A stretch of 64,000 nucleotides of DNA from Podarcis filfolensis. Its lineage: Eukaryota. The stretch is from NCBI GenBank assembly GCA_964270895.1, contig OZ185440.1. One strand, written 5' to 3'. This document shows, one piece after another, positions 1 through 64,000 of this stretch. The translations under genes were made by a program, and so were the position numbers. Within the stretch, counting starts at the first letter, position 1. Every line of letters starts with the position of its first letter. Under the pieces are notes generated by a model, which worked only from the letters and a program-made list of their open reading frames with translations, was not told the DNA's origin and did no database searches.

Positions 1-2610
1 ACAAAAACCCAGCAGAATTTTTGACTTCAGCTAAAGTAGGATCAGATGGAAATTGTTATGCGTTGAAGGAATTTGGCAACCAAATGAAATAGCACAGCTA
101 TTTATATATCTTACATGATGTCTTTTCATAGAGATTTTATGTAATTTGACGAGTTTGACTTATTTGTGCTCATACATTTAAGTGGAATGACATGAACGAA
201 TTGGCATTTAATAGGCATATTCCAATAATTTCCTCATTACATCATTCGTTTAAAAAGTGCTTTAGATTTTTGGGTTGTGGCTTGAGGGAAATAGAGGCAA
301 CGAGCATACTTTGTGATGTGGTTAACTACAGCTTTTCTGTGTCACATTCAAAGCAAAATTGTAACTGAATGTTATGTTTGGAACACAGTTGATTCCTTTA
401 TTAACTGTTATACTTCTACATTTTATTCCACATAAAACATTTAACAGTGATCATTTAAACCGACAGGGTGTTTGGGAAATTCTTCATTGGAAATTAGCTG
501 CCACAGATTTGATTTAAATCTGACAAACTGAAGGAATGCTGAAATCGTTTGGGGTGCGGGGGGATGTCAACTCTGCCGCTGCCGCTGCCAGGACTTCGCT
601 TAACACAAATAGAAATGTTACTTTATGAAACTTACAAAAATAAAAGAGATGGGGGGTGGAGAAAGACCAATTTTATACAGTTCCATGGAATGGTTCATAT
701 TTGAGCCCCTTAAGAGTTTGGAAATCCTTTTAAAAGCTCCATGTTTAGATTGCAGTACTAAACCACATGTGGTTGTTAATTGCACTATCGTTATGGGATT
801 TGAACCTTGTTTTAAGCTCCTGCTGTTACTCTGTGTTAGATCTTGAAAGACACTTTGGCATGAAGGACCGACAAATCTGTAAGAGCTTAAGAACAAAATG
901 CTTTTAAAAACCCACAACAATATAAATGTTTCCCCTTCTTTGCCTGAAAATAACAAGAGTAATCTAACAGTGGAATGATGAGTAACATGAAGAATATCTA
1001 TGACATATTTGACAGAATGTCCAAATTGAAATATCAGCCGGGTAACTGTTTGGTTACGAGTGAGGAGGGAATGACAGTGGGAGACTTCACTCTGAAGTGC
1101 AGCAACACTGTAATCTAAGTAATTATTTTGTCATTACTTGAGCATTCAGCAAGCCAAGTTGAATGATACTCATCACAGTATGCTACTTTTATCTGGAATG
1201 GAAATGCAGTTGAACTAGTGTTTCTGATTAAATCGGCTGTATTGTCAGTCACTCCGCAGAGCTGCCTGCAAACTAAGGTACTGCAACTCTAGCCATTTTC
1301 TCTAGAATTAACATTTTGATCCCCTTAGCACCTGCTAACAAAAGTAGGGAGGCAATTTTAATGGGTCCCTCCTGTGCCACTTCCCATGCTGCCCTCAAGG
1401 GTACACACACCCAGCAGATTTGTGGGGGTGCAAAAGGGAGAGAAGGTATTAGTGAGAATCTCCTCCTTTATTAGGAGAGACCTTAATTTGATCACAAGGC
1501 CTTCCATGATTGGATCAAACACATATGGTCCAACAGTTACTGTAGAGAATCATAGTTGTTGTATTCCAGTGTTTTCCCTGTTGCTATCTAGCAGACTGGC
1601 AAAGGACCTGGTGCAGAGGAATTGTTTGCACTGAATGCTGTGATTGCCATGCTGCCATCACCTCTCTTGAAATACGGAGCCCTTTCAAAACAAATTCTGC
1701 AGTTCAGTTATTTGGGAGAGGAAGCATGAGCTAAAATTACTCCCCCCCCCCATCAAACAGAAAAAAACCCCTGTATGGATGTCATGCTTTTATTTGAACC
1801 CTTGACAGATCATATACCTTTCCTATAAGATGTGGAGATCATGGGAAGAGAAACAAACTGCTTAGAGAATGCTATTTTGAGCAGGGAAAACATGACAAGG
1901 AGGATGGGTTAAGCAACCCCCTATACCGCCACCATTTCTCCACTTAAATTTACCACTTCCCAAAATGGTTTTTCGTATTGCTGGGGAAACATACATTCAG
2001 CAATATGTCATGCCTAATTTGGAGAGAAACATGGGGAAAGAGAGATGACATGTCATCATTTCTGGAAGATGTCTCTACCGGGCAGGCTGGAAAATGTTCA
2101 GCTTTTCCCTTAGCAATGCATACAAAGTGCTCATTGGAGCTGAACGGATTGCTCAGTGGAATCCAAGTGTCTCATTGATTCACTGCCCATCTCTAAAGTA
2201 TACAGTCATCTTAGAAGGTGTGTGCAGAGGACTTCATAGTTCATAAATATAGAAATGAGGATAACTCTCAACATCAATAAGGTACTGTCCTTGAAGTCTC
2301 AGAGTGAGATAGCTGATCAGCCTGGCATAAGAGCTCTTTGAATCTCTCAGCCAGACACTCCCTGCCCAATGCCAAAGAGGATATACCTAATTTTATCAAG
2401 GCAGCTTTCATTCCGACTCCCTGTCATGTGTGATTGGAAATACCTCCGACAACAAGCCTAGAAAATAAACTCCACAATACTGCTAAAATTAAAAGTTTAA
2501 AGATTGATGTCAAACTACAATAGACAGTACCACCATGAAACAAAATTTCATAAATGAAACCAAATGCATATTTCTAATACTAAAAATGCCTGTACAATAT
2601 CTATTTGCAG

Positions 2611-2778
2611 GTTATCAAGGCAGCTTTCATTCTATACAGAACTGTTTCCACTATGAGGACTGTTACCGAGCAATGGACTCATCTGTCAACAGTGATGCGC
2701 TGTCAGGGGACTCCCATTGCTTTAACCCTCTGCGACAAAATGGCTATCACATCCTCAGTGCACCTATAGCTTCAACAG
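2611..2778 (+). CDS. GLIS1: GLIS1 penultimate coding exon (168 nt, phase 1-1): GYQGSFHSIQNCFHYEDCYRAMDSSVNSDALSGDSHCFNPLRQNGYHILSAPIAST
   Basis: Acceptor tttgcag|GT ends at 2610 and donor ACAG|gtaact starts at 2779. The peptide matches the GLIS1 C-terminal region (human GYQGSFHSIQSCF...FNPLRPNGYH, from memory). Phase joins cleanly to the exon at 7877. Confidence 0.93.
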
Positions 2779-4317
2779 GTAACTGATCTGGGCTGTACTG
2801 GATTAATCTTGCTCAATAATTTATTATAGGGGGAAAGCAAACATCTTTTTTATATTTTATAAATAAGGAAAGTGGGATGCTGCTTTTTTGTATGTATTAA
2901 GGTCCCCTAATTCTCTTCTTTCAGAGACTGAATTATCTGACGCTGCACAGCAAGAATTCAATCTCTGAGTCAGGTGTTGCATGAAATGTGTAGCTCTTAT
3001 CCATCCCCATGTCTCACAGTATTATCTAGTTGAATCAGACACATGGCACAACAACACTGTATTAACATCACATGCCTGTTTCAGTTAAACATTACTTGAA
3101 GGCATGCAGAAGAATTGTCGGCTGGCAGTGACTACATGTTTCATGTAATGCCTAGATCTAGTTCTACAGCTTGATCAGCTAACATTGCAGCTAAAGGTTT
3201 CTGTTTCATAGATATACAAAATATTTGTAGATTTATCATATCCTTTAATACTGAGACAACTGTTTTTATTTCTGTATTTAAGTTCACAAAATTGTAGCAT
3301 GGTTGTGGAAATTTTGAGTTTATAAAATGTTACCCAAATATTAGAAAAAGGTATTAAATTCCTATTGGCTTTTTAAAAGGTTATTTTCATAATTTCAAAT
3401 TTCTTATACACATGCAGTCTTTGAGGTGCCAGCCAATAATTTTTAATGCAATTTAAAAAAAATAAAATAACCAAAGATGTAAAAACGAAGCTGTAAAATA
3501 TACATAACTTTAGCAAACTCCTGCTGGCATGCTTAAATCTCCCCCCCCAAGATTCTCTTCATTTGCTTGCCCTTTTCTGAAACTTTTCCAACTCTACAGT
3601 ATCCCTTTTGAAATGAGGTGACCAGAACTGTATGCTGTATTCCAAATGCAGTTGCACAATAGATTCATATAATGACATTATGATATTGGCAGTTTTATTT
3701 TGAATTCCTTTCCTAATGATCCCAACATGGAATTTGCCTTCTTCAAAGCTAATGGAATCCTGGGTTTGATAGGTTCATTGAGTTATTCCCTATGACTCCA
3801 AGGTCTCATTCCTGGTCAGGCATTGTGAGTTCAGACTCCATGAATGCATATGTAAAATTATTGATTTTTTTGTCCTAACATGCATTGCTTTACACTTGTA
3901 ATATTGAATTTCATTTGCCATTTTAATGCCCCATTCACTCAATTTGGAGAGGTTGTTTTGGAGCTTCACACAATCCCTTTTTGTTTTCATGCCTCTGAAC
4001 AATTTAGTATCATTAGCAGACTTGGCTGCCTCACTGCTCACCCCAACTCTAGATCATTTCTGAAGAAGTTAAAAAGCACAATCCTTGGGGGATTCCACTT
4101 TCTACATCACTCTATCTGGAGAACTGTCCATTTATTCCTACTCTCTGCTTCCTGTTATGTAACCAGTTCCTAGAGTCTTTGGAAAGGTACTTTGCTGAAA
4201 GCTTTTGGAAAATCCAAATACATTATGTTAACCAGATGACCTCTATCTATAGGCTTGTTCAAAACAAAAAATTTTTTTCCTTCCAGTAGCACCTTAAAGA
4301 CCAACTAAGTTAGTTCT

Positions 4318-4358
4318 TGGTATGAGCTTTCGTGTGCATGCACACTTCTTCAGATACC
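4318..4358 (-). ncRNA. Mirror-image minimal hammerhead ribozyme motif on the minus strand
   Basis: Reverse complement of the left arm: GGUAU-CUGAAGA-A-GUGUGCAUGCACAC-GAAAGCUC-AUACC, with a 5-bp stem I. Confidence 0.65.
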
Positions 4359-4400
4359 TGGTATCTGAAGAAGTGTGCATGCACACGAAAGCTCATACCA
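4359..4400 (+). ncRNA. Minimal type I hammerhead ribozyme motif (Penelope-associated)
   Basis: Stem I UGGUAU (4359-64) pairs with AUACCA (4395-4400); core CUGAAGA at 4365-71; stem II GUGUGC/GCACAC; GAAA at 4387-90; palindromic AGCU stem III; UC cleavage site after 4394. Confidence 0.7.
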
Positions 4401-5357
4401 AGAACTAACTTAGTTGGTCTTTAAGGTGCTACTGGAAGGAAAAAATTTTTTTGTTTTGACTATGGCAGACCAACACGGCTACCTATCTGTAACTGGAACT
4501 ATAGGCTTGTTGACACTCTTGAAGAACTCCAGTAGGGTAATGAAATAGACCTTACCCTTGCATAAGTCATCCTGTTTCTGCTACAGCAAGACTTGTTCTT
4601 CTATATGGTTTGTAATATTATCTTTAACAATACTTCCCATCATTTTTCTGGGGCAGACGTTAAGTTAACCCACCTGTAAATTCCAGGACTGCCTCCCCCC
4701 ATCCCCAGATCCCTTTTTTAAAAAATGTGTTGTATTGAGGCCATTTTCCAGTCCTCAAATATGGAAGCTAATCTTACATATATTACATAGGATATAAGCA
4801 AAACAGTCATTTCACAGAAGGTAATTTGCCTCAGATTCAGACTTGTTTATCATCATATGCAGTTACCTTGTTCCAACTAGCACAAGTTAAAATCTAGTAA
4901 AAAGTTAAGGATGGATTTTTTAACCTACAGTTGACATTTTTGTATGTTGTTTCATGTTCTCTGCCTTTTTGGAAGTCGCTTTTTTGATGTTTTTTAAAAC
5001 ATCCTCTATTCAGGTTAACATCAGATTGCAGATTAGGATTAGTATGGAGCAGACTAAATAAACTTTTCAAAAGAAGTCACCGGAGCAAAGAATAATATCA
5101 TGGCAAGAAACCAAATTCAACAGCCATTGATATTTTTATGTCTGGCGTCTAAACTGCTATGAGATATTTCACTTTGGTACTTTTTATATTTAGGCAAATA
5201 CTTAAGAGTCTTAAACACAAAAACAAACAACCCTGCAATTCATAGATAATTTGTTGGACAAATAGACCATTTGTACTCACTGGGTCTTAGTTTAGTGTTT
5301 CTTTTTCTTGGTTTTATGGTACCATCAATATAAGGGAGATCTCATCTACTAAAAATG

Positions 5358-5403
5358 CCTGGTATGACCAATCCTATTAACCTGGTATGACCAATCCTAT
5401 TAA
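5358..5403. repeat. Perfect 23-bp tandem duplication (CCTGGTATGACCAATCCTATTAA x2)
   Basis: Read directly from the sequence. Confidence 0.95.
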
Positions 5404-5968
5404 CAGAGAATAAATTCTTTATCTTAGTATTTTGGATGTTTTGTGCTATCTGGGTTGTTACAATGGCATCTGGGTTGTCATAGCTTACTACTGTCCATTC
5501 TACCACTGTGGGTGAAACAAAACCTAATAAGTGCACATAGGTGCATTTGCTATCATTTATCCTTGTTATCCTTTCTTGCCAACCTTCCTTTGCTGTTTTC
5601 CCACTGTTGAAATTTGGATTGTAAACTCCTGGGTTGACTGGGTGGTGGTGGTTATGTTTTATTTTGTCACTTACGGCAATCTGCAAAGTTCCATGCACAT
5701 TGATAGTGTTATATAGAAATATTAAAAAATAATTATGTACCAAGAGCTGAAATAAAATAAATTCAAGAATGCAACCCAGAGCAGATCTGAGTTCCATGCT
5801 TATTCAGATTCTATTGATCATTTGAATGAAAGAAGCTGCCACACAGACCAAGACAGGAGTATATGGGATTTGGTTCCAAATTTATTTCAGCAGAGCGTTG
5901 CAGACTGAGCTGTAGCACAGAGGATAAACAAGTTCCTTGTGCAATGGGTCCCACTTGCCGTTTTCTGG

Positions 5969-6120
5969 GGCTATGTACACACTATACCTTTAAAGTATGT
6001 TATTTCCATCTATTAATTTTGGGTGCTGTAGTTTGTTAAGGGTTGCTGGGGATTGTAGCCCAGTGCCCAGAATCCTTTGAGCAAAAGAATGTGTTTTAAA
6101 GGTATAGTGTATACACAGCC
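5969..6120. mobile_element. Small MITE with terminal inverted repeats (possibly PIF/Harbinger-like); related copies near 34890-35213 and 55120-55260
   Basis: GGCTATGTACACACTATACCTTTAAA at the left end and a near-perfect reverse complement ending at 6120; the superfamily assignment is tentative. Confidence 0.6.
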
Positions 6121-7127
6121 TGGATGGTTGCTTATACACTCTTTTGAGCATGAGGCTCTCAAAAAATCCTGAAACTGGAGAATGAATTGGACATTGCGGG
6201 AAAGGGAGATAAGTTCCAGGTCTTCATACTTTCTCAATCTTTATCTTCATTGTCAGTCAAGTACCTTCCTTCCCGCTGCCCCCCATTCCTACAACTTTCC
6301 CTTTGAGCTCCTGTTAGCATAACAATTTAGAAGAAAGTGTGATAACTCTGAAATTTTGTCAGTTCTAAATAGTGGTATTGGAGCCAGAAGATTAAAAGTT
6401 GATAGTTTTGAGAGTATTGGCCCTTCTGCAGCATTCTTTAGCATAGCTGTTCACCCCTTTCCCCTTCCCAGCCACATTTTCATCAGCCAACTGCATTTGG
6501 TTTCCACAGGTGAAAAAGGACGAAGAGTGCTGTTAAGAGTTGGGTCTCTTACAAACAGGAATTTAAATGATAATAAGGAACAGATACTTGTTCTCCAAAA
6601 ATGTTTTATAGTTGATAAGCAGCGTCTCTAACGCTGCAGCGCTGTGAAGCTACAAAATGCACAAGGAAGAATTGCAAATGCAAACAGAATGTGTTTTTTT
6701 AAGTTTCTGCTGCAGCTGCTCACGTGGCTAGCTGGTTTTAAACTTAAAAGTGACTTGCCTGCATAGCTATACAAGTAGCTGCAAAGTTGAGCTTTGTGTG
6801 GTTGATAATTATCTTTTGCCAGGATGTTGCACAAATTATATCCACATATCTCTAAGTGATATTTTTAAAACTTAAACAACAAAGTCCTCCATCCATACAA
6901 CAGCCAAAGGTCCAGCCACTAGAATTTCATTTTAGAAACATATTTTGTGTATCCCCTGACCCAGGATAAATAAACAGTCACTCCCCACATTGTGTCTGTT
7001 TAACATCTTACTAGTAAGGCTATCAAGTCTTAATTGGAAATCATTGACAAAGCCATGCAGAGGAATTTTATGCTGTAACTTCAAAGCAGATCACGGTTAC
7101 TGAAAGTTTTATGACAATTTGTGAATA

Positions 7128-7353
7128 CAGTGGTACCTCGGGTTACATACGCTTCAGGTTACAGACTCCGCTAACCCAGAAATATTACCTCGGGTTAAGA
7201 ACTTTGCTTCAGGATGAGAACAGAAATCGTGCTCCAGCGGTGCGGCAGCAGCAGGAGGCCCCATTAGCTAAAGTGGTGCTTCAGGTTAAGAACAGTTTCA
7301 GGTTAAGAACAGACCACCAGAACGAATTAAGTACTTAACCCGAGGTACCACTG
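7128..7353 (+). mobile_element. Tc1/mariner (Tigger-like) MITE, 226 bp
   Basis: TIRs CAGTGGTACCTC...GAGGTACCACTG flanked by TA at 7126-7127 and 7354-7355; a second copy lies at 33586-33811. Confidence 0.9.
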
Positions 7354-7365
7354 TACTGTATTGAG

Positions 7366-7534
7366 CAGGAGTGCCAACCTGAATAAAATTGGGGGGGGGG
7401 GGGCAGGTAAGCCCACATAACTGAACACAAGACCTGACGCGCACACACCATTGAAACAGCAGTGCCCATTTGGGGGGCCTCAAATATTTTAGGGGGGGCA
7501 AAGGGTCCTCAGCCCCTGGGAGTTGGCTCCTATG
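7366..7534. mobile_element. hAT-type MITE, 169 bp
   Basis: 8-bp TSD GTATTGAG at 7358-7365 and 7535-7542; imperfect TIRs CAGGAGTGCCAAC / GTTGGCTCCTATG. Confidence 0.75.
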
Positions 7535-7876
7535 GTATTGAGTGAACAAAGCACAAACAGCTGCTGTGCAACAACAACATGTATCAGAAGCTGTGGAGTT
7601 ATGACTTAAGCTATGAGCTCAATTGCATATATTTTTCTCTGCAGGCACAAACGGGAGGTTTTGAGAGAACAAGTGGTAGGAAGGGAATGTGCTTGAGCAG
7701 CTCCTCTCCTCTTCCCATTCTCAAGCCTACCTGCTACTTTGCATTTAAAAAAATACACAATGAAAGGAAAATTAATCTTAGAACTGAGCATCACATTTAG
7801 TTTGTGCCTCGTACTCAGATTGTATTTGCCACCTTTCGTAGTATTAATCAGTCTCATGTGCTTGCCATATTTTCAG

Positions 7877-8016
7877 GTTATGAGGTCATTTCTGAAGCAC
7901 AATGTGTGTCGGAAGAAGTAGTTATCAACGGAACAGAAGAAAATAATGGATTTTTCCAAAATGGCACTTTTGATCACTGTTTGAATCACATTCCTCCCAT
8001 CTATACGGATACCTAA
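7877..8016 (+). CDS. GLIS1: GLIS1 last coding exon: (G)YEVISEAQCVSEEVVINGTEENNGFFQNGTFDHCLNHIPPIYTDT*
   Basis: Acceptor atattttcag| ends at 7876 and TAA is at 8014-8016. The C-terminus FF.NG.FDHCL.HIP.IYTDT is characteristic of GLIS1. Confidence 0.95.
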
Positions 8017-8533
8017 GCCCGGCTAAAATATTTGTTTTCTTTACCATGCTTATGCCTTTTGTATTTACAGAATTGTTGTTCAACTACCTTTACTGTATTT
8101 AGTCTGCAACTAAATGTATGTGCTCATTTAAGTCAATCTCTCACATTTTACCAATCTATTTTATAAAGGAATATACTGTACAATTATTGGAATCTATTCC
8201 TTTGCTGTGGCACTTTGAAATTGATTCTCTTAAGGGAGAAGGGAGAGCATCCGAAACTGCTTGTTGTGTAAGTTCTTTTAGTAAAATATAAATCTAAATT
8301 ATATAATATGCTTGTAAAGATTTTTTTTTTTGAAAAGTATGTTTTCAATTTAAGAATCCTGGTCTCTTTAATCACAGTTAATTCATCTGGTGTTTTCTTG
8401 ACTATAAAAGGACTTCTTTAAAAGTCACAGACCTCATGTACATAAAAGTTTTCACTATGCTGAGCTGGTTTTATATTTTCAATTTTACAAGAAAGCATTA
8501 AAAACTGGAAACAAGTCTACTGTCTTTTTTAAA

Positions 8534-8539
8534 AATAAA
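8534..8539 (+). terminator. Candidate GLIS1 polyadenylation signal AATAAA (alternatives at 9066 and 9171)
   Basis: Hexamer about 520 nt after the stop in AT-rich sequence; which signal is used cannot be determined from sequence alone. Confidence 0.3.
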
Positions 8540-10688
8540 ATTTCATCTGCCATTTTGCTAAACCTTAACATCAGTGACTTAAGAGCACATGCAGTTGTTT
8601 GCTGCAGTTTATATCTTCTTTCCCAAATGCTGTAATTGGTTATCTTCCACTAACTTCTCATAAAACTATTCTTCTTTCTGAATATGCTTTATGATACATT
8701 CCTGTGTTAGTATAACTTACCATTTTGATATGGTGCTGAAACTGACTAATTTTGTGTCAAGAAGCAGCTGCCCTGGTCTATAACCTTTGCAGTTACAGAA
8801 ACCAGTTTACCTTGGTTATTCACAGAGGAAAAGGGAATAACCATATACATGTATGCAACCTGGGGTGGGGCAGATGTAAGGGTTTTTAACACCATCCTCA
8901 GCAGCAGCAACTACATGTAGGAGGAGAAGTCTGTGCCTGGAAGTCTATTTATCCAAATGGACTTTTCCTTGCTAGATCATGACCTATGTTTAGCATTATA
9001 TTGGGTTGCCTTCTCTTTGGACAAGGAAAGTTTAAAACAGCCAAAGGTGAATGCATCATTCAAATAATAAATACTCAAAGTATGCAAATGCCTTTGTGCT
9101 TCTTGAACCAAGGCCATTATATTTCACCATCGGTTTTCTTTTTTTTTAAAGAAAGCAACAGCATATAAATAATAAAATCAGAAGATAGCCTCATCAACTG
9201 TAAACTTTCCATAGGCCATGCCCATATCTCCCTCTTGTGGCTAATTAATGCAAGCTATGAATACTTCTATATTTCTTTGAAAGAATACAATCCTATCCTC
9301 AGCAGTTAATCAAAAGTACCACAAAGTTGGGTGATTTTGCACAAGGAAGTGAAACTTAGAATTTCTGTGCATTAGACACAGCATTTCCCAATGCTACTGA
9401 TTGTTGGTGACATTCGTTGATTCTTATTATTCTTATTTGTATCTGTAAGCTGCCCTGAGTCACTTACATGGAAACAGGCAGGGTATATACATATTATTAT
9501 TATTTGATTATGAGAGCATGCAAGGCAACAACACACTGCTTGAAAGTTTTGAATATGAATAAATACCCTATCAAGCTAGTGCTATGTTTCCATGAAAGCA
9601 GACTTCAATGGCAGTAGTCCGGGATGGCCTCAAACTCACACCATCCCAGACCATTACCCATAGTGGTTGGGGGTTGATGGATGTTGGATTCGAACAACAT
9701 CAATGGGCACTATGTTTACCTGTGTTCTAGCCCAATGTACCAGCTGAGGCTGTGCGTACACCACTGAAATAGATGGGGCTTACAGGGTTCTCCTTGCTCA
9801 CTTTTTTTAACACTGACAAACTGGATGCAATTGTGAATATCTGACTAGAGGTATTGAAGCAGGATCAATATGTGCAGAGAAGACAGCACTGTATTTTTCT
9901 GGGTTATGCCAAGTAGATGCTACATTCTGTTTACAATCGTAATGTGGAAGGTTTGTAACAGCATCACTCTGATCTCCACCCAGTTCTGCCCAGCAATAAA
10001 ATTAAAATAGGCAAGAGACTATGTTATTTTTTCTAAATATACAAATGCATTTCTTTCCATGGCAATGTAATTTTCTTTATGGGGTTAAAAGAAAAACAGA
10101 TTTTGGAAGAGGCATTACGTCTCTGTGGTTGTCAGTTCAGGTTCATGAGCTTTTTGTACTAGCCAAAGGCCATGACAAACTTGTATTAAGCAATAGTATT
10201 AATAAAAGAATACAAAACATACATCCATAATATAAAAATCTGCAAAGCCTTTGCCAAGTTCCTGAGCATTAAAACACAGGTTCCCTGTGCCTCTCTGACA
10301 GCTCCAATTCTAATATTATTTTGCCTTTTAAAATCCAATTTGCCAACATCCATGATGTAAGAGAGAGAAGTTACCAGAGACACCAACAAACTCAAATCCA
10401 GCATATGCTGGGTGACAACAGCATCTGCCTCCCAGCCATTCCCAAGGAGGGCCTAAGCAGCCACTCCTATCTTCCTTGGCTGGTACTAGCAAAATTTGGT
10501 TGCTGCTGGCCTGGCCTAGCTGGCTGTCTTGCCTTGCTGCCTTCTCCCAACGTTATAGACAACACTATTTTGAAAGGCCTTTTACTCAGCAAGCATGCAA
10601 AAAGGCAGCCAGCCCAGGCCATGCAGTTCTGCCAGACACCATGTGGGTCACATGGTGTAAAATGGCAATAATTCTCCTGCATTATTGC

Positions 10689-10971
10689 CAGTGGTACCTT
10701 GGGATGCAAGGTACAGGGGTACCTTGGAATGCAAACAGGATCCGTTCCAGAGCCCCGTTCGCATCCTGAATAGAACGCAAGACGCAACGGCACATCTGTG
10801 TGTGTGTGTGGGTCGTGTTTTGCCGCTTCCACGCATGTGCATGACGTCATTTTGAGCGTCTGCACATGCGGCGAAACCCAGAAGTAATGCACTCTGTTAC
10901 ATCCGGGTTGCCGCGGAGCGCAACCCAGAAGCGCTAAACCTGAAGCACATTCAACCCGAGGTATGACTGTA
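10689..10971. mobile_element. Tigger-like MITE (10714-10969) with an extra duplicated left end (10689-10711)
   Basis: TA|CAGGGGTACCTTGG...GAGGTATGACTG|TA, preceded by CAGTGGTACCTTGGGATGCAA. Confidence 0.75.
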
Positions 10972-12537
10972 TTTCCTTGGGCAGGCAGCAGATGAGCATT
11001 AGGCAGAGTAGTGAGCTGACAGTTGTCAGATGCTAGAAGACAAAGCTGTATGTGTCATGCAACCTGATAAGTTAACCTGCTGCCCTCAGCTGGGGCACTG
11101 AAGTAAAAGTTAACTGTCAGTTCAGTTATGTTCTGTAAGTATCTGGAACAGGGAACTACTTTTGTCCTTCAACACAGACCAAAAATGTCTTGGGTCACCC
11201 CTACCCCCAGGCCTGTTAGCCCAGCACTGAAGCCCCAATACATGAGGGGGTCCATGGGAAGAGAAGGCCAGGTGTCTGTGTAGGCCCCACAAAAGCCTGA
11301 AGACAGCTCTGAGGGAGGACAGCTCTTGCAGAATGAAATGTGAGACTCTTTGCTTGTAAATGTAGTAAGGTTTCAAATGTGTTAAAAGCACATTTGGGTT
11401 TTCACAGATAAATTATTTTCTCTTACTGTAGAATTCTGTGAAATATTAAAATAACATTCAAATCTCAGTTGGGGATTGCATTAAGTATGAAATTAGGTTC
11501 AACAATAAACTATTTTCAGTTGCAGGATTTGTAGAATAAGAAAAACAATTATTGTTGTTATTTGGCATCTGTATAGCACTTTCAAGTGTTCAAGACCTTT
11601 CATGTGCGTTATGTAGTGGTAGTTCTTACAACGACCCTGTAAGCCTTATAGGGTAGGGTAGAGTAGAGTAGGGTAGGGTAGGGTAGGTCTTGCAAAGATG
11701 CTTAAGACCCCTTGATGTCAATAGGACTTTAAAATGTATAAATGCCTGTAGGATTTAGACCCTTATCTGTGGGAGATTTTAGTCTTATTCAGAAATTCCT
11801 CAGACAGATTCAGGGATCCTTGATTCCTCTCTATGCTTTTGTTATTATTTACAATTCTATAACATTGTATTCTACCCCTCCATCAACTTGTGCTGATCAC
11901 CAGCTTTGCTTTTGTTTAAAAAGGAATATATAACAATAATCTTGTAAGTACATTCAAACCAGATAGTAGATCTAGCTGTTGTTCATTAGAAGATTTTTTT
12001 TAAAAGTCCTTATGTTGTTTCAGTTTTGTAAGATCTGTTCAAACACCCTGTTTCAATTACTTGCTTTGTGATACATAATTCAATAAGCCAATGCAGTTGT
12101 CTTAACCTGATCCTTTAATCCAGCATTCCAGCTATGAGCCTCTAACAGATGTATGACAATCAACAGGTGAAGCTTTTTAGGGACAAATCACATATGATGT
12201 CTGGAGACCCATTATTTAATCTTCTGCATTTTTAAGCATGGTAAATGCAACTGTGGGTGGAATGGGGGCAAGTTTGATTCAGAACAGGGCCATAATATAA
12301 AGAGATTTTCTAGCCTTTCCACCCAATTTTTCCTGTCTGAATTAACCCTCCACCCCTGGAAATTGCCCCCTGGAGCAAATGGCAGATGGCGATGGGGATT
12401 CACACTGCAGCCTTCATTCAAATCAGCCCTGCCTGCTTCCACAGCTCAGATATCAAGATACTGTATCTAGCTTGGTTCTCAGTTTGAAAACTGCATTGAG
12501 AAAGCACAAGCTGAATTCATAGGGCCTCGGTTTACAG

Positions 12538-12792
12538 CGTGGGTAGGCAAACTAAGGCCCGGGGGCCGGATCTGGCCCAATCGCCTTCTAAATCCAGCCC
12601 GCACACAGTCTGGGAATCAGTGTGTTTCTATATGAGTAGAATGTGTGCTTTTATTTAAAATGCATCTCTGGGTTATTTGTGGGTCATAGGAATTCGTTCA
12701 TTTATTTATTTTTTCCAAAATATAGTCCGGCCCCCCACAAGGTTTGAAGGACAGTGGACTGGCCCCCTGCTGAAAAAGTTTGCTGACTCCTG
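12538..12792 (+). mobile_element. hAT-type non-autonomous element, 255 bp (copy 1)
   Basis: 8-bp TSD GTTTACAG at 12530-12537 and 12793-12800; ends CGTGGGTAGGCAAACT / AGTTTGCTGACTCCTG; similar along its length to copy 2. Confidence 0.9.
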
Positions 12793-13194
12793 GTTTACAG
12801 AATGGCAGCAACCTCAGAATTCCTAAGTATTTCATAACGCTTCTGCTTTACCAATCCTCCTACTGGTCGCACGCCTCAATCCTAGGCAATATTTTACAGA
12901 TTAAAGAGATTTAATGAGAGGGAAGGGGTAAAAGTGCATAAAGGCAATCTACCTAATTCTATCTAACTCTATGTTCTCTCTCATCAGAAGTTAAACCACT
13001 TCCCCTGTCAGCTGGTCACCAATATTCCAACTTCTTCACACACAAGTGGTTCATGTGACCCAGTATTGAGAATAAAAGTCCTAGTGGTGGTGCAAAGGTC
13101 CTGCCTAATATGAATGTACACTAATACAAATATGGTGGCTCAAGGATACCCCAACCATCACTGGCGCCCTGGAATGCTGGGGCAGAAAACATCA

Positions 13195-13962
13195 GGGCTG
13201 CCTTCAGATGGCACTTTATTCTACCTTCTCGACATTTCTCGATCTGTTAATTTCTGCATTTAAGGCATTTTTTTAATGCAACACAAAAACAACTTCTGGA
13301 AATCTAGTGGAATCCAGCAAAATTTGGTCTCATTTCTGTGTTGCTTTAAAAAAACACAATCCATTTGCAGCCCCATTAACTAAGAAAATTGCAGGAGTTT
13401 TACATTGCAATTTCATGTGACAAAAATTTGGGCAGTATCCCAGCATACAGTTCTTCCATACCATTTAAAATTCAGAGCAACATGGTGCTATAGCTATCAA
13501 AAAGCCACTGTAAAAGGAAGGTTAGAAACTGGGACAGAAGCACCAGCATTATAACCAATAGGTAAAGGGACCCCTGACCATTAGGTCCAGTTGTGGCCAA
13601 TTCTAGGGTTGTGGCGCTCATTTTGCTTTATTGGCTGAGGGAGCCGGCGTACAGCTTCCAGGTCATGTGGTCAGCATGACTAAGCCGCTTCTGGCGAACC
13701 AGAGCAGCACACGGAAACACCGTTTACCTTCCCGCCGGAGTGGTATCTATTTATCTACTTACACTTTGATGTGCTTTTGAACTGCTAGGTTGGCAGGAGC
13801 AGGGACCGAGCAACGGGAGCTCACCCCGCCGCGGGGATTCGAACCGCCAACCTTCTGATCAGCAAGTCCTAGGCTCAGTGGTTTAACCCACAGTGCCACC
13901 TGCGTCCCTTCATATTATTATAACCAATAAAATGCACTAAACCTGAAGTCTGAATGCAGCCC
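13195..13962. mobile_element. Possible Harbinger-like MITE interrupted by the Sauria SINE
   Basis: GGGCTGCCTTCAGA at 13195 and TCTGAATGCAGCCC ending at 13962 (13/14 inverted match); no clear TSD. Confidence 0.4.
13561..13916 (-). mobile_element. Full-length Sauria SINE
   Basis: tRNA-related head on the minus strand (GGGACGCAGGTGGCACTGTGGGTTAAACC) and a CCCTTTACC-type tail; 13-bp TSD ATTATAACCAATA at 13548-13560 and 13917-13929. Indicates a squamate host. Confidence 0.93.
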
Positions 13963-16837
13963 AGATTGCTCCACTTCCAGGCATTATGTTTTTAACTGCA
14001 GTAACAGCACACAATATGTTCAGGCAAGAGCAGTGCAATTCTAATCCCTTATTTGTTACTATCTAAAATATTTTGGGAGTCATGTTGGTAGTTCAGTCCA
14101 TAATAGATAAAAGCAAATTATTTATAATTTCTTTAATAAAATAAAAAAATAAAAATCTTGTTTTTCTGCTAAAAAAAAGTCCCACAGCAGTTTATCATCA
14201 GAAAGGGGGTGGGGGAGGGAGAGAGAGGGAGATTTCCTGCCCCCAGGTTTACAATCTAAAAAGACGCAACACAAAAAGAAAATGGATTGGGAAGGAAGAG
14301 GAAATCAACTCAGGTTCAAATTTCAGGATAACAACCAGTTCACAATAGCAGTTTTATGTATAGATGAATTTATCAAATTGCCAACATCACACATAAACCC
14401 ACCAACAGTACCTGAAGTAACATTAGCTGAGGTTTGTGAGAGAAGCCAATGTTTGCAATGATGCTGCCCTGTCTTGGCCGTGTGGGGAAGAGACAGAGTT
14501 GGGTTGGCATAATATGCTGACACCCAGAGCTTCCTGGCCTGGCTCCTTGCAGACACAGCAGTCATCCACATGCTTTTGGAAAGCACACAAGCACCACCTG
14601 GGTGAAACAGCACTCTCCCTACTTGTGATTCCCAGAAACCAATGTTCAGAAGCATACTGCAGCTGACCTGGAAGGTCGAACACGATTGAGGAAGAGGGCA
14701 AATAAGCAGTAGCAAGAGTGGCAAGTGGGCTAAATCAGGAGGCAGTCAGCTGCTAATAGCACCTTGACTAAGGGTCCCCAAAGCTTGAAGTTGTCACTGG
14801 AAGACAGAAATGCCTGGTGCACGTCTGGGTGGCCCAACATGCCTATTAATCTCCCAACACGAGATTAGCTAGTGGTTCTAATCTCCCTTGCTCTCTTAAG
14901 CCCAGCTACTGCCAGCCCCTGCTGTCATGGATGTTAGCTGCAAATAGAATACTATTCACACACCTTTGAGAAGCAGATAACACAGATAACTTTTTAGATG
15001 GTTCTGCTTTGCTTGCCGCAGGAAGCCACCAAACTTTCTGGTCTGCCCGTCCCATAAACTGGCAGGAAATCATGACGGGCTCCCAATTTGCAATAAAATG
15101 TTAGCAAACACCCAGTTCGGCCAACCCAATGCTTTTTTAAATAACACTATTCATCCTGTGCCTGCCAAATTAGAGGCGAAATTAAGATATTTTACATGCA
15201 AGTCTCAAAATTAGATCAGACTTGTGAAATGAGCCAACTATTTTTCTGCAAGCTGGTGTCTATTGGTTGTATTAGTTAACTATTTGGAAGTAATAATAGT
15301 AATAAAGTAAACAAATGACTGCATGTGAAGGGAATTGACTAGGATCCTGATACATCGTGATGGCTGCTGGTGGCAACTGTACAAGGAAATAAGAAAAAGA
15401 ATTATTTTGTGTTTATAGTAACGACTACCAATATGGAAGCAATTAGAACACACTTGAACATTCTTTTTGTACAGAACAGATCGTGAAGGAAACAGTGTAA
15501 AATGATTGTTACTTAATCGGATCCATATGTGCTTAATTCAATTATACAATGACAACATATTGCTATTGATAATTAAAAGAATCAGAGAAGTACAAGGACA
15601 CCCAAAGAGCTGACAGCAGCATTCCACTCCATTCCAATGCTAGCAGAAAGCGGTTCACCAAATTTAACCATGGTGTAGGTTTCCCTGAACTCTGTCAAGT
15701 TACACCCAGAATGAACCTGGCACAATGAAGCAAGAGTGCAAACATTAGAGAATTTTTTTTTAATAATAATAAAGCTTTGGAATGAGCTAGTCTCCTGGGG
15801 AATAAAACCCTGCAGATTTCCAGAATTTGGAAGACCATAGAAGGCTGTGTATTTTGGCTGCGTAGTCTAACTAGCTATTCACAGCTGTAGGACCAGTCAC
15901 ACTATGGAAGACATTTTATATAAACATGACTAAACGGTATAAAGTATTGAAGCATTTTTAAAGATCATGTGGTCAGTTTTTTCAGTTATTCACATGGTGT
16001 AATAAATTTCTGACTAAGGGGAAGGGGGTGGAATTAGTCCCCGAACATAACTACTACTAGTCATTCAAATGCCCTCTTATATTATCATTCAACAAGCGGC
16101 ACCAGAATCACTTTTCTCCCTTCAGAGGGCAATTCTTCTCCAGTCACTCTGTGGTATAATTCGTATGGGGTAAAGGTTGTGTGAAGGATCCAATAGAAGG
16201 TCGACTCTCTGGCAATAATTTGAAATCCTGGCTATAAATTCAACCCTGATTTTTGAGGCTTGTGGTAGATTCTTTGTATTAACTAGACACATATGCATCT
16301 ATTGGGAAGAGGGTTGAAAAAAGTTGTTTAGCAACGAGAAAAATATGGTTGTGTCCCACATTTGGGATCAATTTCATAATCCTTTGTGCTTGTTTTGCTA
16401 TGAGAAGCAATCATATAAGCAGCATATAAGCATGAAGTGATGTCAGCTCTTTTATGTCAATATTTAAATGTGCTTTGTTACAGATCCCGATTTGATAGCT
16501 ACAGTCTCTACACCTCTGCCATAGGCTTACATTAGCATGGAGCATTTTTAGACAATATTGAGAGCGAGGAATATATCCCCTGCCTTCTATCTCCACAATT
16601 TACTGCGTGAAACTGTCCCCACCCACCCACCCTGGCTTGCTTCTGATACTGGAGCTTCATCCACTTTCGCCAAAAGGGGAACAGATTATAGCAGTATTTA
16701 GATTCCCTATTACAGTGAATGGGGGAAACACAGATTATTGTTTTATACAGAGCAACTAACAGAGGATGGATCCTGCAGAAAGGAATGGCTGGATGTGAGT
16801 GAAAGGAATGACAGTGGAAGGTGACTAGTTTGCACTC

Positions 16838-16840
<3 letters not shown>

Positions 16841-16874
<34 letters not shown>
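16841..16874. repeat. (GT)17 microsatellite
   Basis: Read directly from the sequence. Confidence 0.95.
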
Positions 16875-16878
<4 letters not shown>

Positions 16879-18085
16879 TTTTGCTGACTTTCCTTCATGC
16901 AGATGGAATCCCCTTAGTACAGAGAATGATCAGAGAACTGTGAGAAGAAGGTGGGTAGACTGAAAGTTTTTCTACTCGCTGGCTCAGTCTTGGGAGACAT
17001 ACAGTTAGACACTTGACAAATGTGGGATGGTGCTTGAATTTAGATTTGTTCATTTCTAAAAAGAAAGATATCATCTGCCCTGGAATCCCTTTTTAATTCT
17101 GAGCAGATGAAGGAAGGCTGCAGTTTTATGACCCAGGGAATAGAACAGATGAAATCCTGGGCTGTTTAGATCAGCACCCTGATTGTGGAAGGCAGCATGG
17201 ACAGGAGTTTATGTATCCTACAATGATTTCTATAACCAACACACTCACCCACCCTTCTGATGGTTGGTCTTCATTTTCCAGAAAGAGGTCTAGAGGCTTA
17301 CATCATGAGTTTGGTTTCTGTGCAATGAAGGTCACTGGAAACTGGTGGCTTTTCTGCATTATAAGGTTTATTTGCACACACACATGATAGAAATCTCATG
17401 ACGGTAACACTATGCACACCTTCCAGAAATGATCTGCAGCAAGTAAGTTTCTGTGGCAACACTTTGGCTGAAGGATACCTAAAAAGTTAGGGTCATTTAT
17501 ATAACAAAGAAACTGGTTTGACCATCTCAGCAATACTTTTTTCTGCAGAATCCAACTTCAAGATCCAATCACAGCAATAGAGGGAACCACAAATGCCCAT
17601 TTGGTCCAACCAAGAAAACTAGCAGATCCAAGCAAAAGATTCTGATACGAAATCTTCTAATATGAGTATAACACTTCACCATCCTTCATCCAATGTAATT
17701 TAAATGCTTGATATGTCATTCTTGCAACTTTCTGACTACTCTCCTGCCCAGTTTCTACTGCCACCACCTCTTCCAGCTAGGAATCAGAGTGCACTACAGA
17801 GTGTGTCTACAACAGCGTCCCACAGATGGGGAAGACATTGTGCCACTTCCTCCAAGACACATGCAAACTAGTTTCCTGTGATGTCTGAATAAGGAGGAGA
17901 GGAAGGGGAGGGACATGCAGGCACATTGCTCATGCACTGTTAGATAAACTCTTCACTGACAGATAAACCATTATTTGTTGAACCGACACTATCACATCTG
18001 AACCTTCCAACATAACTTCTAAGTCAGCCTATGTTTCTTTTAGTCAGGCTAAGCCAAAGAGTTAAGGTTGGCCTGTGCTGCAGCA

Positions 18086-18859
18086 CCTAGATGCCGAAAT
18101 CCAGCATCGCCTGAGCTCTGCGAGTGTGGCTTTCTCCCGATTGAAGTGCAGAGTGTTTGAGGACCAGGACATTCACAGGGAAACCAAAATGCTTGTTTAC
18201 AAAGCTATTATACTACCAACCTTACTGCATGCTTGTGAAACATGGACCACATATAAACGCCATCTCCAACTCCTCGAAAGATTCCATCAATGGTATCTCC
18301 GAAAAAATGTACACATCACTTGGGAAGACAGGCAAACTAATACCAGTGTACTGGAAGAAGCAAAGATCACCAGTGTTGAAGCAATGATTCTTCAACATCA
18401 ACTTCGTTGGACTGGTCATGTTGTGCGGATGCCTAATTATCGTCTTCCAAAGCAACTACTCTATTCCAAACTTAAAAATGGAAAGCGTGATGCTGGTGGT
18501 CAACAAAAGAGGTTTAATAAAGACTGTCTCAAGACAAATCTTTTAAAAATGTAGTATAAACACCAGCAATTGGGAAACACTGGTCTGCAAGTGCTCGAAT
18601 TGGAGAACAGCCTTTACCAAAGGTGTCATAGGCTTTGAAGACACTCAAACTCAGGACACAAGGGAGAAATGTGCTAAGAGAAAGGCACAGCTTGGCAAAT
18701 CCACACCGTGATAAACTCCTGTCCGGAAACCAATGTCCCCACTGTGGAAGGACATGTGGATCCAGAATTGGCCTTCACAGTCACTTACGGACTCATTGTT
18801 AAAACCGTGTTTATGGAAGACAATCTTATTCGGCTACGAGTGATCACCAAAGAAGAAGA
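18086..18859 (+). mobile_element. 5'-truncated RTE-clade LINE, 3' end
   Basis: Translation LDAEIQHRLSSAS...KMLVYKAIILPTLLHACETW...QLRWTGHVVRMP..RLPKQLLY is typical of RTE ORF C-termini. A frameshift occurs near 18540, a CPHCGRTCGSRIGLHSHLRTHC* zinc-finger-like end at 18731-18802, and a (GAA)n tail follows. Confidence 0.88.
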
Positions 18860-21800
18860 CCCTTGATCCCTTATTTATGAACAGAATTCAAATCCTCGAA
18901 CTAGGATCCTTCAGTTCACTGTTTCTCCTTCCTTGTCACTCTTGGTTAGAAGTCAGTCATGCAGCTTGTTTAAAATTCTCTCCAGGGCAGAACTGACTGC
19001 TTACAGTTAGCAGCAGAAACTTTGTTTGGCACCAAAAACAGAGTTACAGTCACACCTGATACCTAATACTACTGGCAGCAATAAAATTACAGCCTGATAT
19101 TTGACAGTTTAAAAACTAAAACATTCCACACAAACTGCATTGACCCTTTCATATGTACTCAAAGCCACATGTCCAAGCTGATGTTTCAGTTCCAAATTAG
19201 GTGGCTAAGCAAAATATGCAAACAAAACAACTGCAATAAATTATAGAGCTCTGAAAGTACCACTGCAATTGCACAAATCAAGGTCAGACATGCTAATGAT
19301 TAAAAGCTGGAGAAGCAGCAGCATCTTTGCCTTTTCCCAATTGACAATATACATGTCAAAGTGAATTCCCATGCCAATTGTAAAAACTGATTTATCTCAT
19401 TGTACTAAAAACACTTATTGTAAGACATCTGCAAAAATGTTTGGAGGCTACCACATTTAACCTTTATTTTCAAAGGGTAAGTTACTTAATTCTGTAGACT
19501 GCACATTGTGTAGATTGTATTTTTACAAGAAGAAAAGAAAGACAGAAAGGAAGGAAGGAAAAGGAAATGATGTATTTATTCATTCCAATTTATATCCAGC
19601 ATTGTAGCCTTTGTGACATCTAAGATGGCTTTAAAATTTGCTACCGTAAATGTTATGAAAAATTAAAAAAGTGTTTGTAGCCAGGAACTTTATTGAAACT
19701 ATGCAACTCTTCTCAATTTTATAAAGTGGTAGCTAATCTATCCCTTGTCATTCTCCAGAACAGCTTCTCTCACACAAGTGCTCATGGAACGCTATAGTTT
19801 ATAACATTATAGAATCACACAATATAAAAGAGTGTTCGGGAAATAACAGGAGACAAACAGACCAGCAGTACAAAGATCAGCAGCACTGGAGGAGATGGAA
19901 AAAAGACTTAGTCCTCCCCGTACAGGCAAATCTACAGGACCCAATTTAGGGTTTGCTTTTAAACTCGACTGATGAATAAAGTCAAGCCAGTTTGCAATTG
20001 TACATGATGAATGAGAAACTGAAAAGAATACTCCTCCTTAGAACATAAATGGTAGCACAGCAAGCTGCCTTTCATCACAGTATCAAATACTGGAAGAACT
20101 GTAAGTCTTACTTTTGTCACGAGAGGGAGCTCCAGTTCAAGTATTTCTTAAATGTGAATTTGAGAGTGGAGATGCAGTGTTTTGTCCAGCAAGAATAAGT
20201 TAACAGAGATACTATACCGATAAAAAACAGAAGTTGCAGACACTTTCTGACACCATGTTTGTGATAGGACAGGCAACAGTACCTATAAAACTAGGCAAAT
20301 ATTACATACTTTATTTTTAACCTACATTGTTCTTTGATTAAACTTTTATAAACAGGGGCGACAGTAGCACTGAGATGGGGGAAAAGATATTCAGAGTTGT
20401 ACAAAGAAAAGTAGATAGGGAAGATCTTGATTTGGAATCAAGCCTAAGGGTTGTACTGAACTAGCTTCTAACTCGGAGTAGGCCCATTGAAATTAACGAA
20501 CCTAAATGAGCCACATCCATTCACTTCAGTTAATCTACCCTAAGTAGGATTAACATTTAATATCACCCTAAAAGCTGGACCAGGAACTTCTGCAGTGCAA
20601 GTCCCAACTATACACATTTTTATACCCATGGCCATTTTTAAAAATTATCTCCATACTGTTGCAGACAGTGTTTGTTTGTTTGCTTGCTTTACTTTCAAGA
20701 CCCTTATTCAGGTCCCCTAAGATATTTCTTTTTCAGATATGGGATTTATACCCTGCTCTACAATAAAATAAGACTCAAGAACAGAACGTATTTCCCATTG
20801 GGAGGGGGCAGCAGGTGCCTGCCCTTGTGCTGCTGCTACTGCCAGGGCAGAAGAGGAGGAGGTGGTGGTGGTGGTAGAGGAGGTGCCTGCCCCTTACCCT
20901 TGAGAACTGGTTCTGGGGTGCTTAGGGCAGGTTTTACATAGGTCTTCTGGATGCTCGTGGCCTCTGTTGTGCTTTCAGCAGCATGTATTGTTACAGAGTC
21001 TTGGGAGCCAGGGTTTATGGGTGCCAGATTCCCCTAAATCCCAGGGTCTGATAGGTGTTAGCATTTAATCAATGTTTCGAGTGTTAAAATTGACTTCCAG
21101 ACACTGGATTTAGAAAAGCATTAAAATACAGTGCCAAGCCAGCTTCCCTTGTTCAGGAAATCGCCTGGGAGATCAGCCATTAACAAAAGACAAAGGGAAA
21201 GTAATGGGCCATTAGGAAAGCCAGAGAGAAGGGACTCTGTGCCAGGCAGAAAACGGGAAGGGTCCCTCCTCGCAGCTCTAAGTAAGTTTGGAGACAAAGC
21301 AGAGTAGGGTTCAGGAATGCAGTTGGCCGTGATGTGAGCTGAAGGTTGGAGTCTGTAAAAGGCAGCAAGCTAGAGGGTCAGAGCCATGGTAAGTATGCCT
21401 GGGACCCCTGAAATCTCACATCGCTCAGAGATTAGGGTGGCGTGCAACAGTACTTTGTGAGGTGCTTTCAATAAACTTGTATTTTTGCATTTCCACATAG
21501 ATGCTGTATGATCTGGAGAGGGGGCGGCACAGCCTGTGTCTGTTTGGGATGCTTTTGGGGCCATGGAGTGTACTAGTGATCTTCACATCTGCTTACCTGG
21601 TTGTGCTATTAGTGTGGTTGTGCAACTGGAGGAGTGTGTGGTGGGTGCAGTCAGGGTGTGTGGCATGTACTCATTAGAGGCTGCATGCAGAATGTGCTCT
21701 GTGTTTCTGCACTGCTTCCCATGGATTCTCTCTAAGCGGCCTCACAGTCTGCACAGTTAGGAGGGCTTGGATCCTATCCACCCTGTGTGTCAACAGGTGG

Positions 21801-22508
21801 CAGCAGTTTCCATGGTGACAGTGGCGTTCTGTATTTCAGCAGATTTTTCTATTCTGCTGGGTTGGTGCCAGTTCAGCCATCATTTCTGCCTTCCTGAAGC
21901 TTCTGAATGGACTCAGGATCGGGAATACTTTATGGCGGCTTAAATTCAGCCAGCATATATTAAGCCCGATTCCCATGTTTAGGATTGCCCTGCCCGCTAA
22001 GATTCAAACTGGTTCACAGCATATCATATTAACAACTGCACTACCCTGCTGGGCTTAATCCATTTCCATTTAAAATCAGTGGGCTTCAAAACATGCTTAA
22101 ATTGGCTGGAACAAACCTCTAATTATCTACATTTGTTGTTAATTGTCCAGGCAGGCAGCCCCAAGTGAACAGCCCTGACCTCTTTCACTCTCAAGGCTTG
22201 AGATTATCCAGACATTTCATCTGGTCCTACGGTTACTTGGAAATATATACGTATAATGAATTATACCTATTAAAATCATTTAAACTGCTTTTGTTTAGAG
22301 ATGACATTACAAAGCCAATTGGATTTTTGTGAACCAACTTAAAAACTGTATCCTTGTGCACCAGTATAGTGAATCTCATTCTATATTGCTTTTAAATATA
22401 TTTATTTCCCCTCTGTTTTCTGGCTAGCTACATGCAGTCCAATAAAGCTAATGGGACTCTGTTATTTCTTCAATATCCAGATAGTAAGAAAAAAAGCAAA
22501 TGCTATTA

Positions 22509-22761
22509 CATGGGTAGGCAAGCTAAGGCCCGGGGGCTGGATCTGGCCCAATTGCCTTCTAAATCTGGCCCGCAGACGGTCTAGGAATCAGCATGTTTTT
22601 ACATGAGTAAAATGTGTCCTTTTATTTAAAATGCATCCGTGGGTTATTTGTGGGGAATAGGAATTTGTTCATTCTCCCCCCCCAAAAAAATAGTCCACCC
22701 CCCCCACAAGGTCTGAGGGACAGTGGACCGGCCCCCTACTGAAAAAGTTTGCTGACCCCTG
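22509..22761 (+). mobile_element. hAT-type non-autonomous element, 253 bp (copy 2)
   Basis: 8-bp TSD TGCTATTA at 22501-22508 and 22762-22769; ends CATGGGTAGGCAA / GTTTGCTGACCCCTG. Confidence 0.9.
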
Positions 22762-23334
22762 TGCTATTAGATGTTGAGTCTACATGGATCACCTAAATCA
22801 CTGGTCCCTTCACTGAAATTTTATCACTTTTTAGCAGCCCTGTACATTAAAACATTCTTTGTATTATTATTTTAAGGGAAAGTAATGAGAGATTAAGGAA
22901 GTTTGTTCTGTCATTCCCCAGTTAACAGCTTGAAGTGTGGAGTCAGAGTACTGCAATATAAAAGTACATACTCAAAAGTGCTCTGGCATGACTTCTGGAA
23001 AAGTGGTTGGGAAGTTGTAACTAGGGTTTCAAGCTTTAAATAGGTTCATTAAATATTTAGGCTGCAGTCCTATGCATACTTACCTGGGAGTAATTTCCAA
23101 TGAATCAATGGGGCTTACTGAGCAGTCATGTATTGGATTGCACCGTTAGTTAATTAATTGCTGAGGATGGTGGAAATCCATCAGAGGGGCAAAGATTAAG
23201 GAAACATTTGTTGATTTTTCAAGGCTATTTTGATTCTGATGTGTTGCTGGAAGCTTTCACCTATTGAACTACAACTCACTTTTTCCTTCAGTAGTTCAAA
23301 AGTTACTGTAAAAGCTAGCTTGTGGGAGTGGGAT

Positions 23335-23533
23335 CAAGGGTGTACCAAAGGAGTGGTTAGGTTGGGGACCAAGGGCACAGGCCGGGGGGGCACAAAAATC
23401 ATGCCCCTCCACTCTGGCTCAGAGTGGCTAGGAGCCTATCTGCCCACTCTCCGTGCCAAGGGTGCAAAGGATGGGGTGTGTGTGTCAATACAGCTCCTTG
23501 CCAAGGGCGCAAGGGAGCCTAGGTACGCCTCTG
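23335..23533. mobile_element. Degenerate hAT-like MITE; a 3'-end copy lies at about 41975-42033
   Basis: Ends CAAGGGTGTAC / GTACGCCTCTG; the segment AATACAGCTCCTTGCCA.GGGCGCAAGGGA.CCTAG.TACGCCTCTGG is shared with the copy near 42000. Confidence 0.55.
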
Positions 23534-23741
23534 GTGGAGACAGATTAACAATCTGACCAGATGGGCCACCAAGGTTCCCCCCTCCCCGACCATGGCATGT
23601 CCATGTCTCTTTTGCCAGATGCAGAAATGTGTGTTTGCTTTCACATCTATTCTGACATAGCATCAAAAACAGGGGCATACAGCTCTGCAAAGATGGAGTT
23701 GGGTAACAGAGAATAGTGGTAAAAATGAGTCACTATGTAGA

Positions 23742-23868
23742 CCTGGAATGGGGAATCTATGGCCTTTCAGATGTTGTTGGACTACAACTCAAATCACCTC
23801 TGACAATTAGCCAATCCATGCTGACTGCGGCCAAGGTGAAATCTAACAATATCCAGAAATTCCCCATA
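23742..23868. mobile_element. Degenerate copy of the palindromic hAT MITE family that is inserted in dmrt2b
   Basis: GATGTTGTTGGACTACAACTC core plus GGGGAA/TTCCCC termini; a similarly decayed copy lies at about 9605-9725. Confidence 0.5.
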
Positions 23869-23908
23869 TCAGAGTTTAACTATTACTATTACTACTACTC
23901 CTACTCCT

Positions 23909-23983
23909 ACATTACAGTTTGAGATACAATGCCCTATCATTATTATAAAAAACAATAGGGCATTGTATCTCAAACTGTAATGT
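23909..23983. repeat. Perfect 29-bp inverted repeat with a 17-nt spacer
   Basis: ACATTACAGTTTGAGATACAATGCCCTAT (23909-23937) and its exact reverse complement (23955-23983). Confidence 0.95.
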
Positions 23984-25075
23984 GACAGTAAAAGTTCAAG
24001 GCACTGTAACAAATACTACTGCAAAATTAGTGCAGTTTCTCAGTCTTGTCTTCATGGGGGGAAATGTTTGGTTTTACCTTACCAATATGAACCTTTAAAC
24101 TTTCAAGATATTTGGACTGCCATCTATTTTTTGTTTTGTTTTGTTATAATATCTTGGGCTTCTGAGTAATTGAACAATTAGGGTGATTAATTGCATGCTT
24201 GCAATAAAAACAGACGACCAGCAGAGATCCCTTACAGGCTAAATATTTTGAGAAAATTCTATCTGCTACTAGACATAACAAATGCAATCAACCCAGCATG
24301 CAACTTGAAGCTGGTTGAATGGATGCTTGCTGGTTTGCTCTGGAACCCAAACCTCCTTAAAAGAAGCCAAAGTGTTTAAAAAAATAAACTCAAGATGGAG
24401 AGCATGGGGGAAGAGAAATATTGACATGTGAAGCTGATATTATCCTAACAAAAGAAACACTGTTGGCCCTTTGGCCATTTCATTGTTCAAATCAAAACAG
24501 CAAGACTTGGGAGAGTACACACTAGCTAAAGCGTTTGCCTCTGAGTAATTAACTGCTGCTGGGTAAGTTACAACGCACCAATAGGATATTTCTCAAATGC
24601 ACATTTTATATCAGGTGGTCAAGCAAGCTGTATTTATACAGCACAACACAAAATCTAGTGGCTTATGTAAAATTCAGAGAAAGTCAGGTTTTATTGTTTA
24701 CATTACAAGATCAAGTTTCTAACCCATGGGCTTGTGAAGCAAAGCATAAAGACACAGGCAGTGTGATAAAGTATGAGAAGCTAGAGTGGCTTTAATTATT
24801 TATTGGACTACTACCCTGCCCTTCAAAAATATGTGACTCACACAATAATATATTCAAATACAAAAGCTAAAACTTGCAATAGCAAAAACTGGATAAAAAC
24901 CAGCAGCAGAGATAATAAATTTTAAATTCTAGAGAGTTTTGGGGGAAGGGGTCTTCATTAGGCACCACAATAATGCAAATTACAGGGGAGGGGCATCTCT
25001 GAAAAGGGATGGGGCATCTCTGAAAAGACACCTACAGAAGAGCTGAAAACATGAAGCCTAGTTCATTTGTTTATA

Positions 25076-25349
25076 CAGTGGTACCTCGCAAGACGAATGC
25101 CTCGTAAGACGAAAAACTCGCAAGACGAAAGAGTTTTTCGTTTTTAGAGGTGCTTCGCAAGACGAATTTCCCTATGGGCTTGCTTCGCAAGACGAAAACG
25201 TCTTGCGAGTTTGTTTCCTTTTTCTGAAAACCGTTAATACCCAGGGTGCATTGCTTGAAGAGGTGCAGTTCCGTGCTTCGCAAGATGAAAAATTCGCAAG
25301 ACAAAAAAACTCGCAGAACGAATTAATTTCATCTTGCGAGGCACCACTG
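25076..25349. mobile_element. Tigger-like MITE, 274 bp, with about 10 internal CGCAAGACGA-type subrepeats
   Basis: TA|CAGTGGTACCTCGCAAG...CTTGCGAGGCACCACTG|TA. Confidence 0.9.
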
Positions 25350-25369
25350 TAGGTAAATCTTCAGCTCCT

Positions 25370-26290
25370 TTTAAATCCCTTCACATCTTAGGGCTGGGGT
25401 ATGTACCATCACTTTGAATTTGACTCATAAATAGACACTGAGCCAGTGCAACTATAATGCCCAGTCGTTTTAACTATATTCTAAACCAACGGAGGTTTTC
25501 CAATCTGTCTTCAAATGCAGTCCCATATACCACACATTTATTATTCAGTTCCTAAGCCTGCTCTTTATTGTAAATGATCCCAAAGCAGGTTACAACATAT
25601 AACTACATAAACCACAGCAGGCCAACACTAACAAGCCAACCACTATCATAACGCATTAACAAAAAGTTAGATAAAAATTCCAAAACATTTCACAATAGCC
25701 CAGCTCAAAAACTGACTATATTGCTTCAATCTCTTCAATAAGCCTAGGCAAAGAGGTGCCTCCTTAACTAGCACTAAAAAGCTAACAGTGTCAGCACCAG
25801 GTAATCTTTAACAGGCAAAGCATTCCAAAGAGAAGGGGCCACCACAGAGATGGCCTTTTCTCGCATCACTCTACAGGCAGACTTGTATAGAAAGAGGTAT
25901 TTAGGTCTGATCATTTTTTATACATCAACATTAACACATTGAATTGAGTGCTGCAGGTTCTGCAGGACAAATGTTGTTATGTGGTTCCAACCGCCAGTAC
26001 TTCTCAACATCCTCAGAATTACATCAGCTACAGTTTTTAAACCATACGCAGCCCAAAAAGCACTTTACAATAATTCAACTGGGAAGTTACCATAACATGC
26101 GTTGCTATGGCTAGGCTTCCTAACCAGGAAAGGCCATCACTGACAAACTAGTAATTGGAACTCCTTGCCACCAGGACCATCAAGGACAGCACTGGATCAA
26201 GGAGAGCCCCAAGACCATGAGCTCACTCTTTCAAGAGGAGAACGAACCTATCCAGAACAAACTGTGTATTAAATTCCCAATCAGAGAACC
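25370..26290 (-). mobile_element. Old L2-type LINE fragments
   Basis: Degenerate L2-like 3' signatures (GCATTCCAAAGAGAAGGGGCCACCACAGAGATGGCC; TTCAACTGGGAAGTTACC); boundaries approximate. Confidence 0.5.
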
Positions 26291-28643
26291 AGCAACACAC
26301 AGGTAATCTAACCTGAATGTTACCAGTCCAGAGCATAGATAAGTGAAGTCAAACTATTAATATTCCAAGTAGAGTTGCATGTGGTGCATCACCTTAAGCT
26401 TATAAAAAGGATGCCATTCCATGGAAGCAACTCACACTTCAAGTGACACAAGTTGTACCTAAGTGTCTACACTCTCTTGTTCCTTACTTGTATCAGAAAA
26501 ATTTCCAGTGTGTGCTGACCCAAGTTACTGGAAGACCCAAATCACTGAATGAGAGCAATTTTTAAAGAATAAAATCTTTATGGACTACTGTGGGATAGCC
26601 CTCCATCAAAATAATGCTTGGGTCAATTAAAAGCCCTTCCTTATTGAGGCTTTACTTAGCTTCAGGTTGTGAAGGAGCAAGAGGCAACAAAAATAAGCCT
26701 ATCATCTCAGTCATTCCCTACTGTTTCTTCACTAGCAGAGGGCAGCCCATAACAGGCATATCATGAAGCCTGCAGGAAGCAAAGGAAAGTGGAAAGAGCA
26801 GACTTTGGTCATTTCCTGTAAAAAGAGCCTGACTGCAATGTGCAGAGAATAACTTGTCTTGGTAGCTGAGAGCATTTGGACCTTTTCACAAATGAAGCAA
26901 CCCAATCTTTTAAAAACAAAACCTGTGTTTATATAAGCTAGCTGCATGAATTCTTGTTGGGCAAATTAACTCTGTGATATGACTCAATATGTAGAGAAAG
27001 AATTTTAACCATTTCAGTTGCTATGAGTGTTTCCATGATTTACAAAGCTCTCCTTCATGCAAGAGCTCAATGGAGACCAAGAGCTGGGAAAATCTATAAG
27101 CTATAAATGAACCAATATACTATCTTTAAATGAAATTGTTGCTAAAAGAAAAGAACATACACTTGCTTCATTAAGGCAAATTATTACTTGGGGCATATTA
27201 TTTGGGACTAAAAGCAAGACCTTGAGATGTTAAACTGGCCCCCCAAAGCTTGAAATACGTGTTTCTTTAGTATTTAAATCAATTGGCAATTAGTGCTTTA
27301 ATTTCTTTTGTGTATAGAATGAAATATTGGCTCCAGCAATATTTGTATTTTGTAGGAAAAGGTAATGCGTATCTTGAGAACTGTAATGCATATCTTGAGA
27401 ACTTTAACTTTCCTTGCCTATTGTTTTAGATAGTAGAATTGAAGTGTATTGCACTATTGCATTATTTGTAATAAGGGTGCCAAGAATCTATCATCAAAGT
27501 AGTATGGAATTCCTGTCGCCTAGGCAGCCCAGGACTTCCAGACACACTGTCTAGGCTTGTGCCCTTAGTAGTAGTGTCCAATATATTTCCAGCGAAAAGC
27601 AGTAAAGTTCAATTCCATACACATACTATTTTCTGTGGAGGTGGATGAGAGGATTTTCACAGCACAAATCCTATCTTTGCATGTCTGCTTGGCTGTATTC
27701 TCCATTTTGCTCATGAATCCAACTCCCTAGTAAGTGTGCTTGGGATTGCATTCTCAGAATTGAATAAGCTTGAAAGGAGGGCAGCTGCTCATAGAATGTG
27801 CACTTATTCTACCACCACTTCCGATAAGCAGATTCTGTAGGTTTTCAAAATAGTACAAAATCTGTAAAACCTTCTTGACCAGAAACAACAGTGGGCATGG
27901 CTACCCTTAAAAGGTACAGGACAGATCACACTGCACACACCGCAGTTCTTTAATTTCCCCTTCTGTTTCTGCTGACCCTCTTCTCCATGACAGTGGTGGT
28001 GGTGACCCGTCCTCGTCCCAGATTATTTTTTTGTCAGTTTGGGTGCATGTTTTTCTTTTTAATAGCAGTGGTAGCCTCTCTGCTTGGAGCATATCATAAT
28101 CCGAATGATATGGCTAATCAAATGGCAATGCTGGTTACCAATTACCCTGCTTCAGCAAAGGATATTCAACTAGATTTTCAGATCCTGTTTGAAAGAAGCT
28201 GCAGTTGCGCCATTTTATGACATTATGCTATGTTGTAATATTTTTTCACCTGGTTTTTCCTCTGCAAGTAGTTACACTGTATTTTATAATATACTGGAAG
28301 CCATATGCCTGGTAATATTTTGCAGCTTCATACAGGCAAATAATGTTTTACTTATAAGCAAAACAAGTTGGATGAAAAAAGCCCAGTTGAACACATTTAC
28401 AAACATAAACATTGATGAAAATAAAAATGCAAATCCTCACTCTTACCAGAACACACTGATCTAGTTCCAATGTATCACAACAAAGTAGAACGTTTTCCCC
28501 CTACATCAGAAATGGAATAGGAGTCAATGATGTTAATTACTTGCAGAAGAGTTACAGTTTTACATACAATATGAATATTTAGTAGGGAGACTTCCTTATT
28601 AATATTTCATAAGAATACTGGCCATCCAAGCTACTTAATAGAT

Positions 28644-29530
28644 TTAAACTTTTAATAAAGATTCTACTGAAAAAGACAGTATCTGCTTGTTTATTTCTGA
28701 GCAACACTCTTGAGATAAATGCCTTACATCAGTGTTCCCCAACCTTGGGCCTCCAGCTGTTTTTGGACTACAATTCCCATCATCCTTGACCACTGGTCTT
28801 GCTAGCGAGGGATGATGGGAGTTGTAGTCCAAAAACAGCTGGAGGCCCAAGGTTGGGGAACACCGCCTTACATCCTCCTTGACTTCAAGACCTGTATCAT
28901 TAACATTGTGATTTTCTTGTTTTGCGTGATGATTACACAAAATACAGTATCTGGCTGCCATGTCTATTAATTCTTTATTTTCTTGGCGTTTTATTATTTT
29001 GGGGCTCCAATTATTCTCAAGTAAGAGAAGATCTCTGGAAAAGACACTGGACAGAGCTTGCTCCTTCCAGTCACAATTATTTTCTCTGTACACATTTAGG
29101 TATTTATTCACGTTCTCCTCACAGGTACGTTTCTGTGAAGTGCCACCTTCAGTTTGGCTTGCTGTGATAAAAGCTACATTCAAAGGAGAAGTGTCTGTGA
29201 TTTTATAAATGCAAGGTCCACAGTCTAGAACCTTGGTATTTGAATGCAGCAAAGGAAAACAAATATTCAACATACCAGAGTTAACGCATGTCAAGTAATT
29301 AAGGTAATCATGTCCACTTTGGAATACGTTTTCCTCAAGGGCTGGTAAGTGCTCTCTGCTCAGCAGCTGTCTTCTCTGATGGGCAGCAAATCCGTCAAAG
29401 GTTCTTTGTCGAAGTTCCCTTTCCAGCATTATTGATTCTAACTCCTTGTCTGCAAATGCCCTTCTTTTCCTCATTCTCTCACTGAGACTAGAAAGGCAAT
29501 GTTCTGTTTCCTGGGAGGGTGGACTATTTG
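28644..29530 (-). CDS. DMRT2B: dmrt2b-like coding exon 3 (887 nt, phase 1 to stop), includes an in-frame MITE
   Basis: Acceptor cttttcctttggattttgttgtag| ends at 29531. Encodes the DMRT2-specific box LSERMRKRRAFADKELESIMLERE and the C-terminal LSFSVESLLK motif; TAA ends at 28644. Confidence 0.9.
28730..28865. mobile_element. Palindromic hAT MITE (136 bp) inserted in the dmrt2b coding sequence
   Basis: 56-bp inverted arms (54/56 match) starting CAGTGTTCCCCAACCTTGGG; 8-bp TSD CCTTACAT at 28722-28729 and 28866-28873. Confidence 0.95.
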
Positions 29531-30233
29531 CTACAACAAAATCCAAAGGAAAAGGACAGTTATTGTGCAAAGCCTGGCATTAGGTGCTTTCAAACATTAT
29601 GCATTTCCTTTACAGAAAGCATCACGCGGTAAAAGCGGTATTACTAAGAAACCTGTGTGTAAGTTGTCACATCACAGGTAATAGTTGCACGTGCCAGTCA
29701 TTAACTGTTTGTACACGTTGTATAGTTGAAAGTGTAGCATAGTGAAAGTGCACCCATACGCTTGTCACATACAACAGCTAACAGCTAACTACACCAGTGT
29801 ATTTCATGTGTAGGTAATATCATATGTAATTAAGACATCTGAAGCAGCCTTTGTGCTTAAATACAGCTGACACCAATAAAATCAAGAACACTCAGTTCAT
29901 ACTCAAATCAGTTGCACTTAGGTATACTTAGCTTCTCTGGAATGCATCCAGTATTCACTCATGCAATGTAATGTCAACCAGAGTCTTGACTAGAAATGCC
30001 ATTGTTACACAATCTTTTGATGTTTTTTAAGGGTTTGGAGAGTCATGCCTAAAGAGGTCTTCATAAGTAGATGCTTATTTATGGAATGTGTCAGGAATAT
30101 AAAATAAACATTCATTTCACAGCTATAACAACTTATTGTCCTATATCAATACCACATTTTACAATGGAATGCATTAAAAGGGAAGAACCTACTAGGTTTG
30201 TTTCAAGTGTATTTCCTACATGCAGGCACATAC

Positions 30234-30342
30234 CTTCCGGTGAGTGTCTAGCCAACAACCTGGCAGTCTGCTTGGTCTTGCAATGGAAGTTTAATCTGTG
30301 GCCAGAAACTGAACATTCACTGCTCCTCATGGCTTTCTTAAC
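30234..30342 (-). CDS. DMRT2B: dmrt2b-like coding exon 2 (109 nt, phase 0-1): VKKAMRSSECSVSGHRLNFHCKTKQTARLLARHSPE
   Basis: Strong acceptor tcctcttctttttgttgttgcatag| and donor GAAG|gtatgt. Length, phase and ends (xKK...LLA...EG) correspond to the DMRT2 middle exon, and it links exons 1 and 3 in frame. Confidence 0.85.
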
Positions 30343-30891
30343 CTATGCAACAACAAAAAGAAGAGGACATTCATCAACACCATAGCTATTTTTGCTTACT
30401 AACAATGTCCATGCTTGCCTGCTAAAATAATACTGAAAACATTCAAGCTATTTGGAAGCAAATAAGAAAAGCTGCATTATGATCAAAAGACAACTTTCCC
30501 CCAGGATGCATTACAATTATATAGTTTACATTAGGGGTTTATTATTGCTGTTTTAAATACATATAACATGAACTCAAAGAAAGGGAACTTGTCTTCAATA
30601 GCAGTAAACCAATGACAGTGCCAGGCCCAGACAGCTCCACTAGCACCCAAATTAATTTAAGAAGCTTAAACTATTTACACTGAATCCATCCCATTTAAAA
30701 GTTAATGTTACTCAGCTTCGGTCTACATGAGGCAAAGCTTACTAAAGACTGGAACTTGTTTTAGCTGAAACGCAGAACCAGATTCCAGTGACTTTCTCAG
30801 GAAATGGTGCTTCAGGAGAGGGCAGTTTTAAGGTTACTTTCCTTACATTATTCCTCAGCTTCACATCCTCCCTGTTTGTTTTTGTGTCACT

Positions 30892-31098
30892 TAGAATCAT
30901 AGAACCGTAGAGTTGGAAGGGACCTCAAGGGTCATCTAGTCCAAACCCATGCAATGCAGGAATTGCAACCAAAGCATCCATGACAGTTGACCATCCAACC
31001 TCTGCCTAAAAACCTCTAGAGGAGAGGAGTCCACCACCTTCCCAAAGAGTCCATTCCAATGTCGAACATGACTTACCGCCAGAAAGGTCTTCCTGATG
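30892..31098 (-). mobile_element. CR1 LINE 3' end in dmrt2b intron 1
   Basis: TAGAATCATAGAA...GGAAGGGACC...GGTCATCTAGTCCAA is the reverse complement of the standard CR1 3' UTR and tail. Confidence 0.8.
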
Positions 31099-31640
31099 CA
31101 AATGCTTTATTTTTTGTTCTGGAAAAGCTTACTGCCCTATAAAACTAGCATGGGCCCAGAAGCTAAGCAAAAAGCCCACCCCACTGCCCAGGGCACACAC
31201 CAATGAAGCTAAAACTAAAGCCAGCTGAACTTACAGGAGCAAATTCAGCAGCTGAAGCTTTTTGCTTTGCTACAGGAAAAAAACTTCACAGCTGAAGATG
31301 CTCCTGCATTGCAACGAATAAAGGCAAGGTGGGGGGTTTGCCTCTGAGGCGGGGATCCTGCTTATACTGTACAGGGACTAGTACGTTCTTAGTTTAAACA
31401 GCAACTATTCAACTTGCCAGAGTTGCCCATACTGGCAAATGTGGCCCTCTGAGGGGGCCCCACATCACATGCCCTGAGGCATTTCCGCCATTCCCCCACC
31501 CGCCGCCGCCGCCTGAGGGGATTTCTTTAGCCATTACTAACCGTTCCGCTGCTCCACCACCGAAATTAATACAACTCAGTGCTGAAGCAAGTTGTTCAGG
31601 TAAGTTTTTAATGTCTCACATTATTATTATTTTTATATTT

Positions 31641-31711
31641 TGCTGGAAGTTGCCCAGAGTGGCTGGGGAAACCCAGTCAGATGGGCGGGGTATAAACAAT
31701 AAAATTATTAT
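31641..31711 (+). mobile_element. L2/CR1-group LINE 3' tail; copies on the minus strand at about 43311-43400 and 55970-56090
   Basis: GCCCAGAGTGGCTGGGGAAACCCAGTCAGATGGGCGGGGTATAAAC followed by (ATT)n; three similar copies occur in the window. Confidence 0.7.
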
Positions 31712-31799
31712 TAACTGTCACCATCATCCTCACCATTATTATTATTATTATTATTGTGTTATGGCCTCTTAAGGACTCCAGAGCCGTCAGCAAGGAGAG

Positions 31800-32500
31800 A
31801 GGGGCCCGAGGAGGAGCCCTGCTGGCTCTACAGCCGGCGTTGTGTTTCCCGCCCCTGCTGATTTTTTCCCCCGCGCAAGGCGCGCGCGCCCACTCACCTG
31901 GCCGGCCACCTGGTCTTGGTGCCTCCTCAGCGCCACCTGCGCGGCCGTCACGCGCTGCCTCTCGAGCACCAGCAAGCACGCGGCGCACGCGCACTCCCGC
32001 CAGCGGCACAGCCGCTTGTGGCCCTTGAGGCTGGACACCACGCCGTGGTTCCTGCAGCGCGCGCACTTGGGCAGTCGCTGGCTCAGCAGGCGCCGCGAGC
32101 CGGTGCTGAAAGCGCCGCAGCAGCCCTCGACCTCATGGCCGGGGCGCTCTGAAGAGTTGACGGGGCGGGCAGACTTAGCTTTTCGCTGCTGCCTGGAGGG
32201 CAAGGGCAACATGACGGACCTCTTGCTCGCTGTCTCAGGCCTTCTGAAGCTGTAGCTACTTTTTTTTTTTGGTGGGCTTGAAGGCACCTGCACAGGTTGG
32301 GCTTCACTTTGCTAGACGACAGCAAAGCCGCGTCGCATTTGCAACTTGTCGGGGCTGTAGCGCCCTCTGGCCGAGTCTGCGGCTGCTTCCCGTCGGCTCT
32401 CCTCTACAGCCGTGTCTTCTTCTGTCCTGCGTATTAGTAGCACCTTTTCTGATGAAGGCTCAGCCCGGCCCAGCCGTGATCTTTGACGTCAGTTCTCCAC
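31800..32500. promoter_or_regulatory. CpG island over dmrt2b exon 1 and promoter, with a full CRE (TGACGTCA, 32484-32491) and a CTCF-like motif (32358-32376)
   Basis: Dense CpG in an otherwise CpG-poor window; motifs read directly, function inferred. Confidence 0.65.
31898..32212 (-). CDS. DMRT2B: dmrt2b-like coding exon 1 with the DM zinc domain ([52 protein letters not shown])
   Basis: ATG at 32212, DMRT2-type DM domain, donor CAG|gtgagt at 31897 (phase 0). The spliced CDS is 1311 nt (436 aa). The frame stays open up to 32293 and a possible acceptor ends at 32288, so the start could be further upstream. The 2b assignment rests on its position next to DMRTB1. Confidence 0.9.
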
Positions 32501-33585
32501 TTCTCCCCACCACTTTCCACTCAATCAAATCTATTCTAGGCTTAACCCCTAAAATGCTATAGGACACAAGGCTCTGCTTTGCCGTCCTTCCCACAACACA
32601 CACGTATCGACCCATTTTCGAGTCCTGTACTACATCAATTATTGCCAAGAATCGGATGCATTATGAGAAGAACCTGGACTGTCAGCCTTGCAAGGCACAG
32701 TAAGTGAGGACGGTAATTCAAAATTACGCCTACCAGTGAGCAAGGACTAGGGCGATGTGTTTATTATGTTTCTTCATTACCTTTCTGGCAAGATACTCAC
32801 GGCATTTTACAGCAGAAAAGCACAAAAACAGATGCAACTCCTCCCCCAGCCAGTAAGAAAAAAAAATAATGGAGATTGCAACAGCAGATTTTAAAAAAAT
32901 AATTTTTGTAAATAGGAAACGGTCCTGAAAAACTCCACTGAAATAAGAGTTTTTACTGAACTTTCTTCAGTGGTTCACAGTCTTGACTTAGTCATTTAGC
33001 ATTTTAAAATCAAAACTAGCACCTTGAAACATGGCTGGAAGCAAATCAGTAACCAGTGAAGCTAGTAAAGGATTGGCATAATGTGATACAGCTGGCAGTT
33101 GCATGTGGAACTAATGGAACCTTTTGGGCATTATTTAATGACGGCTCCATGTAGAACATACTGCAGTACTGTAATCCAATCTCAAATTAACAAGAAATTA
33201 CTTTTGGTGTGTAATTCAAAGTTGGTAAAAAGCTGTCCTAGCCACCACTGATATCTGAGCATCTAAGTGCAGTTTTGAGTCTAGAACGCTCAAACTATGT
33301 ATACTTTTTTCCTCATTCAAATGCAGATGTATACATATTTAATCATTTAAATGATTAAAACTAACATGATTAATTGACTAAGATTTATTTAAAAGGGTGA
33401 TAGTCCTATTAATTGGTACGATAAACTAACATTTTAATCTACAATTACAATCTCTTAGCTAACTGATGAAATGAACAATAAATTTCAGGATTTGGGGCTC
33501 TTGTAGCACCAATAACTACAAGACTAGGTAAAAAAATAGTTTGCCATACTTATGACAATTGGCTTCTCTCTCATACTTTCCTATA

Positions 33586-33811
33586 TAGTGATACCTCAGG
33601 TTAACTACTTAATTTGTTCCGGAGGTCCGTTCTTAATCTGAAACTGTTCTTAACCTGAAGCACCACTTTAGTTAATGGGGCCTCCTGCTGCTGCCGCGCC
33701 GCCAGAGCACGATTTCTGTTCTCATCCTGAAGCAAAGTTCTTAACCCGAGGTACTATATCTGGGTTAGCGGAGTCTGTAACCTGAAGCGTATGTAACCCG
33801 AGGTACCACTT
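33586..33811 (-). mobile_element. Tigger-like MITE, inverted copy of 7128-7353
   Basis: Same internal sequence in reverse; TA flanks at 33584-33585 and 33812-33813. Confidence 0.9.
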
Positions 33812-34889
33812 TACTTCACAAAAGTCCACTCTCAAGGATCCACAAACAAACAAAAAAGAAACATTCTTTTATATTTAAATACACTATAGTTATTTAAAAT
33901 ATAGAATATTGACTTGAAAACCAGAAAATTCAAAAGCTTACATCTGTAGCACTACAAAAACAAGCAGAACTGCATACATCATTGCAAAATGATCCATGAT
34001 CTCTTGATCCAACTGCTGTTTGTCTTCAGTGTTATGAATTTCAAATTCAGGGTCAACTTTTAAATATAGTGTTTGATTCAGAACTAAAATACTAGAAGAT
34101 AATACTCCCATGTTGTAACACGTGTTCACCTAAGTAGTTGTAACACATGCTCACACAAGTAGTCTTGCACAGCTCTCACTCCTTTTGGTTGAGTTTGCAC
34201 ACAAGAATTTCTTACATGGTGGATTGTGACCTAGTGCACTAGTGCATTATTGTGACCTAGGCCACAATAATTTGTCCATCCTGGCTCATTTGTGATATGA
34301 AAGAGTGATTTCAGCCATGCAGTGATATGGCAAAACGCATCCTGACTAAAATGCCTTTGGCTCTGGATGTTGTTCGGTCACTTGAAATAGGAAATTTTTA
34401 TTAATCCTTCTATTGCTGCTCATTAGGTAAGCCAAGTAGGTATATGTTTGAATTTTCCATTAATTCTTCAACACTGTACTAGTAATTGTATTCAGATAAA
34501 AGTAACCTTGTTAATGTCCCCTCCGCCTTTTAAACATTTGAAGTCTGTTTCAGAACAAAAATGTGACATTTCAAAACTTAAGATCAGTATCAATGTTTAA
34601 TAGATTTAAGCAAAGAAAATGAAACTAACATTTGTAGCTGGTCTTTTTACAACGGAACACATTAAAGCAGAATGCTGTTCTTCATTCTTATTCTGATTTA
34701 TTACAAAAATAAATCCTATCAGGTAAGAACTGTGCTCTTTGCAAGGATGCTACTTTTTCCCAAAGTAAAGGCTGAGTAAGTAAAGGCTCTTCCCCACTTC
34801 TTGTCTCTGGTTTTGGACTAAGCCATAATTAACATGAAACAGTTATATAAATGACACAGTTCAAACGCTGAGCATGAAGAGCTACACTT

Positions 34890-35213
34890 ATACCCTGCCT
34901 GCACTGTATATTTAAAGGCCTTGAAGCAGTCAGAGCTTCCCCCAAAGAATCCTGGGAACTTGTTCGTTAAGGGTGCTTAGAGTTGCTAGGGGACCTCTGT
35001 TCTCCTCCCAGAGTAACACTTCTCAGAGTGGTTTAACAGCCAACCTCTCTTCCCAGAGAACTCTGGGAGTGTAGCTCTGGGAGGAGAACGGGGGTCTCCT
35101 AATCCCTCACAGCATCATAAACAAAAAAACCAGTTCCCAGGATTCTTTGGGGCAGGCCCTGACTGTTTTTAAGGTGGGATGACGCTGCTTTAAATGTATA
35201 GTGCAGATGAGGC
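34890..35213. mobile_element. Palindromic MITE of the family at 5969-6120
   Basis: CTGCACTGTATATTTAAAG / CTTTAAATGTATAGTGCAG termini and an inverted CCCAAAGAATCCTGGGAACT pair. Confidence 0.65.
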
Positions 35214-35742
35214 CTTAATCATAGTGGTAACTGTTAACTCTGCTATCCCAAATTGATCCCAACTGTTCAGCCATATGAACCACAACTCTCTTCATGGTCT
35301 GTTATCATTAGCAGGCCCTTGAAACTCAACAGTTATTTCCCTATAAACATTTCTGTTTAGGGAGAAGGTTCTTCCCATTATGTGTATTGCAGCTCTAATA
35401 CCTGCTGAAGCATAAAAAAGCATCTGAGCCATCCCTCTATAGTTCCTCTCCTGAACTTTGAAAGAAATACACAGCTGCAGCACAAGCGTAAGTTAGGGGT
35501 GCCAACTTGTCAGAAAAAGAATTAGCCTGATTCTGGGGTTTTAATACCAGCCTGATATGGAAGAATTAGCAAATTAAGCAATGGAGATAATCACCATCGC
35601 CTGCTAATATCTACATAGCAAACTCTTGTTAAAGGCTCAGACAGAAGCAGATAACAAAAGCTGGCAAGCCAAGAAATGGCTAGAATATCCACTTTCACAA
35701 GCACAGGCTGGTAGGTGGTGTGAAAGTGTGACCAGACATAAC

Positions 35743-35748
35743 TTTATT
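35743..35748 (-). terminator. Candidate DMRTB1 polyadenylation signal AATAAA
   Basis: TTTATT on the + strand, about 300 nt past the stop; use not demonstrable. Confidence 0.35.
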
Positions 35749-36051
35749 TGGGGATCGCATGTACTTGAGCACATCTGATCTGCTACAGTTTACATTAAAC
35801 CTGAGTTGAGCCTGCATTAACTTCCTGCCCATCTGCATGTCAGAAACAGACTATGAAGATTCCTAAACTTCCACTTTGGCACTAAGGCACCAAGCAGCAG
35901 AAATTCCTGTGTGGATAGCACCTGATAGACCAAATGTTGTGAACAATACCAACCCAAATACTGACGTGACCAGTCAGTGACGCAAAACAAAACATCGCTT
36001 TCAGAATGGCACCACTTGAAGTCAACATTTGAACATGACTTCTTGGTGCAT

Positions 36052-36155
36052 TTAGTGCTCAGAATATGAGGAACATTTTCCACTGGCATCTTCCTGAGAA
36101 GATGACAGGCTGCGTTCAGATGTCACTCCAGAATCCTGGCTATCTGCAGGTGTAG
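36052..36155 (-). CDS. DMRTB1: DMRTB1 exon 4: (A)TPADSQDSGVTSERSLSSSQEDASGKCSSYSEH*
   Basis: Acceptor ttgttcttctgcttctgtatttcag|, phase 1 matching exon 3; resembles the human DDQDAEVLSGEPSQPSSQEQSD terminus (from memory). Confidence 0.8.
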
Positions 36156-37594
36156 CTGAAATACAGAAGCAGAAGAACAATCCAGTGATTTCAGGTTCTT
36201 TGTATGAATCTGCTCTTTATTATTAATCCAAGGAATTCTCTGTTTGTTTTAATTTCATGTCCATTTTTGATCTTGAATCATACAAATATCAGAAATACAA
36301 ATAAGCTTAGCACCTCATGTTATTATAGCTTGTATCTTTCTAGTTTGCAGATGGTGGCTTATTAGATCAACTCCCCAATACTACTGCAAATATACAACTT
36401 ACTTCATGTAGTCTACAAAGATGCTATAAAATCCTTGAAGTTTCAAACAACCGCTCCCCCCCCCCAAATTGACAACTCTAAAGAGTTTGAGATTAATTTC
36501 CAAGTAGTTTGCCCTCTTGTGGCTACTCAAAAATTAAACATCAGAACTTAAAACTCCAAAAATAATTTTCACGTCCCACATTCATGCCATAGACTGTGAG
36601 AAAAGAATGGAAAGATTGGCTCTGTTCCTTTAAAATCTGGGGTGGTATCTGACTCATAACCTGAATAGATTACTGAAATTAATGGATTTGTTAGTCTGGG
36701 TCATCTATGAGTATGACTTAGAACTGTCCGTCAATGATATCTGACTTTCTGTAACTCCATTTGGCTAAAGATACGTATGACTAAATACACAGAGGACTAA
36801 ACCAGATAAATATACTTGTGAAAGCAAGGGTTGAAGGAGCATTTCACTACTAGCAGAAGTGTGCCTGCCAGACAGCACTATCAGCTAGATCCATTAGAAA
36901 AAAGCATCTTGCAAGCAAAGGAGAATACACATATAGTGCTTTTACAAAATGAACTTTGTTCCCATGTTGAAGTTAGCAGCTTTTCAAAACATACCTTCTC
37001 AGCTTGAGACAAGCTGCTGCTAGGAAGCAAACAATTTTTCAGTTTTCAGGCAACCTAATTATGTACACAAAACAGTATGTGGTGCTTCAGAGTATGTATT
37101 TAGGTCACATAGTTGTGAGTGCTTCTCTGCATCAAAAACAAAGCACATGTATAGGGAAAGAGTTTCAAGTCTAGCCTTTTCTTTGATGTGCTAGCTTTTC
37201 ATACATAGGATTTTAAAAAACAACAACAGGTAGGCATGAACATACAAATAAGAGCTATTTCATGAGTTATTTCAGCATGTTTCTATCAGCCATGTTTGTG
37301 GCAGAACAGGAAAAGTAGTTCTTCTGAAGGGAAAAGTTAACTCTGTTTGAAACTGTAGAAAATGTTTCTGTATCACAGCTGTGATCCAACCAAAGGTTGC
37401 CCATAGTATACTTGATTTTCCCCTACACTGGGCTAAAGGCATGAAACCAAGAAAGGTAAATAGTTAAGGGTTTTTGTGTGTGTGGTTTTTCCTTGACCTT
37501 ACCAAATCTGAAAGCAGCTATTAATTTATATTCCCACAATTCAAGATGAAAAGCAAACAGGAGCTAAATATTTTAAGAAGGACCATGCTAAAGA

Positions 37595-37730
37595 GGGAAG
37601 TGCTATAGCTCAGTGGTAAAATACACCCCACACAGGGCAAAAGGTTATAGGTTCAATGCCTAGTGTCTCCTGGTAACAGAAATATTCCTGCCTGAAACCC
37701 TGGAGAACAGCTGCCACTCAGTACAGAGTA
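37595..37730 (+). mobile_element. Degenerate tRNA-derived squamate SINE
   Basis: TAGCTCAGTGGTA A-box, GGTTCAATGCC B-box, CCTGCCTGAAACCCTGGAGA body; same family as 58916-59112. Confidence 0.7.
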
Positions 37731-49544: not shown

Positions 49545-50411
49545 ATCCACACTGTGAGGCTATACTGCTATGTTTCAGGGGTGTCATATGTCATAGTTCT
49601 ATAGGAATTTCTGTTCTACAAATATGTGGTTATGAGTAGACTGTAGAAATCCATCACATACTTATTCTGAATCTAAAACTAAGATGCACGGTGCTCCAAC
49701 AACGTATTAAGTAAGCTATTTAAAATAACTACTTACTGCATGCAACACATCATTTAGCATAATATTTTCCCATATTTTATTTTGCTATTAATTGCGTTCA
49801 AAATTACATATTGCATAATTTGGTATATAGTTTTTATAGGCTGTTAAATATTTTAAGGTTAACCTAACCAGCTAATAGCAACTGCTAGATGGGCTGATTG
49901 TTTTAATACTGTTGTCATGCTCTGAAGATTATTGTCATTTGTCAAGTTGTTAGTATTCACTATCAGATGGCACCCTGATTATAATGTAGCAAGTTGTAGA
50001 TCCCCATGTACATCAGTTGTTTGAGACAACATCAAACATACATACTTTAAAAAGTAGTACTCAAAAAGTTAGTGAAGTTGTTTTAGAGAATACTTTTGAA
50101 GATCATAGATTTTGGTGAGAGAGCCTGTTTATGCATGCAGAAGGGCAGGGCATTTTATTTGATAGGCCTTGCCCTATGCCTCACCACAAATCTCATTGAG
50201 AGTATCCTGGGCTTAAAAAATGATGAGCATCACACATGTTGGTAGTATTATATTGATTCAGAAACCACAGTATGGAAAGGAAGTCCTCTATGCTTGGGAC
50301 TTGGCTGAAAGTTGAATTTATATGTTCCTTTAATGCGTATGTTGCACTTTCCCTAATTTGTATAGTTCATTGTCCTGCAATTTCATGTGGACACTTAGTG
50401 TTCACATACTA

Positions 50412-50417
50412 AATAAA
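50412..50417 (+). terminator. Candidate polyadenylation signal of the SLC25A3-like gene
   Basis: AATAAA about 870 nt after the stop, followed by a GT-rich stretch and a second AATAAA near 50438. Confidence 0.4.
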
Positions 50418-53280
50418 GTTATTGTAGTTATTGAGAAAATAAAAGGCCTTCTTTGCTAAAGTTTTATTTATTTATTTATACTGCTTTTTCCGATTAAAGT
50501 TTAGTGATCCAACACAGCCCCTGCCCTAAGGCTTAGAATCTAAAATACACAACACAAGAAGGTACAAAAGAAAAAAGCCAACTCAGGCATGCATTCTTTA
50601 ATGCTACTAACGTATGAATTCCTGCTATGGCTATGCTGATATCATTCCATAAACCTCCCAAAGTGGAGAGCAATTTTTTGGGAGATTTCCAAATGTTAAC
50701 TTATGCTATCTTTGAAGCTACCAAAAAAATTCCAATTCTGTTCTGCTCTATTCTTACTTGTATTGATAAAAATTAAGAAAAACCATCTTGGATTCAGAAT
50801 GTTATCAATAGCTTCTAATTAGAGCCCAATCAGATTTTTTCTTTGGCACCATATTTATAACTGGACAGCCCTTTCACATATGAAAGATACCAGTATAACA
50901 AAATCACATTCCATTTCCCAGACTTGTTCACTTTGTTTAGACACACACACACACACGCCCCATACCCCTTTTTATTATAAAATACTGTATCTGAGAATAT
51001 TGAAATAATAAGGTGATAATTTATTTGCATTTCCACTCATTAAAAAAAAAAAAAGCAGAATCCACTTGTGTTATACTTTCTAGTTGTTCTAAATTAAGGT
51101 GCCAGTAATCTGGTATTAAAGATTTGGAAATGCTTTTATTTATATTTTGCACATTGGTAACTTTTGCATCTAATTGAGGGGGGGAACTCATCAAAAAAGA
51201 ATAATTTGTATTAATTGACATAGGAATTGGCATTAGGCCCACAGAATTTTACACACTATTCAGTATCATTCAGGAAACAATTTAAAACTGATGTATGCTC
51301 TGCCCAGTTTAGCCTCACTACTGTGGTAATGCAACACCATATTGCACCTAGTTCTCAACTGAGGTAGTAAATGGAGGTGGGGACTTACATGACAGAACAT
51401 TCTTCCAATACAAAAACCCCCTCCAACCCTGCAAACAGATCTCTTATCTCGACATCCATTATTATATGGGGAGATTGTTTTTTGTATGGGTGGCCATACA
51501 TTCAAGGGTAGTCGCTCTGCATTCCCAAGGGTAACAACCCAGGCACAAGTTAATAACCTCATTGAGAACTAGGCTCAAAACAGCATTTCAAGACTCTTGT
51601 TTAGGCATGTGTCATTCAAAGTCTTCTGCTGCTTAACATGTGTTTCACAGATGGCTTAACAGATTTAGGTTAGGCCAGAAGCCAAAGCAAACATAGTTGC
51701 ATGGTTTCCCCACACTTTTCATGCATGGTTGAAGACTTCACCTTTCCTGCCTGACAGTTTTCACACAAGATACTAAAATTGTTCATTTGACCATGTCGTC
51801 GTATTTCCATTACATGTGACCATTGATGATATCACATGGAATGTGAAAAGCAAAATATCTATATACATTACAGATTTTACATCTGCTTGTCGACCAAGAG
51901 AATTAAGTTTATTGTGTGAAAATGCTGTATGAATTACTTTAGATGATATTTCAACTAGCTCACATGCTAGTCATGGAACTCCATGACATAGGCATACAGT
52001 ACATGAAAATAGTATGACATACATGAAAGTGGTATATCATGGTAAAATATAGCTATATATAAGTTAACTGTTTCAAGAAGAAAAGGAACTTTTGGGTGAT
52101 TTCTCCATAGTAAAGAATGGTTTTCTTATGTAGCTTGTTATTTTATGAAAGTAAAACTGCAAATACTGTATTTTTTTCCTTTTTTTGTAAAAGGGCCCTC
52201 TTGCAAAAAGATAGAAAGCAATCAAACCCTTTTTCTGTCTTTCATTCCAACAATTCCAAATATGAATATATTTTGATATGCAAATTATTGCTCTGCATAT
52301 ATTCTTCTATTGTGATTATCAGTATGTGTTGATTGAAGTCAACAGCTCTTGCAGTGATAACAATGCCACATGGATGTGGTTCAGTAGTGAAACTGTAGAA
52401 TATCACTTTTACACAAAGCTTTTGTTCCAGCTGGAGACTTAAATTAATTCTGCATAGAAAAGCATATTTCAAAAAAACCTTTTGAATTCTAATCAAACAT
52501 GCTTCAAGCGGGGGTTGTCACCTTTTTCCTGGCAGAGGCAGATAAAAGGGCACTTTTATTAAGAAAAAATCAGGCACGTTGTTTACTCTTTGATGTCTCA
52601 CTTTGCAGGGATTATTTTGTTTTACATTGACTGAGTACTCTGACATTAGAGAGGGTGAAGATTCTGATACTGGCCCAAGCACCCTACTTTTATGGAAAGG
52701 CCCCTGTTTGGCTGATGGACTGCATGTCATTGCTGGAAATCCAAGAGTTGTCAATTTCCCATTCATTTATTTTCTTTCCCCTTCACCTCCTGCCCCCCAA
52801 GGAAAAGCTGGCTTTTAACTTTCCTTGCTCACTCATGGCTAGGTTAAAATGCGTTTAGGAGAGTTCTTAACTAAATGAACAATACCACTGGATAACACCA
52901 TGTGTAGAATTTGCTTGGGCAATGTATATTCTGAAACAAAATTCAAATTGATTTCTGACATTCTTATTACTACACAAATTGCCTAGTTTCACAGATTTAA
53001 TATTGTTAAATCCACAAATGGAAGAATGATGTAATTCTTATCACACTACATGTGTTAATTGCCACAATGTCTGTGTTACCAACACAACTGTAGTTATCAC
53101 TCTCCGTATTTTTCAGCATTTAATTCTTTTCTGACCTGATTACAGTTCACATTTTTAGCAGGCGTTTTTTGCTGGCACCCATGATGCTTATATCAGGATA
53201 ATAGTACTGACACCTCTATCTTCTTTTACCAGCAAAAAGTACAATACATAGACACATCTGCAACTCAGTATAACACTTCA

Positions 53281-53375
53281 TACATCTGATGAAGTACTTG
53301 TAGTTCATGAAAACTTATGTCATTATAAATTTGTTAGTTGTTGTGGTGCAACCAAAAATGTTCTTGTTTTGTTGC
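53281..53375 (+). mobile_element. Decayed Penelope terminal-repeat remnant with a broken hammerhead motif
   Basis: ACAT-CTGATGA-A-GTACTTGTAGTTCAT-GAAAACTT-ATGT...TTGTTAGT...GGTGCAAC has the same layout as 4360-4458, with stems II and III mutated. Confidence 0.55.
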
Positions 53376-55679
53376 AAGAGAATAAAAAGGTTACTCCTCT
53401 GGAAATTATTACAGGTGTGTTAAGCCATATGCTTAGGTTTCTGAACTTTGCAGCTTTGGGTATTCATCAGTGCCAAAGCAGTATCTTGAAACCAAAGGGT
53501 TTCTGTTCATTGGTATGGAATAGTGGCTAACAATCTCTTTGCTCTTGAATGGTGCACCTTAGCCAGATAGTCTGACACAGTGTTTGGGATTTACGTCGAC
53601 AAAAGTTTGTATAAATTGGACTCATTTGAGATGAATGGATAGAAGGTCCCCTTGAACAAGCTGGACCAACCTTCCACTATTTCTGTAGGCATTTCTAATA
53701 GCTGACATTATTGTGCCTTGAAAAGCATGTTTGGTTGCCTAATTGAGTTGACAGTTTTGAAGTTCTTCCGCCTGTTGAACTGACAATTTTCTGACTGGAC
53801 CTCGAAGCTAATATTTTTTGTACTATTTGTGGCTCGTGGGGAAATCTAGATGGACACAATGATTGCAGAAATCAAATCCTGGTTGCTTAGGGAGAAGTTC
53901 ACACCAACAATTTGCTTCTGAAAATATATTAGAACTGTCCTTACGCTACAGGCGCAAAGAGTGAGTGGAAAAATTTAAAAACCCTGATCTAGGAATCAGG
54001 ATGATAACCAAATTATAGTAAATTGTCCTAGAAACAGTCTGTAAAATCTGTTGTACTCTGTTCTTATGAGATTCACATATAAAAATTAATAAGTGATACA
54101 TACATTGTGTTGTAACGTAGCTTTACATTCTGAAATGGTGACATTCACAATATCCTGCAGTTTATTTGTTTTTACTATGCATAGTATCCAAGATCAAATG
54201 CCCCAGCCTAACTCATGTCACCCGTATGTTTTTCTACTAGTTTCCCTAGTAGTCTCCTTTCCTTTAAAAACAACAACTTCCCCACTTTGTAGCAGTTCTA
54301 GTGTGGATGAAAGTAAACTCTCTAATGGTTTGTTAGCAAAACCAAGGGATCAAGGAGCTGCTTCCTGTGCACGGAGCAGAGGCATAACAAAAGTTGCAAT
54401 TAAAAACAAAAGATGGATTTGGCCTGTTTGTGGTCCTTTTCTTAGTGAGCTGTAGAGCAGAACAGCTCTTAATGCTTTGTGATACATCATCTCCTATTAA
54501 AAGAGGCATTTTAATAGGGAGATCATTAAATGTACCATAAACAAAAGAGAAGGTTTGCACAGCCACAGTGAAGCCAGTGGAAACAATGACACTCTCAATT
54601 TATTGTATGGAATACATTGCTCTGACTTTTGAGAATTTTGAAAGGGATCTTTCAGGATCCAGTAGGATAAGAAATAACAAATAAACATGTGATTTAACTT
54701 ATTTTATTTTTAGTTGGATTTTGTAAACATATTCAGTGGAATCAATTCAATTCAAAAAGGGAACGCTTGGGAGGTATTTTGTAAATAATCTCATTCTAAC
54801 AAACTGCATGTGCAACTGGTTCCCGTTCTCAGTGATGTAACGCAAGAATGCACAAGTTTATAGTGGACTGTGAAAGGACCTGGCTGCACTTTTTAAAAAT
54901 GTATATAATTCATTGAATGTCATGTGCTTCCTCTCTCCGTCTGCCTTGTATATATGTCATGCATATATATGGTGAACTGTTCTTGCCCATCCCATCAATG
55001 GATGTACAGTGTAACACTGATGCCAATCTACATTCATGCAAAAATGCGTGTGCAGGCTCTGTGTGAGTGTAGGGTCCATATTGATGCATATTCTGACTTT
55101 ATCTAAGTACATTTTGTACGCATGGCCGAGCCATATACCCTATATTTAAAGCATGTTCAACGTGCATTTAATAACATGACTTCCCCTGAAGAATCCTGGC
55201 AAATTTCGTTTTCCCCTCATGGAGCTACAATTCCCAGCACTCAGAAATAAACTACAGAATTGACATAAAATATCACATCATTGCCTTTGAACTAGAATTT
55301 GTGAGATTATCCTTCAAGTGCTAAATTATAGTTGGACTGATAACTGAATAAGCCTTAGGACTGAAAATCATGCGTCTCTCTTTTACAAGCTGTGCTTCTT
55401 TTATGTCAGCAGATGGAGCTGTAAGATAAATAGTATTACCTAGTACTGTAACCAAATGGATACACAAAATAGGTCAGTTGTTGGTACCTGTTGAGGAAAG
55501 AGGCTGAATAATTTTGAGTCCTGCCTATGATGGAATCTGTAAAAGTCTGGAGCTGCAATTCTTAATATATTTACTAGGTGTTCCTTTTAACTTGATGGAA
55601 TTTACTTAGGATTGTACATCACATTGGTCTAAAGTGGAAATACTTTGACTTAAGTAGTGGATCAGGCTTCTCATATGTT

Positions 55680-55945
55680 TTTGTCAATACTGTAGTGGGA
55701 TGTAAGAGGTGGGGTCCCACAAGGATCGCTATTTGAACCTGTGCTTTTAAACTTCTTCATAAATGACACAAACCTGGGGTGAGGTGGCAAAGTTTGCTGA
55801 TAACACCAAATTGTTCAGGGTGTCAGAACAGAAAGAGATTTCAGTGAACTCCAGAAAGGAGTTCTATCCAAATTGAGTGAATAGCCATTAAAATAGCAAA
55901 TGTAATTAAATGTGACCAAGTGTAAAATGATATATATTGGGGCAG
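55680..55945 (+). mobile_element. CR1 reverse transcriptase fragment
   Basis: GGGGTCCCACAAGGATCG (GVPQGS) ...AAGTTTGCTGATAACACCAAATTG (KFADNTKL). Confidence 0.8.
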
Positions 55946-58915
55946 CAGCAGCAACAACAACAACAAAATATATTGCTTGTACCCCGCCCATCTGACTGAG
56001 TTACCCCAGCCATTCTGGGTGGCTTCCAACAGAATATAACCCCCCCACACAAATCTTCCTGATATAGGACTGCCTTCAGATATCTACGAAAAGTCATATA
56101 AATGTTTATATTTTCGGCATCTGATGGGAGGGCATTCTACAGGGTCTGAACTGGTGGTGGGTGATTAGGAAAGGGCTCTTGGAGTCAGGTAAATAGCTTG
56201 ATGAAGATGCTAATTTTGTGTGCTACAGCTGGACTAGAATAGGATGCTGGCCTAGATGGGCCTTTGGTCTGATCCATAGGTCTCATCTGACAACTGGAAT
56301 AATTTATTTGTATTCTGTGCTGTTTGCATGTCTAGTCATTTCTTTCCCCATCCTTAAAAAGAGAATTATCTCCCTTTGTGAAAGTTGCAAACTGAACTTG
56401 TGTGTTGAATGTCAGTGTGGCCTGGAGAGCCAATACAATGTAGTAGGTGGAAGGTTGCACTTAGATTCAGAAAATATGGGTTCAAATCCCTGCTAGGGCA
56501 CAAAGCCTACAGTGTGATTTTACAGCAGTCACTGTCTTTTAGAGGATGCTTGCGAGATCTAAAAGGTGGGAGATAAATAAATAAACCAACAAACTTTTGA
56601 AAGCTCTGGGATAGGGTCTGGGGGCTTCCTTCACCACCAATAGTGTGGCCACAAAAAGCAGAGCGGAATAAATTCCTGCCTGAACTATCAGGCTTCCTTG
56701 GAACTTAGTTAAGCAAAAAGGAACTGCTACATTCTTTTTCCTGCCTTTTTAAAGCAGAAGACACAGGAAAGTTTGGCAGCTCTGGGGATCTGGGATTGCC
56801 AAGTAAGATTGGTGGCTGCTATAGTCTATAGTACATCTATAGCATAGGAAGAGCCACAATTTCTGCATTCCACCTACAGAGAATGCAACAAATCTGCATA
56901 GCAGATTTAATCTGCAGCATAGAAATAAATGCTTCTCCTAAGGTTAACTGATGTGGTTGTAACTCCCATAACACTGGATAGGCATCAACTGAGAGACAGT
57001 CAGTACATGTATTTCTATGTAGCGGCCACAAATTGCGAGATCACATGATGGGTTACCATCTGCTTTGACCTCCATACAACCTTTGTGTTGCTTTGCTTTG
57101 AGTCAAAGCATTGGCATTCAAAACACATGCAAGGTATTTCCCCCCAAGCACTCATAGGGATGCTGTTGTCAGTTAACTGTCCAGAATCCATGAATCACAT
57201 CAAAACTTCAGTGCGGGAAATATAGAGGTCTTACACAGAGTGCATTCATCAGCTGGAAAGCAGGTCATCTCCCCAGCAGCAATTGCCCTCCATTGTTTGT
57301 AGAATGAATGAAGCAGGCTTTCCCCATGAAAGTAACTTCATGAATTTTTATAGCATTCCTAAAGAGAACCAAAACTGAAACACGCTTTATGACGAGCTGG
57401 CAATTTTAAAAAACAAACATGTCAAACAACAGTGTGCAAACACTGAGCACTCTCATGTTTTGCAATGGGCAATTGAGCATTCTGGCTCCTACAATGTAAA
57501 GCATATAGTTTAGATTAATTTACCTGGAAGGATGATAAAATGGAGAGTCAGAAGAGATGGGACATAGTAGCGAGTGATGACAAAGGCCTTCAGTGTTGCC
57601 TTCATCAACTTCATTTCTTGGTTGTCCTTAATCTCTAGGAAGTGCTGTGGGGCTTGTTAGTCTTAAATTATTAAGAATAACTTGTCCTGAGTACACAAGC
57701 ACTGCCAATGGAACATATCTTTAATGGCCTCTCTCCTGATCCAGAAAGCATACCCATAGTCCCTAGGAAAGTCTCCAAGATGTTGCGCCACAATTTTCCA
57801 GATTGTGCACAACAGCTGCTTAAGAAAGGGACACCCTTAAATGTGTTTTATATTTAATGTGTCTGCTTCTTTTAAAATACCAGTCCTTTTAGGTGAGGGA
57901 GCAGTTAGCATTGGGATTGTGGTGTACAACAAAAAGGGGGTTAATCTGATGGAAAAAGAGAGAAAGCAGTGGGCAGGAGATAACAGACATCCAGCTAGTT
58001 TCAACTCTTTGGAAGGAAATGCCAGCAATAAGTTGCACAACCACTCAGTCTTTTCCTTCCTTGTGGTTTCATCTGTGCTCTGATAACCTCAGTCAGCTTT
58101 GCATGTAAGATCAGATGCTATCAGCATACGGTCCCGGTAGATATTTTAGTTCTGTCTGTGAGACACAAATGCTGCTTCTGATTTTGGCTGGGTTAGCTTG
58201 TTTAAAATTCAGAACAGGTTTAGCTGGCCACTGGGGTTGTAGCAATGGATGTGCATGTCCTGTATGATTCTAAGAAAAAGGCTTTTGGTCTCTTTCTCTG
58301 TGCGTTTTTATCCTGGAGAAGTGAAGGCTACAATGAGGACCTGCTGCTCTGTTGTTTTGGACCAAAAAAAAAAAAAAAGCCTGATTGAACTGGCATTTCA
58401 CCCTTCTTGATACAACAATTGTCTAACATTTACTCTGTTTCAGCTTTTGTTGTTGGGTTCAGCTTACTGTGCTGCAATTTAGCAATCCACACTGAAAACA
58501 TTTCCCTTTTTATGAGGCTACAGGTTGGCGTGGCTTTTGCTGAAAAATGTTATTGGATGCAGCCCACCAGGTGCACCTTCTTTGAAATCCTCAGTATAAT
58601 GGAAGGGATTTCTTTGGGCAAAGGCATGCATCTCTTGCATATATTCTATTCATTACAGGAGATGACCCCTGTGGATGAACTGTAGCTGTGTTCATTTACA
58701 TCAGATATGGGGAACTTGTGGCCATCCAGATGTTCATAGAACCATAAATTCATAAAATTGTAGAATTTTCCCTTGCACCACAGTCATGGAGCGAAGAACA
58801 CATTTTTTGGCCAGTGCTTGATGTCCCAAATTATTTTACGTTTCTAAAATATATTCAGTTTTGAAATCTATATAATTTAAAATTATATCGTTCTAAAGAG
58901 GTTTTTTGAGTAGCT

Positions 58916-59112
58916 GGGAAAGGACTGTAGCTCAGTGGTAGAGCATCTACTTTGCCTGCAGAATATTTCCAGGCGCAATCCCTGCCATCTCTACATGGGG
59001 CTGTGAGACACCCCTGTCTGAACTCTAGAGAGCCACTGCCTTTCAGTGTAGACCACACTGAACTAAGTGGCCCAATGGTGTGACTCAAAAAGGGCAGCTT
59101 CCGATGTGTTTT
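58916..59112 (+). mobile_element. tRNA-derived squamate SINE
   Basis: GCTCAGTGGTAGAGCATCT head and CCACTGCC...CAGTGTAGAC...GGCAGCTTCC body and tail. Confidence 0.8.
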
Positions 59113-62100
59113 CCAATACTTTTTTCTATACAATGTGGCAGTTTAATCCCAATGCAATGTTTAATTCCAACATTTGATTCTGATCTACCAAGATGCAATA
59201 GCTGATAAAATGTAACATCACTCCACATGCAGCCTTGATTATCTGGGGGAGCAAGAAGGTATTATCCCATCCCCTGACAGCAGTCACAAACTATGCCTGT
59301 GTGAGCAAGCATGCAGTGCTACTTGCATAAGCGTTTTGCTGTTGTTCTCTCGCCTGCTATCATCATTCACTGTCTGGCTCCTCTCTCATGGGGAAGTCCA
59401 AAAGGAACTAAGAAGCCAAGAAAGCACAGGAACATTAGGAACGAGTTGAAATGTGAACGCCACACAGCTCCCACTGGCTCCTCTGAAATTGCTTTCTTGC
59501 AAGCATGCAAGACAGAATTTCAAGGCAAAATTTCAGTCAGCAGACTGATAAGACTCAGGGCCATGCGAGGGCTGTTACTGAAATAGCGTTCTATATGTAT
59601 GATTTGGGGAAATTATCCACTTTAGAGGAAAGTCAGGCAGTAGGATTGCTCTGGTTAATAGAAACTGTGCATTTAAACCAATATGCCCTAAAGCTTTTTG
59701 ATCCACTGGAGAGCTTCATTTTTGTGATGGAGCAAGTAATAGCCTTAGCTGGTCTAGGTCATTGTAATTTGGTTGACTGTATGAATATATGGCCTTCTGG
59801 AGCTTCACTTTCACCTTGCTTTGACCTAGAACAAACCACCCTCAGTTTATCAAAGCAATCCTGCTCCCCTTTGCTGCTCCCTACACATGGAGCTGCCTCC
59901 CTGATCAAGGTCTACAGTCCCATCTCTCTCCCTTCCTTAAAATCTATATTTTGACTGGAGCAGCAGTAGTGAGGGAGGAACGGGTAAGTTAACTCTTTTG
60001 CTCTGTGCTGTTTTTGTGATCAAAATGGCAGTCCCTCAAATCGTCATTAGCTCCATGGTGAAAAATATGTTATGGCCTCAGATCAATATGAGAGTGAGGA
60101 AGTTATAAAGTGCACCTTCTTGTGTACCTTTGGAGTGTGAGGTTCAGGAAGTATGAAAGATTAGGAAGCTCTTGTGTCCATGTGTCAACGACCACTGTAA
60201 GCTTAAAGCTTTGAATCCTGGTAATGCAAGGGTATGGAACATTTTTTCAGCTTGAGGGTGCATTCCTTTCTGAGCAACTTTCCAAGGGCCACACAGTGGG
60301 TGGGGTCAGAAGCAAAAGTTGATGTGGGAGATGTTCCACAGCCAAATATAACTATGCGTACTTGCCAGTAAAGTAAGGGGTTAAGGACCACACAGCTGAA
60401 AAATGCTAAAGAAGTCATGCCCCTTCACCTTTGGGGAGGGAGGAAGTTTTATTTGTTTCCTGTTCGTCTCTCCCTCCCTCCCTATTTGAATCATGTAACT
60501 GAGCAGATGTCGGAGGCTGGGTCTTCCGAGTCAGCCTGTGTGTTTGAGACTAACGTCTGTATTTTGTAAACAAGAATTCCTTACCTGTGTTGTTTCTGCT
60601 GTAGCACTAAACAGTGCACGAGTGAGAGTTCTGATTAATGTAAATAAAATGTTTAAACTTACTTAGGTTTGAGGGAACGCAGTTGTCAGCACTTAATACT
60701 GGGGCATTTTAAGGTCTAACAACTCATATTTCCCATGCTTTGCAAACACTGCACATATATTTTAGTTTTAAACTCTGCTGGGGACTCTTTTGGCTAGACA
60801 GTGAGTCAAACACCATACTTTTTGTAGTTACTCACACACGGGACTTCAGGATTAACTGGTATTCCCCAGTTATTTTCCAACAGTTGACAGAGCAGTGAAT
60901 TTCACCTTTGTATAATAGGCTGCTTTCTACACATATACCTCTCTATTCTCCAGACAGACAAGCAAGAGATGTTATTAGAGTTCAAGGACATATTCCATCC
61001 ATTCAAAATAAGCTGGGGTGTGAAGCTGGGCATGGGGAGAGTTCCCAGGGCCTGAAAGGCCATATATGACCCTGGGCCTGAGGCTCTGTGCTAAAGCCTA
61101 AGATTGTTTTTTTCCTCTTTGACACATTAGTTTCCTGCATTACAGTGTTGCCGGGAGCAAGGAACATCTGCTAGTGACAAGAGAAAGACACACACACCCT
61201 GACAATAAAGCAGCTTTTCTCCCAATTTTGGAAAGCTGGAAAGAGATTCCTGGAGGGATGTCAGGGGCTGGCAGGACTCTGAAGGATGTGAAAAGGAGGC
61301 AAGGGAGCTGGATGAACATCTTGGGGAAGTGGCCAGTGATTTGCGGGGTTCTGTGCCACCCATGAGACAGGAGTTGGGGCTGGAGGAAGAGGACGAATTG
61401 GGGCTGTCAGAGGCGGGGTGTCGTGAACTGGCAGGACTCAACACAACACTAGGTCCGGAGAATTGTGAAGGTTACAAAACAAGGGTTGGCTAGCAACACA
61501 ATTGCTGCTGCTGGCATTGGAAGGATTAACAAAGGGTATGTGGAGGGGGGGAAGGAGCCAATGGCAAGCTCCACTTCTGAGGAACTGTTGGATAATTTCA
61601 GGTTCAGATGTCACCTCAGCCATAAACTTACTGCAATTGCTTTAGGCAAGTCCTTGTTTTCTCAGTTCCACACACTTCTCAACCCCTATCTTCCTGTCAC
61701 TCCGCTAGCAAAAACACCTCTACTCACCAGACAAGCCAATCCCCCTCTCTTCTCCCACCATTCTTCTTGGGGTTCTCCTGATTCTCCAGAGCAGAATTGC
61801 AGGAGGCATTTGGAAGGAGCGGAATGTAGGAAAACTCCATTGTGCTAGCAGGAGCCAATGCACTGGCTTACGCTACCACACTAGGTTGGTTGAATCTAGG
61901 CCAAAGTGTTTCGGACAGCAGAAGTATGCTATATAAATGCTAATGGCTATTGTGCTTATAAATACAAGCTGGCCTGTCTACCAAAAATGATCTATTGTGC
62001 CAGTAGTCCAAATTGACACCCCTGTTCCAAAATTCAGGACAAAGAAGTTGCTCAGAGGGAAATTGACACATCAAGGCAGTTTCCTTTAGATACTCAGCAC

Positions 62101-63549
62101 CGTATCCTGGATTCTGTTGGGTTTTTTTTTTGCTCAAACAGCTGTGTTCTCACCTTTGTTTCCAATCTAGAGGAGGTGTGCTGAGAACAGGATGTGGGAC
62201 AACACTGCCCCTATGTATCGTTCTATCAATGTACCTCAGTCACCTCTAGACCTGCAACACAGATGTATACCTAGGGACCCAAAAGAGCAGCAGTCTTTGA
62301 TAAAGCGACATATACGTAGTTAATAGCACATCAAATGTGCAAATTTTAGTTGGACAGCAGTATTTGTTTGAAACCTGCACTAGAGACGGCACTTTCTACC
62401 TGGAGGAGACTGGCTTCCCAGGTAGAATTCTGCTGATTTCATTACATTTATAATCCAAAGAATGTCAGCACTGCTGTGTTCTAACTGGGTGACATTTCAT
62501 TTCAAAGGTACTCAAGACCAATTAAGCATTTTGCATGCAGCTAAGCTGGAGAAAACAAACACTCTATAAAAATGCTTTCCACAACACAGAATGTGCTCTA
62601 ATGACTACATTAGGATATGATGATCCATACTTATCACAGCTTTTGCTGATTGTGTAGTGTGTGTGTGTGTGTGTGTGTGTAAAAGTGCAAGTAATAAATG
62701 AGACCCTGAGTATCATCTTCTGTATGTGCCATTGCATCCAATGCTTGCTGCTGGAACGAGAGCATAAGGTGATCCCTGCTTGATTAGGCCTCTTTAGTCC
62801 AGCATCTTATTTTCTATAGTGGCCAGCTAGATGCCTATATAGACGAGCAGGACATGGGCACAATAGCATTGTCTCTCACAGTTGTTCCCCAGCAACTAGT
62901 ATTCAGAGGCATGCTGGGTCTGTAGCTCAAGGTAGCATATTGCCACCATGACTAGCAGCTAATGAGTAATGGGATAGCGAAGCTGTGCCAGCTCCCACCT
63001 GCCCACCTCCAATCACCATGGCCTAACATCCATGTAACTGGGATATTATGTGATCAGGAGCCCTGGTTGCATGACATTCTCGATAGTGTGGTCAGCTTGT
63101 GCATGTTCAGCTCCCCTTTCCAACACTGTTCAAATGGAGAAGTTGCTCATATCAGATCTGCCTGGTGCCAGTGTTGTTGTTTTAATTATTGATGTACTTA
63201 GTTGTACTGAAATAATTGAATAGAGGGTGGGCTAGACATTTATTTCTTTATTTACTCTTTTTGATTGATGGGTTTTTATCCAACCTTCCCCGCAAAGGAG
63301 CCCAGGGCAGCAAAAACAAAGCAGTATAATTTATTTTAAAACACAATCAAATATCCTCACAGCTAAATGATATCAAGGTTGCCAGGAGCAATATCTTTCA
63401 AGCCATGAAATGCTTGAGTGTAGAGGAATGTTTTTAAATTCTGCTTAAATGTTAATAATGAGGGGGGCAGATGGACCTCAACAGAAAAGACATTCCATAA
63501 GTCTCCACACTGTGACCCCTCTGTGACTCAGGTGTTGTGAGAGTCTGCA

Positions 63550-63577
<28 letters not shown>
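63550..63577. repeat. (CA)n microsatellite; others include (GT)n at 62657-62680 and (AAT)n at 43313-43333
   Basis: Read directly from the sequence. Confidence 0.95.
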
Positions 63578-63581
<4 letters not shown>

Positions 63582-64000
63582 GCACGCAAACCAAACAACC
63601 ATCCCAGTCCTTGAGTTGATGCAAGGAATTACCACTGTAGAAGAAATAGCAGTGAAAGCAGAACCAACTGAAATGTGAATAGGGCAGATTCATTTTCTGC
63701 AGAAACTTGCTGCTTTGGAGGACCATAAAAATGCAACTGCAGGAATTCCTCTTGCAGACTTCACATGTGCCTACCAGGAAAAACAGTGGCAGAGATACTT
63801 TCCTCTGGATACTCAGGATATGGTATATTGCCTCTATGAACAATGGTATGGGAAAAGCAAACAGTAGCTGTAGCAGTCTCAGAGGTGGAAGCGCATGAAT
63901 GACCTTAATTTTGCAGAGAGCATGATATTGATTGCATCTCGATCAGGAACTCGGCAACAGGAGCCATGCTTTGTATAAATCTATAAAACATAGCCACAGA

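Follow-up and report, generated by a model that had tools for sequence, protein, structure and literature searches.

An in-frame hAT-like MITE insertion, restricted to one wall-lizard lineage, in the last coding exon of a dmrt2b-type gene

The window, by which we mean the whole 64-kb stretch of DNA analysed here, carries on its minus strand a dmrt2b-type gene with three coding exons and two GT/AG introns, whose coding sequence of 1311 nt specifies 436 aa. The gene model rests on alignment of the 388-aa Podarcis raffonei protein (P0001) to the window sequence, from which the exon boundaries were read, and the features are collected in Table 1. The DM domain lies in the first exon. The product of the third exon opens with an invariant RMRKRRAFADKELE...MLERE helix, continues as a long variable stretch and closes with a C-terminal L-x-FSVESLLK motif; a Pfam search of this last exon returned no match above threshold. 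Gene-wide identity to P. raffonei is 97.6%, so that the window comes from a Podarcis-like lacertid other than P. raffonei. Within the last coding exon lies a 136-bp fold-back element (28730-28865), which is the subject of this report. A second DM-domain exon, DMRTB1-like, was noticed at ∼43700-43860 on the same strand, upstream of the dmrt2b-type gene; LRP8, DMRTB1 and GLIS1 lie next to one another in human. In fish, dmrt2b lies on the lrp8/kank4 side (PMC7689362).

Table 1. Positions of the gene, isoform and element features in the window.
Feature	Position	Strand	Details
Coding exon 1	32212-31898	minus	donor CAG/GTGAGT; DM domain, Pfam PF00751, E = 2.5e-22, full profile 1-47
Coding exon 2	30342-30234	minus	109 nt
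Coding exon 3 (last, including stop)	29530-28644	minus	RMRKRRAFADKELE..., insert, LSFSVESLLKV
Alternative intron of the 234-aa isoform	28501-29275	minus	donor G/GTATGT, acceptor ...TGTAG/GGGG; 775 nt; whole element inside
Alternative terminal coding segment	28475-28500	minus	(G)GKRSTLL and stop at 28477-28475
Target-site duplication, copy 1	28722-28729		CCTTACAT; from repeat search; orthologues have a single copy
Target-site duplication, copy 2	28866-28873		CCTTACAT; abuts the terminus; perfect 8-bp match to copy 1
hAT-like MITE, non-autonomous	28730-28865		left end CAGTG; right end CGGTG on the other strand
Inverted-repeat left arm	28732-28785		carries ACTACAATTCCCA at 28767-28779
Inverted-repeat right arm	28810-28863		carries ACTACAACTCCCA, minus strand, at 28816-28828
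Codon TCG (Ser) in the element loop	28806-28808	minus	majority plus-strand T at 28807 gives TAG

Distant named matches of the host gene are mostly teleost dmrt2b and none is named dmrt2a, and the assignment as dmrt2b-type appears well supported on sequence grounds, if not proven. The C-terminal motif is kept in sharks, lungfish, turtles, crocodiles and lizards in the protein alignment. Ray-finned fish dmrt2b (PMC7689362) resembles the gene in its DM domain, its RMRKRRAFADKELE helix and its C-terminal (L/P)FSVE(S/A)LL(K/R); the host gene differs in being an amniote gene with only ∼25% identity to the teleost proteins over the last exon. The same source holds that dmrt2b occurs in fish alone and that only one dmrt2 exists in reptiles (PMC7689362). 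Proteins of the dmrt2b type with the same C-terminal motif (P0002-P0023) were encountered in squamates, turtles, crocodilians, coelacanth, lungfish and sharks. The amniote, shark, coelacanth and lungfish matches appear to disagree with the fish-only statement, and the gene that received the element would belong to a dmrt2 paralogue that the literature (PMC7689362) confines to fish.

The element consists of two arms of 54 nt each, 98% complementary and separated by a 24-nt spacer. An earlier note, made from the sequence alone, had counted 54 identities in 56 positions and had foreseen a very stable hairpin in the mRNA; extended to the termini the arms match at 55 of 58 positions, which revises the count, and the hairpin prediction stands, since the RNA of the element in gene sense folds into one almost perfect hairpin of −113.2 kcal/mol, compared with −41.4±3.8 kcal/mol for shuffled sequences (z = −19). 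A pattern made from the terminal 30-mer, for which zero chance matches are expected in the 64-kb window, is present only at the two ends of the element. Both arms also hold ACTACAA(T/C)TCCCA, at 28767-28779 on the plus strand and 28816-28828 on the minus strand, and the insertion therefore places two such motifs within one exon.

For lizards, hAT elements without autonomy have been recognized by an 8-bp target-site duplication, a YARNG terminus and the lack of coding capacity (PMC3014272). Here the octamer CCTTACAT occurs twice, abutting the two termini, and is single at seven empty sites. The element is short, multi-copy and non-coding, with terminal inverted repeats and five of its six frames closed, as is characteristic of a MITE. 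Its left end, CAGTG, conforms to YARNG, while the right end, CGGTG, has G in place of A at position 2. With one terminus deviating, we file the element as hAT-like and do not claim proven membership of the hAT superfamily. The same departure of CGGTG from YARNG would make later excision of this copy doubtful. The 32 non-autonomous hAT families of Anolis carolinensis (PMC3014272) are alike in their 8-bp duplication and YARNG-type CAGTG terminus, in lacking coding capacity, in having moved recently and in copies that far outnumber any autonomous partner. Unlike them, the present element is a 136-bp near-perfect palindrome, with one deviant terminus, in a lacertid host. A literature search on the terminal inverted-repeat string and on lacertid hAT or MITE families found nothing specific to either.

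The family to which the element belongs is very large. Contigs matching it at a threshold of at least 90% number 12,000-24,000 per DNA run (∼24,000 in one) and 506 in the RNA run, and its summed depth is 4-6 million versus ∼100 in the flanks (read contigs placed on 28200-30400); counts of matching contigs and summed depth are not copy numbers and give the order of magnitude only. On this measure the family falls within the 10^4 copy class for each of the three species with run data. Across the sequence compared, 64 kb of the carrier genome and ∼47 kb of relatives, no further copies were found, either elsewhere in the window or in the five orthologous loci; apart from this copy the 64 kb contain only a 37-nt fragment (23760-23796) that is 81% identical to part of the right arm.

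The element and one copy of the duplication together make 144 bp, that is 48 codons free of stops, and lengthen the predicted product from 388 to 436 aa. The minus-strand open reading frame 28644-29570 runs through the element as EVKE-DVR-RCSPT...LGNT-DVR-HLSQ...LSFSVESLLKV followed by the stop. When the 144 nt are removed, a protein of 388 aa results, as long as its counterparts in P. raffonei and P. muralis, both of which align with a single 48-residue gap at this very point; against exon 3 the P. raffonei protein shows 244 identities, three substitutions and the gap at EDV/RHLSQ. An in-frame insertion of 48 codons into a dmrt2b-type coding exon, as the earlier note proposed, is thereby borne out. 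As 144 bp is divisible into codons, any such insertion preserves the downstream frame. Stops are a different matter: five of the six combinations of orientation and phase hold one to three of them, and for this copy the observed combination is the only open one.

Openness in that combination hangs on one base. At 28807 this copy has G, and ∼93% of the family depth has T (4.11 of 4.41 million in run X1, with similar shares in the other runs), shares that are depth-weighted and may not reflect a recently active subfamily. Translation of the T variant gives an in-frame TAG, and the frame is therefore open because this copy carries G. Either a copy with the minority variant inserted here and was of a sort that selection let persist, or a later substitution from TAG to TCG reopened the frame, and either course hints that the 26 residues of the C-terminus matter. 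The stop-free state could also be luck, since the minority G variant still makes up ∼7% of a very large family. The 45-aa peptide encoded by the element had no match among proteins of 170-540 aa, a weak negative given these length limits.

At the protein level, the insert lies 26 residues before the C-terminus and divides a segment that is conserved in reptiles as VKEDVRHL, AKENLRHL or AKETVRYL. The octamer and the terminal G of the element restore GAT GTA AGG, and hence DVR, on either side of the insert, so that the duplicated DVR described in the earlier note is indeed present. An AlphaFold2 model of the exon-3 product has a mean pLDDT of 44, with an N-terminal helix at 74-87, values below 50 over residues 58-277, ∼30 in the insert and ∼60 in the C-terminal motif, which forms a short helix. 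The model agrees, if weakly, with an insert that is tolerated within a flexible linker, where the word disordered would be a soft reading of a low-confidence prediction.

The history of the site was followed in assembled relatives, namely P. raffonei (L001), Lacerta agilis (L002), P. muralis (L003), P. lilfordi (L004) and the amphisbaenian Rhineura (L005). At each of these loci, alignment with the window is interrupted precisely at 28730 and 28865, and the octamer is single. The nearest relative, organism B, diverges from the window by only ∼1.3% over the stretch compared, and one of its DNA contigs skips exactly 144 bp with the joint 28720->28865. RNA of organism D yielded a 903-nt spliced contig that runs from the end of exon 1 through exons 2 and 3 and past the stop to 28619, again with the empty site; its joint 29530->30234 has CT..AC ends, equivalent to GT..AG on the gene strand, and the contig implies that the long mRNA is expressed in a relative. 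The site is thus precisely empty in seven taxa (five assemblies, one DNA run and one mRNA). The notion that the 388-aa orthologues merely hide the element in an annotated intron was rejected, because the orthologue DNA itself is without it.

Filled sites were found only under the carrier-species label, in two samples from separate studies. In sample S1 (run X1), contigs 28654-28759 and 28837-29033 cross both junctions. In sample S8 (run X14), a contig has its first 23 nt in the element and reaches 29316; it falls below the 31-letter bridging rule, and its first 31-mer is junction-specific. Independent contigs of two samples thus cross or enter the junctions and supply the read support for the insertion. 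An assembly artefact was rejected on these contigs, and a somatic or collapsed-repeat error in place of a germline insertion strikes us as highly improbable: the element is highly repeated and short-read contigs do break within it, but both junctions are reached by independent contigs of two samples in unique flank sequence, 0.94 of the sampled 31-mers from 28600-29000 are present in X1, and a perfect 8-bp duplication is what genuine transposition leaves behind. Judged from these sequence comparisons, the insertion is real, young and lineage-restricted, and arose after the split from organism B, in keeping with the young, lineage-specific MITE first described.

Neither S1 nor S8, the two carrier-species samples, contained an empty-site joint or allele. 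The suggestion that the insertion may be lineage-specific or still polymorphic holds in its first half, while for the second half polymorphism was not detected in the two samples and the junction depth in S1 is about half. The junction contigs of X1 have depths of 41-44 as against 76-109 in the flanks, and S1 contigs carry non-window alleles at 29221, 29247, 29349 and 29487. From the half depth and these alleles the reference animal could be heterozygous for the insertion, although the contigs yielded no empty allele. In S8 the filled site occurs together with ancestral alleles, which suggests that the insertion is older than the private changes of the window haplotype. Separately, run X1 has no contig on 29034-29213, and the element-side contig diverges after 29033 for 26 letters, whereas the interval is covered normally in the other three runs; dense heterozygosity, a structural variant or a read-placement filter are possible causes of this gap.

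The gene also has a shorter annotated product. A 234-aa isoform ending in ...VNSGGKRSTLL is annotated in P. raffonei, P. muralis and P. lilfordi. Its donor lies inside exon 3 (exon end at 29276) and its acceptor (28502/01) beyond the long-form stop, and donor, acceptor and stop are all intact in the window. Since this alternative intron spans the insertion, the element would be spliced out of short-isoform transcripts. In P. muralis and P. lilfordi the more recent annotations contain the 234-aa product alone, for which reason the long form may be minor in some tissues.

These annotations, together with the intact donor and acceptor, are what speaks for a short isoform so dominant (donor 29276, acceptor 28501) that the MITE would be effectively intronic and would count as coding sequence only in a rare read-through transcript. 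We hold this to be quite unlikely. The organism D RNA contig is unspliced at that donor with introns 1 and 2 removed, and in this contig, the sole RNA contig examined and one of the long form, no 29275->28501 joint was seen; the long frame has persisted for well over 100 My and is found in Rhineura too; and the exact donor and acceptor strings searched for are absent in Rhineura, as is the acceptor string in L. agilis. The long form is ancestral and is expressed in a relative.

Constraint on the host gene was gauged from the same relatives. The long frame is intact in all five, Rhineura included, with 388-391 codons and canonical splice sites. Pairwise dN/dS is 0.3-0.5 for the whole coding sequence and ∼0.6 in comparisons with Rhineura for the C-terminal half, the part specific to the long isoform. 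These values point to purifying but weak selection on the gene. Private codon changes number four nonsynonymous and two synonymous in the window lineage, compared with 6:4, 7:3 and 23:9 in sister lineages. Relaxed selection, one of the explanations offered in the earlier note, finds no specific support in these small counts, and extra relaxation in the carrier lineage was set aside as its private changes resemble those of the other lineages.

We propose, as the probable explanation, that a recent cut-and-paste MITE insertion has persisted because it is tolerated, with the long reading frame preserved. What the comparisons show is that a non-autonomous fold-back transposon, hAT-like and of a very abundant family, moved by cut and paste into the final coding exon of this gene. 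It did so in a single Podarcis-like wall-lizard lineage that had already parted from its nearest sampled relatives. The sole stop-free orientation and phase, together with the minority G at 28807, let the long frame survive with LSFSVESLLK still encoded. Tolerance would be favoured by a position in a region that structure prediction leaves unordered and by the rebuilding of DVR on both sides. Truncating insertions at this site would presumably be purged by selection, which would explain why so improbable a stop-free configuration is the one seen. The long mRNA, if made, would contain an almost perfect hairpin of 56 bp, which may reduce translation or draw in editing or dsRNA processing, while the annotated short isoform would be unaffected, as the element would leave with the intron.

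The same hairpin could have harsher consequences. In a hypomorphic or null allele of the long isoform, it would block translation or trigger dsRNA processing or decay, or AG sites of the element would divert splicing, so that only the 234-aa isoform would effectively be kept and the intactness of the frame would be recent luck. We consider this a clearly less probable account, with several observations in its favour. Hairpin stability is extreme (−113 kcal/mol, z = −19); two AG sites of the element lie on the mRNA strand, 28840/39 and 28803/02, with 72-83% pyrimidine upstream; a short isoform that dispenses with the region is annotated in three Podarcis species; and the gene evolves fairly fast (omega ∼0.45). 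Under a history of neutrality or loss, however, an open frame has a chance of about one in six, lower still given the TAG of the family majority. The window lineage has no nonsynonymous excess, the C-terminal motif is conserved across jawed vertebrates, and the long mRNA is expressed in a relative.

Insertion into a coding exon with the frame kept has its closest analogues in the in-frame palindromic elements of bacterial genes (PMC10969869) and in the recently active non-autonomous hAT elements of Anolis (PMC3014272). The Rickettsia palindromic elements and prokaryotic MITEs are likewise palindromes of ∼100-150 bp that lie in open reading frames, keep the frame and add a peptide; they are recurrent, in dozens of genes, and their families seem compatible with reading frames by build (PMC10969869). 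The lizard case, in contrast, is a single vertebrate event in which the majority form of the family would introduce a stop. In exonization of vertebrate transposable elements, such as that of Alu-derived exons (PMC6924539), transposon sequence also joins annotated coding sequence, but it does so by new intronic splice sites and mostly in minor transcripts, whereas in the lizard the element inserted straight into a constitutive coding exon that already existed.

To our knowledge, direct insertion into a constitutive coding exon with the frame kept has rarely been documented in vertebrates. Another prokaryotic MITE, the Coxiella QMITE, reportedly also lies in frame within open reading frames. 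In most amniotes DNA transposons are generally regarded as inactive, and the species-restricted insertion of a family of the 10^4 class indicates that cut-and-paste transposition has recently been active in wall lizards. The exact empty sites of the sister species provide a natural comparison with and without the insert, which could measure the effect of 48 added residues and of a 56-bp hairpin within the coding sequence on a transcription factor. An open frame that hangs on one minority base would be a small and testable signature of selection on a new insertion. The dependence on G at 28807, the single stop-free combination and the short-isoform intron that removes the site are the points that go beyond the earlier note.

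The element might do more than be tolerated. The hairpin, or the acceptor-like CTCGCTAG/CA at 28803/02, could reroute donor 29276, or the hairpin could serve as a substrate for A-to-I editing or small-RNA production; the element would then act as a species-specific switch of isoform or expression, and the change from TAG to TCG at 28807 would record selection for an open frame, acting either at the time of insertion or later. We give this only a small chance. By codon reading, a join of donor 29276 to 28803/02 would, speculatively, be in frame; if it is made, the half with the DM domain would be joined straight to the conserved motif of the C-terminus.

Two of the nonsynonymous changes private to the window haplotype, Tyr->Cys at 29221 and Leu->Arg at 28987, alter residues that are conserved as far as Rhineura. 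Carrier sample S8 and the other species have the ancestral base at both positions; carrier sample S1 (run X1) has the ancestral base at 29221 and the window base at 28987.
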